Origin: Caecitellus pseudoparvulus
Taxonomy: Eukaryota; Protista; Bigyra: Bicosoecida
NCBI GenBank assembly: GCA_965644315.1
Contig: CBFFRQ010000039.1
Location: forward strand, 62,001-126,000
DNA length: 64,000 nucleotides
Direction of reading: 5' to 3'
The notes beneath the pieces are model-generated. The model worked only from the letters and a program-made list of their open reading frames with translations. It searched no databases and was not told where the DNA came from. How positions within the stretch are numbered: the stretch's first letter is position 1; the number at the start of each line of letters is the position of its first letter. A program made the position numbers and the translations under genes. This document shows positions 1 to 64,000 of this stretch, in pieces.

Positions 1-3000
1 GAAGCCTCATTCTCCATCTCTGAGAACGCCGCGGCCTGCAACCTTTGCAAGCCTTCCTTCTTCGGGACGGGCGTCGTGGGTGCCCCCAGCTTCGAGGAAG
101 CGTGTGCTGAGTGCCCGCCTGGACGCAGCACGCGTGGAGAAGGCATGAAGGATGAAGGCGAATGTGGCGAGTGCGGGGTGGGAACGTACCGCAAGGCGGG
201 CATGGCAGCGTGCGAGGAGTGCAGTGATGGCACTTTCTCCTCCGATGGATTTGAGTCTTGCTCTGCTTGTCCGGCTGGGTGGTACGGGCGTGGGGACGGC
301 CTTGGGCCTGGGTACAAGGATGCCTGTGCACCTTGCGCAGCAGGGAAGGCGTCCACGACAAAGGGAGCGCCACACGCCAGCACTTGCACCGCTTGTGGTA
401 CGGGCCGTTGGTCAAGTGAAGGCGCCACCACTTGCGTAGCTTGCGGGGCTGGCACGTACCGCGACCCATCCAGTGGTTGCCAGCCTTGTCCAGCTGGGCA
501 GTACAGCAGCGGTGGCAAGGACACATGCACGCTGTGCCCCAATGGGCGATACCGCACCTCAACTGGAGGTAAGGTGGAAGGTGACTGCACTGCCTGTCCT
601 GCTGGACGATACGGGCTGGGGACTGGGAAGTCGTCGCTTGCAGCTGGCTGCGGCGCCTGCGCAGATGGCGCCTGGTCTGCTTCTGGTGCTGCTAGCTGCT
701 ACGACTGCCCACCAGGAAAGTACCAGACAGGCGCTGGCTGCATCCCGTGCGGCAAAGGCACGTACCAAGATGAGTCTAAGACGCTCTCGTGCAAGGATTG
801 CCCTGTTGGCCGCCACAACACCATTCTGGGGCGAAGTACACTGGATGCCTGCTACTGGTGCCCAGCTGGCAGGTTCACCGGCTCTTCGACTGAACCGTAC
901 ATACGCAGCACTGGCCGATCATTCTGCACTGATTGCCTGGCTGGGCGGTATCGTGCGGTGGACGAGGGCGGCAACTGCATCGCATGTGGCAATGGCGAGT
1001 ACCAGAGCAGCACCGGAGCCACAGAGTGCACGGCTTGCCCTGTGGGACGCTACCATGCGACGTCCCAGAGGACTGCGCTGTCTCAGTGTGCGCTCTGTGC
1101 GCCTGGGAAGTACACTGGCTCCGTTCGCAGCAGCACGTGCAGCTCGTGTGACCCTGGTTCGTTTGCCAGCGAGTCTGGTATGTCAACTTGCTCGCTTTGT
1201 GCCGCCGGACTGTATGCGAGCAGTGGTGGGGTGGCGGCTTGTACGAAGTGTCCGGTGGGCAAGTTTATGGACGGCCTGGGCGCCACCACTTGCACTTCAT
1301 GTCCCTCTGGGCGGTACCAGGACGGGCTTGGCAGCACGGTGTGCAAGGCTTGCCCAGCTGGTCGGCACCGAGACACTCGGCTCGCAGCACACGCTGGTGC
1401 GACACAGTGCTACGCGTGCGCGCCAGGCAGTTTCACGTCTCGAGAAGGCGTGCACATCACTTGCTCAGCGTGCACGCCAGGCTTCCACCAGGCAGACTGG
1501 GGTCAGACTGGCTGTAACACGTGCAACAGGGGCAAACACTCGCCCGGTTCAGGAGCATCTCTGTGCACGCTTTGCCCGGCCGGTCGGTACGAAGACAGCA
1601 CCACCAGTGCTGTGATTGAGTGCAAGACGTGCCCCAAGGGGCGCAAGTGCAGCGGCACTGGGCTGACTGAAGCACAGAAGTGCCCCCTTGGCCAGCACCA
1701 GCCCTTGACAGGGCAAACAGTCTGCAACGCCTGCGGCGTTGGGACGTACGCTGGCAGCACAGGGCTTGTGGACTGCACTGCGTGCTCGAAGGGACAGTTC
1801 CAGTCTGAGACGGGGCAGTCTCTTTGCGTGGACTGCGAAGGCGGCCGATACTCGGGCACAACCGGGCAGTCCACCTGTGATGCCTGTCCTGCAGGCAAGC
1901 ATGGAGGGACAGGGCTGTCTATATGCCAGAACTGCCAAGCTGGCTGGGCACAAGGCAGCACTGGCAAGTCGACATGCGTGCTGTGTGGTGCAGGCAAGTT
2001 CCAGGGCGGGTCTGGGGCATCGGTGTGCGAAGCATGTGCGCCTGGGACAGTGAGCGGTGCGCCAGTTTTCTTCATCCCCACCACCTGGAACCTTGCATGC
2101 AGTGAATGTGAAGCGGGGAAGTCTCAGCCAAACTCTGAGAAGGCAACCTGCGAGCCATGCGCGTCGGGCAAGTTCCAGCCTTCGACGGGCAAGAGCGAGT
2201 GCCTCGACTGCCGACGCGGGGCGTACATGTCGAGCACAGGCGCGACAGCCTGTGCCACGTGTCCTGTGGGGCGAGCGACTCACTTGACAGGGCAGAGCGC
2301 CTGCTCCACGTGCCCTGCTGGGAGGTACGCGCTCGACGCGGCCAAGGGCGACTTGTCCAAGTCGTACCTGAACTCGTACTGCATGTGGTGTGGCCCAGGC
2401 ACGATGTCCCTTGGCAACACTGGGAAGTCAACTGGCATTCTCGCAGGGGCCGTGTCTGAGGCCGTGCCTGGCTGGTCTGTCCTCGGTGTGGACGGTGTGT
2501 TCGACACGAAACACTCACTGGCAACTCCTGCCGTCATCGCGGCCTCTCGGCCGCCCAATGAAGCCAAGGGGCTGTGGCGTCTGCCACTGAGTGAGGCAGC
2601 TGCACTCACAAGCATGGCACATGTTACACCAGAGATGGGCAAGGTGATGCAAGCTGTGCTGGGCGGTGAGGGGTGCCTCATGTGCACTCCGGGCAAGGCC
2701 ACGTCGGGCTGGAGCCAAGGTTCCTGCACGAACTGTGAGCCAGGATTGTACCAGCCAGGGCACGGCCACCGCTTCTGCAACGCCTGCCCGAGTGGAAAGT
2801 ACTCTGCAGAGAAGACAATCGGCGGTGTGTCGCGAGGCAGCACAGTTGGGGCAACGGCATGCTGGGACTGCCCTGCTGGTCGCATGCAGGTGATGCGGGG
2901 CATGAGCACCTGCTCCAGGTGCAGCCCTGGCTTCTTCAGCTCAGGTGTGGGCCAGGAGGTTTGCTCCCCCTGCCCTGCTGGTCGCTTCACGGGCGGCTTC

Positions 3001-5493
3001 GGGGCCACTGAGTGCGACCGGTGCCCGGCTGGCAAGAGCAACCTGGTCGTGGGGCAGAGCGTTTGCGTGGACTGCTCCCCCGGGACGTACGCAGCAGGCT
3101 CTGGCACGAAGCTGTGCACACTGTGCTCCCCAGGCACTTTCACGGATGCCACTGGCGTGTCGGCCTGCAGTCAGTGTGGGCCAGGCAGGTACACCGGTTC
3201 TGCAGGCCGAACAGAGTGCCAATTGTGCCCTGCAGGCAAACACTCCAGTCTGATGGCCACGCACAGCATCGGAGCCAGCATTTGCCAGGACTGCGCGAGA
3301 GGACGGTACAGCCCCGAGGCAGGTGCTGTGCAGTGTACGAAGGCGACCCCAGGCAGGTACGTGTCAGGGCGAGGGCAGAGCACCACACAGGCTTGCCCTG
3401 TTGGAAGGTTCAGTCGGGAACACGCCGCGGCTCCCAGCGAGGGTGCACTCGTTCCACCTTCATCCGCTCCCATGCCAGGCGGCGTGGGCGTGCCTGTCAT
3501 GGACTCCTCTGTCACTTGTGAGCTGTGCCATGCTGGCAAGTACTGTGATGCACCAGGTATGACACTCAGCGACGCAAAGCTGTGCAAGGCTGGGCGGTGG
3601 GGGAGGCCAGGGGCGACTTCGCCAGCTTGCCATGGGGCCTGTCCAGCTGGTCGCATGTGCCCAGACGGCACGGCTGAAGGTGCTTCTCTGCCCTGCACTG
3701 CGGGCACGTTCTGCCCGGTGGGAACAGGCGCGACGGGGCCACGAGTGACTCCTGGCTTCTACTCGTACGACTCGGACGCTGGCAGTGCCAGTACCACAGG
3801 GGGAACTGATCAAGCCCGTTGCCCGCCTGGGCATTTCTGTGTCGATGGCAGGCTTGCCAAGTGCCCTGCTGGGAGATACGAGTCCAAGTTCGGCAAGACT
3901 GCGTGCAAGAACCTCTGTTCCCCGGGCTTCTTCTGTCCAGAAGGCTCGACGCAGGATCGGATGCAGGCCTGTGCAGCTGGCAAGGACTCGCCTCAAGAAT
4001 GGTACTGCCCAGAGGGCGTGTCAATACCCATGCGCACGTCAGACTACACTGCAGCTTCTTCTCCAGGACAGTACACCCCAGCCCACGAACCACCCACTCA
4101 GCGCACCCAGTCCACGGTTTGCTCAGGCACGACAGCGTGCTGGAAAGGCGTGCAGTACCCTAGACTAACTTTCGCAGATGACGTGTGCAAGAAAGGCTTC
4201 GGCTCCATCACTGCAACAGTCCCCAGCCTGGTGGGCGAGTCCACTATCACCATGGAACCCAAGACCTTGACTCTGCAAGAGCGGATGTCTGGGCCGCTGC
4301 CCTCTCCCATGGGTGCTAGCCTGCTGAGCTTCTCGATGGGCGACTTCCGGCCAGCGCCAGGCTGCAAAGCAAGCAACCCGTTTGCAGTTTCTGCGGCCGG
4401 CTTGCTGACGATGTCAGGAGCCTTATCCCCGCTTGAGTGCCCCTTCATAGGGGTGCGGATCACTGCACTTGCAACAAGCGTCAAGGCAACGTGTGACGTT
4501 GTTGTCCGCATGCAAACTGGCGAGAGTGCGGTTCGCGAGTCTGCTGTGAGCATCGCAGCGGGGTCAGGACACGTCTGCTACATTTTACCGCCAGCCTCAT
4601 CCGGATCCTTGGGCGGCAACTTGATCTGCCTGGCAAGTGGCGGGGATTCTACTCGCGAGAAAACGCTGGCGGCTCCCTCGTCTTTGTATGGATGGATGCA
4701 AGTGGCAGCAGGCGCGGCTCATGTCTGCGGTTTGGATGCCGCGGGCATCGTGAAGTGCTTTGGGCGCCAGCAAGTGTACAGCCGCGGCACGGAGCATGTG
4801 TGGAGCACCCCAACAGGTTGGGGGCGTGCCCGCAGTATTTCTGCGGGGGAGGATTTCACCTGCGTCATCGCTGTTGGAGTGAAGAAGGAGGATAGAATGG
4901 AGGGTGCGGGGCGCCTGCACTGCGTTGGATCCAACGAGGAGCTCGGCTCTGCTTGGGCGGCGGCACAGCCAAGCTTCATGGACAAGCAGATCGCGGCAGT
5001 TTCCGTGGGCGGCAGCGCAGTTTGCGCTATTGCCTCCGGCGACGGCAGCCTCGCTTGCTTCGGCACGTCTGGCGCTTCCCGCTTGCTGGCCAACGTACCG
5101 GCTGGCGCATTCAGCCAAGTCTCTGTGGGGCTCACTGGCAATGCCTGTGGTCTGCGGCGATCTGACTCCAAACTGCTGTGCTGGGGTGCACAGTGGTCCG
5201 TTGGTACCATGGAGTATCCGGCCGCTTTTTCCGCCGTGGCTGTGGGGGAGGACTGGATCTGTGGCGTGTTGCAGAGCAGCAGCAGGCTGCAGTGCTACGG
5301 GAACATCATCCCGCGGGTCTTCGCCTCCTACAGCAACATCCCCACAGAGCCAGTTGTCCAAGTGGCGGCTGGCAAGGACATGCTCTGCGTCACGCGAACG
5401 TCCGGCTTGGTGCAGTGCTTTGGGCGCAGCCAGGTCAGCGCAAGTGCAGTGTCGCGGCTGGGCGAGGGTGTGCTTGCTTTGCTGCCCATGTGA
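1..5493 (+). CDS. Giant cysteine-rich repeat (GCC2/GCC3, ephrin-receptor/TNFR-like CxxCxxG repeats) extracellular protein with C-terminal RCC1/BLIP-II-like 7-bladed beta-propeller; 5' truncated by window edge
   Basis: Frame 1 is open from base 1 (EASFSISENAAACNLCKP...), so the ORF-track GTG at 76 is not the true start. Dozens of CxxCPxGxY/F repeats run to about 4150. Seven repeats of type (S/Q/A)(V/I)xxGxxhxCx(L/I) follow at about 4540-5430. Stop TGA at 5493. Confidence 0.85.
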   Translation, partial: EASFSISENAAACNLCKPSFFGTGVVGAPSFEEACAECPPGRSTRGEGMKDEGECGECGVGTYRKAGMAACEECSDGTFSSDGFESCSACPAGWYGRGDGLGPGYKDACAPCAAGKASTTKGAPHASTCTACGTGRWSSEGATTCVACGAGTYRDPSSGCQPCPAGQYSSGGKDTCTLCPNGRYRTSTGGKVEGDCTACPAGRYGLGTGKSSLAAGCGACADGAWSASGAASCYDCPPGKYQTGAGCIPCGKGTYQDESKTLSCKDCPVGRHNTILGRSTLDACYWCPAGRFTGSSTEPYIRSTGRSFCTDCLAGRYRAVDEGGNCIACGNGEYQSSTGATECTACPVGRYHATSQRTALSQCALCAPGKYTGSVRSSTCSSCDPGSFASESGMSTCSLCAAGLYASSGGVAACTKCPVGKFMDGLGATTCTSCPSGRYQDGLGSTVCKACPAGRHRDTRLAAHAGATQCYACAPGSFTSREGVHITCSACTPGFHQADWGQTGCNTCNRGKHSPGSGASLCTLCPAGRYEDSTTSAVIECKTCPKGRKCSGTGLTEAQKCPLGQHQPLTGQTVCNACGVGTYAGSTGLVDCTACSKGQFQSETGQSLCVDCEGGRYSGTTGQSTCDACPAGKHGGTGLSICQNCQAGWAQGSTGKSTCVLCGAGKFQGGSGASVCEACAPGTVSGAPVFFIPTTWNLACSECEAGKSQPNSEKATCEPCASGKFQPSTGKSECLDCRRGAYMSSTGATACATCPVGRATHLTGQSACSTCPAGRYALDAAKGDLSKSYLNSYCMWCGPGTMSLGNTGKSTGILAGAVSEAVPGWSVLGVDGVFDTKHSLATPAVIAASRPPNEAKGLWRLPLSEAAALTSMAHVTPEMGKVMQAVLGGEGCLMCTPGKATSGWSQGSCTNCEPGLYQPGHGHRFCNACPSGKYSAEKTIGGVSRGSTVGATACWDCPAGRMQVMRGMSTCSRCSPGFFSSGVGQEVCSPCPAGRFTGGFGATECDRCPAGKSNLVVGQSVCVDCSPGTYAAGSGTKLCTLCSPGTFTDATGVSACSQCGPGRYTGSAGRTECQLCPAGKHSSLMATHSIGASICQDCARGRYSPEAGAVQCTKATPGRYVSGRGQSTTQACPVGRFSREHAAAPSEGALVPPSSAPMPGGVGVPVMDSSVTCELCHAGKYCDAPGMTLSDAKLCKAGRWGRPGATSPACHGACPAGRMCPDGTAEGASLPCTAGTFCPVGTGATGPRVTPGFYSYDSDAGSASTTGGTDQARCPPGHFCVDGRLAKCPAGRYESKFGKTACKNLCSPGFFCPEGSTQDRMQACAAGKDSPQEWYCPEGVSIPMRTSDYTAASSPGQYTPAHEPPTQRTQSTVCSGTTACWKGVQYPRLTFADDVCKKGFGSITATVPSLVGESTITMEPKTLTLQERMSGPLPSPMGASLLSFSMGDFRPAPGCKASNPFAVSAAGLLTMSGALSPLECPFIGVRITALATSVKATCDVVVRMQTGESAVRESAVSIAAGSGHVCYILPPASSGSLGGNLICLASGGDSTREKTLAAPSSLYGWMQVAAGAAHVCGLDAAGIVKCFGRQQVYSRGTEHVWSTPTGWGRARSISAGEDFTCVIAVGVKKEDRMEGAGRLHCVGSNEELGSAWAAAQPSFMDKQIAAVSVGGSAVCAIASGDGSLACFGTSGASRLLANVPAGAFSQVSVGLTGNACGLRRSDSKLLCWGAQWSVGTMEYPAAFSAVAVGEDWICGVLQSSSRLQCYGNIIPRVFASYSNIPTEPVVQVAAGKDMLCVTRTSGLVQCFGRSQVSASAVSRLGEGVLALLPM

Positions 5494-6052
5494 GCTGCAG
5501 CAGCTCACCGCTTGAAAACTTGAGACCCTATTCTCCAAGCGTTTGCTCGTTCCGCGTGTGGCAACTTGATGCCTCATTCGTCTATCTCCCACTGTTCAGG
5601 TCTATTCCTTCTTTCTGCCCGCTCTTTGAGCAAGCTGCGCGCTCGCTGTCAGATTGATGCTCTGAATGCAGCTTGCTTTCGCGTGGCAGCCAGATCCAAG
5701 CCCCGAAAGCATTCGTCCTGCATTGTTGGAACAAGAGCTACTTGACTGCCACAGCGGTGACTGCTGCCTTCAATTCATTCCTGTCACTGTATGTAGTCAT
5801 TGAGCAAGTCGTCCTACACCTACAAATGAAGAGCTGCGCAGCACCAAGCACCAACTGCACAGCAAGCCGCTAACGCTCAATATCTTCTCCCCCCAGAAGT
5901 CCCATGTATACGTGGAAGCCAGCAGTGCCTCCACTCGGCTCCTGTGGCATGCGTCTGCCTGGGCTGCGTGCCACCATCTTCCTCCAGCGTCCCATCATTG
6001 CCAAGCCTGACCCTCTCGCAGCTTCACCGGACAAAGCGCCTTGCTGGAAGTC

Positions 6053-9000
6053 ATGGACGCTTCGCCTTTTGCCCTTGTGGGCGGCTTTGGTGCGCTCTTG
6101 CGGCCCTAGGCTTGCTGCACCCCGCCCCTGTCACTCCCAGTGCCGCGCTCTACGCACAGAGCCGACGCCAGAGGAGCGGCAGACAAAGCTGCTGCTGGAC
6201 ACGGCGACACAGCACAAGGTGTGTGGCTCGCAAGCACAGGCCGCCACACGCACCCCAGAGCTGCACCCCCCACCACACTTTCTCTGCGCAGAGTGCCCTC
6301 GGGAAGCTCCTGGGCGCCGTGCAGGGCACTGCCCCGACTCGCCTGGCCAGCAATGTGGGTGGTGCAGTGCACTTTGCCACGCCAAGCTGCGGCACACCCT
6401 GCCCCTGCGCGATGCTTCGCAGACAAAGCCCATTGGGGTGGGAACGGCACCAATTGAGCGCGTGGAGGTGCTTGATCTCATTCAAACCGACGAGGAGCTG
6501 CTGGACAAGGTGCGCTGGCATGGGAGGGTCGCGTGGCAAAGTCCGCACTGGCATTCGCCGCGCTGCGACGCAGATCTTGATGGTCCTCACTTCCCTCTGC
6601 GACGAGATGAAGCACCTGGAACGCACAGCACGCGAATCCTACTTCGAGCCGCTGTCTCTCTTTGGGTGTGGCAAGGTGAGGGCTGCGGCTCGAGTGTGGC
6701 TCACTTGCGCACCACGCACAACCCACCTAAACTGCTGCCTCGCAGGACGATGACGCGACCGAGTGGCCAGCGGGGGAGTTGGAGTTGCAGTTGGGGCGCG
6801 CCATGCCGCTGCTGCAGGAGGTGGCCAATTTCGCTGACCGGGTGAACGCTGTCGTGCAGAACGCGCTGCACCAGATGTGCGCCCTCCTGGATCGTCGGTC
6901 ACATTTGTACTCCTTGTGGAGCGCCGTGAACCTGACGCCTTTCTGGACCAGCTTGGGCGCTATTCTCACGACGCTGCAGGTGCTGGACGGCATCGTCCGC
7001 TCCAACGGCGCGCTGGAAGAGGCGTGGGAGGGCTTCAAGGGACTCCTTGCCGCACGGAAGCGGGCCGCCACTGCGCCGTCGTCGGGGGAGGCGCCGCCTG
7101 CGCCAGACGCCGAGTTGCTGGCGCTGGAGCGCCTCATGGCCAGCTTGGACCTGAACTTGATGCAGGGCAACCTGTACCAAGCCTGTGTGGAGCAGTACTT
7201 TGACACCAAGGCGGAAGGGGCCATGGAGTCGGACGCGCCCATGCAAGTGGGCGCGAACGCCGTCCTGCTGGCCCAGATGTACGCCGTGGTGGAGCAGCGC
7301 GTGAACAGCCTGTTAAAAGTCGTCGGCTCCGACGCCGAGACCGACGAGCGCTTGCAGTTGGTGCACGCGTTTTCGCTGTACGGGCTGGTGCGCACGCTGA
7401 CGCCGCCGACGGCGGAGCCCAAGGTGGAGCTGTTTCGCTTCCTGTGGAAGGTGCAGAAGAAAGTGCCGTTGGTGCCGCTGTGGGGGCAGGTGCACTGGCT
7501 GCCTGACCAGTTCCTGCTGGAGTTTGGCAAGATGGAGCGCCTGGTGCAGGCACGCAAGTTGGACCCACGGGACCCAGCGGCCCACCGCGTCGCCGCTTGC
7601 GCTGGGCTGGACAAGGAGCTGGAGGCGTGGGTGATGGGCTTTGCCTGCCGCGTGCACCCGTGGGTCATGCGCTTCGAAGGCGTGTGGGCGGCGGAAGCCC
7701 TGGGGCCGCAGGCTGGCAGCACGGGAGAGGCGGTGGGTGCGTCTCCCTTTGCTGGGGCAGGGGGCAGCCGGGGCATGGGCGGCGGCCCCAGCAGTCTGCG
7801 GCGGCGACGGGCCAGCACGCAGGGTGCTGACATGTCCTGCAGCCCCGTGACTGGGCACGCCCTGACCCGGGAGGCGACGGGGGAGGTGGCGGCGCTGCTG
7901 TCGGCGCGGTGGGCGGCGCTGGAGCAAGCGCTGCAGTTGGCGTGCGCAGGCAAGCGCGTGCTGGCTTCCTACTTTGCCCTGCACCATGCGACGGAGCAGG
8001 GCTTCGGCTCCTCCACCGTGCGAGCAGTGGGCGAGATCGCCTGCCTGCTGAAGGTGATTGAGAGCACGGTGCTGGGTGCACAGCACCGCATTGCCGAGTG
8101 CCTGCCGCTCATGTTCCGGGAGCTGGCCATCCCCGCCTTACGCGTGTTCCGACAAGCCAGTCTCCGCCTGGAACGCCTGCGCAAGGCTGGTTCACTGCAG
8201 GAGCGCACCGCCATGCAAGGCAGCGCGATGCTGTTGATGCAAGACCTGCTCATCGGCACTGAGGCGTGGCCGCACACGCGTCAGATTGCCCTGGCTCTCG
8301 CCACACGCGTGTTGACCCAGCCGTCTGCCGTGGGCACGCTGCTTGTGGACAGCGACATGGGCACTCTCATGGGCCTGCCCGCTTCTGTGTCCAAGCTGGC
8401 CACATGGGTGCCTGCCATCCTGGACGCCTGCGGCACCTCCGTCCTGTACTGGCACCGGCAGCTGCTGCGGCCGCTCGTGCGAGGCTTGGCTTTCCGTGGC
8501 CAGGGCGGGCACCGCACGGGGCGCCTGGGCCTGCTCTTTTCTGCCATGTCTGATGCGTGCATGATGCTGGCCCGCACCGCGCACGAGGTGCCGGTGAGCA
8601 CTCCGCCTGAGGACGCGGCTGCATTTGGCGGCGCAACGGCAGGAGCAGGGCCTGTTGGCAGCCCTTCCGAGCGCCTGTTCACGTACTACTCTGACTGGCT
8701 CCTGCAGGTGCTGCGTGAGGAAGTCATCCAGCCTGCTGCCCGGGCAGTGGAGGTGCAGCTGCTCCTGCAGGTGTCGGCGGTGGCTCTGGACCACAAGTCC
8801 CCGCCAAACCCACGCACACCGCTGGCAGAAGCGGCTGGCGCAGGGTCAGCCATCATGGGCTTGGATAAGGAAGCGGCGGTGGCCGTGGTGCGGTCCCTGC
8901 CGGGCCTGCTGCGCCTGCCCCCCCTCGCCATCGGGCGTGCCCGCGTGCACATTGCCAGCGCCGTCACCTCCCTCGTGGAGGAGCAGTTCTACAAGCTCAC

Positions 9001-10762
9001 TGTCGTGGCGCAGCACGATTGGAAGACGTACGCCCAAATGGCGGCACTGGCCCGCACACACTACGGCCTGCCCATCATCGACCCGCACCTGCCCATGGGC
9101 GTCGTGGACGCGGGCCTGGACGTGCTCATGATCATGCGCAACATCAAGGTGTTCTGCTCCCGCTTCAACTACAACCTGAACACGCAGACGTTCATCGAGC
9201 GCAAGCCCGAGGCGGGCTCCAAGCACATGCACAGCGTCAGCATCCCCACCATCAAGGCCTCCATCCGCCAGCACGGCACGGGCATGATGTCCACGACGGT
9301 GAACTTCGCGTACCAGTACCTGGCCAAGCACTTCAAGGCGCTGTCCAGGTCCCTGCAGGACCAAACCATCAAGTCCCACCTGTCCAAGCAGCGCCGGTGG
9401 TTCCGCAAGAACCGCAAGGAGTTGAACGGGCGCTACCCGTACGCCAACGCGGCGGCCTTCGTGAAGGACGTGCGCAAGCTGGGCATGGTGGACAAGAACA
9501 CCTCCTTCCTGGACCGCCTGCGGGAACACATCGCCCAGATGGGCAACGCCCTCGGCTACGTGCGCATGGTGCGCAGCGCCGGCATGCACCAGGCTGGCAA
9601 GGCGGCAGAGTTCCTCCCCGACGTCGGCTGTGTCCTGGACTTCCGTGCAGCTGCTGAAGACGTCTCCCGCGCGTGCTCGCAGTTCCTGGTGGGGGAGCGG
9701 GACGACCCAGAGGCCGACGACGGTGACGACGGCGAAGGGGAGAAGCAGCCGCTGTCCGAGGCGACGCTGCAGGCGGCAGAGGCGCTGAACGCGGTTATCA
9801 AAGACGTCACTGAGAAGTTCACCGCCTCGGCAGACTACCTGCGCATCCTGAAGACTGCCTTCCGCGAGTCGGCGGACAAGGTGGAGGCGGCCGCCAAGGC
9901 CAGCGCCGAGGCAGGTGGCTCAGGCAGCCGCAGTGCCTCCCGGGAAAACCACCTGCGGAATTTCTTCCTGCTTGTGCCACCCATGACGCTGTCCTTTGTG
10001 CCGGCCCTGCGCGGCGCACGGGACCAGTTGGAGAAAGCGAAGCGGGGACACACGGCGTACTTCACAGACGACGGCTTCGCCATGGGCGTCGCCTTCCTGC
10101 TCAGCGTCTTCCGCCAAGACTCCGCCTTCAACGCCCTGCACTGGTTTGACTCTGTGCGGGAGCAGCACCGGGGTGAGCTGCACGCCATCCAGGCGGAGCG
10201 CCGCGGCCTGTCCAGCCGGCGCAGCAGCGACAAGGAGCGCCTGTCCGAGCTGGACTTCAAGGAGCGCCGCCTGCACAGCATCCAGCGAGAGTACGACGCG
10301 GTGCAGTACGCCCTCAGTGGCGCACGCATCTTTTTTCGGGATGAGCACGCCGCCGCCAAGCGCAAACACGCCGACAAGCCTGTGACACAACAAGCGCCGG
10401 CTGATGCAGCCCCTGCGACGGGCGCTGCTTCGGGCGCAGGGGGTGCTGGGGATGCGGTCCCTGCGGCCCCAGCACCTGCTCCCGCTGCTCAGCCACCGCC
10501 GCCACCTGCAGGTGCAGCCCCAGCACCTGCTCCAGCCCAGGCCCCCCCTCCGCCAGCCGGAGCGGCCCCTCCCGCACCGGCCCCTGCACCTGCCCCCGCA
10601 CCTGCCCCAGCTCAAGCTGAAGTGCCGCCAGAGTACGCTCGGTACGCCAGGTTGATGAAGATGGGCATGCCAGCTGAGCACTTGGCGCTCAAAATGGAGG
10701 CAGAGGGCATGGACCCTGGCGTGCTGGGCATCAGCAGCTCTGCATTGGTGCCGGCGCCGTGA
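6053..10762 (+). CDS. WASHC4: WASH complex subunit 4 (SWIP/KIAA1033) with C-terminal Pro/Ala linker and CCDC53-like motif; 5 short 5' introns
   Basis: Hallmark segments: FYKLTVVAQHDWKTYAQM, GLDVLMIMRNIKVFCSRFNYNLNTQTFIER, SIRQHGTGMMSTTVNFAYQYL, MGNALGYVRMVRS, FTDDGFAMGVAF, SGARIFF. Five GT-AG introns between 6090 and 6745 (e.g. 6090-6159, 6219-6291) splice ATG 6053 in frame to the long ORF, giving a SWIP-like N-terminus (...LDLIQTDEELLDKILMVLTSLCDEMKHL...). Confidence 0.95.
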
Positions 10763-10778
10763 GTGCACGCTGGCGTGC

Positions 10779-13700
10779 TCACCGCTCCAATTCATACAGC
10801 AGGATGAATGCCTGCGCCCCCAGCACGTCCTCCCGCTGGCAGGGCGTCACCTTTTCATCGTCGAAGCGGTGCCAGGCTCCCCGTGGCGCGGGGCCGCCGG
10901 CGCGTCGCCGCAGGCGAACCGAGGCAGGAGAGGCCAGGGCAGCTGCTGCGGCCTGCGCCTGGGCACGCCCCGTCAGAGGGGCCAGCACGGGCCTGCGGGG
11001 TGCCTCGCGCGTCGCACTGCCACTGCTGTCCGAGTCGTCGGCAGAGTCAGGCGCTGCGTCCAGGGCACTGCCGATGGCGTGGGGCTGCCAGCAGTACGCG
11101 ACATAGTGCCCCCGGTCGATGCCCCGCCCCTCATGCTGCACCATGCCTGCGAGGCAGTACGGGCGCTGGGCGGGGGGGGGCGGACACTGCTCCTGCAGCC
11201 CCTGCCGCATGTCCAGCCGCCCCCCCACGCAGACGTCAGAGAAGGACACGCCGCGCAGGGAGAAGCACACGTGCGCCTGTACCTTCTCCTTGGCCCCGTG
11301 CAGCGTCCACTGTGCGCGGTTCAGGTGCAAGGCGAGGATGCGCGGCAGGCGGGAGATGAGCACCTGCTTCCGCGCGGGTTGCTTGCTGCCACAGGCCTCG
11401 CATGCATAGGCGCAGTCGCCCTCCAGCGCCTCCACAGCCGCGAATCGCCGCAGGCAGGCTGACAGGGAGATGGGTCCGGAGAATGCGGGCGCATCCTTGC
11501 CTCGTCGCCCTCCTCCGCTGCCGCCTCTCCGCCCGGCTTTGCGCTTTGTCGTGCCATGCGCCACACCCAGCGACTGCGCCAGCACAACCTCAACATCGTC
11601 TGCCGCCGCACACTCCCCAGAGGTGTCCACATCCAGGGACAGGGATGTGAAGTGCTGCTGCGTGACGCTCTCCTTGCCGCATGTGTCACAGCGGATGATG
11701 GTGGCAGTGGCCCCCTGCAGTGTGTCGCGCACGAACGCCGAGGCGGGGAACCGTGGGAAGGCAACCTGGTCATCTGCGCCCCGTGTGGAAGTTGCTGCGT
11801 CCTTCGGGGGGCTCGGGCCGGCCTCGCCTGCCTCACTCTCCGCCCCTGCAGCGCACGTGACAGCGTCGGCCTGCGCTGCTCGCTTGGGCGGCACTCGCTT
11901 GGGCGGCCTGGTCGTGCGCCTGGGCTGCCGTTTGCCAGCTGCATCGCCGGCTGGCGTTTGTGCTTTCGGTGTGCTGGGCCGTGGCTTGCTCTTGGCGCTG
12001 CCAGTGGACTGTGGGGAGGCTGCCTTGGCAGCGGCCTTTCCCCCACGCTTGGGGCGTTTGGGAGGTGAACCGACACCGGCCCCTTTCGTTGTGCCAGGGG
12101 CCTTGGACCTGGAGCGCTTCCCGCCCCCAACTGCCTGTGCACTTGGCTTTGCACTGGGGGGGGGGGGCTGCTTGGTAGCCGAGCTTGCCGCTGCCGCGCG
12201 ACCGCGTGTCTTGAGCCCCACCCGCTTGGGCCGAGGCGTGGTGCTGCTCCCTTTCCGCCCAGTGCTTGAAGCTTCAGCCGCCTCGTCTGCACGGGGGCGC
12301 TTGCCAGCTGTAGGGCTGGGTGCGGGGCTGTCGTGCGTTTCGCCCAGAGCCCGTGGCGCCTTGAACGCAGCACGACTCCGCGCTCCCTTTCGCAGCCCGA
12401 TGCGACCGCCCCCAAGCAAGTGCAGGGCAGTGGGCTGCCCAGTGGAGGGAGCCCCAGTGCCAGTGGGAGCTCCCAGCACGCCAGCCAGGGTGTCAGTTGC
12501 CAGCGGTGCGAGCAGCGTGCTCATGGGCCGAGCGTCTGCAGCAGGGCGTGGCAGGGCCCCTGGGGGCTTGGGTGCACCCCCCCTCAGCAGCTCTTCATTC
12601 AACTCGTCCAGAATGGACGTGAAGAACTCTTGTGCGTCTTGCTGGGCGTAGGAGCGGAAGTGCGGCAGCAGGCGCCACACTGCGCGGACGAGCCCACCCG
12701 GCGTGATGACGGCCCAGCGCCCAGACCACACCAGGCGCGTGATGGCTGAGAGCAGAATGGTGAGGGAGTGCACGTCGTTGTGAAACATGTACAGCGTCGT
12801 GGAGGGGGCACTGGGCGTGGCGGCCGTGTCTGGCGCCGGTGTCTGCACCGGTGTGCAGGGGGACGCCACACTGCTCTCACTGCCGCCCAGGTCCAGGCGG
12901 TCCACGACGCTGGAGTCGGCAGCCTTGGGGCCCAGGGAGGGGGTGGTGTTCGCGACCTCGGCGATGGTGCGCTGGCTGCTGGTCCCTACAGCCACGCTGG
13001 CGATGGTGGTGCGCGGCTTGGACCGCACCGCTGCCGCCACGCTGCCTGGGGCCCGGCGGCTGGCCCTGGCTTTGGCGGGACGGGGGCCGTCCTGTACGAC
13101 CAGGCTGCGGTGCCCAGCGCTGTCCCCGCCGACGCTGGTGCGGCGCGACATGTCGTCGAACACCTCCGACGTCGCTTGTCGCACCAGCCGAGGCGGCGCC
13201 GACAGCAGGAACACCGACGCCTCGTCCTCCACCTGCTGCAGCCCAGACACCACCCCTGTGCCCAGTCCCGCCATGCCACTGCCTGTGCCAGAAGGCGGAG
13301 GGGGCTGGAGTGCGCTGTCCGGAGCGGTCTGTGACGCCAGGTCGCGCTCGAGCGACAGCATGCCCAGCACCGGCGACGCCTGAGCTGCCAGCACAGACGA
13401 GTCCATGCCGCCCGGGGATGAGACGTCCACTGGCGCGGGGCGTGGGGCGCGCAGGCCGTGACCAGGGGTAGCCCGGGGAGCGATGCCAGATCGCGCCGCC
13501 CCTGCCACGGCAGCTGCAGCTCCGGCGCCAGTCAGGCGCTCAATGCGCGTGTCACCGGAGTACGCAAACTGCTGCAGGGAGGTGAAGAAGCGCTTCCAGC
13601 GGCGCGTGTGCACGAGCACTTGCGTGACGGCGTTGATGTAGCAGGTGTTGCCCAGGTTCTTCATGCCCGTTCGCCCGCGAGGCAGCTTCTTGTGCCGGCG

Positions 13701-14897
13701 GATGGCGGCTGAGATGGCAGAGGCGCCCCGAGCCCCACCCTCGTCAGAGCTGGCACCACTGTCGCTGTCCCAGTACCCCGACACGACGCTCCAGCCGCCA
13801 AAGTCCGTCTCGTACCCTGCATCTGGGGCGCCGGGAGGGCTCGGGGGCCCCTCCAGCTGTGAGTCCAGCAGCTCCACCGTGCCCTGCGTCAGCGACTGGG
13901 ATGCCTGTGCCAGCTGCGAGCCGGAGGGGTCTGTCGCCGCCCCAGCGCCAGACACGGCTCCAGACGTACTTTGCGAGGCGGCGGCAGCCGAGGGCGGCGC
14001 CGCGCCCCCGCCTGCCGCCTCAGCCTCGCTGCCGACACTGACGGCGCCAGAGGCGGATGCGGCCGTGGACCGCGTGCGCTGAAGTGGTACCGTGACAGCT
14101 GCGGTGCTGCGCCCCCCTCTGGCCCTGTTCCATGAGAAGAACACCTTGGCTAGAGTCAGGCGGCGGTGCCAGACGACAGCCGTCTGGTACAGGTCACTCA
14201 GGCGCTGCAGCTGCAGGGCACGGGGAGGGAGGCCGGGAAGGCTGCCAGAAGAGGGCAGGGACGTGCTGGGCGTCGCAGCTGTGCCCCTGCGGGTGGTCAG
14301 GCCCGCCACCCGCCCGTCTGTGAGGATGTGCAGCTGCTGCCGCAGCAGGGCGATGTCGCCACGCGGGTCCGCCCCCTGCGCGTCAGGCAGCACCCACTCG
14401 TCACACTTGTAGCAGAACACCGTGCCGTCGGGCAGGTGCATGCCCAGGGTGTGTGAGGGGTTGGCGCGAAAGTGCTTCAGAGCGTGCTGGCCAGGTTGCT
14501 GCCGACCACAGCCGGCGTGGCCGCACGTGAGGCACACCACCACGTCGGCTCGGCACGCACACTCTGCCTGGCTGCATCCCCACAACACAGGCCGGTTCAA
14601 GGTGGGCCACACGGCGTCCCGGCTCACAGCGCCGCCGTGAGTGCAGGATTTGAAGGCTTTGCCTGGAGCGGTGGCGTGGGCCTTTGCGCTGGTGGGAAGC
14701 GATGGCGCACGAGGGCGCTTTGAGCCGCCTACTGGCGCCTTGACTACCATGGCTGGCGATGTGCCGCCCTTTGCCCTATCTGCCTGCTGTGGCGAGGCGT
14801 TGGAAGGGGGGGACTCCGAGGCGGCCTCTGGCTGCGCCGTTGCCAGGCGCTTGGACCGGCGCACGCCCCCGCCTGAACGGGAGCGAGTGCGGACCAT
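10779..14897 (-). CDS. USP44: Ubiquitin-specific protease, USP44/USP49-like (zf-UBP + split USP catalytic domain)
   Basis: zf-UBP: CLTCGHAGCGR...HALKHF...HTL...VFCYKCDEWV. Cys box GMKNLGNTCYINAVTQVL. WSGRWAVITP...VWRLLPHFRSYAQQDAQEF is typical of USP44/49. His box HEGRGIDRGHYVAYC, then WHRFDDEKV and AFILLYE. Large low-complexity insertions. Confidence 0.88.
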   Translation of the reverse strand: MVRTRSRSGGGVRRSKRLATAQPEAASESPPSNASPQQADRAKGGTSPAMVVKAPVGGSKRPRAPSLPTSAKAHATAPGKAFKSCTHGGAVSRDAVWPTLNRPVLWGCSQAECACRADVVVCLTCGHAGCGRQQPGQHALKHFRANPSHTLGMHLPDGTVFCYKCDEWVLPDAQGADPRGDIALLRQQLHILTDGRVAGLTTRRGTAATPSTSLPSSGSLPGLPPRALQLQRLSDLYQTAVVWHRRLTLAKVFFSWNRARGGRSTAAVTVPLQRTRSTAASASGAVSVGSEAEAAGGGAAPPSAAAASQSTSGAVSGAGAATDPSGSQLAQASQSLTQGTVELLDSQLEGPPSPPGAPDAGYETDFGGWSVVSGYWDSDSGASSDEGGARGASAISAAIRRHKKLPRGRTGMKNLGNTCYINAVTQVLVHTRRWKRFFTSLQQFAYSGDTRIERLTGAGAAAAVAGAARSGIAPRATPGHGLRAPRPAPVDVSSPGGMDSSVLAAQASPVLGMLSLERDLASQTAPDSALQPPPPSGTGSGMAGLGTGVVSGLQQVEDEASVFLLSAPPRLVRQATSEVFDDMSRRTSVGGDSAGHRSLVVQDGPRPAKARASRRAPGSVAAAVRSKPRTTIASVAVGTSSQRTIAEVANTTPSLGPKAADSSVVDRLDLGGSESSVASPCTPVQTPAPDTAATPSAPSTTLYMFHNDVHSLTILLSAITRLVWSGRWAVITPGGLVRAVWRLLPHFRSYAQQDAQEFFTSILDELNEELLRGGAPKPPGALPRPAADARPMSTLLAPLATDTLAGVLGAPTGTGAPSTGQPTALHLLGGGRIGLRKGARSRAAFKAPRALGETHDSPAPSPTAGKRPRADEAAEASSTGRKGSSTTPRPKRVGLKTRGRAAAASSATKQPPPPSAKPSAQAVGGGKRSRSKAPGTTKGAGVGSPPKRPKRGGKAAAKAASPQSTGSAKSKPRPSTPKAQTPAGDAAGKRQPRRTTRPPKRVPPKRAAQADAVTCAAGAESEAGEAGPSPPKDAATSTRGADDQVAFPRFPASAFVRDTLQGATATIIRCDTCGKESVTQQHFTSLSLDVDTSGECAAADDVEVVLAQSLGVAHGTTKRKAGRRGGSGGGRRGKDAPAFSGPISLSACLRRFAAVEALEGDCAYACEACGSKQPARKQVLISRLPRILALHLNRAQWTLHGAKEKVQAHVCFSLRGVSFSDVCVGGRLDMRQGLQEQCPPPPAQRPYCLAGMVQHEGRGIDRGHYVAYCWQPHAIGSALDAAPDSADDSDSSGSATREAPRRPVLAPLTGRAQAQAAAAALASPASVRLRRRAGGPAPRGAWHRFDDEKVTPCQREDVLGAQAFILLYELER

Positions 14898-15374
14898 GCT
14901 GCGAAGCGGCCTGATAAATTGTACTTGCTTTGTTAGGAAAAGCTAACCGAGAGCGCTCCGCCCCTGAAGGCTGCCCTGCTGTTGAAGGGAATGGAGTGAA
15001 CGTTTCACGCCAGCGTTTCGTTCGCAGGCACGCGCAATGTTTGAACTCGAAAAACAACCCCAGCTTCCCGCAAATCGCCTGCGTGACAAACCTGGCGGAT
15101 ACTCACAGCTGACAGAAATAATCCGCCCTGGCTGTCTGCTCCGTCCTGCAGCTCAATTCGGCAGCCGCCAAAATAGCCCAAAAACAGTGCCTGGCTCGGC
15201 GCTTTCTGCCAGGCTTGGTGGGGCCGGGGCCTCGTAGCGCGCTCCCTGGGTGCAGGGGAGACCTGGCCAGTGCGCGCTGCAGTGCGCGAAGCCGAACCCA
15301 CGCGTGAGGTGGGGTGTTTTGGTCGTGCCCTGCTCGCTGCCTCGCTGCGACATGCATTTCTCTCACACTGCCCC

Positions 15375-16022
15375 TCACCGAGCACTCTGCAGCACTGTCC
15401 AGGACACCTGCAGCAGCTGGGCGACAGCGGGGAGGAGAGACACGTAGGCCGCAGGGCGCACCTGCAGCGTGCCTCTGAAGTCCACCTCCATGGTCAGGAA
15501 GTGGAAGACACCCAGTGCGCTGGCGGTGGAAGCCAGTGCGTCAGCCCACGGCAAGATGGTAACGGACACCAGGACCGCCACGGCCAGAGCGGCGTGGCCG
15601 ACGATGACAGACAGCACTCGGAGCGCCTCCATGCGCTGCTTGGTCGTCGCCTTGCCCAGGGCGGTCGCTGCTGCCTCTTGCAGAGGGCGGTGCAGGGCCG
15701 GCCACCACCGTTGGCGTGGTGCGAAGAGAACCACGCTGAGGGCGCTGTGCACGAGAAGCAAGCTGAGGCCCGCATCAAAGAGCCCGGATCCCCCATCTGA
15801 CAGTGCCTGGGGCACAAAGGGCACGTGTTTGGCGACCAACAGCGGCAGCCCTGCGAGCGCGAGGACTTTGTTCACCTCCCCAAGCGAGTGATGCCAGCCC
15901 TTCCGCAGCGCAAGCACGTTGACCAGCTGCTGCACGTCCAGCCGTTTGAGGGTCTTGTCGTATGCGGTGTACGTCAAGACAAAGAAGGCCACCACCAGGG
16001 CGGCTGCAACGGCGGAGTTCAT
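15375..16022 (-). CDS. Uncharacterised multi-pass membrane protein (~215 aa)
   Basis: ATG at 16022 (MNSAVAAALVVAFFVLTYTAYD...). About 5-6 hydrophobic segments and a motif-like C-terminal stretch HFLTMEVDFRGTLQVRPAAY. The upstream part of the ORF-track ORF overlaps RRP5 and is not credible. Confidence 0.7.
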   Translation of the reverse strand: MNSAVAAALVVAFFVLTYTAYDKTLKRLDVQQLVNVLALRKGWHHSLGEVNKVLALAGLPLLVAKHVPFVPQALSDGGSGLFDAGLSLLLVHSALSVVLFAPRQRWWPALHRPLQEAAATALGKATTKQRMEALRVLSVIVGHAALAVAVLVSVTILPWADALASTASALGVFHFLTMEVDFRGTLQVRPAAYVSLLPAVAQLLQVSWTVLQSAR

Positions 16023-16070
16023 GGTGCTGCCACTGAATGCAGAGCAGAGCAACTTGCCGTGTGTGCCTGC

Positions 16071-16080
16071 CAATTTCCGC
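16071..16080. promoter_or_regulatory. CAATTTCCGC motif, ~50 nt upstream of the membrane-protein ATG
   Basis: Exact 10-mer that recurs near several gene starts (see findings). Confidence 0.45.
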
Positions 16081-16170
16081 AACCTCTCCGGGCGTCCCGA
16101 CGCAGCCAGGCACGGCAAAGGATTGAAACCAAGTGTGAGATGGAAAGAAGTGTCTGCACGTGTGCATTGC

Positions 16171-19100
16171 TCATTCATCGCTGTCTGACTCCTCGTCGGA
16201 GGAGCCCTCGTCACTGCTGCCGCTGCCGTCGCTGTCGCTGGACCCGCTGGAATCCCCAGAGTCAGACTCTGAGCCAGACTCTGAGCCAGACGCAGCGGGC
16301 TGCAGGCGCGCAATGTACGCTTGTGCCAGACGGGCCACCTTGGCTTGCCCGGCCTCGTCGCCATGCTCGCGCTCCAGCGCCATGAACTTGTTCAGCGCCG
16401 ACTTCATCTTGTGCGTGCCCAGTGGCGAGGCGGTCAGTCGCTCCAGCAGCGCACGCGCCTTGTCCACGTTGCCTGCCTTCACCTCGGCGTCCACGAACAC
16501 GAACCAGAGGTCCAGGCGGCTGGGGGCGCTGGCCAGCAGCCCCTCCATGAGCGTGCGCCCGCGCTCCACGCTGCCGGCGGGGGAGCGCATCTCCAACAGC
16601 GCGAAACGCTGCACCAGCCCTGTGTGGTGGCGCTTGTGGGCGCCACGCAGAGCGCGCTCCAGCAGGGATCGGCCCGCCTCCACGTTCCCTGCGCGGAAGC
16701 GAGCCTCTGCCCACGCCAGCCACAGCTTGGGGTTGTCCCCGTACTTGCGCACGGCAGTGTTGTACACCTTCTCCGCAGCCTGTGGGCGCCCCCGCTCTTC
16801 GTGGATGCGGGCGACCTTCAGCTGCACAGTCTCAGGGTCGTTGCTGGCAAGGGCTCGCTTGTACACCGCCTTGAAGGACGCGTCGTCGCCGTTGGCGGCC
16901 TCCAGGTTCAGGTACGCCAGCCACAGGCTCAGCTTCTCGGCAGGTTCACGGAAACGCAGCGCCGCCACGGCACGCTCAGCTACCGCGCGCGCCGCATCCA
17001 TGTCTGTCAGGGACACGTGCCAGGCCATGTACCGGATCCAGCCAAAGGCCTTGCCCGGCTCGGCCGTCACGAGGCGCTCGAAGTCGTCGGCTGTCTCAGG
17101 CGCAGCGCCGTCGTCGGCCAGCCGCGCCTCCGCGGCAGCCACGCCCAGTCCACGCTTGGAGCTGGCCTTGGGCGCCTTCTTGCCGGTACGAGACATCGCG
17201 GCGCCAGCCTCCTCCTCCTCCTCTTCGCTGTCAGACACCGCTCGCCCAGTGCCCCAGTCGAAGCCAGACGTGCCAGCGGCAGCGCCAGCGTCGTCATCCG
17301 TCTCCGAGTCAGAGCCAGAGTCAGCCGAGGCGCTTGGTGAGGCCTCACCCTCGTCGCTGGAGGCACCTGCTGCCGTGGCGGCCGGTGCCGCCCTGTCGCT
17401 CAGTCCCAGCATGTCCGCCATGGCACTCTGCAGGCCAGCACTGACCTGCACCTCCGCGACATCCACGTCGGAGTCAGAGTCTCCCTCGAAGCGCATGGCG
17501 CCCTCACCGCCATCAGAGTCTGACGCGTCGCTGTCGCTGTCGCTGCCACTGCCGGACTCTGACGCAGAGCTGTGCAGCTGCTCCAGGTCGGCCAGGGTCA
17601 CGACGCCCCCTGCGTCTCTTGCCGCAGCGACCTTCTCAGGGTCCATGCTCACGGCCACCTTGCCGTCCTCCTTGGTGCCCAGCACCACCACCTGCACCTT
17701 GTCCCCAGCGCTGTACATGTCCGGCAAGTCGTCCGCCCGCACGGCGCCGCCCTCGTCGCTGCCGACCTCGCTCACGTGGGCAAGTGCGCGGCAAGTGCTC
17801 ACAGCGCCAGACCCAGGCATGCACAGGTTGACAAAGACGCCGAAGGGCGCTGCGTTGCGCACGACGGCGGTCCACACCTGCCCTGGGAACACATGGCCCA
17901 GGGGCAGGGGCTCCTCGGGCCCCAGGCTGCCCACCCCCCCCCGGGACCCTGCGCCAGACACGTCCGAGGGACGCAGGGACAGGTCCAGGCGGCCCCCGCC
18001 AGGCGCCTTGGCTGACGGCACGAACGCCTTCACCTTGGCCGTCACCAGCTTGCCAGGGGGGAAGTCACTGGCCGTGTTCTTGACAAAGCCGTCAGACAGG
18101 TCGCTGAGCAGGACACGGGCGGTGACCAGGGGCGTCAGGCGCACGAAGCAGCCCTTGGGCGTCGTGGACGCCACGTAGCCCTTCACGATGGCGCCGACGC
18201 TGTGGGCGGGCGCCACCTCCGCCTCCTCCACTGCCGCCAGCACGCTGGGTGTCAGGCCTCCCTCCACCGCCTTGGCGATGAGGGTGGGCCGCAGGGTGGC
18301 CTGCAGCTGGCCGCTGGAGCCAGGAGCTGTGCGCAGCAGCGCCACCTGCACCAGGGTGCCCTCAGGCACGCCGTCGAATGGGTGGGACCGCCACTCGGAC
18401 GGCTCAGCGGAGTGCGTCGCATCCACTGTCGCAAAGCCCTGCCGCACAGTGGCGCCAGCAGCTGTGCGGGCACCCGGGAAGACGCCGCCTGGCAGCGCCA
18501 AGCGCAGGCGGGGGCCGGCGTGCTGAGGGGGCGGCACGATGGTGGTGGAGCCCTTGGCAGCCACCTCTGCCGCCGCAGCTGCCCGGATGAGGGCGCCCTG
18601 GGAGGCGGCGTCCTCCTCCCGCGGCAGCGTGACCATGGCCACGGACAGGGTGCCCGGTTTGCGGGGCACGCCGGCGGTGCGCATCCACTCCTTCACAGTG
18701 GCCAACGCCTGTGCCGTGGCGCCTGTGCTGGCCTCGCCTGAGGCAGGCACTGCAGCGGCGGCGGGTGTCAGGGCCGCGGGGCCCAGCTCGTGCCATGCCA
18801 GCAGGCCCAGGCGGATGCTGCCGGTAAGGATGACAGAGGAGAAGCCCTTGAGCGCGACCTCCGCACTGGCCTTGCGAGGGTGGCTGCCCTTCTTCTTGCG
18901 CTGCTTCTTGCCCTCGGCGGCAGCGTGGGAGGGCGTGCGGGGGGTGGCGCCGGTGATGACCAGCGGCACGATGCAGCCCAGGCCCCGGGAGCCGATGACC
19001 TGCTTCACCTGCTTCAGCATGATGCCCGCCTCCAGGACAGGCACAGACACCACGGCGCCGCCGCCAATCCCGACGAGGACGCTGGCAGGCGCGACAGGGC

Positions 19101-22100
19101 CCAGGGGCGTGGCGCCAGGGGCGGCGGTTCCTTGGGGCTCAGGCCGGGAGGAGGCAGGTGTGGTGCCCAGCACGATGCCCCAGCCCAGCGCACCCACACC
19201 CAGCCCCACGCCGTACCGCAGCCATGAAGTGAGAGGTGTGTTGGACAGGAACAGCGCCTCCGTGGCGCCCGCGGGAGACGATGCGTCGCTGCCAGGCACG
19301 GCCACACCGCTGCTCTGCACGATGGGCGTGGACAGGGCCGCCGCCGTCGGGGGCTGCGGCGCCGGGGTCCCCAGCAAGGGGGGTGCCCACACCTCCACGG
19401 CAGAGGCTGCCGGCGTTGGCTCCGGCGCCTCTGCCTCTCGCCCGCGCTTGCTGCTCTTGCGCTTCTTCTTGGCGCTGGGTGGGGCGCCCGCCGCCGAGCC
19501 GGGCTGTGAGGCGGCCAGGGGGCGGTGGCTGGCCAGCTCGCCTGCCTCGGCATCCACGTCGGCGTGACGCGCCGTCACCACGATGTGGACGTGCCCCACG
19601 GAGCCCTCCTGCCCAGAGGCGGCCACGCGCACAGACACGACCTTGACCAGCACCTTCTGCCCCTCCCGCAGGGACGGCACGGGTGCCCGAGCGAAAACTC
19701 CCTTGAGCTGAGGAACGGCCCGCCCGCCCAGCTCGGCGTCCGAGCCTGCACGGCCCGTGTACGGGTCCCACTCCACTGCCTCGGACAGGGGGAGGGAGGC
19801 AGTGTACACGCCTGTGACGCCTGCCAACGCCACGGGCGCGGAGGTGTCTGCGACGCCCACCACCGGCTTGCCGTGCAGTGCGCCCGGCACATTGCGCACC
19901 GTCGCACGCACCAGCTGCCCGGGGCGCAAGGAGGCAGCGGGCACGGTAGGCTTGGGCTCGGGCTTGGTGCCCGCTTGGCTGCTGCCCTTGGCCAGGGGGG
20001 GTGAGTTGCCCCCTGCGGCAAAGGGCAGGGACAGCAGCAGGGGAGCGGCATCTTGCCCATCCTCGTCGTCGGTTGAGGGCACGCGAGTCACCATGGCGAG
20101 ATGGGTGGAGCCCACCTCTGGGCCATCCGGCACTCCTCCCGCCAGGGGGATGCTGTACTCACACAGGGAGGCCAGGCCCACCACCACGCCGTCAGCACCG
20201 TCCTTGCCCACTGGCACCAGCACACTGGCGTAACGAGCGTCTCGCCCGATGTGTCCCACCGTCACAGTCACCAGCTGACCTGTCTGCAGTCCCGAGTTGA
20301 CCGCAGCAATAGCGCGGGGTGCGCCTCCAGCGCCGCTGGCGCTCTTGCGTGAGCGCTTCTTGGAGGGCGCCTCTGCCGGCTGCAGGGCCAGGCTGCCGAT
20401 GATGACGTCAGCGAAGATGTTCAGGTCCAGCACGTGCAGCGTGACGACGTCGCCGACGCCAGGCAGCGACGGCGCATGCTCGGCAGGTACGAAGGCCTCC
20501 CCTGCGAACGGTGCGCCCTCCACCTCCGTCACTCGCACAGCGACGCCCTCCTCCGTCACGCCCCTCACGACCCCGGAGCAGGCCGCGCCCACTGGTACGC
20601 GGGCCCGGGACAGAGCAGGCAGCGCCTCAGCCTCAGCGTCCTCTGCCGCCCGCTCAGCCTCCTCTTCAGAGTCAGAGGCGTCACCTTGAGCGTTGCCACC
20701 CTCGGCCATGCTCTGCATGAAACGCATGAGGCGGTCCTCGTCCACCAGCGTGTCGCGCAGGCAGCCTGCCCACAGCTGCGCCGCCACCTCTGCCTGGGCG
20801 GAATTGGGCGCCGCAACACGGGCCATGGCGCGTGTGACGACAGAGGGCCGTGTGTCCAAGTTCACCTGTGAGCTGGAGGGCGTGCTGGACACCACTGCCA
20901 GCACCGTCTGCCCCTCCACCAGCACCTCCTCGGGGCTGTCGATGAGCGCGTCTGACAGCTGGCTGGGCGGCGCCAGACCCACGGCGTCCCCCAGGCACTG
21001 GATGAAGGCACCCACCGACGTGACGCCCGACACATACCCCGCCACCAGCGCGCCCTTGCGCACACCCGCCCACGAGGTCGGGCACAGCAGGGTGGAGCGG
21101 GAGGCAACGCCCTCCTCCGCGGCAGCTGCCTCGGCGTCCGCCTTGCCCACGCCCAGCACTCCACGCTGCCCAAGAGCTGCAGCCAGGAGCAGTGGCTTCA
21201 GGCTCAGCAGGGGCACATCCACTTGACCGCGTCCGCTGGCCTTGGCAGCGGCCAGGGCAGGCTGCAGGGCCGTCGCAAGGTGCCCGTGCTTCGCGAGGGT
21301 GGAGGCGCCCACCTTGCGCCTGCCCACGACCAGGGCGGTGTCCAGCGCCTCGCCCTCCTGCAGGGCACGTGCCAGTGCCACGGACAGCGTCGGGTCGTCG
21401 CTGGTGTGCGTCACGGGCAGCAGGGCCGGGGCGCCAGAGGGCAGGCGTAGCACCAGCACGGCCTTGTGAGCCTCCTCCACCGCCGCCTCATCCAGCTCCT
21501 CCTCGTCCGAGTCCAGGTCGTCCTCGGCAGCCCACGAGGCGGGCCGCCCCACGACGATGGCGCCAGAGACAGTGGAGCCCACCCTGGCCCCAGCCATGGC
21601 GGCCAGGTCAGCTGCGCCGCCTTCCGGTACAGCGTCAGCGTCCTCCTCGACGCCCTCCAGCTGCAGGGACATGGTCAGGCGCCCTGCAACGGCGTCAGTG
21701 TGCACGAGGCGAGCCTGCACGACCCGCCCCACAGGGTGCGATGCCGCCATGCTCTGCACAGTGGACGTGTCGGTACCGATGGCCTCCAGGTCGGCCTTGG
21801 GCACCAGCCCGTGCACGTTGCCAAACGCCGTGAGGATGATGCCTGCAGGGCGCACGGCGCTGACAAACGCGTGCACCACGGGCCTGTCCTCCTCGTCTGG
21901 GCCACCTGCAGCGATGATGGCGGCAGCTTGAGGGTACGACGTCAGCACTTGCAGAGGTGTCTGCACAAGGGTCGGCTTCAGCGTCACCATGACCAGGCGC
22001 CGGGCCGTGTCCACAGTCAACACACGCGCCTGCACTTCCGTGTCTGGGGCGAGCTTGGCTAGCACACGCGCAGGCACTGCCGCGTTGGCGCTGGCCGTGT

Positions 22101-23785
22101 CTGACAGGTGCAGGCGCGTGGCGAGGGCCTTGACGCCGCCGCCCAGGTCCAGGAAAACGCTGCCCTTCGCCGTGTGCTTCAGCACCTGCCCCGTGACGAG
22201 GGACCCCGGCGCCACGTCCTCCACGCGCAGGATGCTGGCCGAGACGACGCTGGGCTTGGAGGTGCCGAGGGCCACCCCGTCGGCTGGAGCCGACCCCGTA
22301 ATACGTGTGGGAAGCGGTGTCCCCACCAGACACTGCTTCTCCAGGTTACTGATGCGGCCGTCCCCGACACGGGAGATGTGCACGTACGCGACGGCGCCCC
22401 ACTGCGCCTTGGTCGCCAGAAGCTTGTGCAGGGCATCCGTCGTGTCCTGCTCCGCTTCGGGAATGGGGCCGGCGCCCCACCCCACCAGCACGCCCAACTT
22501 GCGGTCCACACGCAGGACAGTGGCGTCAGGCTGCACCTCGCCATAGGCGGGCAGGGACGCCGTCGTGGCAGCGGTGGTGAGCCCCAGCATGTGGGGCGCA
22601 GCAGACAGGGCCACGCGCTTGTCCACGGCATCCACGAACAGCACACGCGCCTTCAACTTGTCCCCTGGCTTGAAGGCCTTGTACCACAGGGTGTGTGCGG
22701 GCGTGGGCAGGTGCTGCAGGGACACTGTGCCGGTGAAGTACCCCAGGAACTTCACCACCAACCCCGTCGGCACTGTGTCCACAACCGTCACAGACACCAT
22801 GTTCCCTGCCTTCAGCGACCGCAGCGTGTACGCCTTGCCGCGCGTCACGGTGCGGTGCACCAGCTTCGACAGCGTCTTGCGCGTCTCTTCGTCCAGCTCC
22901 TCGCGGGGTGTGTCCGCAGCGCCTGCCGGTGCCTCCCATGTACAGGAGAGGGACACAGCACCCGCCACGGAGGGCGTGCCGCGTGCCTCAGCTCGCACGC
23001 CCGTGACACAGGCCAGAATGGGCCCGCCCACTGCCAGCTCCCCGCCCAGGCCATTGCCGCCGTCGTGTGCCGTGAAGGGCAGGAATGCCCGCGCATCCAC
23101 TGGCCCGCAGTTGACGGTGTACCCGTGGTCCTCCGCGCTGGCCACCATGCCCCACACGACGGCCGCCTTGCCCAGGTTGCGCCGGTCCAGGCCCGCATTC
23201 ACGCGCGAGGGGAGCAAGGACAGGTGCACCTTCTTGGCCCCCGTGTCCACTGCCGTCACCACTGCTGTCACTGGCATGCCCACGGTGTACGCATCTGCCA
23301 GACTGGCCACGCGCTCCAGGCAGTCAGGCAGCAGCGCCTCGGTGACGGGCACTTTGCCAGTGAGGTTGAAGGGGAGCGTGACAGTCAGGTCCCCGACGTT
23401 CACGGCGCGCACGACGCCCAGCACAGTCATGCCCACCTTCACGTGCTGCGCGGGAAGGGAGAAGGGCAGGGTGTGAACCACGGCAGCTCCACGCGAAACT
23501 GCCTGCCAGCCCACGCACCTTGAACGTCAGCACGTCCACAACGGTGGAGGAGCTCCCCGTAAAGGGGGACTTCAGGTCCACAGCAGCGGTGCCGGCACGA
23601 CCCTTGCCGGCTGAGCGGGCGCGCTTGCGGGACTTGCCGGCGGCGTCCAGCGGAAGTTGAGCGCGCACATGTGCTGCCTGAAACAAGTCCTCCTCAGTGC
23701 GCCGGGCTTTGGAGGGGCGCAGCAAGGACCCCCCGCCCTTCTCTGGTTCGAACCGTCCACGTGGAAAGAGTTCTTCGGCTGCCAT
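16171..23785 (-). CDS. RRP5: rRNA biogenesis protein RRP5/PDCD11 (multiple S1 domains + C-terminal HAT/TPR repeats)
   Basis: N-terminus MAAEELFPRG. Intron 23446-23518 joins ...VLTFK|HVKVGMTVLG... S1 repeats include GYVSGVTSVGAFI and GYVASTTPKGCFV. C-terminal PETADDFERL...WIRYMA...LWLAYLNLE...ERGRTLMEGLL...RLDLW matches the Rrp5 HAT region. Confidence 0.95.
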
Positions 23786-23847
23786 GACCAGAACTGAGGC
23801 CTTCGCAGGTCACGAGCGCAAGGCGGGCGTGGCGTGTTCTGCTCGGT

Positions 23848-23857
23848 CAATTTCCGC
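23848..23857. promoter_or_regulatory. CAATTTCCGC motif, ~62 nt upstream of the RRP5 ATG
   Basis: Exact 10-mer that recurs near several gene starts. Confidence 0.45.
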
Positions 23858-24127
23858 GCAGACTCGAGGAAGCAATTCCTGCCTTTGCCAGCACAACCTC
23901 TCACACGCAGCATGTGTCGAGCCGGCGCACAGTGCACCGAGGCTGCACGTTCGAGTGATCACTGTGTTTTTGCTCCAATTCCCTGTTGCCTTGAGCGAGG
24001 CATGAAAGGCCGTCTCCGAAACAATGGCTGCCCGTCCCCGGCCGGCGGAGGCAGGGCTGAATCCCTGGCTATGCACACCCCAATTCCTGGTGCTCATGGA
24101 CGCTGACAGTTTGGACACGCAGTGCAT

Positions 24128-24816
24128 TCAGCCAGTTGTAGAGGGGGGGGCGCTGGCGCTTCCAGCCGCAGCAGGCGCCGCGCTGGCACCCTTCTGGCCA
24201 GGTGTCAGGGTGTCAAAGGGAACTTCATCCCCCTCAGCCACCGCTGCCTCTGTCTCCAGCCCGTCCTCCTTCAGACGTGCCTCCCACACCTCTGGGTCAT
24301 CCCACACTGCCCGGGATGACCCCAACTTGCCCGTCAGCGCCCGCGCAGGGTTCACGGTCAGCACACGCCCGTACAGCTCAGAGCCTGCGCAGTGTGCGAT
24401 AGACGCCGTATACGGGTGCGGGGCGGGGCCTGCTAAGGCGGTGGCGGCGTCCCCTCACAGTGCATGTTGTCCATGGCAGCTTCGGCATCCTCCACCTCCT
24501 CGAAACGCACGAAGCCGAAGCCGCGGTGCCTCTCTGCGAAGCAGGCTTCGAGTGAACGCTGCATCGATGCACCCCCTCTGGCGAGCATGCAAGGGTGTGC
24601 TCTCACGTGTCGTGTGGTCCATGGGCATGGTCACTTCGGCCAGCTCGCCAAAGGGGATGAAGGCGGCCTGCAGCACAGCCTCTGTCACCTCATCTGCCAG
24701 GCCACCTGCGCATGGCACACGTCCACAACACGTAACATGTATGCTCGCAATCGTGCACACGCGAGGCCACTGCGCTGGAACGCACCGACGTAGAGGATGC
24801 GCTTGTTGACCGCCAT
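24128..24816 (-). CDS. RRM-only homologue of cyclophilin E (PPIE/Cyp33-like RNA-binding protein); 3 introns
   Basis: Hand-spliced product: MAVNKRILYVGGLADEVTEAVLQAAFIPFGELAEVTMPMDHTTQRHRGFGFVRFEEVEDAEAAMDNMHCSELYGRVLTVNPARALTGKLGSSRAVWDD... This is the signature PPIE RRM (LYVGGL, AAFIPFG, HRGFGFV, DNM, ELYGR). Stop reached without a PPIase domain. Confidence 0.88.
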
Positions 24817-24828
24817 GGGCTGCCCGAG

Positions 24829-24838
24829 CAATTTCCGC
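24829..24838. promoter_or_regulatory. CAATTTCCGC motif in the divergent promoter between the PPIE-like and WD-like genes
   Basis: Exact 10-mer, 12 nt upstream of the PPIE-like ATG. Confidence 0.45.
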
Positions 24839-25055
24839 TTGCTGCCAGAGCTGCCGCTCCAGGCCAGCAGCACACCACAAGACACAATCCAACTCCCCTC
24901 GCGTCATGTGGTGGATAGGGTGGTGTGGGAATTGCTGTCGGCTGTTGAATGCCCACCCTCCCCATCCACTGAGCTGCTTAGCACCTTGATCCTTGCTCAA
25001 GCACAGCTTGAGCAGCTTCCCAGCTCGACGAGGCCTTGCCTGGCGCTTCAGTGAC

Positions 25056-27314
25056 ATGGCGTGGCCTGTGGAGGAATCCAAGAGCTACTCCGGTCATGCG
25101 GACCACGAAGTCCCCACTCAGTCATGCCGCTACGGAGTCTGTGCGTGTCTACCTGGCTTGGTCCAGCGGCACAGTCGCTCGCACCCCTCGCCCTGTGCCC
25201 CGCCATAGGTACCATTCCAGGCCAACATGCGCTGGCGTGGATCGAAGGCACCATGGTTCTGTGTGCACAGGGGGCTGGCCGCCTCGCACAAGCCACTGCT
25301 GTGCGAGCAGGCATCGGGTGAGAACGTGAGGCAGGAGCACAATTTCCGCAACCGCCAAACCACGCCAACGCCCTCGCACAGGCCTCTCTGCGGCGTGCGC
25401 CACGTTGGCTCGAAAGGGGACACGTCTGAGGAAGACGCCCTTGTGGTAGTCTGGTCCAAGCATGGGTTCGCCCTCGTGAAGGCAGGGCCCGCCCCGGCTG
25501 TGGCGAGCCGTGTGGCTTTGAAGCACCTCTTGCAGCCTGCGTCGGACGCTTCGCAAGCGCCACACGCACATGAGGGCGCGCACAAGTCACACCAGGTGCT
25601 GGACGTACATGCGTTTCAGTGCAGCGACCCCTCACGCGTCTTTGCACTGGTCCTGTGCCGCAACGCCTTGCTGTGTGTGGAGGCCGCTCTCGCGCCGCAG
25701 CCCCCTGCGCCCTCCTCGTCACAGCTCCTGGCAAGGCTAGACATGCCGAGCTTCGCCAAGGCTGTCGTGTGTCGCCCATGCGCATCCGGTGGTGTGCAGG
25801 CAGTGGTGTGCACTGCCAGGCAGCTGTGCACCATGGCGCTGTCGGACGACGGGCAGTTCACGCCTGGCACCTGGCAAGCCGTGCCGTCTCTCCACGGCAC
25901 AAGAGACGATCCGCTGTCTGATCCCAGCCCGCCCCTGGCAGCGGCCACATTCCTGCCGGCGCAGGGCCTGCTGTGTACTCTGCATGAGGCCCCCTTGCAG
26001 TTTGGCAGCGGGGGGGGCACGTCGGACCCCACCTCTCACGGTGCGCCTCACCCACTGTCCCTCAGCGCAGGGCGCGGCCAAGTGAACCCCATCGCAGTGG
26101 AAATGGAAGCGTACCGCAGGCGGAAGGACGCCAGTGCACGGGGTGTGGCGGCCGCCCCCCCCACAGCCGTCGCAGGGCTGGCCACTGACTCTGGGCCCAC
26201 TCCGCCGGTAACGGCTGGGCCCGGCGCCCTCATTGAGCTCAAACTGCCCAAGGACACGCGCGGGCAGTCGGGTTTGCTGGCCGGGCTCATGGACATCTCA
26301 TCCCTCTCCAGTACGCAGCCCCTGCCCGCAAGGCAGCCCGCCTCCGTCTCACCGGCAGCCAGGCTGGCCCTGACCCACTGGCATGCCGACAACACACTCA
26401 CTGCCCATTCGGCACAGGACCTCCCGCCCACCTGCAACCTGCCACGGTACGCCACTCCCTGCACGTCGGGGGGAGTTCTGGTCAGCACTGGGACGGCCCT
26501 GTTCAGCGTCCCGCTGCTGGAGTCACACGCCGCACCGTGCGTCATCACGCGCTGCGGGCCAGGTGAGCGCATTCTGGGAGTCACGTGCCCAGACAGTGCC
26601 ATAGCAGCCACCTGCCTGGTCAGCTCCCCGCCTGGACACCTCCCTGCAGCTTTGGGAGGTGGTCCCCTGTCAGACTCAAGCGACCGGCCAATGACGGCAG
26701 GGGCGGTGGCAGCGTCTGACGCAGCATCCACCACTGCCGTCACGGACTCCGTGTTCAGTGCCCTGCACGAGCTCAAGTCGCGGCGCCTGCATGTGCTGAC
26801 ACTGTGTCCACCCAGCAGCCCACCGGCGCCGGCTGCAGCTGCCGAGTCCAGTGGTGCAGCAGCCACAGACGCACCACGCACTCCGGCTGCGGCAGCGGCC
26901 TTGTCTGACTCCGTCATGGCACGCCTTGCCGCAGCCGGTGTCTCCTTCGGCTCTGACCTGCATCCGCCGCGCAGCGAGGCGCCCCCCACGCAGAAGCCGC
27001 CTGTGACCCAGGCCCAGGTGCCTCGTGCGACAGCGCCTCTGCTCGGGGAATGCCCCTCCACACCATCAGCACCAGCACCAGCACCAGCGGCACCGCCTCC
27101 CGTCAAACCTGCGCCTGGTGCAGAGTATTACGTGGTGCAGGCGCAGGCTGCGTTGGCCCAAGCCACTGCAGCTTCGGCCCTCGCACAGGCCAAGCTGCTT
27201 CGAGCAGTGGAGGGCCCAACTCGTGCAGCGCAGCTCGCGAAACTGCAGCAACACGTGCAAACCGCCACGGAGCAAGCGTCTGCTGCTGCGGAGGCTGCCG
27301 TCGCACTCCCCTGA
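25056..27314 (+). CDS. Hypothetical protein, probable divergent beta-propeller with C-terminal coiled coil (weak WDCP-like resemblance); 2 predicted 5' introns
   Basis: ATG 25056 and GT-AG introns (about 25141-25208 and 25318-25381) splice in frame into the 695-aa ORF. Beta-strand-rich N-terminal half, Ala-rich helical C-terminus, host-like codon usage. Confidence 0.55.
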
Positions 27315-27637
27315 ATGTGCCGCAGGCCATCCAGGCTGCGGCACAGAGCCTGTCGTGCACGCCAAGGAAGCAAGGCGCTGGAAGGTACCGGCTCTCGTCG
27401 AGCCAAGCTTACTTCATCGCTCAGCCATGCACGGCAAGGTGCAGCATTGCAGAACCTGGGACCCACCCACCCTTCACATGTCCTCCAGTTCCAGGCTCGT
27501 TGCACATTCGATTGTGCGGGTAAATGCATCCCACTGCATCCTGCAGTTGAATCCGGTTCGCGGTCGTCCCTCTACTTCACCTTACATGTCTAGGGCGTGG
27601 CAGGACCTGCAAGCTGCGGAGGTGGCCTTGCTGAGAG

Positions 27638-27647
27638 CAATTTCCGC
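27638..27647. promoter_or_regulatory. CAATTTCCGC motif, ~30 nt upstream of the MFSD13A ATG
   Basis: Exact 10-mer that recurs near several gene starts. Confidence 0.45.
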
Positions 27648-27677
27648 TGCACCGCCGGCACGCTTCCCACGGGCTAC

Positions 27678-29420
27678 ATGGAGGCCCTCTCCCAACCAAC
27701 GATGCGTCGACATGTCATGAACATGAGCAACTCACCATGCACTCCCTGTGCTTCCATTAAGCGCCACGTCAGCCTGCCTGTGGCGTACGGAGCCATCATG
27801 CTGGCTTCCAGCGCCATGAACTCGGTCTTCGTCAGCTTCTACCTGAAGCTGTTCATGGACGTCGCCAGCGTGACACCGGCGTGGTTTTACGCCGGACAGG
27901 TCATGTTTGCCATGTGGAATGCCCTGAATGACCCGCTCTTTGGCTGGCTGTCTGACACGGCAGGCGGGCACGGCGCGGCTCGGCGCCTGCGTGCGTTGCA
28001 GTTTGGCGGCCCGCTGTGGGGCGCTGCCTTCATCCTGCTGTGGTTCCCCTGGAGTGTCGGCAGCACCTCCCCCCTGTTGTCGGGGCTGCACTTCGCCCTG
28101 TCCCTGTGCTTGTACGACGGAGCCCTCACATTCGTGGAGGTCAACCACGCTGCGTTGCTGTCGGACATGACCAGTGACCCTGCCGTGCGCGCCAGTGCCA
28201 ACGCGGCGTCAGCTGCCGGTGCTGCGCTGGGAGCCCTCGCTTCCTACGTGGCACACCTTGCTTGGGCGGACGGTGGCGCCCTCGTGCACTTCCAGAGCTA
28301 CGTGGTGCTACTGGGCGTCGTGGCCGGCAGCCTGGTGCTGGGCAGTGGCTGGGCCCTGGTCAGCCTCCTGCCCCCCACGCCCATCCAGCCGGCAGGAGGC
28401 CCCTCGGAGGGCAGTCCCACCCAGGCCCCTGCCCTGCAGCGCAAAGGCGTTGCTCGCGTGGAAACAGCTGGGGCCTCCGGCGCAGTGCTGTGGTGTACCA
28501 CTGCCACCCTTCGTCTGTGCAGTGCCTGCTTGCCTGGGCGACGTGGCAAGGGGCAGTCCACAGTGCAGCTGGGCAGGTACGCGCGGTTCCTGGCGCAGTT
28601 GGCGGGGCAGCCCGCCTTCCTCGTCTTCACGGCAGTGTCCACCATTCAAGTGTTCGACTGCACCTTCGAGAAAAACTTCTTCGGCACCTTCCTCACGGCG
28701 CTGGCAGGTGGACCAGGCGGCCTGAACCAGCATGCTGCCGCTGCTGTCCTGACCGGCAGCTTCATCTTGCCGCACCTGGCCACGGTGGCACTCACCCCCC
28801 TCGTGCAGGCTCGGGGTGTGGCGGCTGTCTTGGACTACATCTTCGCCGCTCGGCTGGTGGTGCTGGCTGCAGCTGCGTGTCTGGGGGGGGGTGCACACCC
28901 CCTCGTGGCAGGCGGCTTCCTCCTCACCAACCGCGTCATGTCCGAGTGCGTGTGTCGGTCCTTCCCACTCGTCACGGCCGACATCGTGGACGCAGACACA
29001 GCGGCACATGGCCGGGCGGACAGCATGGGCGCCAGCATCATCGGCACATCAGCACTCATCTCGAAGCTGTCCCAGTCTGCGGCGCCCATGGTGGGCTTTG
29101 CCCTCCTGTCCTCCCTGCGCGCACAACAGGGAGGGGGCGAGGGCGAGGGCGCCAACGCCGACATGTACGGCCAAAGCCCCGAATCCCGAACCTTCATGTG
29201 GCGCGTGCTGGTGCTGCTGCCTGCAGTCTGTGTGCTGGCGCAGACTGTGCTGTGGCGGGCATACCCTCTGCGAGGTGGAAAGACAGCACAGCACCATGAG
29301 CCGCCGCCGCGTCAACTGGACTCTGCCACGGCGCCCTCTCGCCCTCAGAGTGCTCAGAGCCGCCGAAATGCGAATCGCCCTGCCTCTGCTGCTTCAACGC
29401 CTGTGGCGGAGCAGGTATAG
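27678..29420 (+). CDS. MFSD13A: MFS-type transporter MFSD13A/TMEM180 family
   Basis: WNALNDPLFGWLSD, LCLYDGALTFVEVNHAALLSDM, IQVFDCTFEKNFF, NRVMSECVCR and ADIVDAD are characteristic TMEM180 motifs. About 11-12 TM segments. First in-frame ATG is 27678; exact start uncertain. Confidence 0.85.
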   Translation: MEALSQPTMRRHVMNMSNSPCTPCASIKRHVSLPVAYGAIMLASSAMNSVFVSFYLKLFMDVASVTPAWFYAGQVMFAMWNALNDPLFGWLSDTAGGHGAARRLRALQFGGPLWGAAFILLWFPWSVGSTSPLLSGLHFALSLCLYDGALTFVEVNHAALLSDMTSDPAVRASANAASAAGAALGALASYVAHLAWADGGALVHFQSYVVLLGVVAGSLVLGSGWALVSLLPPTPIQPAGGPSEGSPTQAPALQRKGVARVETAGASGAVLWCTTATLRLCSACLPGRRGKGQSTVQLGRYARFLAQLAGQPAFLVFTAVSTIQVFDCTFEKNFFGTFLTALAGGPGGLNQHAAAAVLTGSFILPHLATVALTPLVQARGVAAVLDYIFAARLVVLAAAACLGGGAHPLVAGGFLLTNRVMSECVCRSFPLVTADIVDADTAAHGRADSMGASIIGTSALISKLSQSAAPMVGFALLSSLRAQQGGGEGEGANADMYGQSPESRTFMWRVLVLLPAVCVLAQTVLWRAYPLRGGKTAQHHEPPPRQLDSATAPSRPQSAQSRRNANRPASAASTPVAEQV

Positions 29421-29951
29421 CCCAATGCACGAGCGAGCACGGCAAGTCTTGCTGCGTTTCACTCGTACGTGACTTGGAGCTCTGTCCTGTCACACACGAG
29501 AAAGGGCAGGGTGGAAGCAGACGTGAGAATAAGGTTTGACTGACATCTAGTGTGGGATCGTGTCTGACCTCTGACCAAGTCAGTTTTAAAGACACACCAA
29601 GAATCTTTCCTGTTACCCAAATAACAGGTTCGTTCTTCCGCATCCACTCTTTGTGAATGGCACCACACTTGCAGGAGTATTGCTGAATAATCATGCCCAA
29701 CTCACCCAAATTGATGCTTTTCAGGTATGAGCGCGTTGGTGCGCCTTCGGAGCGGGCGTGCGCTCAACTTTCGTGCGGGTGACGTGTCGGCGATGGAATA
29801 GCCGCGTGCTCAAACGACTCGCGGGCAGCTGGGCGCGGCGTTGCCGTGCCCAAACATTTTCAATGGATCGACTGCTCGCCGAGGCGTTTCAAGTCTACCC
29901 AGCATTCCCTTGTGTGGGTGATTTTCTTCGCAAGGGCGTGCTACAGAGACC

Positions 29952-31427
29952 ATGTCGGCGCTGTTGAGGTGGGGCCGACACCAGGCAACCATTGCCGGCA
30001 GGCTGTGCAGGCACTTGCACATGGTTTCCTCCCGGAATGTGGAGGTGATGCGGGGAGTAAACTTCCAGACATCACTCGGAGAAGTCATCCCGGACATTGA
30101 AACCACGTGGGAGACATGGGGGGACTGGAGCTTGCCTGGAGAGCGCACCGTGCGTGGCGTGCGGAATTCGCGCGGATCCGCATTGTGACGGCAGCCAGTG
30201 CTCCTGCGCCCTGGCAGGTTCTCCTCATGCCGTCATTTTCTCATGGACCGCATGCTGCTTCCAACCGATCAGATCCGTCACCAGGTACGCTCGTGCTACC
30301 CGATTGGTCGGACCTGCGAGTGCAGCGGACTCCCTTTCCTCGCTTCGATGCAGGCTGGTGGCAAGCCATGGTTGGACCTGGCAAGGCCATTGACACCAAG
30401 TGCGTGAGCTGCCCCGCACAGACTGCGCAGCTGAAAGCCACCACCAGCCCACCGCTCCACCTGGCTGCGCAGTCATTGGCGCGTCATCTGCCCCAGCGTG
30501 CTGGGGTCGCCCCTCGGCTCCACATCAGCTGCCAGTGGCAATCCTCTGACCGGGCAGCGGTACGGACTGAGCTTCCCCCAGGTGACCCCCGCTGACCAAG
30601 CAGTCGTGCATTACCAGCTCATGCAGCGCCTGGGCATCAGCCACGTGCACGCAGTGGTGGGGGCCAGCATGGGCGGCATGCAGGCACTGCAGTTCGCGCG
30701 TCTCTTCCCCGGCGCTGTGCGGCGCCTCGTGGCGGTGGCCACCACGGCACGGACGTCCCCCATGTCTGTGGCCATCCGCCACGCCCAGCGCAGCGCCATC
30801 ATGGCCGACCCCGCCTTCAAGGGCGGCCGGTACTGGGACCCCACCACTCCGGGTGGGGCAACCCCCGGCCCGTTGGCTGGGTTGGGCGTCGCGAGGCAGA
30901 TTGGTATGATGGCGTACCGTAGTCGGGAGGAGTTCGACGCACGCTTCAACTGGGACGTGACGGGGGCCCCCAACATGCCCCACAACGCCTTCGAGGTGGA
31001 GAGCTACCTGTCCTACCAGGGGCGCAAGTTCGCGCCCCAATTCGACGCCAACTGCTACTTGCAGCTCTCCAGGGCCATGGACCTGCAAAACATCGCAGCG
31101 GGCCACCCAGCCGTGCCAGGCAGCGACCCAGGTCCAGAGGGGTTCGCTGGGGCAGCGCTGCGCATGCAGTGCGCGGGCTTGCTGGTGGGCGTGCGGCAGG
31201 ATGCGCTCATCCCCGAGGGCGAGCTTGCGCTGCTGGCTGACGTCTTCGCCCAGGCAGGGCGGGGAGACGCCATGCGTTTCGTGTCCCTGGACAGCCGTTA
31301 CGGCCATGACTCCTTCCTGCACGAGTACGACGCACTGGGGGCCCTGGTGCAAGAGCACCTCACCGCCGGCCTGGACAGGCAGCTGCTGGAGGAAGCCCGA
31401 CACACCACTGGTCTCTCCGCACCCTGA
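29952..31427 (+). CDS. MetX-family homoserine/serine O-acyltransferase (alpha/beta hydrolase) with presequence-like N-terminus; 3 introns
   Basis: Spliced ...WETWG...VLLMPSFSHGPHA...[28 protein letters not shown]... Nucleophile GASMGGMQ, YRS, ESYLSYQG.KF...FDANCY, Asp in QDALIP, His in YGHDSFL. Confidence 0.9.
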
Positions 31428-31460
31428 TCTCCGCCCGCCTCAGACACCGCTCCAGGCAAC

Positions 31461-33953
31461 TCATGACGTGGCCTGCTTGTGGCGGGGCAGGGGGTAGCCC
31501 CCCCATGCCAGTGGTCGCTGCGAGGCGGCTGCGCTGTCACAGGCCTCCTTGGTCTCCTGCTGCACGCCACGCAGCACGGCGGCTTGACGTGGAATGACCA
31601 CTCGGCTGCCGCCTGTCGTGAGCAAACTGCGCTTGGAGGCCAGGCGGTCCGCCCTCACGCGGCGCTCAGCTGCTGCCCAGTCAAACGCCTCTGTCTGCAG
31701 TGCTTGGATGCGGGCGTCCAGAGCGTGGAGGGAGTGCAGTGTGGGCACTGCCAGCGGGTGTGGTGCAGTGTTCCCTGCTGTGGAGGTGAGCGGGCCCACC
31801 AGCTCCACTGCCGCAGGCACGTCAGGGGAGCCGCCCGCAGTCACATGGGACGGGTGCTGCCCTAGCCTGCGCTGCGCCTGTGCGATGCCCTGCAGGTCCT
31901 GCCGCCTCTCCGACGGGCACCGCAGGCGCCTGCCTTGGCCAGGTGGTGAGGCGCTGGGCTTGGCCAACACGCCTTCCTTGCGAAGGCAAGCCAAGTGCCG
32001 GCGCGCAGCGGCCGCGGCACCCTTGGCCCTGCTCTGCTGGATGCAGTGACCAGCAGGCGCCAGCTCAGGCTTGCCAGACTTCGGCGCAGCAGTCTCCGCC
32101 TCGGTTCGCTCTTGGTGCGGCGCTGGCGGGTGTGGGGCTTCGGTGGGTGCCGGCGCACGGCGGGAGAGGGGGTGTGGCGTGGGGATGGGGACAGCAGGGC
32201 TCGGCGCCTCCTCACCATCGTCATCTCCAGCCTGCTCCGCGGCACAGGTGCCCTCGTCTGCCTTGGACTCCAGAGCCGACCCCTGGCCATTCGCGGCAGC
32301 CGGCACCAATGCATCCTCAGCATCTGACGTTTGGGTGGAGCCTGCAAGGATCTGAGTGTCAGGCTCCGCCACAGGCTCAGAGCTACAGTCCTTGGCTGTC
32401 TGTATCTCTGCGCTATGCAGTGGCCGCACCGCTGGTGCTTGTTCGGGCAGCTTGGGCGGTACAGCTGGCTGTGTCTCCGCTCGTGCTGAGGCTTCTGTGG
32501 CGTCATGCGCGACAGAAGTGAGCGCGCCACGACGCCCAATGCACGTGAGGACGCCTGCATGCCCCACAACGCAGTGAATGCCCCCTTGCAGGCTCGGCAC
32601 TTGCGCCCCACGCAGCATGCGCCAGGCACAGTCAGCGGGCGACGCCCCCTTACCCTGCCGCAGGACGTGGAGGAGGGAGGTGGCCGCATCCATGCCCACA
32701 CGCAGCACAGAGGCGGCCAGCGTGAAGCCGGGAAAGGCCTGCTTTGCAATGTCCAGGGCAGGGGCTGAGGGGGATGAGCCCGGTGCTGACGTGGCCAGCT
32801 GCTGCACCGCAATGGGCGTCGCTGGCTGCGGTCCGGCGGCCAGCAGAGAGCGGGTGGCCGGGCACCAGAGGCTGACAGCGCCCGTGTCCATGCCCACCAG
32901 CAGAGGGCTGATGCCCCCTCCAGCCGCCTGCAGGGCAGTCATGGCCGTCACCTCGCCGGCTGGCAGGGGCAGGTTGCCCGAGGTTTCCACGCGCGCCTGC
33001 TGCTGCGATCCAGGGAACTCCGATAACCACGCGATAGGGCGCGCATCAGCAGAGTCCTCAGCCTTGGTGGTGACAGACAACACAGCCACCGTGCTGCTGT
33101 GCTCGCCGCCTGGCTGGCAGAGGGCCGCGAAGCACGCCTGCCCGTCCGCCTCGCCACACGGCACGAGCTGGCGCACGCCAGGCAGAGGCAGCTGCCCGAC
33201 TTCCAGCAGGGTGGGAGACATGTGGTGTCCCTGGCGGAGCCGACTGGGGCCTGGGGCACTGCACAGCACTTGGAAGGCTGTGACGGTGCCGGCGTCAGAG
33301 GCTGCCAGCAGGCACGCGCCGCTGGCGCTGGATGCGGTGGCCACGACGCTCTGGCCAGCCGGCAGCTGAGCAAGCGGCATCACTTGGGCTGCGTGCCCCC
33401 ACCGGATGTCTGCTCCAGCCTGGTGCACAGTGCCTCCCACGGGTGCCACGGCAGCTGACCCGACGCTGGCGCTGTTGGCTGGCCGAGTCCAGGCGTGTGC
33501 GAGGCTGGGAGCCTCGGCAGCGTCCCACACACGCCTTGCAGCAACAGACAGGGGTGCGGGAGCGGAGGATGGCAAGGGATGCATGCAGTGCATGAGATCG
33601 GACACCTTGACGCTTGCGAGGGACCCGCTGCCTCGCTGGGCAAGGACGACATGCCCAGCGTTTCGCAGGACACTCACTGCCCGCAACGGCAGCGGGGACG
33701 GCCGGCCTGGAATCGTCTGCAGCTGAAAGCTTGCGCGCACGCTCAGCGCATGGTCAGGCGTCTGGTCATACAAGCTGCAGATTGCGGGAGGCAGGGTGTG
33801 TGGACTTTTCGCAGCCATGAGTAAGCGCCAGGAATCGTACATGATGCCTCCGCTGCGCGTAACGCCAACGCTGGTCTCTGCATCAATGCAGTCAACAGCA
33901 GCGGGCGCGATGCACCTCGCTGCGTCGGACAGCATGCATCTGCAGCCTTCCAT
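31461..33953 (-). CDS. Hypothetical protein with divergent WD40-like repeats and disordered C-terminus; true 5' end probably further upstream (up to ~34377)
   Basis: 830-aa ORF with WD-like strands (LLAASDAGTVTAFQV; LLVGMDTGAVSLW) and host-like codon usage. 5' exon structure not resolved. Confidence 0.55.
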   Translation of the reverse strand: MEGCRCMLSDAARCIAPAAVDCIDAETSVGVTRSGGIMYDSWRLLMAAKSPHTLPPAICSLYDQTPDHALSVRASFQLQTIPGRPSPLPLRAVSVLRNAGHVVLAQRGSGSLASVKVSDLMHCMHPLPSSAPAPLSVAARRVWDAAEAPSLAHAWTRPANSASVGSAAVAPVGGTVHQAGADIRWGHAAQVMPLAQLPAGQSVVATASSASGACLLAASDAGTVTAFQVLCSAPGPSRLRQGHHMSPTLLEVGQLPLPGVRQLVPCGEADGQACFAALCQPGGEHSSTVAVLSVTTKAEDSADARPIAWLSEFPGSQQQARVETSGNLPLPAGEVTAMTALQAAGGGISPLLVGMDTGAVSLWCPATRSLLAAGPQPATPIAVQQLATSAPGSSPSAPALDIAKQAFPGFTLAASVLRVGMDAATSLLHVLRQGKGASPADCAWRMLRGAQVPSLQGGIHCVVGHAGVLTCIGRRGALTSVAHDATEASARAETQPAVPPKLPEQAPAVRPLHSAEIQTAKDCSSEPVAEPDTQILAGSTQTSDAEDALVPAAANGQGSALESKADEGTCAAEQAGDDDGEEAPSPAVPIPTPHPLSRRAPAPTEAPHPPAPHQERTEAETAAPKSGKPELAPAGHCIQQSRAKGAAAAARRHLACLRKEGVLAKPSASPPGQGRRLRCPSERRQDLQGIAQAQRRLGQHPSHVTAGGSPDVPAAVELVGPLTSTAGNTAPHPLAVPTLHSLHALDARIQALQTEAFDWAAAERRVRADRLASKRSLLTTGGSRVVIPRQAAVLRGVQQETKEACDSAAASQRPLAWGGYPLPRHKQATS

Positions 33954-34610
33954 TGTTCACAAATTGCAGGGTGCCCGAGCGCGGAGCTGAGTGTGAACCT
34001 CCGCTTGTGTTTCGAGGCACGCTGGTGTTGGCAGCCTGGCTGCCCAAAGGAGGGGCATGCGGCGCACTTGGGTCAAAAGAGTGCTTCAGAGGGCTCTCCC
34101 GGGCGCGATGGAGTTGGTTTGAAATGTTCAATTTGCACGCTTGGACCAGTGCTCGTTGCCTTGCGCCCCAAACACAACCTGAGCACGACAACGTGCAGCG
34201 GTACAGTTCAGCTGCAACTTTTCGCAGCTGGCACGGGAAATTTGAGGGCCAGGCCCGGGTACAGCGAATGCTGCACCTGGTGCAGCACACCCCCTGCCCG
34301 CTCTCTGCGCGGTGGCCGGATGCTGCACATGTCGACCCTGAGTGAGCCACGCTGCAGGCGCGACGACCCCCCTCCATCGAAGCGGTACGGACACCATCCC
34401 CAGCCGACCAATCCCCACCAACCTACTCACTCTCCACAGCTGACATTTACCCCCCCGCAGCTTGCTCCGAGTGAAGCTGCGCAAGAGCGCGCGGGAGTTC
34501 GGCGTGTCGCAGCGGCACTCCAAAGCCCGCTCGGGCCAGCAGCAGCTGCAAGGGCACCACAGCCCGTGCTTGCGCGAGCACCCTCTGCATCGCGGCGGAA
34601 GACAGGAAGC

Positions 34611-37600
34611 ATGGCAGGGACTGGGCGAAGCCGGCAGGAGATGCTGGATGACTTGACGGTGCGTGGCGTGCAGGCGGCGCAACCTGCAGTGCAAGGGTGC
34701 ACGCGACATTTCCCACGACAGCGGCCGGGGTGGGTTGCTCTCGCGCTGCACGGACGCACATGCTGCACTCGCCGCCCTTGCGTGACAGGCATCGGAAGTC
34801 AAGTTCGTCCGGACGCTGCGCCTGGTGTGCAACGTGTTCATGGAGCCGCTGAAGACCCAGCAGGCTGTGTCCCAGCCTGAGCTGCACCTCATCTTCAGGA
34901 CCTGGCACAGCATCCGTGACACGCACGTGGAGATGCAGAGCACCTTCACCACGGCAAGTGGCGAAGACAAGGTGAACGAAGCGCTGTCCATGGTGGCTGG
35001 GGAGCTCGTTCGGTGCGTGTGCCCCGCGCAGGCGGCCTGGGCACGGCGCGGCACAGTGCAGTGCACTTCCCCTTGCACCCCTTGCACCTGTTCACAGCAT
35101 GTCGCGCCGTATGGGCGACGACTACCTCGCATACTGCAAAGGGCACGAGTTGGCCATGATGACGCTGCGGTCTGCCCTGGAACGGCCATCTTTCAAGGCG
35201 GCCGTGCAGGCAGCGGAGGCTGACGAGCGTGTGGGTGGGCTGTCTCTGGCCACGCTGCTGCAGGCGCCCATCGCGCGCCTGGCCGTGTACCGCGCCCACT
35301 TGGACGAGATGGTGTCTGCGACCCAGGCCGGCACTGGCCCCTACGCCACCCTCCTGGACGCCAGGGACAACATCGGAGCCATCATCGACGCGGCAGGGGG
35401 CATTCCAGCCCGCATCCGCGCCGCACTGGCCTCTGGCGGCGCCGCCACGGCACTGCCGGGCTCCCCAGCGGGTGCTCGCCCCGCGGCTGGTGCAGTGGGG
35501 AGCGAGGGCGCCACACCACCGCATGCACCTGCTTCGGGCGCTCTCGGCTCCTCGGCACGCCCCGCTGCCTCTGGTGTGCCGGCTCACGTCACGACAGAGG
35601 ACGTTCGCTCAGCCCAAGCGGAAGTGCTGTCCCTGGAGGGCGTCGCGAAGGAGCTGGAGGCCACTGTCGCGGAGCACGACCGGCAGCTGGCCGCGGCTCA
35701 GGCGGCTGCCGCCAGCGCCGAGGGCGCCACCCACGCCGCCAACGCCGCCTGGACAGGGCAGGCCAAGGCGAAGGAAGGGCCTTCCACGGCCCTGGTGCCG
35801 GGCACCGCCCCTCCCACGGAGACGTCGGATGAGACAGCCCTGCAGGAGGCTCTGGGGCGCCTGGACGACGAGGAGCGTCAGCTGTACGACCGCCTGGCTG
35901 CCAGCGGCAATCGGGGCGTGTTCGAGGCGTTCCTGTCCCGCAAGCGAGAGCTGGACGACGAGGAGGAGCGGTTGACGGCTGCGCTGGAAGAGCACGAGCA
36001 GGTGCTGGCTGAGATCCGGGGGCGCCTGGCCAACCCACCGCCTGCCGTGCTGCCCGCCGACGCCACACGCGCATCCCTGTACACGGCTTGGAAGCGGGCG
36101 CTGGCAGACAGGGAGGAGCTGCTGCGCCAGGCCCGTGCCCGGAAGCGGGAGCTGATGCGCGACCTGAAGGCACGGCACGAGACGCAGATTGTGCTGCTGG
36201 AGATGGAGCGGCGGGCATCCCTGGACAGCCTGCGCGCGGCGGTGAGCTCCGAGAAGGCCAAGGCAGAGGAGCTGCGGGCGGAGCTGGAGACGCTGAACAC
36301 CAGCATCACCACTGCGCGGGACGCCATGTCTGAGTTCCGCAAGGAGTTCGAGCAGCTGCGCGTGGCCCTGCTCATCGACCGCATGGCCAAGAGCAGCCAG
36401 GTGGCGAACTTGGCGGAGCGCCGGCGCCGCCTGCTGACTGAGGCAGAGGCGTTCCGGGAGGAGGTGGAGGAGGCCAAGGCGCGGGTGGTGGAGGAGGAGA
36501 CTGCCAAGTGGGACGCCAAGCTCAAGGCGGAGAAGGAGGCGTCGGACAAGCGCGTGGCGGACGAGAAGGCTGCCATCGACGCCCGCCTGACGGCCGTGCG
36601 CACGGCCCTGGCGGAGAAGTACGAAGCAGGCTTCGCGCCGCTGCTGGAGGAGGCGGAGGCGAAGCACGCCGCTGAGCTGCAGCGCGTCGTGGACCTGCAG
36701 CGGGAGCTGGCCGAGAAGGAGAAGGCGCTGAAAGATGCCCACGCGGAAGCCCGCAGCATGTCCTCCAAGCTGTCTGCAGAGATGCGTGCGTCCCTGGGCC
36801 TGGACCAGCCGTGGGACGCAGACCTGCCCAGCCTGGGCGGCACGCCAGGCAGCAGCGGCGCCGACGCGGCGACTGGCGGGAAGGAGGGGGAGGTGCCCTC
36901 TGCCGTGCCTGCCGCGACGCTGAAGGAGTTCCAGGAGCTGAAGCACGCCGTGACGAGCATGTGGGAGACGATGGACATCGCCCCCGAAGACGTGACGGCG
37001 TTCCTGTCCGAGGCGGACCTCGCCGCGCCGTACCACCCTGCCGTCCTGGACCTGTACCGGGAGATGCACCGCAAGCTGACGGAGACGCTGGAGCCGCCCA
37101 CGGAGACGGGGCATGTGGCTGACTCTCCCCTGGCCACAGGCCAGCGGGGCTCTGGGGCCCTCCTCACTGACGGTGTCTCCGGGGAGGAGAGCCGTGTGCG
37201 GGCAGCAGGCATGGGCCCAGAGACGTGGGCGGAGCACCCCCGGTCAGCCCGTGGCGCGCCCGTCCCCTCCCCTGCCGCACCCTTCCCTTCCTCCCGCCCC
37301 ATGCCAGGCTCAGCTATGGGCCGGCAGCCGCCTGCCGCTGGCGCGTCCGCCGCCACGCAGCGCTCGCCAGGCTCCACTGGTGGCAGCGTGCGCAGCCGAG
37401 GGCAGGGGGGCGCCGCCGCCTCCACCGGGCGCCGGGGATCTCCCGCATCCGCCGGACCTCGCTCTCCCGGCTCTGCCTTGAGCGGGGACATGCAGCAGCA
37501 CTACAACAAGGAAATCACCCGACGCGCCTTTGCCAACCTGCCACCCTCCATCGGCGGCGCAGGTTCCCGGCGCCAGCAGCCGGTGCCGGCAGGCTACTCC

Positions 37601-37654
37601 TCTGCCCGCCGCGACAGCCAGCCTGGCCTGCCTGGCCGACTGAACTGGGGCTGA
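34611..37654 (+). CDS. Divergent Dbl-homology (RhoGEF-like) domain + long coiled-coil protein; 2 introns
   Basis: Introns 34659-34788 and 35013-35097 give ...LDDLTASEVKFVRTLRLVCNVFMEPL...IFRTWHSIRDTH...YLAYCKGH...LSLATLLQAPIARLAVY, the DH CR1-CR3 pattern. About 350 aa of E/K/A/R heptad coiled coil follow. No PH domain. Confidence 0.75.
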
Positions 37655-37723
37655 TGCGCCCTCTCTCTGAGCCAAGGCAATGCATTTGGCAGACCCCCCG
37701 GCAGAGCGCACACGCGCCCCCCC

Positions 37724-40700
37724 TCACTCCGTCGGGGGGGCTTCATCCTGGGTGCCTCCCAGCACTCGTGGTCCAGCCTGGGACACCAGCCGCAGGCACG
37801 CGATGCCGTACGCCCAGTACCGCGTGCTACTCTGTGCTGCTCCGCCACTGAGGAAGGCTGCCTTGGCTGTGGCCACCTCAGTAGCGTACTTCTCACAGTG
37901 CTCCGGGCCCCGACTGCAGTGGAACGCCCAGGCCAGCACAGCTGACGCCCGCACACAGCGCTCGTAGGTGACTTGCGCCAAGTACTCGTCTCCGAAGCCC
38001 GGCTGCCACCAGGCCTTTGCCAGGTTGCTCGGCCCAGGCGGTGGTGCGGCAGCGCTGGCGGAGGGGGTGTCCTTGCCACGGCGAGGGCGCTTGGCAGCGG
38101 GTGCCGGCGGCGGCGGCGCAGCGACGAGGGCAGGCAGGGTGGGCCCATGCTTCCCAGAGTGACCTGGTCCCTCCCCCTGCAGGCACTGCTCAGCCAGCAG
38201 CAGCACTGGATCGTCTGCCTCTGGCGAAGGGCCAACGACATCCACGGCACCCTCCTCATCACCTCCTTGCAGTGCGAAGGCAGCGTCGTACTGAGCTGCG
38301 TGGGCCGGGGCACTGACACGACCGGAGGCTGGGTACGTGCTGCCGACGCCGCGTGGGGTGGGGCCCTGCACGCGCCAGAAGCTGGGCTGGGCGTGTGGCA
38401 GCGACGCCGCCAACACATGAGGGTCCCCTGCCCGGCTCACGTCGGGGACGGCAGCACACCTCGCACTGCCTGCTTCCTGGTCCACACTGGCCCGGAGCAC
38501 GGCAGACATGACAGGCGCAATGCGCTCCAGTCCCCACCGCGCAGTGAGGCGGTAGAAGAGGTCCTTCGTCACATCCAGCGAGCAGGGCGTGGTGGGCAGG
38601 GGCGGCAGCGTGGTGGTGGAGGTTCTGGCGGAGGCGGCTGTCGCTGACGCCACCTCCGCTGCACTGGGCCAGGTGGGCGGGTACTCCTTGGTGTCACTGG
38701 GGGCGGGCGTCGGCCACGCCAAGCCTGGCGCAGGCGCTGCCCCCCGGGGGCGTTTTTTGCGCCTGGCAGGCGCGGCTGAGGGGCTGGCAGTGTGAGCGGG
38801 GGCCGCTGTGGGAGTCAACGACGCTGACGCTGGCGCTGCAGTCGCGGCAGTGGGGATGGCGGGAGGGGCTTCCACTGCAGGGGAGGGCTTTGGGGAGGAT
38901 CGGGGGGCCGGCGCGCGTCGTGGGCGGGTGGGCAGGGCCTTGGGCATGCTCGTGGCGCCCTGCATGATGGAGGCCCGCGGGATGAAGCTCTCCATGCCAG
39001 GCAGGATGACGGCGTAGAACTGGGGCAGGACGTGGATGGGGCTGGGCGGCACGACGGCGACGCCTTCCGCCACCACGGCCTGCCACCTGGCCAGGCGGAA
39101 GCCGATGTTAGACGCCACCACCTGCAGTGCGTCATCTGAGATGAGCTCTGGCGGCACCGTGGACAGGCCTTGTTGAAACAGCACAGTCAAGGAGGGCGCG
39201 GTGGTGATGAAGGCGGCGGGCTCTGTGCCATCGGCGCCGACGCGGGGGTCGGCAGTGCCCTTCTCAACTTGGTCCCGCAGCGCCTTGCGGCTGTTCTTGA
39301 GCTTGGTGCGCATGCACTCTGCTGAGGCGATGCTGCGGGTGCGCAGCAGGTCAGACGCCCGCGTCATGATGTACTGGCGGTACCGCAGCGACCAGTACGC
39401 CGGTGCGTGCCGCCGGATGGCGAAGACGATGAACTCCTCCTCCAGGCAGAAGGCACAGCCCTTGACGCGCTTGCTGAGGTGGGCAAAGTCGATGCCGCCG
39501 TACACGTGCTTGCCGGTCTTGGCAAAGGCGCCAGCAGGTTCCGTGACGCTCTTCACTAGCGTCTCCCGGCCCTGCACGTCCCCCAGAGGCACGCCTGCAA
39601 TGAGCTGCGGCGACAGCACATCAATGAGTGCCGGGTGCGTTGGCTCAGTCATGGCTGCCAGCTGCTCAGCACTGCCCAGCGCGTCGAAGGCGGCGTGGGT
39701 CAGGACGCCCGGCAGCGCAGCCACCAGCTCGGGCAGGGCCTCCTCAGTGATAGGGAGGGCAGGCAGGGACATATGCAGGGGCGCACCGGCCTCCTCCATG
39801 ATTCCCCGCGCCACCATGGCGTAGTACTGCTCGATGCGGGGGTCGGGCAGGGTGTCGGGCGCAGCCCCCGCCTCCTCGGCGCTGCCGCCGTCGGAGGACT
39901 TGGAGGGCGTGGGCGGCGGCGATGCGACGGCACGAGCGAGGGCGTCAATGTCAGACCTCCACGCCTTCATGGCCAAGGTCTGGGCTGGCGTGGGCGGCAC
40001 GCCCTTCTTGGACTTCTTCTTGCTCTTGCGGGGGGCGGGCACGGCGCCGTACTCCGCGTCGTCAGGTGCTGCCCACGCAGCGCCAGCTGGAGTGGACCCA
40101 GCGGCAGCCGTGGGGCTGTCAGGCGCAGGCATCATGGTGGTGGCCACTGGCACCCGGCGCTTGTCAGCGTTGTCCAGGAGGAGAGGCGCCGTGCCCGGCA
40201 CGAGAGCGAGGCTGCTGAGGCCGTCCAGGCGTTTCCAGCGCCTGTGCACGGCCTCGCTTTCGGGCGCCTGGTGCAGGGCTTTGGCCAGCACCTTCAGCGG
40301 CTCTTCCTTTGCTGTGCAGTACTCGCAGAACCAGTAGCCCTCGTCAGGCAGCTTGGAGATGCCGGAGTGGCAGGACTGGTGCGTGGCGTTGCCGCACCCG
40401 GCGCTCTGCCCATCCCCGCACACCACCAGCTCGTTCCCCTCGTCCCAAGTAGCACAGCCACACACTTGGCAGTATTCCTGTCCGGGCGCCTGACTGCTCA
40501 CGAGGCTCTTGCGCATTTTGCCCTCCCAAATGCGCTTCGCCATTTTGGCCATGGTCACAGCGTCATCGTGCACGGGGTTGCCGGGCGGGTTGTACAGGCA
40601 CGCGTTCATCCAGACGCTGTTCAGCTCTTCCAGGAAATCTGCCGCAGTCCTGTGGGGGCGCGGTGGGCTCGCGTGGTGCCGTGCGTGCGCGTGAGGGCGG

Positions 40701-41419
40701 GTGAGGATGAGGGGTTGGCGGCGCGCACTTGTACTGGACCTGGAAGTGGATGCGGCTGGTGTTGTAGGCCAAGCTGAGCTTCTTGCGAATGTCATCCATG
40801 CAAATGGGCTCTGCGACGAACTGTCGGTATTCTGCAAAGGCGGCGGGGGATGCAGGGTGTGGGCATCCCGGCTGCGTCTCCCGGCTCCGCTGCACCATCC
40901 AGGCAGCACACGGCAGAGCACGCCTGGCGCAGCACACAGGGCCCGAGCGGGGCAGAAAACAGTGCCAAGAGCGGCAAGTATGCATGTTGTTTTCCAATTC
41001 ACCACATGCGGTGGCCAAGCGCGCAGGTGTGCGACGCTCCCCTGCCCTGCCCGTGGGGATGCCGGCAGCTGGCAGCCGCCGGCCCGAAACGCGGATGCTG
41101 GTGGGGAGGCGGCGGTGCTGTCCGCGGTCTCCACGCCACACGCCGCCCCTGCGCGTGCCACGGGCACACCCTGAGAACACACATCCAAACACACACCTGG
41201 GTTCTGTTCCTCATCCACGGGGCTCTCGAACCATTGCGTGCCGGGGTCTGCCTCGCCCAGCGCCTTCACCAGCTTGCGGCACAGGGTGATGTTGGTGTTC
41301 CGGGAAAACCACGCCGTGCGCTCAAGAGGGCCTGGCGTGATGAGGTGCCCCTCCAAGGCCGTTGGAGGTGCAGTGCTGCGCCACGTCGGCACTGGGTGTG
41401 GGTACGGGTGCTCAGCCAT
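37724..41419 (-). CDS. Bromodomain + PHD finger chromatin protein; 2 introns
   Basis: Spliced WFESPVDEEQNPEYRQFVAEPICMDDIRKKL...YKTAADFLEELNSVWMNACLYN (bromodomain with conserved YN). PHD: CQVC...LVVC...C...HQSC...WFCEYC. Introns at 40832-41196 and about 40650-40728. Confidence 0.85.
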   Translation of the reverse strand: MAEHPYPHPVPTWRSTAPPTALEGHLITPGPLERTAWFSRNTNITLCRKLVKALGEADPGTQWFESPVDEEQNPGVCLDVCSQGVPVARAGAACGVETADSTAASPPASAFRAGGCQLPASPRAGQGSVAHLRAWPPHVVNWKTTCILAALGTVFCPARALCAAPGVLCRVLPGWCSGAGRRSRDAHTLHPPPPLQNTDSSSQSPFAWMTFARSSAWPTTPAASTSRSSTSARRQPLILTRPHAHARHHASPPRPHRTAADFLEELNSVWMNACLYNPPGNPVHDDAVTMAKMAKRIWEGKMRKSLVSSQAPGQEYCQVCGCATWDEGNELVVCGDGQSAGCGNATHQSCHSGISKLPDEGYWFCEYCTAKEEPLKVLAKALHQAPESEAVHRRWKRLDGLSSLALVPGTAPLLLDNADKRRVPVATTMMPAPDSPTAAAGSTPAGAAWAAPDDAEYGAVPAPRKSKKKSKKGVPPTPAQTLAMKAWRSDIDALARAVASPPPTPSKSSDGGSAEEAGAAPDTLPDPRIEQYYAMVARGIMEEAGAPLHMSLPALPITEEALPELVAALPGVLTHAAFDALGSAEQLAAMTEPTHPALIDVLSPQLIAGVPLGDVQGRETLVKSVTEPAGAFAKTGKHVYGGIDFAHLSKRVKGCAFCLEEEFIVFAIRRHAPAYWSLRYRQYIMTRASDLLRTRSIASAECMRTKLKNSRKALRDQVEKGTADPRVGADGTEPAAFITTAPSLTVLFQQGLSTVPPELISDDALQVVASNIGFRLARWQAVVAEGVAVVPPSPIHVLPQFYAVILPGMESFIPRASIMQGATSMPKALPTRPRRAPAPRSSPKPSPAVEAPPAIPTAATAAPASASLTPTAAPAHTASPSAAPARRKKRPRGAAPAPGLAWPTPAPSDTKEYPPTWPSAAEVASATAASARTSTTTLPPLPTTPCSLDVTKDLFYRLTARWGLERIAPVMSAVLRASVDQEAGSARCAAVPDVSRAGDPHVLAASLPHAQPSFWRVQGPTPRGVGSTYPASGRVSAPAHAAQYDAAFALQGGDEEGAVDVVGPSPEADDPVLLLAEQCLQGEGPGHSGKHGPTLPALVAAPPPPAPAAKRPRRGKDTPSASAAAPPPGPSNLAKAWWQPGFGDEYLAQVTYERCVRASAVLAWAFHCSRGPEHCEKYATEVATAKAAFLSGGAAQSSTRYWAYGIACLRLVSQAGPRVLGGTQDEAPPTE

Positions 41420-41638
41420 GCTGACACCGCCGCCACGCCTGCGCCACGGCAGGGCGGACCTCCGATTGGGTTGTTTGGGTAAGCGGGGGCACGGCAGGGG
41501 AAGGGGGGGGGGCTCCACGACCACCCACCATCACGTGCTTGGCCGGCTGTAATTTCCATGCGCTCCGTGCTTTGCCTCGCCGCCGCGTCTGCCCTGGCCC
41601 CCGCTGGACCTCCTCGCCACGCACACACTTCCTGCACC

Positions 41639-43586
41639 ATGCTGGGCCGCGTTGCGTCAGGCGCTGCGCGCGCACGCAGCGCCGCAGCGTCGCTGGCATG
41701 GACGCCACGAGTGACCTCCCTGAGGTGGTGCTCTTCCTCTGCGGAGGAGCTGCTGTCCTCGCCCCGGGAGGTGATGGAGTACGACGTCGTGGTGGTGGGC
41801 GCCGGGCCTTCGGGGCTGTCGGCTGCCATCAAGTTCCGCCAGTTGTGCGCCGAGAAGGGCATCGACAAGTCCATCTGCGTCCTGGAGAAGGGCGCTGACG
41901 TCGGCATGCACATTCTCTCTGGCAACGTCTTCGAGACGCGGGCCCTGGATGAGCTCATCCCCGACTGGAAGGACAAGGGGGCGCCTGTGAGTGAACAAGT
42001 GCACTGCCTCAGCGCCTGAAACCCCGCCGCGCCGCCCAGCTGGCCACACGTTGCCCTTCCCGGCTCAGATCGAGACGGAAGCCGTCGAAGACAAGGTCAT
42101 GTACCTCACCAAGGGTGCGTTGGATTGCCAGTCAGCGCCTGCGTTGGCTGCGCCACACGCCCCTCCCTTGCCGCCTCCCTGTACAGACCGTGGCATTTCC
42201 CTGCCCATCATCCCCCTGCAGCAAAACCACGGCAACTACATTATCTCCCTGTCCCAGCTGACGTCCTGGCTGGGCGAGCAAGCCACAGAGTTGGGCGTGG
42301 ACATCTTCCCCGCCACGGCCGCCTCCGAGGTTCTGTACGGCGACGACGGCAGCGTGCGCGGCGTGGCCACGAGGGACATGGGCATTGCCAAGGACGGCAC
42401 GCCCAAGGACAACTTCACACGGGGCATTGAGATCACAGGCAAGCAGACGCTCATCTCTGAGGGTGTGCGAGGCAGCTGCGCTGAGGACATCATGGCCAAG
42501 CTGGGCCTGCGGGAGGGTGTGGACCCCCAGACGTACGGGCTGGGCCTGAAGGAGGTGTGGGAGGTGGACCCCGAGAAGAACCCCCACTTCAAGCCAGGGT
42601 ACATCCAGCACTCCATTGGCTGGCCCTCCCCCTCTGACGTGTACGCAGGGTCCTTCCTGTACCACATGGCCCCCAACTACGTCCTTGTCGGGTACGTCGT
42701 GGGCCTGGACTACCAGAACCCGTACCTGAACCCGTACAAGGAGTTCCAGACGTGGAAGCACCACCCAGAGGTGTCCAAGCACCTGGAGGGCGGCCGCTGC
42801 ATCCAGTACGGCGCCCGCTGCATCAACGAGGGCGGCGCACAGGCCATCCCCAAGATCACTTTCCCTGGAGGTGCCCTGCTGGGCTGCTCTGCAGGGTTCC
42901 TGAACGTGCCCAAGATCAAGGGCAGTCACTTGGCCATGAAGACTGGTGCCCTGGCTGGCGAGGCTGTCTTTGAGCTGTTCGAGGAGGCTGAGAAGAAGGG
43001 CGAAGAGCTGGGGGAGGGCGTGGAGGCGACTGGGTACGACACCGCCGTCAAGAGCAGCTGGGCGTGGGAGGAGATGCACGCAGTGCGCAACTACCACCCC
43101 TCCTTCAAGTGGGGGCAGCTGGCAGGCGTCCTGTACTCTGGCATCTCCGCCTACCTGCTGGGCGGGCGGGAGCCATGGACTTTCCGCAACTCCAAGCCCG
43201 ACTCCGCCAAGACACGCCCCGCTGCAGCGAGCGAAGCCATTGAGTACCCCAAGCCTGACGGCAAGCTGTCCTTTGACATCCTGGAGAACCTGCAGCGCTC
43301 AGGCACCAACCATGAGGAGCAGCCAGCACACTTGCGCGTGAAGCCAGAGCTGGCCCACGTGCCAGGCAAGGTGTCCTACAAGACTTATGGCGCCCCTGAG
43401 ACCCGCTTCTGCCCCGCAAAGGTGTATGAGTACGCCGACGAGACGGACAGCGAAGGCAACGGGCAGCTCATCATTAACGCCCAGAACTGCGTTCACTGCA
43501 AGTGCTGCAGCATCAAGATGCCCCAGGAGTACATCGACTGGACTGTCCCCGAAGGCGGCGGTGGCCCCGCTTACTCCCACATGTAA
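41639..43586 (+). CDS. ETFDH: Electron transfer flavoprotein-ubiquinone oxidoreductase, mitochondrial; 2 introns
   Basis: Presequence MLGRVASGAARARSAA..., FAD motif YDVVVVGAGPSGLSAAI, HILSGNV, QTYGLGLKEVW, AGFLNVPKIKGSHLAMKTG, Fe-S ligands RFCPA and NCVHCKC, C-terminal PEGGGGPAY. Confidence 0.97.
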
Positions 43587-44642
43587 GTGCCCTTGCTGCT
43601 GTGGTCCCTGCAGCGAATGCATGCAAGCCCCAGGGTTCAGGTGGAAGGTTGTGCAGAGGCTCCCCCTGCCATCGCCGAGCAGCATGCAAACCCCCCCGGC
43701 ATTGCCTCGGTGCACCATGCGAGTTGCCCACAATTTTCATCGTGCACCACCGTAACTTGCGAGCGCACTCTGGCGCTGCCTTGGACCATCCAAACCCCAG
43801 CTAGCGAGCCTTCGAGCCTCGAAGTGCTCCAGATTCCGCACTCAGCACGTCCAGTGCACATCGGGTGCTCCCTCGCCTCGACCGGTGTTCCTGAGGGGGG
43901 CGCCCAGCTCAGCAACCTAACAGCTCAGGTGCAACATGGCAGCCTCGTCAGAGGTCACCCTAGGTGCGTCTGCCTGGGTCGGCGTGGGGTGCAAGCTGGG
44001 CCGTCCCCAAGACACCACCGCCCAGCCTCGTCGCGGCGAGCACGCAGCACACTGCACCTTGCGCCCTCTGCAGACACCATCGGGGGCGTGAAGCGCGCCT
44101 CTCGTCAATCCTACAGTGACGTGTCCCCATCCCAGCAGGTGGCTGGCGCTGGTGCTGCCCTGGTTCTTGATGATCCCTCCCCTCGCCAGGGTGAAGACAA
44201 GAAACGCAGCCGCGCCTCAGGCAGCGCTGATGGCACCATGGATGCTCCCAGTGCGTGCCATGCCTTGTGTTGTCTGGAATGTTCTCGCGGGAAGGTTGTC
44301 AGGTGGCCTGTGGCACCTACTCGCCGCTTGCTGCTTGTGCTCCGGAGGCGGCGGCAAGAGTTCCGCTTCGCCCTTCATGCTGCCGACTGCCTGCAGCCTG
44401 CTTGCCGTGACGGATGGCAACACCTCCACGGGTCATTTTCGTGCCTTTCACAGGGGTAGTCGTGAGTGCTTGCCGAAGCAGGGTTGCAGCTCTCCTGCCA
44501 CCTGCTCAAGCGTGGCCCCATCACCAATTGCAACGTGGCAGCGTTTCTTGCAAACCCTCCGCACCAGCCTCATCCTCACACGTGGTCCGCCCCTGCGCCG
44601 CCCACCTCACAGAGCCGCCCGAGCCGAGTCCGTCACTCCACA

Positions 44643-47090
44643 ATGAAAGCTGCCGCCATGTTCCTTGGGGGTGACGATGAGTACAGTCCGACGGAGTCGC
44701 CGGATGGCAGCTCTGGTGCGTCCTGGCCCGCCGACTACACGCACCGCTGCCACACGCCTCATGCTGCACACGTCCCATGCTTCCTCTGCCTCATCCCCGC
44801 AGATGACGAGAGCTCCCAGGATTCACCTTCGCGGGCTGTGCGCAACCAGCGCTTGTCGGAGTCTTGCTTGGGCAAGAAGAAACGGCCGTGGAATACGAAG
44901 GAGGACCGGTGCCTGTTGGAGGTCGTGTCACGCCGAGTCCTTCAGAAATTCGAGGTGGGGGACTACACGCCACCTCAGCACCCCGTCCACGAGCTGTCGA
45001 AGTTCCGCCTGACCAACCTGCCTTGGGTGGACATCAGCAAGGAGTTGAACCTGAACGGTGGCGTGCACCGCAACTCCAAGCAGTGCAGAGAGCGCTTCAC
45101 CAACTTCCTCGCCTACAATCGCGGCATGGTGTCGCTGTGCTTGCGCCCAGATGCGTCCAAAGCTGTTGGCGTGTCTTTGTCGATTGTGGAGGCCGACAAG
45201 GAGGATGTGCTGCGACAGCGCAAGGAAGACCGCCGCTCCAAGGCCGCGGACAAGCGCCGGCAATGGACCCACCAGGAAGACATGGACCTGCTGCAACTGC
45301 AGAAGGAGTTTGGCAACAAGTGGGCGCTCATCGCACGGCACATCCCGAACAAAAACGACAGCCAAGTGAAGAACCGCTGGTACTCCAGGCAGCGCAAGCA
45401 AGCCCGCCAAGCCCGCGGCGGCAGCGGGAAGGGCGCACGAGGCGCCGCCTCACCAACCCCTTCCTCTGCCTCCAGTGCACATTCTGGCAGGGGGCAGCAC
45501 ACCGTCAAGGACAGCCGGTCTGCCATGCTGCCGAGCGCGCACCCCTCTGCAATCCGCTGGGGACCCACGCCCACGCATGGCAGTGCGCCGGCGGCTTCAC
45601 AGCCCGCCTTCACACAGGCACACCACACAGGCCACCAGGAGCTGCCCGATGCAGGGCAGGGCACCTCGCCACAAGAGGCGCTGCATTCTACCCAGGCTCG
45701 CTCGGTGTGGCAGGTGGTAGGGCCAACTGGCCACCAGCTGCAGCAGCAGCAGCAGCACCCCCCTTCCGCGCATGCCGGCATGTCTGGCGCATACCTCCCC
45801 CTATCACACCCTGGCTTGGCGCAGCCAGAAGGCGCACATGCCATCCCTACACACGCCATCCCCACGCTCCACATGACGCACGGCATGTGGCATGCTTCAC
45901 CCCGCACTGATCTGTCCGGGGCGGGCGGCAATCCCATGATTTCGCCAGGCCCGGGCATGGCCTCTCAGGCCAGTCTGCCAGTACACCTGGCCTCCGAGTC
46001 GTCGACACTCATCCGGGCGGTGCTGAGCAGCCCCACCGACTCCATGACCGGTGGATCCACAGGGCGCAGCCACACCGCCTCCCTGCCCTCCTTGCGGAAG
46101 CTGCCAGCCTTGCGTGGCGAGGGCACGCCCGTGCTCCCCGAGTGTGGCGACGGGAGGGTGGCGGGCGGGCAGGGCCCATGGCGCACGCCGTACTTTGAGG
46201 CCAGCCCCGCGTCTGCCCGGGCACCCGGAGTCGTGGTACGCCTGAGCCAGCCTGACTCGGCGCGGCGGGATGAAGGGCAAGGGTGCGCGCCGCCGCCGCT
46301 GGAGTCGGCACGCAGCGACGGGCGGCCTGCCATCGCTGGCAGCAGTGAAGGCGGCACGGCAAGCTCAGGCAGCACCCAAAGCCAGTCTCACTCGTACGTG
46401 CAAATCGGGCACGGTTCGATCCACACCAGCACCTCCACGCCGCCATTCGGGTCCACTACTGGCACTGTGTCAGCCAACCAAGCCTCCATATCGTTCGTGT
46501 CCCAGCCGTCCATCACGGCTGGGACCGGCGAGGCACCACAACAGTCTGGCGTGCAGCACGCAGCCGTTCCCTCCGCGCTGCACGTTCAACACCCCGGGGC
46601 AGTTTTTGGCATTCACACCATGCCTACCCGCCTGAGCACCATCCACAGCACAGAGGAACAGCCGTTTGCTGAGCGTGGGTCTACATCCTCCACTACCAAA
46701 GCGCTGGACAAGGCTTACCGTGAAGGGTGCTCCATCAGGCCCAAACCAATTCCTAACCTGCCCCCCGTAAAGGTGCCCAGCTCTGCGCTCTTTCCACAAG
46801 ACCACCTCGAGCAGCACACTTCAAGCGGGTCACAGGTGACGTCAACCTCGGGAGGCTCGCCCAATGGGTCCAGAGAAGAGAGCGCCTCTGCCTTTGCCGC
46901 AGCAGGGCGGCAAACAGACGTAAGCACAAAGCGCAGGCGCCCCAAAGGGGAGAGGAGCTCTGCTGCTGCGGCAGCGGGGCGGCCAACTGACGTGCGCACA
47001 CACCAGAAGCATGTTGACCGCTCCCAAAGGCCCGTAAAGCAGAGGCTGACGAAAACCCACATCGCAAGCTGGGAAGAGTTCAGGGTGTGA
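44643..47090 (+). CDS. R2R3-type Myb transcription factor with long disordered C-terminus
   Basis: PWNTKED...WVDIS...RNSKQCRERFTNFL and QWTHQED...FGNKWALIARHIPNKNDSQVKNRWYS. In-frame intron 44716-44802 predicted. Confidence 0.88.
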   Translation: MKAAAMFLGGDDEYSPTESPDGSSGASWPADYTHRCHTPHAAHVPCFLCLIPADDESSQDSPSRAVRNQRLSESCLGKKKRPWNTKEDRCLLEVVSRRVLQKFEVGDYTPPQHPVHELSKFRLTNLPWVDISKELNLNGGVHRNSKQCRERFTNFLAYNRGMVSLCLRPDASKAVGVSLSIVEADKEDVLRQRKEDRRSKAADKRRQWTHQEDMDLLQLQKEFGNKWALIARHIPNKNDSQVKNRWYSRQRKQARQARGGSGKGARGAASPTPSSASSAHSGRGQHTVKDSRSAMLPSAHPSAIRWGPTPTHGSAPAASQPAFTQAHHTGHQELPDAGQGTSPQEALHSTQARSVWQVVGPTGHQLQQQQQHPPSAHAGMSGAYLPLSHPGLAQPEGAHAIPTHAIPTLHMTHGMWHASPRTDLSGAGGNPMISPGPGMASQASLPVHLASESSTLIRAVLSSPTDSMTGGSTGRSHTASLPSLRKLPALRGEGTPVLPECGDGRVAGGQGPWRTPYFEASPASARAPGVVVRLSQPDSARRDEGQGCAPPPLESARSDGRPAIAGSSEGGTASSGSTQSQSHSYVQIGHGSIHTSTSTPPFGSTTGTVSANQASISFVSQPSITAGTGEAPQQSGVQHAAVPSALHVQHPGAVFGIHTMPTRLSTIHSTEEQPFAERGSTSSTTKALDKAYREGCSIRPKPIPNLPPVKVPSSALFPQDHLEQHTSSGSQVTSTSGGSPNGSREESASAFAAAGRQTDVSTKRRRPKGERSSAAAAAGRPTDVRTHQKHVDRSQRPVKQRLTKTHIASWEEFRV

Positions 47091-47234
47091 TCGTGGTCTG
47101 GCCAACATTGCGCAAAGTGCACAACAATGCACAAACCACTTACTCGATCCTTGAATTGCTTTGCGGAGCGCAGTCATTGTGCTTACGCACCAGAGCCCTC
47201 GGGGGTCTACTTCAGTGTCTGCGGAAATCGATCC

Positions 47235-48785
47235 ATGCAAGCCCTCCTCGGACAAGCTCGGGTCCGCACTGCCCGTGCAGGGCGGTGCCTGCAGCGGCAA
47301 ATCAGGGCCTTCTCCACAGAGCACATGACCCTTCCAGATCTTTTCCCGAACCTGTCTGACGACCCGCAGCATGCCTGGTTTGTGTGGAAAACCAATGCGT
47401 GCAGGCTGCCTTGCAGCACCAGTCTGGCCACGGCTGCCTTTGACCTGCAAATGAACCACGAAGCCTCTCGGGGAGAGTGGGCCCACCTTAGCCAGTACAT
47501 GATGGTGCTGTTCTGGGCTGAACTCCTCCGGACCCAACCCGACGGCGACAGCGCCATGGCGCTCTTTCGCCACATGTTGGAAGGGAGCCAGGCCGCTTCG
47601 TACACTCAGGAGGAGAAGGAGGCCGGCCTGCCCCTGGAGATAGCCTCCGGAGTTCTGAAGGCCTTCTTGCTGTCCATGCCAGCAGAGTTTGACCGTGTTC
47701 GTGCTGGCCAAGCCCTTGCAAAGCGAGCTGTGGATGAAGGCTTGTATCCAGCCTTCCTGCAAGAAGCAACTGCTGCCGGGCTGCACCACGAGGCGGCACA
47801 GGCCCATGCCGACTGGCGTGCCGGCTCCATCCTCGCACTCCCACACTGGTTGCTGCACGCAGATGGCGCGCAGGCCTCGCCCAGCTCGCCCGTGGACGAA
47901 GCTGGCTTCCCCGCTCGAGCCAGGCTGTACTTGGAGCCGGCCACATGGCCCAACCCTGGCCTGCCTGCTGCCCAAGGCATTTGGAGGTCCAGTGCGCTGA
48001 GTGGCGTGACGCCCTGGTGGGCCGTCAGCTCTGAGTTGGCATCCAGCTGCGCAGAGCTGGCTGGCTTCAAGGCAGAGCAGAGCACCGATTACTTCCAAGC
48101 CGAGGTGGGCGCCCAACTCGTCACCTGCCGGGCCATGACACAGGGGTACCTGCACGGCTTCTTCGCGTCCGGGCGCCCGGAGTATGTGAGCACACTCACA
48201 GAGCTGGCGTCACACTGGATGCACTTTAGTGAAGACTTCCCCCTGGACTACGTGCAAGATCTGGCCTTCGAGGACCCTGCCGACCCGCTCAGCGACGAGT
48301 TTGGTGAGCCCCTGCCCGCGTCCATCGCAGGCGTGCCCACAACGGCGCCGCAATGGGCTGGCAGCCGCATGGCACTGCACTGGCTGAGCATCATCGTCAC
48401 TGAGTACGCCTGCGCCTGGGATGCCTTTGTGCAGCAGACAGAGGTGGTGATGGAGGCAGCTCTCCAGGCACAGGATGGAGGGGGTGCCGACTCAAGACAG
48501 CGCTCCACCGATGCTCTGGCCGCCATGCAGGAAGGACATGCTGCACCACACCTGGATCTGTCTGGGCTCCCTCCCCACATGCAGCAAGTCGTGCTGTTCA
48601 CCATGACCTACATGCCTGTGTTTGCCCGACAGCGGGCGACCGTGCACGCCGCCGCACTTGAAACCTTGGAGACTGACCTGCCCCCCGCCACGCGCGCAAT
48701 CATGCAGGATGCTGCGAAGGACCCCGTGCGCATGCACAGCGTGGAGGGCGCTGGCACCCCCAAATTCCCAGCAGCCTCCAGGTAG
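47235..48785 (+). CDS. Uncharacterised protein, probably mitochondrial
   Basis: About 516-aa ORF from ATG 47235 with an Arg-rich, acid-free N-terminus ending RAFST (presequence-like). Globular composition; no recognised domain. Confidence 0.65.
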   Translation: MQALLGQARVRTARAGRCLQRQIRAFSTEHMTLPDLFPNLSDDPQHAWFVWKTNACRLPCSTSLATAAFDLQMNHEASRGEWAHLSQYMMVLFWAELLRTQPDGDSAMALFRHMLEGSQAASYTQEEKEAGLPLEIASGVLKAFLLSMPAEFDRVRAGQALAKRAVDEGLYPAFLQEATAAGLHHEAAQAHADWRAGSILALPHWLLHADGAQASPSSPVDEAGFPARARLYLEPATWPNPGLPAAQGIWRSSALSGVTPWWAVSSELASSCAELAGFKAEQSTDYFQAEVGAQLVTCRAMTQGYLHGFFASGRPEYVSTLTELASHWMHFSEDFPLDYVQDLAFEDPADPLSDEFGEPLPASIAGVPTTAPQWAGSRMALHWLSIIVTEYACAWDAFVQQTEVVMEAALQAQDGGGADSRQRSTDALAAMQEGHAAPHLDLSGLPPHMQQVVLFTMTYMPVFARQRATVHAAALETLETDLPPATRAIMQDAAKDPVRMHSVEGAGTPKFPAASR

Positions 48786-48828
48786 CGACGCTGGTGTCAA
48801 GCCAGTGCCGCAGGACAGCTGCAATGCA

Positions 48829-49333
48829 TTACGCGCTGGAGGCAAAGGAAGACACCTTTCCGACAATGTGCAAGACCACCACAGCTCCGATGAACACCAG
48901 AGCACCGACCAGCACAAACATTGGCTCGCTGCGAAAAAGGCAGTGTGAGAGGGCGCAGACAAGGTGCGCCTGCTGCACTGCACTGCACTGCACTGCGCCG
49001 CACGCACAACTTCAGCCCGCTGCCGTCCACGGAGTACACCAGTGCCGGGTTGTTCCCTGGCGCGTTCAAGTTGTTAGCTGCGGCCCCGCTGCCCTTGCCG
49101 GAGCTGCTGCTTGGCTTGGAGCCCCTGCAACCGAGCACCGTGCGGACACACGTGTCTGCGGACTTTGCACCTGCCACCACATTCCCGCGCAAACTCACGC
49201 TGCCCTGCGCCCACCACGGCGCTGTGCTGCAGAGCCAGCTCCACTCTGAAAAATCAGCGACGAAAGCGGGGTGCATACGGCAACAAGCGTCGCAGTTCAG
49301 GCGCTTCCAGCGCAAGGGCGCCCCACGCACCAT
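48829..49333 (-). CDS. SEC61B: Protein transport protein Sec61 subunit beta (88 aa, 4 exons; absent from ORF track)
   Basis: Exons 49333-49331 (ATG only), 49245-49199, 49124-49008 and 48928-48829, with canonical GTGCGT/GTGAGT...CAG introns, give MSGAGSAAQRRGGRRAAGSKPSSSSGKGSGAAANNLNAPGNNPALVYSVDGSGLKFEPMFVLVGALVFIGAVVVLHIVGKVSSFASSA*. This matches the Sec61beta pattern Y..D..GLK..P..VL...L.FI..V..LHI.GK. Confidence 0.92.
48973..48996 (+). repeat. (CTGCA)n pentanucleotide microsatellite in Sec61beta intron 3
   Basis: ctgca x4 + ctgc read directly. Confidence 0.9.
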
Positions 49334-50578
49334 TGTGGCTCTGTGGTTCGGCTTGAGAAGGTAGCCCGGCGAGGGAGTGTGCAACCGACGGCTTGTGCGG
49401 CATGTAAGGGAAGGGGGTGGTTAAAGTGAGCAGTGAAGTTGATTGCAAGTGGGAACGCACGCCGTTTGCGCCAGGTCTTGGCTGTGCGTGGCAGGTGCTG
49501 GACCTTGCTGTCTCCTGCATCACGACGGGTAGCGCCCGAGCCCTGTGTGATGCAGCTGCGGGCGCCTCTTGTGTCGTGGAGGATGCCAGCGGGATGTTGT
49601 GTGTGGCATTGTGACTGGACCTTCGACTGGGATGCATTGCCTGCACTGCCATCACCTGCTGCTGTCGCGCTGCGCACCTGAAGCGTCACCCGGACTGACT
49701 CCCTTGCAGCAGATTGCTGACGTGACCAGGCGCGAAAGCTCCGGAGAGACCCCACACAGCTGGGTCGCCTGTGCTGCAAAGTCAAGTCCGAGTGCCTGCT
49801 CAGCTTCGTCACGCGCTTGGGTCGGGTTGAGGGTGCACAGGCGGTGGCCGTGACAGCGCACAACACCCCGGCACTTGAGCAGGGCTTGCGCTGATCGCAA
49901 GCTGTCTGGGGCCTGTGGCGCTACGCTGTTCGGGGATGAATGTTTCCCTCTCTCCCATAGCGCGTGGGGACACCACCTCGCGTTGGACGCGAGTCTTGTC
50001 CCGCCTGTGGCTGCAAACGTGACCAACCTGCTCAAGACGATGCACGAGGGACTACGGGCTTCGTCTGAGAGCTGCAAAGTCGAGCAGGGCGGTGGGGAGT
50101 GTGCCAGCACCAAGCCACTGGGAGACATCAACCCACAATTGATGACCATGGCCAATGATGAGCTGCCCTTGCTCGGGCGCCCAGCCATGCACTCGCGAAG
50201 GAGCAAATGTGAGTTAGCGTTGAAGCCAGACCTGGCTGTGGAGTAGCGCAAGCAGGCAATGTCGAGACGTGGGGGCAAATACTTCCGTGAGTACATGTAC
50301 ACGCGACGAAATGGGGTACAGCATGCGTGAACGCTCACCCTGGGTCGTTGTGCACGTCTGAGGGGGGGCTTCACACCCCTCACGCTCAGCGCAGCAGCAC
50401 TCTCGCTGCCAACGGCAATCACCATGCCACACCAAACTCCCCATCACGTCCATCGCCACCTTCGCACTCGGCCCATCATACTTCATGTGCAGCGCATCGT
50501 GGTCCTCGGAGGTTGCTTGCACTTGCTTGTGCCTGGCTGGGCACAGTCGGCGCTGGCGTTGCGTGGTGTGTGGCGGCT

Positions 50579-50588
50579 CAATTTCCGC
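50579..50588. promoter_or_regulatory. CAATTTCCGC motif, ~180 nt upstream of the NTPase-nuclease ATG
   Basis: Exact 10-mer that recurs near several gene starts. Confidence 0.4.
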
Positions 50589-50766
50589 ACTGCACCATTT
50601 GCAAGCAGCGTAGACGTCGATTCCGAAGCTGCGCGTCCCAGTTGTGCAGTCGAGGTGACTGGAAAACACAGAGAACAAGCAGTGAGTGCAGGTTTGCGAC
50701 GTGCAACGCCACCCTACGGGGATGCGTGTGGCTGAACGGCCACGTTCCGGGCTGTGACTCACAGGC

Positions 50767-53625
50767 ATGGCGGCAGCAGAAGTACCCACTGAGGCTGGAG
50801 CCAGCGAGCGCAAGAAAGGGCCGTTTGAGAAGCTGTGCAGGTCTGGGTTGCGCGTGAGCCGCCCAGCCGGGGTGCCAAAGGAACATGAAGAACTCTGGAA
50901 GAAGATGGTGCTCGACAAGGCAAGTCCTTTCCTGCCCATGGACCACTTGATTGAAGCCTTCACAATACTAGCATCAATGACAGACAGCTTGCATGCGTCA
51001 GCACCAACACCGCGGACCTTTTTGTTCACCGGGCAGAAGGGCATTGGGAAGTCCCACCTGTTCCGCAAGTTTGCCAAACACGTCGGAGAACTCAACAAGA
51101 AAGCAGCGGGTGGAAGGCTCACCATTTGCTGCTGCACTGATCTTCAAGACCACAGTTCCTCAGAGTATGAAAACTTTCATGAGTGGCTGTTCCATGAGAT
51201 CGCTGACAAGCTCGATGAACTGAAACGACACCAAGAAGTGGAAGAAGTGCTCCGCAACCTCGCCACCCATGCTGCAGGCTCGACGAACGACAACGTAAGA
51301 AGGAAGCACCTCCCAGCCATAATGAACTTGCGTGATAGCTCCAAGGATCTGTCGCCCGAGGTGCGCGAAGTAATTTCAAGTGCCAGAGAGTTTGGCCGGT
51401 TGGCCATCGCGAGCGCATTGCTGAAGAACTTCAACATCGCGGTCATCGTGATCGTTGATGAAGCAGAGCACCTCTACCAGGAACGCAAGTTCGACTTCGC
51501 AACCACCAAACGATGGCAGGATCAAATGGAGGGTGCTCTTCGTTTGGTTGAGCCCTCCATTGGCATGGTGGTCTGTGCGAGCTTCCAACGCGCCCGACAG
51601 CTGTTCCTGTCTGACGGATCACCCCATGACTTTCCCCCAGAGTACACACATGTGTCACTGCGAGGAAACTGGAACAAGACCAAGTTCAAAAGCAGGCGCC
51701 TAGGGGGTGCCATGTGGACGGAGACGTCACTCAAGGCTTTTCTGCTCACACACACGTGCAGGCAGGTGGACCCTTCATTCACACTATACAGAGGGAAAAC
51801 AAAGAAGCAGCAGCCTGGCGCAGCTGTGGACGCAGCACAGGAGGCATCAAGTGCAGTGGCGAAGGAGGAGAGGCAGCCGTCAGAAGCAGCGCTGGAAATG
51901 GCGAGGAAGCTTGACGCGGTGTTCCTGCAGCGCTGTAAGGGGGAGGATGAGATGAGCGACGCGGAAAAGCTCAAGTCCTCCCTGGAGCAGGCCCTGGAGC
52001 TGTATGGGCACACACCCCGGAACTTGGCCGATGCTGCATCCTTTCACTTGCGCTACTGGACGCCACCATCTCCATGGCCAGTACCCAAGGGCCCCGAGGT
52101 CATGGAGGACCTGTACCAGGCAAGCGAAGACCACGAGCAGGTGATGCGCTCATTCCTTGCGCTCTTGCCCACTGCCAAAAGGGCAGAGCTGCCAAGAGCC
52201 ACGGCGCTCGGATTCCGCTCCACGCGCTACGCCGTACTAAGAGGCAAGCTCACGAGGAAGTTGAAGGAGCCTTCTGAGCAGTCGCCCGCAGCAGCAGCAG
52301 GTGATGGCCCAGCACAGGGGCCAGCTACAACCACACCAGCCGCCACAAGGCTTATTGACAGCGCAATTGATGAGGGTTGGCTGGTGGAGCACGGGAAAGT
52401 CTTAGGTCTAGCCAGTCTTGGGGTGTACCGCATGTATTCGCGTGGAAAGGTGCACTTCCAGGTCATGAGGTGGATGCGGTTCAACGGATTCGGGCAGGAA
52501 GCCGAGCTGCCCATTACCCGCGCCCTGGCGAGGATGCCAGACCAAGACGGGGATGTCCTTGTGAAAGTCAGCTGCGCCTTGGCGAGGATGCCAGACCAAG
52601 ACGGGGATGACCTTGCAGAAGACGAAGATGGAGGAGAAGAGAGCAGCGAAGGTGGAGAAGAAGAGAGCAGCGAAGGCGAAGCAGATCCCCCCAAGCAAGC
52701 CGTCAAGGCCAGCAACAGCGACACCGAAGGCGGGAAGCTGGCGGGGGTGCGCATGACAGTCGTGACAGGCCGCACAGCAGACCCGCCTGCACAAGCGGCT
52801 GCACCAGCGGAGAGTGCTGGACCACCACACGCCGCAGCGGGAGCTGGCGGAGCTGATGGTGGAGGCCAGGCAGTCGGGGCTGAGGCAGATTGGGGTGCAC
52901 GTGCACGGGCTGCGTACGAGGCGCTTAAGCAGGTTCATGAGAGTCTGTGGGAGTACTTGGCTCTCCGCAAGGGTTCATTCTGGATGAAGGAGCTCCCAGA
53001 TGTCTACGGTGGCGACGTGATTCGGGTGTCCTATGAAGTGAAGGACGGCGTGCTAGCTGTGTGGATCATGCGTGTGCAGGTGAAGCGAGCCAACCAGGAG
53101 ACACTGAAGAAAGGGGACAAGAGCAAAGCGGGAGCTGCCGCGGTGCGGACGGCAGTGGAAGGCTTGATGGGTGTGGAGCCGTATGGCAGAGCGAAGCGGG
53201 AGGACATTGAGCGGAAGCACAAGCCCGCTGTGCGTGCTGTGGGTGACTTGATTGCTGCCGCGAGATTGCTGTACAACCAGCCCAAACTAAGGCCTGATCA
53301 GATGCCAGCATGGGACAGGCTCTTCCAGGCCTACGTCGGGGGGGAGAAGTTTCACGTTGAGGATGGCGGCGCCATGATTGCCTTGACGCACACAGTCCCA
53401 GACGGCATGCGAGAGCATGTGGAGGGGCAGCTGGGCATCCGCATTGTGGACGGCACCAACCTGCGGGGGCACTGGGATATCCTGCAGAAAGCATGCGATG
53501 AGGAGGGGGTATACTTGGAGAATGCTGGCGCCAAACCAGAAGAGGCAGCGGGGTCAAGTCGGCCACGTACGGAGCAAGACAAACTTGACGCGATGTTTGA
53601 AGAGTTCAAGGGAAAGGAGGCGTGA
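50767..53625 (+). CDS. STAND-like P-loop NTPase + winged helix + PD-(D/E)xK (Mrr/REase-like) nuclease; Crinkler/CR-type architecture; intronless
   Basis: Walker A FLFTGQKGIGKS (51031-51054), Walker B VIVIVDE (~51457), sensor-like VVCAS, GxP-like LYGHTPRNL (~52006), wHTH-like LIDSAIDEGWLVE. Nuclease motifs PDVYGGD...IMRVQVK (~52996-53085) and IALT...IRIVDGTNL. GC is lower than host genes (30/60 at 51181-51240). Confidence 0.75.
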   Translation: MAAAEVPTEAGASERKKGPFEKLCRSGLRVSRPAGVPKEHEELWKKMVLDKASPFLPMDHLIEAFTILASMTDSLHASAPTPRTFLFTGQKGIGKSHLFRKFAKHVGELNKKAAGGRLTICCCTDLQDHSSSEYENFHEWLFHEIADKLDELKRHQEVEEVLRNLATHAAGSTNDNVRRKHLPAIMNLRDSSKDLSPEVREVISSAREFGRLAIASALLKNFNIAVIVIVDEAEHLYQERKFDFATTKRWQDQMEGALRLVEPSIGMVVCASFQRARQLFLSDGSPHDFPPEYTHVSLRGNWNKTKFKSRRLGGAMWTETSLKAFLLTHTCRQVDPSFTLYRGKTKKQQPGAAVDAAQEASSAVAKEERQPSEAALEMARKLDAVFLQRCKGEDEMSDAEKLKSSLEQALELYGHTPRNLADAASFHLRYWTPPSPWPVPKGPEVMEDLYQASEDHEQVMRSFLALLPTAKRAELPRATALGFRSTRYAVLRGKLTRKLKEPSEQSPAAAAGDGPAQGPATTTPAATRLIDSAIDEGWLVEHGKVLGLASLGVYRMYSRGKVHFQVMRWMRFNGFGQEAELPITRALARMPDQDGDVLVKVSCALARMPDQDGDDLAEDEDGGEESSEGGEEESSEGEADPPKQAVKASNSDTEGGKLAGVRMTVVTGRTADPPAQAAAPAESAGPPHAAAGAGGADGGGQAVGAEADWGARARAAYEALKQVHESLWEYLALRKGSFWMKELPDVYGGDVIRVSYEVKDGVLAVWIMRVQVKRANQETLKKGDKSKAGAAAVRTAVEGLMGVEPYGRAKREDIERKHKPAVRAVGDLIAAARLLYNQPKLRPDQMPAWDRLFQAYVGGEKFHVEDGGAMIALTHTVPDGMREHVEGQLGIRIVDGTNLRGHWDILQKACDEEGVYLENAGAKPEEAAGSSRPRTEQDKLDAMFEEFKGKEA
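52520..52680 (+). repeat. Internal tandem duplications in the NTPase-nuclease gene (54-nt period ALARMPDQDGD x2; GGEE(E)SSE x2)
   Basis: gcgccYtggcgaggatgccagaccaagacggggatgWccttg at 52520 and 52574; gaagagagcagcgaagg twice at about 52635-52677. Confidence 0.9.
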
Positions 53626-53629
53626 GACG

Positions 53630-55810
53630 AAACGACTCAAGGAATGCAGTGCCGTGAGCACGGAGTCAAAAGTGCTGCAAAACAACTCCAGAAGGCTCGA
53701 GCTTGGTGCCTCGAAAGAACATTCAAAAGCACCGTATCGAGGAAGAAGAACACTGCAGATAGATGCAACACCCTGCATAGAACACTGACCAGGAGCGAAG
53801 AACCCAACACTGGCTGAACGAGTGACATCTCGACTACCACTCAAGACATGACTACACTGCAAGCCAGTTGCACTTGCAAGTGAAAACCCGCTGGCGTTGG
53901 GCATTCTTTGGGTAAGGGGCCTTCTGACAGGAGAAACGTTGACGAAATGTGTTCCAGTTTAGGTTGAGAACTCTAGTGCTTGAGCGGAAGAAAAACGAAA
54001 AGTGCAATCTCAGTCACTGACTTTGTTGCCATGTCGAAACCGAATCATTGTAGCCTTCCTGTGACCGGATTTTACATTCGCTGGTACTTTTGACGCTTGT
54101 CAGACTACGCAGTTGGAGTCTACTTTTGGCCATTCTGGCAATCAGACGAGAAACGAAAGCAGCTCTGTGCCTGGTTCAAAGCGAGCCCAAGCGTACAGTA
54201 GTCACATGCACTTGAACGGCATGTGGCGTGATGATGCATGACTTGCTTCAAAGCGGTCGGCCTTCTAAAAGTTACTTGAGCGATGCAATCCTTGAGCATT
54301 CCTTCGTTCAGCATCCCACCCCTCAGAGTTCGCCACGGGTACAAATGACATGACTACTCACAGAAATCTAATTCCTTGCCTGGTGTGTGTTGGTATACTT
54401 CGAGGAACCGGGAAAGCACTTCTTTCTCATGCTTTGCTTGCTGCGACTAGTAGACGAGCAAGACAATATCGTGTGCATTCATGTTAAGCAATGAATCAAG
54501 ATAAAGAATTACAAAAAGAAACACTTCTCAGAACTCTCCCAGGGTAGTTTGACAAGGGGACAGGGTTGCAAAATAGTCTGCCGCAGAACATTTTTGTACG
54601 GAAGGTGCTCGTTAGAGTCCGGATTATCGAATACCAGGAGTGCTTGGTGTGAGGAAAACCTTCACAGTCCTTCACAATATGTTGTACATCCTAGCTACAG
54701 AATTAAAGACGCCAAAGCTTAGAACAAGCCCATTCTGTCTGAGAATGCTCCAAAAAGTTTTGTTTAGAACGAAAAAGAAGCGCCGTTTGGCCCACTCTTG
54801 TCATTGAGTACATTGATCAGACTTTCCGTGGAAAGCCAAACAACATGCCCTTCATTGGTCACAACACTTTGTGGCTTGAGTCAAGTCAGGCAACGAGCAA
54901 GTCGATAAACTGTTGTCACAGGGATTTATCAATGAAGAAACCGAGTTGTTTAACACGGTCAGCACACATAAACGAGCATAGCTTCACAGGAAGGCAATAG
55001 CATTAGACAGGTTCCTCGTTCAAAGCAGGATGTTGCGTTCACTTCCGAGAAATCACCATCTTCACAGAACTCATTTACCAAGCACTGATCATGGTATCAG
55101 AGTAATGACAATGGTTGCAAGCAGGCACATGGAGCATCTTGAAACCGCGATATGAAGGGGTAAGGGTTCTTCGGTAAAGATTGGCGGCTTCCCGAACTAT
55201 TCAAGTACTCGTGACGCCAGTTTCCTACAGACGGACATGCGGAGGTCAGCGATCCACTTGAGCTTTCTGCTAAATGCCAGTACTCTGGCGAACGGTTCGT
55301 CTTCATTTTTATCCCTACCAAGTGTGAACTATTGCATATTGCACTTTTTCTGTCAACATGCAACCGCGCAATTTTTACACTTTGAACGAGCTGTGGCTTT
55401 CGATGTCCATTGGACTTCTATAGAGTAGACCTTTATCAAGTTTTATTCTTCAACATATCTGCGCTAGGTTGTGCGCCACTATGCATAAATTGCACTCATC
55501 CTATTGGAAGCTTGGATCAGAGCAGAACAAACTCGTTCACTACCTTCGATATCATCCGTTGAAGGTTTGAAAGAAGACTGTACTGTGCTCCTCTGTTTGA
55601 AATCTGGTAGGGTTGTGTTGATCTTTGCGCGTTGTTTTCAACAAGTCCGCGCATTCTTTGCCGGATGCAATGTAAGTCATGATTCGTAGCTGTGCGCATA
55701 GTTGTAGACTCTTTCGGTCGAATGAGATTTGTGAATTTCCATTTTGATTGCAGATCGTGTTGCGATGTGTTGAAAGAACTTCTTTGATTGATGTCTACGG
55801 GCAAGCCACC
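53630..55810. other. ~2.2-kb AT-rich, gene-free segment (GC trough)
   Basis: Sample lines count 19/60 GC (54481-54540) and 22/60 GC (54721-54780), against about 40/60 in housekeeping CDS. No credible ORF. By far the largest intergenic gap in the window. Confidence 0.85.
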
Positions 55811-55815
55811 ATACA

Positions 55816-57384
55816 CTACTGACCAACAACTCGATAGCGTGGGTAGTCTGGATGCTGCTGCAGCCACTCAACTGCCACCTCCCTGTCGGCATCGCTGAGA
55901 TGATACCTCTGTCCGCCGAGCACGTCTGCAACACGTACGCGCACGCCGCAAATGGAAAGCTCTGTTCTTCCTGCAGATTGTGCTGCTTCCGCAGCTTGCT
56001 GCAGCTCCTCCAAACTGACCCTCACGATGTTGGGACGCGGAACGTCAGGTGTTGGAGCAGGCCTGCCCAAGCGCACAGGGTCCAATGCCAGCTTGCGTGA
56101 CAAGGAGCACATCAAGTACCTTTTCGGCCGTTCACCACGTTGCCCTGGCCTAGGGTGCGGTCGTGGTGCTGGCACTGGTTGTGGCGCTGGCACTGGATGT
56201 GGCCTGTCGTACACATGGGCTGGCTCTGCAGGAGCGCCTGGAGATGAGACAACTTCTAAGTATGATGGGGGTGTTGTCCGAGGTGGCTGTGCCGGGCGGG
56301 GATGGCGGATTCGCGAGGGTCTGCGGGAGAAGTCCGGTAGGTCGTGCAGCACCAAGGTCCGTGTGCCGCCCTGGTACAGGGTGGAGTCGTGCTGTGTGAG
56401 GGCTCGGTAGTTGCGGTTGATGCGTTTGCCCCAGAGGTGTACTTTCCAAGGCCCCACTGCATCCTTATCGCTGCGGGTGCATGTTGCCCAGACAGCGGTG
56501 AAGATGCTGCTTTCCTGGGCAGGGTTCTTCCCATCTGCCGACCCGACAAAGACCAGGCGGTGTCGGGGCTGCGCTGAGACCAGAAGGGCCAGCATCTCTG
56601 CGGCAATGGTTCGGTCCACGCCTTGCTCGCCTTCTCCGAGCCTACGGCATTCGATGTAGCTTTTGTATCCGTGGGCATCCAGAATGCGCTGGATGGCAGC
56701 TTGCTCTCGCTTGTCGCCAGCGGAAGCACCCGCAAACTTGAAGGTTGGCACATCAGCGTAGTTGGGGTTCTCTGCCTTTGCTTGCTGTCGCATGCTGGCT
56801 TCTAGGGTGACAATCATGCCGCCCAGGCGCTCAATCGGCGTGTTTGTTGTGTGGAGGATGTTGGAGATGTCGAGGAAGATGTGCCATTGGTACTCGCTAT
56901 ATGGCTCGTGGGCGTTGGGGATGGGTGGGGGGCGTGCACGTAGCCACGACTTGACCTCGGCGATGATGTTGCTTGCAGTGACAGTGGACTGCTGCACATC
57001 TCCAACATTGGAAGTCACCAGTGTTTTGCACACGTAGTTTGTGTTCCCTGCTCCGTCGACCAAGGTTTCCACTCCCTGATGCAGAAGGAATGTACAGTTC
57101 CCTTGCCGTGCGATTGCTTGCAGTTCTTGCTCCTTCTCCTCAAGCTCCGCTGCGGGGAAGGGAGGGTTGTTTGGCGTGTTGCGCCAACAATGTGCGGTGC
57201 CGTAACGCAAGTAGTTGCCATACGGTCTGCAGCTTGTGCAAGCACGTGATGGGAGCAAAGCACTGTCAAACAGGCACAACAATTGAGAGGAAGACATACC
57301 AGCCACGTCGTAGGGCATGCAGATGGTCACAATGTCCGCATCGCGCGTGAGGCTGAAGCCATCCGCAGATTGCGGGGTGGCCAT
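55816..57384 (-). CDS. NYN (LabA/DUF88-type PIN-fold) ribonuclease with degenerate KH-like N-terminus, Pro-rich linker and C-terminal U-box-like domain
   Basis: NYN motifs HIFLDISNI (~56860-56880), EQGVD (~56614-56628), LVFVGSADG and WKVHLWG. U-box-like ends PKRYLMCSLSRKLALDPV...DREVAVEWLQQHP. ATG 57384; probable in-frame intron 57150-57299. Confidence 0.78.
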   Translation of the reverse strand: MATPQSADGFSLTRDADIVTICMPYDVAGMSSSQLLCLFDSALLPSRACTSCRPYGNYLRYGTAHCWRNTPNNPPFPAAELEEKEQELQAIARQGNCTFLLHQGVETLVDGAGNTNYVCKTLVTSNVGDVQQSTVTASNIIAEVKSWLRARPPPIPNAHEPYSEYQWHIFLDISNILHTTNTPIERLGGMIVTLEASMRQQAKAENPNYADVPTFKFAGASAGDKREQAAIQRILDAHGYKSYIECRRLGEGEQGVDRTIAAEMLALLVSAQPRHRLVFVGSADGKNPAQESSIFTAVWATCTRSDKDAVGPWKVHLWGKRINRNYRALTQHDSTLYQGGTRTLVLHDLPDFSRRPSRIRHPRPAQPPRTTPPSYLEVVSSPGAPAEPAHVYDRPHPVPAPQPVPAPRPHPRPGQRGERPKRYLMCSLSRKLALDPVRLGRPAPTPDVPRPNIVRVSLEELQQAAEAAQSAGRTELSICGVRVRVADVLGGQRYHLSDADREVAVEWLQQHPDYPRYRVVGQ

Positions 57385-57798
57385 GGTTGTCAGTGGTCGG
57401 CAACTGTGCAGGGAGCTGCAGCACAGTCGCACAGCTGGTGTGACGTGATGAAAGATTTAACTATGAGCGCACGTGGAATCGCTGGATTTTGTTATCTTTT
57501 TGCTGAAGTGGCCATTTGTGAAGTGGTTAGAATGCGGGGCTGCCGCGGATGCGCAACTGTCAACCTGGCGCAGCAATGGGGGCTGAGCGGGAGCTGTTTC
57601 TTTTCACAGAGGTCTGGCATGCGATATACACGCTCACAAGTCAGTCGTGTGTGCCAGACGCGGGGCGGGATCGAGCTGCGGGCCTGCAAGGGGAGGCGTG
57701 GACGCTGTACTCCAGCTCAAAAGGCCACATTCCTTGCACCCGACCTTGGTTCAGCAGGCAAGGGATGTGCATGAGGGTCCGTGTGCAGCAAGTTGATC

Positions 57799-59589
57799 AT
57801 GGCATGTGCTGTTAGTTTGGAGGACGGTACGTCCGAGTTGGCTGCTGGGGCTGACGAAGCGTTCGCCAAGGTAGGTGCGCTGCGGATTTTGAGGCGGAAA
57901 GAGTCTCCCACGTCTGCTGCCTGCCTCCTGCACAGTGGCTGAAGGACAATGGGGCGAGGTTTCCCAAGATTGTGTACCCCTCCCGAAAGACAGTTGGGGG
58001 TGTGCGTGGCACAGTTGCCTCGGCAGACATTGCGGTGAGCAGGGCGCTGACATGGCTGGCCCTGGTTTGTCCTGACGGCGGCAGGGCACCTCGCCTCCTT
58101 CCGCTGCCCTTCTCAGGCTGGTGAGGCATTCTTGAGCATTCCAGAGGCGCTCATGATGACGCCACCTGCAGCTCTGCGGAGTGACATCGGCGATGTGCTC
58201 AGCAGTGTCTGCGGCAAGGACGAAGACTTGGTGCTGGCTGTGTGGCTGCTGTGGGAGCGGCACTTGGGGCAGCGGTCCTTCTGGGCGCCCTACATCGCCG
58301 CCCTGCCACACCCCACCAGCATCGTGCACTGGTCAGCCAAGCAACTGGAGCAGCTGCAAGACCCCACCCTCGTGCACAGCGCCCAGTTCCGGGAGGCTGC
58401 TATGCGGGCCAAGTACGATGCCGCCTGGACACAGTTGGCTGCCGCTCACCCCGGCAGACTGCCGACGGAAGGCTTCTCGTATGAGGACTTCCGGTGGGCG
58501 TGGATGACGGTGCAGGCACGGGCCTTCGGCAGGCGCCTGCCGTGGACCGCCTTGGTCCCCTTCGCCGACAGCCTCAACCACGGCAACACCCCCGTGGTGT
58601 ACGATTTCGACGTGGACAGCAACGGCGCCTTCCGTCTCTTCGCGTCAGGGGGGGGTGGCACGCGTGCTGGGCAGGAGGTATTCAACTCGTACGGCCGCCG
58701 GCACAACCAGCATCTATGCCTGGAGTACGGCTTTGCCATGCTGCACAACGAGTGGGCTTACGCGAGTGTGACACTGCACCCCCCCTCAGTCGCGCAGGGC
58801 CTGTCCCAAGACCAAGCCGGCCTGCGCACCTCCCTCCTTGCCCGTGCGCGCATGCCCACGACAGGAGACTTTAAGCTCAGGTGGAACAAGTGGTCCCCCG
58901 CCCCCCTCACATACCTGCGCATCGTGCTGTCCAGTGCGGATGCTGCCGCCACCCATACGCCCAGTCAGCTGGCACGCAGCAGCATGGACCCTCATCGTGA
59001 GGTGGCTGCACTGCAGGAGCTGCGGGCAGTGTACTGGCACGCCCTGGCCGCCTACCCCACGTCCGTGGCGGAGGATGAGGAGGAGCTGCAGGCTCTGGGT
59101 GTGCAGGTGCAGGCGGGGAGCGCCGTGCACAGTGCTGCGTGGGCAGAGGCGGCGGCAGCGGCGGCGGCGGACCCCCCTCCCACCTGGCTCAAGTCCCCCC
59201 TGCCAGGGCAGTTCGGAACACCCGCCCCCATCAGCGAAGCGGTGGAGTCGTCTGCCGTACCACCCTCCTTGGCAGCTGCTCGCCACCTGTGTGCTCTTAC
59301 CTACCGCCTCACCACGAAACGCATCCTGCAGCAGCAGCTGGTGTGGACTCACGCCGCGCTGGCTGTGGCCCGGACTGTGGCTGCCAGCGCAGAGAGCGGC
59401 GTCGGTAGTGGCAAGCTGGGCATCCCCACAGCGCCCTCCTTCGCCTCCTGGGTGGACACTGTCGTCACTGCCGCCCACACCAAGTCTGTCGCGGCTGTGA
59501 CGTGCCCTGCCCCGGTCAAGCCGGCTGACGGAGCGCTGCCTGTTGAAGCACAGGACGGGCAAGGTGCCCCACAAAGGGCCTCTAAATAG
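57799..59589 (+). CDS. SET-domain protein methyltransferase, SETD3/Rubisco-LSMT family; 2 introns
   Basis: Spliced FAKWLKDNGA...GVRGTVASADIAAGEAFLSIP. SFWAPYIAALP, FRWAWMTVQARAF, LVPFADSLNH, GQEVFNSYG, YGF, followed by an LSMT substrate-binding-like region (YPTSVAEDEEEL). Confidence 0.92.
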
Positions 59590-59607
59590 ACACCATAGCT
59601 TGCGCCA

Positions 59608-60360
59608 TTACACTCGCCGCTTGGCGCCCAGCACTCCCAGGACGGACACAGGTGCAGGCGGGGCGGGCTGCGACTTGGCAGGCGTGGCAGCAGCTTGCGG
59701 CGCAGGCTGGGACACAGCAGCTGCCTCCGCGCTCTGTGTGGGCTTGGTGGGTGATGTGGCGATGCAGAACACCTGGTCTGGCTCGTCGGCCTGTGAGGCA
59801 GGTGGCGGGGTGCGCGCAGCAGCCTGCAGCAGTCTCGCTATGCGTGCCGCGTCGCTGCCCCCTGCCACCTGCACAGGTGTAAGGCCATGCGCATCCACAG
59901 CGTTGACGCTGGCACCAGCTTCGAGCAGTGCCTCCACACACTGCACGTGTCCGTACTTTGCCGCCTTGTGCAGGGCAGTGTCAGCGGCCCGAGTGACTCC
60001 ATCCCGCGTGTTGAGCCAAGACCCGCCTTTCAACAGCAGTTCCAACGCTGCCTGCCGTCCGAGAGCAGCCGCCAGGTGTAGGGGGAGAGACCCACACTCC
60101 GATGCGTTGACGTCGGCACCACTCCGTAGCAGGCTCTTCACCAAGTCCTCCTGCCCCGCCACGATGGCGACGTGCAGGAGTGACTGCTCGTCCTCGTCCC
60201 GAGCAGCCAGCACGTCGGCTGGGCGCTGCGCCAAGGCACTCTCCACTTTGGCGGGAAAGTTGTGGATGACAGCGGAGAAGAGATTCATGGTGGCTTCTGG
60301 GCTCAGCACCTTTGCGTGTGGACACCGCTCGGCGTCGTGGTCGTGCCCATCGTGGGCCAT
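59608..60360 (-). CDS. Ankyrin repeat protein (3-4 repeats)
   Basis: SLLHVAIVAGQEDLVKSLLRSGADVNA; PLHLAAALGR; TALHKAAKYGHVQCVEALLEAGASVNAVDAHGLTP. ATG at 60360. Confidence 0.9.
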   Translation of the reverse strand: MAHDGHDHDAERCPHAKVLSPEATMNLFSAVIHNFPAKVESALAQRPADVLAARDEDEQSLLHVAIVAGQEDLVKSLLRSGADVNASECGSLPLHLAAALGRQAALELLLKGGSWLNTRDGVTRAADTALHKAAKYGHVQCVEALLEAGASVNAVDAHGLTPVQVAGGSDAARIARLLQAAARTPPPASQADEPDQVFCIATSPTKPTQSAEAAAVSQPAPQAAATPAKSQPAPPAPVSVLGVLGAKRRV

Positions 60361-60502
60361 GGCGTGGTGCGGAAATCGGCAAACGCGCACTGTGCGCACA
60401 CGCAGCAAGCGATGCCACGGGAGCCCATGCACTGATGCGGTGGTTCTGCATGCGCAAGCTCGAAGGAAAGGGCGGGAGCGAGACGATAAGTGCACAGAAC
60501 AT

Positions 60503-62017
60503 TTACATTTGGCGCTTGAATGCTGCCCACGGCCAGACTGCTAGGGACTTGCCCAGCACCACGACGACGCCGTGGGCATTGCTGCCGACAACTGTGTTGC
60601 CGTTCAACGAAGCCGAGGGCACCGTCACTGCGCTGAGATCAAGTGTCGCCACAATGTCGTGCGAGGACGCGTCGATGAGCCTGAGCAAGTTCACATCCAA
60701 CAGCGCAGGCGCTGCGTTTGCGATGTGCCACACGAGGTAGGCTGGCCCGCCACCCGTCACGGAAGGGGGCACACTGCCAAAGACATGGGCCCCACACGTG
60801 CTGCTGCTGGCGCCAGATGGCATGGTGGCGTTGAAGGGCGGGGCGGACCACTGCTGGGCCAGGTCTGCCGTTGCCAGCCCCTCCAGCACTGCGCTGCAAG
60901 TGCCGGCAGCATACTCCCCCCAAGCCGACACGAGTCCGGAGGGGGGGTTGGCGCCGGGTGCAGCGGGGATGGTGCCGAAGAGGCTGTACCCCGAGGGGAT
61001 ACGGGTGGAGGCCAGGATGTCGCCCGTGCCTTGCTCGACCACCACCATGCCGTCGCCGCCTGCGACAGAATTCTCCACCCCCACCACCACCAGCCCATCG
61101 TCCGTGTGACCAGTGATGTAGGCGGTGTAGAAGCCTTCGCTGGGGGGGAACGCCTGTGTGAAATCCGTCCGCCACTGCAAGTTGCCGCTGCCTGAGTCCA
61201 CCGCGATGGCAGCCAGGGACACGTGCTGCTGCCCGTCTGGGCCACTTCGTGCGTTTCGGCACCCCAGCAGGAGCAGCCCATCGCCCTTCGTGTGGCTGGT
61301 GGGCGCTCCCCCCTGCCAGGCGAGGGGGGGGCGCAGCGCATCCACGTTGCGCTCCAGAGGCATGTTGCCGCCGCAGCGGTAGTCTTCCTTGATGTTGCGC
61401 GTCCACAGCGTGTGCCCTGTCGCGGCATCCAGCACCGCTGTGTGTCCTGTCACGAACGCGAACACCGCCACCAGCCCGCGCTGGGGGATGGCCGTCACCC
61501 CCGCATACTCCTCCGTCCACACTGAGCCGTTGGGCAGGTGTGCTGGTGCCGTCCACAGCAAGCGCTGGGCCTCCAAGTCCGCTGCAAATACCAGGCTTGC
61601 GGCGGCTGGCTCGCCAAAGCACAGCAGGGAGCCCACAATGGCCGTGTGGTTCGCCACCACTGTCGGCGCCAGGCCCGTTGGCATCCATGCACCACTGGCG
61701 CAGTCTTGTGGTGGCGCTGGCAACGGGGCAAGGGCCACTTTTCTGACCACAGCACCCGTGCAGCTGTTGGTAGCAACGAGCGCCCAGCCTGTACAGAAAG
61801 GGGTGCGAGCTGGTGCACTGCACTTGCACGCCACCACGCCACAGGCTGCCTACCACGCACCTCCGGACTGACCAGGGCCCAAATCTGTGGGAACAGCTGT
61901 CACGATCGCGTCTTCCAAGAGGGCCACCGGGCCTGCTGTGACATTGAACTTTGAGCAAGCAGCAGCGGTGGACAGGGCCGCCGCCACTGCCAGGGAAATG
62001 GCCAATCCGCTTCGCAT
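60503..62017 (-). CDS. Secreted PQQ-like/BamB-type beta-propeller protein; 1 intron
   Basis: Signal peptide MRSGLAISLAVAAALSTAAA. Intron 61789-61860 joins in frame. Propeller motifs AADLEAQRLLW, VLDAATGHTLW and AVDSGSGNLQW. Confidence 0.75.
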
Positions 62018-62227
62018 GACGCCGGACGGCTGCTGAGAGCGGAGAAATGGCGCCTACACACGGCCTTGACACCCCGCTTGTAACTATGTGCATGATTTCG
62101 AAGTCTTGATGTATGGATTTGAGCGCAGGCCTAGAGTGCGTCGGGGAGAGGCGCTGCCGCCCTCCCAGCACACCTGCGCCTCTGTACGCGCAGCGCAGAC
62201 AGGCCATGCAGACGGCACACAGGTGCA

Positions 62228-62908
62228 TCAGCCCAGAGGTGGGCCAGTTGGAGGCGCTCCGACAGGGGGCGCACCCGTCGCAACAGGCGCCTTGGGCTGC
62301 TGCCCCCCGATGGGCGCCACAGCGTAGGCAGGCCGAATGCTGCCGCCGCCAGTGGGTGCACCAGCAGGCACATGGCCGGTATGAGGGGGGGCGGTGGTGG
62401 GGGGGGGTGTGCCACTGGAGGAGGGGGGTGCGCCACTCCCCCCCGAGCTTGGACCTGCCCCCTCGCCCCCACCGTGCGTGTTGCCGTACTTGGCCCCTCG
62501 ATCTGCATGCCCCGCAGTGGAGTAGAAACCGTCGTCCACAGGCACGTACCGTGCTGCTGGTGCCTTGGCCTTCCGGGTTCCAGCTCCCTGCCCGCTCACA
62601 GCAGAGGCAGTGGCGGGCGAGAAGAAAGCCACTGGAGGGGGCGCGCCACCAGTGGCTGAGGTGCTCACTGGGGCTGGTGCGCTGCCAGGCGCCGTGGTAG
62701 GGACCTGCCCATCGTGAGGTGCGGGGCTTTGCTGCACCGGCTGGGATGCATGGCCACTCTCTGCCGCCAGCTGGCGAGCATACACCGACGCGTACGGGTC
62801 AGCAGCGGCCTGGTTCGACTGGGACGCAGGGGCCTTGTCTGGCGGCGGAGGCGCCACTGTATCTTGGAAGCTCTTCCACGCATCGCCAAGCGACTGGAGG
62901 AAGGACAT
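62228..62908 (-). CDS. Gly/Pro/Ala-rich hypothetical protein
   Basis: 226-aa ATG ORF with an amphipathic N-terminus (MSFLQSLGDAWKSFQDTVAP) and short motifs (FFSP, ARYVPVDDGFY) in low-complexity sequence. Confidence 0.55.
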   Translation of the reverse strand: MSFLQSLGDAWKSFQDTVAPPPPDKAPASQSNQAAADPYASVYARQLAAESGHASQPVQQSPAPHDGQVPTTAPGSAPAPVSTSATGGAPPPVAFFSPATASAVSGQGAGTRKAKAPAARYVPVDDGFYSTAGHADRGAKYGNTHGGGEGAGPSSGGSGAPPSSSGTPPPTTAPPHTGHVPAGAPTGGGSIRPAYAVAPIGGQQPKAPVATGAPPVGAPPTGPPLG

Positions 62909-63122
62909 GCTGAGCTGGAACCTGGCTGCACTGCTTCAAAAGCTGAGGAGGACAGCGTGAGCAGGAAACGCTCGTGAAACGCAGACCCAGCGAGACCTCT
63001 GCGCAGCCACGCAGGGGACAAAGGCCAACAAACTGCGGCTCACTCATTGAATTGTGTGTGAGGCAGAGAGGCAGCCTTTTATAAAGTGTCCTGGGCCGGA
63101 TTCACGTGGGAGCAGGCGAAGC

Positions 63123-64000
63123 ATGGCGTTGACTGCAAGCCACACACCTGCACACACCTCTGGCACTCGCCCAGGCCAAGGCGGCCTGGTGCGGCACCTC
63201 TTCGATAGCCATGCAAGTGGCTTCCCCACCTCTGCAATTCAGAGCTTCAAGGGCTGGTGAGGTGCAGTGCGGAGCTGCCGTTGAGACAGCAAGCCAGGCA
63301 ACGCCACCCCTCACGCTTCACAGGGAAGCGTTCATGCAGGATTTACTTGACCATGGTGTAATTTACGATGCAGACATAGGATTCCTTGCTGACTGCTGGG
63401 TGCGTCGAGCGAGGCAGCGTGCCAGGGGCCGGCGCACGGCTGCACAGTCTGGGACGCTCAATTTCCGCAGCGCACGCTGACGGCCGAATCAGACGGCCTC
63501 TCATGGGCCGCCTTCATGCACCACGTGAAGGAACACATGAAAGCAGAGAGTCCGGCATTCGTAGCGTTCCTGCAGGCCAAGGACATTGCGGAGCGTGCGC
63601 TGGCCGACGTGCAGGCTCTGGCGGGCGCCCACCCACCGCTTGCGAAGCTGCCTGCGCCCGGCACCCCCCTGCCGTGGCAGCTGGAGGCCGTGCTCCCGAC
63701 ACCAGAGAAGCTGCAGATGCTGCACCAGACGGAGGCCGCGACACGCACTGCCCTGGCGGCCGTGGCTGACGCGTGTGAGCAGCGAGTGCAGCAGCGCAGC
63801 GCCGAGCACTTGTTGCTGGGCCCGCTGGCGGCAGTTGGCGGCGGGGCGCTGCAGCCCATCCCCACGCCGCTGCAGTTCATGGTGGGCAATGCCCGTGCCA
63901 TCCACGCCCGCCTGCAGCGCCTGCGTGTGTCGCCCCGTGTGGTGGAGTGGGCCCATCTCCTCTGGCCCAGGGACGAAGAAGCACTGGCACCACTCAACCA
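63123..64000 (+). CDS. Hypothetical protein (possible degenerate EF-hand pair at N-terminus); 3' truncated
   Basis: Two GT-AG introns splice LVRHLFDSHASG...FKGW|EAFMQDLLDHG...ADCW|RTLTAESDGLSWAAFMHHVKEHM... into a frame open to the window end. Start uncertain. Confidence 0.55.

Follow-up and report, generated by a model that had tools for sequence, protein, structure and literature searches.

Comparison with described systems

An NTPase followed by helix-turn-helix (HTH) and restriction-endonuclease (REase) domains is the commonest C-terminus of the Crinkler-RHS (CR) proteins and is found in free-living eukaryotes (PMC5289972, reviewing Zhang et al., 2016). CR proteins begin with an N-terminal header, which is either of the Ubl/LFLAK type or helical. 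In trypanosomes, the RHS genes are associated with surface-protein gene families. Tribolium Medea1, with the CR-NTPase8 + CR-REase7 mobile elements, is laid out as a CR-NTPase followed by a CR-REase (PMC11342252). Prokaryotic Avs STAND-nuclease receptors, like NLR-type proteins, have the effector at the N-terminus, the STAND part in the centre and a repeat sensor at the C-terminus. As for RNases, the NYN/LK-nuclease, KH, dsRBD, OST-HTH and U-box domains belong to an RNA-regulation network known from eukaryotes, stramenopiles included (PMC2848206).

The locus described here lies in a window (the whole stretch of DNA analysed) of 64 kb from Caecitellus pseudoparvulus. As the first-pass annotation had it, two convergent genes, ORF1 on the plus strand and ORF2 (57384-55816) on the minus strand, are situated between a Sec61beta transmembrane exon on the left (Pfam E 2.5e-4) and a SET gene of the Rubisco-LSMT type on the right (Table 1), and both are real genes.

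The NTPase and winged helix proposed for ORF1 were borne out by the predicted model (pLDDT 84), which shows both folds. Walker A and B, an arginine after strand 4, a GxP helical domain and a winged helix (Z 12-14.5), all features of STAND/AAA+ initiator-like ATPases, are present. G89, G94 and K95 are invariant in 34 of 34 alignment rows and R275 is found in 33 of 36. Aligned with VIA-align, the model matched 2qen (Z 14.5, 324 aligned, rmsd 5.9), TnsC 7mbw (Z 14.1, 284 aligned, rmsd 4.4) and Avs3 8dgc (Z 10.4). The best structural matches (Z 13.7-14.5) are archaeal and bacterial ATPase_2-winged helix(-DUF234) proteins, ORC/Cdc6 and TnsC, but ORF1 is 12-14% identical to these, represents a eukaryotic multigene family and has no transposase partner.

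The C-terminus of ORF1 is probably a PD-(D/E)xK nuclease, and the protein would accordingly cleave DNA. The core of the model runs alpha-beta-beta-beta-alpha-beta-alpha-beta as in REases, in an order that fits Mrr-like PD-(D/E)xK enzymes, and the candidate catalytic residues are well conserved (E580 in 26/34, E742 in 35/39, D750 in 31/37, Q771 and K773 each in 30/37 alignment rows). The domain is split by a low-complexity insert at residues ~600-705, which contains 54- and 24-nt tandem duplications (repeats D2 and D8). The earlier nuclease assignment stands as far as motif and topology are concerned, but sequence and profile searches of Pfam and PDB gave no match for the domain and its Atlas leads, Mrr_cat and DUF234 (the latter recalling the archaeal and bacterial proteins above), reached 0.82-0.84, below the 0.9 line. 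In fold searches with full ORF1 the match lists were filled by the ATPase part.

ORF1 resembles CR proteins in the order of NTPase, HTH and REase, the last assigned by motif and topology, and its family is likewise a multicopy, recombining and partly decayed eukaryotic one associated with surface-protein genes. It differs in having no header (the ATPase fold begins at residue 44), in the ~100-residue insert within the nuclease and in having QxK for ExK. The succession of ATPase and predicted REase is that of Medea1. The glutamate on the first nuclease core strand (E742) is also found in CR-REase7, CifB and Medea, but these have a histidine three residues after the catalytic glutamate, where the ORF1 family has Q771 followed by R, V, T or M at 774. 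With Avs receptors ORF1 shares a STAND-like ATPase fold joined to a nuclease; its effector, however, is C-terminal, and neither Pfam nor the model revealed TPR or other sensor repeats. Of the two kinds of protein named in the first-pass annotation, ORF1 lacks the sensor module of the one (Avs) and the header of the other (CR). PADLOC gave a single weak match, to mad8 (E 6e-4), in the ATPase part.

A mosaic copy from a dispersed gene family

The genome of C. pseudoparvulus has at least 39 loci of the ORF1 family, 19 of them with the nuclease part. Many copies are broken or truncated, and about half are without the nuclease part, yet open frames of ~600 codons remain in these. Six loci of related eukaryotes are solitary insertions, each with different housekeeping neighbours. 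A word search gave one match, in an assembly labelled Symbiodinium sp. KB8, on a contig that has the same tandem unit as C. pseudoparvulus (see below) and probably derives from a co-cultured protist. No relatives were found among viral contigs or JGI metagenome contigs. A profile scan of 1.84 billion representatives yielded ~45 clusters of the family, and nothing in it tied the family to known CR families by sequence. A traceable prokaryotic origin found no support, as the six loci read are all eukaryotic and matches outside the family cover the Walker A region only. In a quick-search tree of these recombining sequences, own-genome copies fall into several clades together with outside relatives. 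Most likely, these are Crinkler/RHS-type ATPase-winged-helix-nuclease genes without a header that make up a lineage-specific family evolving by birth and death, and ORF1 is one of the copies. The multicopy, mosaic and often truncated or broken state of ORF1 fits a role in genetic conflict.

Table 1. Features of the locus (window positions; residue numbers refer to ORF1).
Feature	Position	Strand	Basis or remark
Segmentally duplicated block, 4.14 kb	49514..53656	+	DNA similarity limits common to paralogues
Truncated exon end of multicopy FN3/Ig-like surface-protein gene family	49514..49650	+	Family call by eye
Conserved leader, most likely a non-coding 5' exon	50376..50681	+	Aligns even to paralogues of ~40% protein identity
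Predicted 5' UTR intron, 83 nt	50682..50764	+	GTGAGT donor, branch-point-like TGAC, CAG acceptor
ORF1, 952 aa, intron-free coding sequence	50767..53625	+	ATPase, helical domain, winged helix, probable PD-(D/E)xK nuclease
ORC/Cdc6-TnsC-archaeal-ATPase-like (STAND/AAA+) NTPase and winged helix, ~residues 44-560	50896..52446	+	Structure match
Walker A, G89-S96	51031-51054	+	Motif
Walker B, D231/E232	51448-51468	+	Motif
GxP motif, G414-P417-R418	52003-52020	+	Motif
Probable restriction-endonuclease-fold domain	52492..53511	+	Motif and model topology
Conserved 14-nt motif AATGCAGTGCCGTG	53643..53656	+	Paralogues diverge to different downstream DNA here
Non-coding low-GC spacer	53657..55815	.	Single-copy; right end is ORF2 3' UTR
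ORF2 exon 2	55816..57149	-	Rest of N-terminal alpha/beta domain, NYN, proline-rich linker, U-box-like tail
ORF2 in-frame intron, 150 nt	57150..57299	-	Skipped in polyA RNA contig (run X18); GT..AG
ORF2 exon 1, ATG at 57384	57300..57384	-	ORF list, RNA contig

The copy in the window belongs to a duplicated block, which reproduces part of a ~5.85-kb tandem unit made up of a surface-protein gene fragment, the leader and the ATPase-nuclease gene; three such units stand in tandem on contig C121. DNA similarity to six paralogous loci begins at 49514, upstream of the region first annotated and inside the surface-protein gene fragment, and similarity to four paralogous loci stops at 53656, 31 nt past the ORF1 stop codon, leaving ORF2 outside. 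Pfam gave no match for the fragment itself. In the paralogues, the same frame is open for ~570 codons further upstream, and six contigs (C2, C45, C122, C13, C140 and C146) have the exon with no ATPase gene attached. Downstream of the 14-nt motif, most copies continue with a surface-gene unit; those on C121/C84 and C44 have low-GC tails there, and the window copy has the spacer. The window copy of ORF1 is a mosaic: the closest paralogue is copy 3 of C121 over the first 550 codons (0.71-0.89) and C33/C86/C55 over most of the last 350 (0.90-0.98). Transposon ends of either the cut-and-paste or the rolling-circle type were rejected, since searches of the block for a transposase, terminal repeats and target-site duplications were all negative. 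The locus illustrates how the family moves, in segmental duplications that take host gene fragments along, with tracts of conversion and a 3' junction that stays fixed, and otherwise adds little beyond the other copies.

For the window copy, neither an N-terminal coding leader nor a mitochondrial presequence held up: in 9 of 11 other copies, stops interrupt the frame in which the leader would run into ORF1, and codon bias is absent from the variation (26/60, 26/61, 24/61). The donor and acceptor of the predicted intron, whose CAG lies 2 nt before the ORF1 ATG, are kept in 12 copies, another species included, in which the introns are 81-113 nt long.

ORF2 and the spacer

ORF2 is transcribed and spliced. 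Because of the intron its product is 472 aa long, not 522. It is single-copy in a whole-genome search that reached close relatives, the only word-search match was its strain copy, and it differs little between strains (dN 0.006, dS 0.035). We tentatively predict an NYN-type RNase with a U-box-like tail, in which RNase and E3 activities may be expected. The NYN/PIN assignment made earlier agrees with the acidic positions D172/N175, D257 and D284 (unspliced numbering), with the Atlas leads (0.88-0.89, top three all NYN) and with a resemblance to the PF01936 (LK/bacterial-type) family, but in Pfam the isolated domain (E 0.002, 19.1 bits) falls below the cut-off of 24.2. The U-box and the KH-like domain read into ORF2 were not confirmed. 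No U-box (PF04564) match was obtained in Pfam for ORF2 or for a relative on contig C96, and the likeness of the tail (56118-55840) was drawn by eye from a conserved C..DPV..G..Y....W...P pattern with a ~50-aa insert. The tail is 35% alike (pairwise E 2e-13) in that unlinked C96 gene, and C96 has no ATPase copy among the at least 39 loci listed. A KH-like domain is unsupported by the single-sequence model of exon 2 (pLDDT 39); Pfam gave no KH match, PDB gave no sequence match for ORF2, and after splicing only ~110 residues precede the NYN domain.

Like MARF1/Limkain b1, OST-HTH-linked RNases, E3 fusions (PMC2848206) and KHNYN/N4BP1, ORF2 has a predicted NYN domain with the expected acidic residues, an alpha/beta domain at its N-terminus and a C-terminus that recalls the ubiquitin system. 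The di-KH domain of KHNYN is an extended one (PMC11997328), and KHNYN requires ZAP, whereas ORF2 has at most one degenerate KH-like unit and a tail that is U-box-like, not CUE-like. We regard ORF2 as an analogue at best of KHNYN and N4BP1, the C-terminal tail of which is CUE/CUBAN. The gene is a small variation on the known RNA/ubiquitin domain network, and the most likely role of its product is in the turnover of RNA or in silencing-type control of RNPs.

The spacer is a 2.2-kb gene-free trough with the lowest GC in the window (0.41-0.50, mean 0.45). The low-GC block proposed earlier is in this sense real for the spacer, but the two genes are only mildly low at 0.58, and 1-kb windows of 0.57-0.60 are also present elsewhere in the window. 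The GC3 of ORF1 and ORF2 is 0.62-0.65 vs. 0.70-0.78 in neighbour genes. Stop codons are spread evenly over all six frames of the spacer, the genome search gave no second match, and the RNA contig of ORF2 extends into it as far as 55753. An RNase H relic was unsupported, as no RNase H or Pfam match was found, and homology to the low-GC tails of other copies was likewise unsupported (z < 4). The spacer would be old non-coding DNA.

Chance neighbours or a functional pair

Free-living marine protists meet giant viruses, and cell-autonomous defence in these protists is poorly understood. A lineage-restricted, fast-shuffling ATPase-nuclease family without header or sensor is a reasonable defence candidate. 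The locus as a whole is probably best explained as two unrelated genes side by side, a conflict-family copy beside a resident RNase gene, most likely by chance. The 4.14-kb piece would have come from a tandem array and reached the gap upstream of Sec61beta by ectopic segmental duplication, and the mosaic would have arisen afterwards, as gene conversion took place between this and other copies. By analogy to ORC, TnsC and STAND proteins, ATP-driven oligomerisation on DNA via the AAA+ and winged-helix modules may license the C-terminal nuclease to cut, and cutting would serve genetic conflict, be it destruction of invading DNA, cell killing or selfish spread; the trigger and the target of ORF1 are conjectural. 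ORF2 would be a resident bystander. The first-pass annotation saw here instead a coupled defence island, in which an ATPase-gated DNase and an NYN RNase/E3 act against giant viruses or mobile DNA. Two predicted nucleases are indeed adjacent and convergent, both with GC3 below that of their neighbours, and LK/NYN nucleases also serve as CR toxin domains (PMC5289972). The junction at 53656 is bridged in X5 and X9, so at least two further populations have the two genes fixed side by side; the arrangement is therefore not an assembly artefact, and there is room for selection for linkage. The predicted recurrence of the pair, on the other hand, was not seen: the ORF1 family occupies at least 39 loci and ORF2 one, the pairing occurs once among them, the 1.5-kb flanks of the own-genome copies examined (here ORF2 is 2.2 kb away) and the flanks examined at the six relatives' loci contain no ORF2 relative, and the duplicated block excludes ORF2. 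ORF2 also varies little between strains and is spliced like an ordinary gene, and convergent genes 2.2 kb apart have no common promoter. The chance of some NYN gene adjoining some copy is roughly 5-15%, an estimate that assumes ~12,000 genes and ~10 NYN genes. A coupled island is thus not supported and we consider it very unlikely; the case is a caution that a single adjacency need not mean a defence island. A scan for SET-gene synteny gave one match of 31% only, too weak to inform. Just as improbable is a sensor-less, DNA-reading restriction or drive protein that cuts near the 3' 14-nt motif to reach new sites, here fixed and co-opted with the NYN-U-box RNase into a two-layer antiviral system.

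ORF1 could also be a selfish element, either a MEDEA-like toxin or a break-induced copier, that cuts DNA, is copied during the repair and so spreads, with no part in host defence, ORF2 again being a bystander. The solitary insertions between unrelated housekeeping genes in relatives, the intron-free coding sequence, TnsC among the closest folds, the fixed 3' junction motif, the Medea1 layout and the many broken or truncated copies are all in keeping with this. We nevertheless find it unlikely, as the block has none of the marks of a transposon, copies bring host gene fragments as segmental duplications do, the predicted 5' UTR intron is retained, which argues against retrotransposition, and the copies without the nuclease part keep their frames open. 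Quite unlikely, too, is a short regional centromere or origin in the spacer, beside which the ATPase-nuclease copy would have settled because such regions gather duplications. A unique gene-free trough would suit such a role and three other copies adjoin low-GC tails, but no inverted repeats were found in the spacer flanks, the tails of C44 and C121/C84 have in common a 280-nt stretch of homology that may be decayed coding DNA, and long intergenic DNA of relatives is similarly low in GC (0.45-0.52). A centromere or origin would, moreover, account for the spacer alone, and it is compatible with the two genes being chance neighbours.

Locus structure and composition

The two convergent genes predicted by the first-pass annotation, ORF1 (ATPase, winged helix and probable nuclease) and ORF2 (NYN type), lie where it placed them, with Sec61beta on one side and a Rubisco-LSMT-type SET gene on the other. 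The source assembly is eukaryotic (30.6 Mb, 215 contigs), and the public runs containing the stretch are mainly marine metagenomes and coded organisms. The block is kept across strains: the order ATPase end, spacer, NYN, SET was found in two independent samples, X5 and X9, and the locus is thus real and common to strains. Both samples bridge the 53656 junction at single-copy depth, and contigs tile the remaining order.

Features of the two-gene locus in window coordinates
Feature	Position	Strand	Remarks
ORF1	50767-53625	+	952 aa
Spacer	53657-55815		GC 0.45; 200-nt bins 0.41-0.50
ORF2	57384-55816	-	convergent with ORF1
ORF2 intron	57150-57299	-	150 nt, GT..AG, absent from RNA contig

The first-pass observation was partly confirmed. 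The spacer is indeed AT-rich, but both genes have a GC content of 0.58, and 1-kb windows of 0.57-0.60 are also found elsewhere in the 64 kb; the compositional anomaly is mainly the spacer. The GC3 of the two genes is 0.62-0.65 vs. 0.70-0.78 in the neighbor genes. The spacer has no second match in the own genome, its stops are evenly distributed in all frames, searches for Pfam and RNase H signals in it gave none, and it diverges by approximately 2-7% among strains. The simplest reading is old intergenic DNA; alternatively, it may be a short centromere. ORF1-family copies on contigs C121/C84 and C44 likewise run into low-GC tails, to which the spacer showed no relation. Between themselves, these tails are homologous over 280 nt (L015:2930-3213 vs. 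L016; z 10-13), with a translated match of 38 residues at 42%, and possibly represent a decayed gene travelling with the ATPase-nuclease family.

The ORF1 family

ORF1 belongs to a family of at least 39 loci in the own genome, at identities of 32-89%. Several of them are arranged in tandem, several contain stops and many end near residue 600; the nuclease part is present in 19. DNA similarity to the closest paralogues begins at 49514 and ends at 53656. On C121, the unit comprises a surface-protein-like gene fragment and the ATPase-nuclease gene, repeated with a period of about 5.85 kb, and the surface-gene exon is also found without the ATPase gene on six other contigs. The window piece is broken within this exon, approximately 180 nt upstream of the Sec61beta reading frame, and terminates shortly 3′ of the ORF1 stop at a 14-nt motif where paralogues diverge into different downstream sequences. 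Neither a target-site duplication nor a terminal repeat was found at the block. ORF1 itself is mosaic: for the greater part of the first 550 codons C121 copy 3 is nearest, and for the greater part of the remainder identity to C33/C86/C55 is 0.90-0.98. Between close paralogues, dN/dS averages 0.21-0.62 depending on the region, which indicates purifying but relaxed selection, the signal being blurred by conversion.

In 12 copies a conserved upstream exon is followed by a predicted 81-113-nt intron ending 2 bases before the ATG. The frame joining this exon to ORF1 is closed in nine of the 11 other copies and has no codon bias, so the exon is most likely 5′ UTR and not a coding N-terminal header.

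Several other loci deserve mention. A surface-gene unit at C146:14104-16348 lacks the ATPase-nuclease gene, the post-gene tail directly adjoining; it may be an empty site or have arisen by deletion. On C113, C119, C83 and C53 a full-length copy (~940-980 codons, one broken) adjoins a nuclease-less copy of ~600 codons on the same strand; these recurring pairs may reflect duplication of a single block or an arrangement of regulator and decoy. Copies on C115, C81, C99, C144 and C190 have open frames of 700-750 codons in which only the ATPase-winged-helix half matches, and may carry a different C-terminal domain. A contig (L030) of an assembly labelled Symbiodinium sp. KB8 (GCA_905221625.1) also bears this tandem unit, with 95-100% identity to C121 copy 2 in the first 600 codons, and probably derives from a co-cultured protist.

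The ORF1 protein

In Pfam, ORF1 has only sub-threshold AAA_22/AAA_16 matches. A profile built from own-genome paralogues retrieved 48 proteins from 1.84 billion representatives (42 with E < 1e-10), and almost none beyond. In a structure model from 51 sequences (pLDDT 83.6, pTM 0.82), residues 44-559 align to the archaeal Walker-type ATPase 2qen (Z 14.5, 324 aligned, rmsd 5.9), Tn7 TnsC (Z 14.1), ORC/Cdc6, plant NLRs (Z 12) and Avs3 (Z 10.4). Walker A is invariant, with conservation also of Walker B, R275 and the GxP motif. In the modeled C-terminal part, a helix carrying E580 and some 100 residues of disordered insert precede three strands bearing E742, D750 and Q771-x-K773; helix-strand-helix-strand comes next. 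This is the order expected for a QxK-type PD-(D/E)xK nuclease. This assignment is probable rather than proven, since comparison with domain clusters (Atlas) gave Mrr_cat and DUF234 at only 0.82-0.84, below the 0.9 line, and the ATPase part took up the match lists in fold searches. Recent tandem duplications of 54 and 24 nt at 52520-52670 extend the acidic insert of the probable nuclease domain, part of which is skipped in other strains.

Most plausibly, ORF1 would work like the NTPase+HTH+REase module of Crinkler-RHS (CR) proteins, in which the nuclease is toxic and the ATPase regulates it (PMC5289972), or like Medea-type selfish elements (PMC11342252). Its putative activity is the ATP-gated cutting of DNA during conflicts with viruses or mobile elements' DNA. 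A repeat sensor and an N-terminal header were sought in ORF1 and not found. Without a header it is not strictly a CR protein, without the clade's His it falls outside CR-REase7, and it differs from the prokaryotic Avs receptors in having no sensor and the opposite domain order.

ORF2 and the proposed pairing

The first-pass interpretation is supported in part for ORF1; the pairing of a DNase with an RNase/E3 in a defense island is not supported. This is the sole such pairing seen: ORF2 has no second copy in the own genome, and its relatives were absent from the 1.5-kb flanks read for own-genome ORF1 copies and from the flanks read at six loci of related eukaryotes, where the ATPase-nuclease gene is solitary among different housekeeping genes at each. 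The duplicated block ends 2.2 kb before ORF2, and no ATPase copy is listed on the contigs of the other NYN gene found (C67) or of a tail relative (C96). Taking 39 loci and assuming some ten NYN genes, we estimate the probability of a chance NYN neighbor at roughly 5-15%. No ORF1 RNA contig appeared in the single RNA run examined, which carries no weight as evidence.

ORF2 is covered by a polyA RNA contig that skips the intron, and the spliced product has 472 aa. Searches were run exon by exon. The NYN assignment is tentative: the domain scores 19.1 bits in Pfam, below the cut-off of 24.2, the best three Atlas clusters are NYN, and it has the expected Asp residues. The tail resembles a U-box into which 50 residues have been inserted, but it found no U-box support in Pfam, and the KH-like part was not confirmed. 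Known RNA-regulation proteins from stramenopiles and other eukaryotes combine NYN/LK-nuclease, KH, dsRBD, OST-HTH and U-box domains (PMC2848206). Divergence from a strain copy is low (dN 0.006, dS 0.035). The reading that suits ORF2 best is that of an ordinary RNase of RNA turnover, at most an analogue of KHNYN.

ORF2 and the unlinked C96 gene, a 526-codon ORF (L022:1501-3081, minus strand), have tails of 35% identity. By eye, and with no Pfam match, the N-terminal part of the C96 gene product is dsRBD-like and its middle LOTUS/OST-HTH-like; a gene for tRNA-Ala is situated 100 nt from the end of this ORF. Copy number of the Pro-rich repeat in the ORF2 linker (56159-56194) is variable, with 24 additional bases in the RNA contig.
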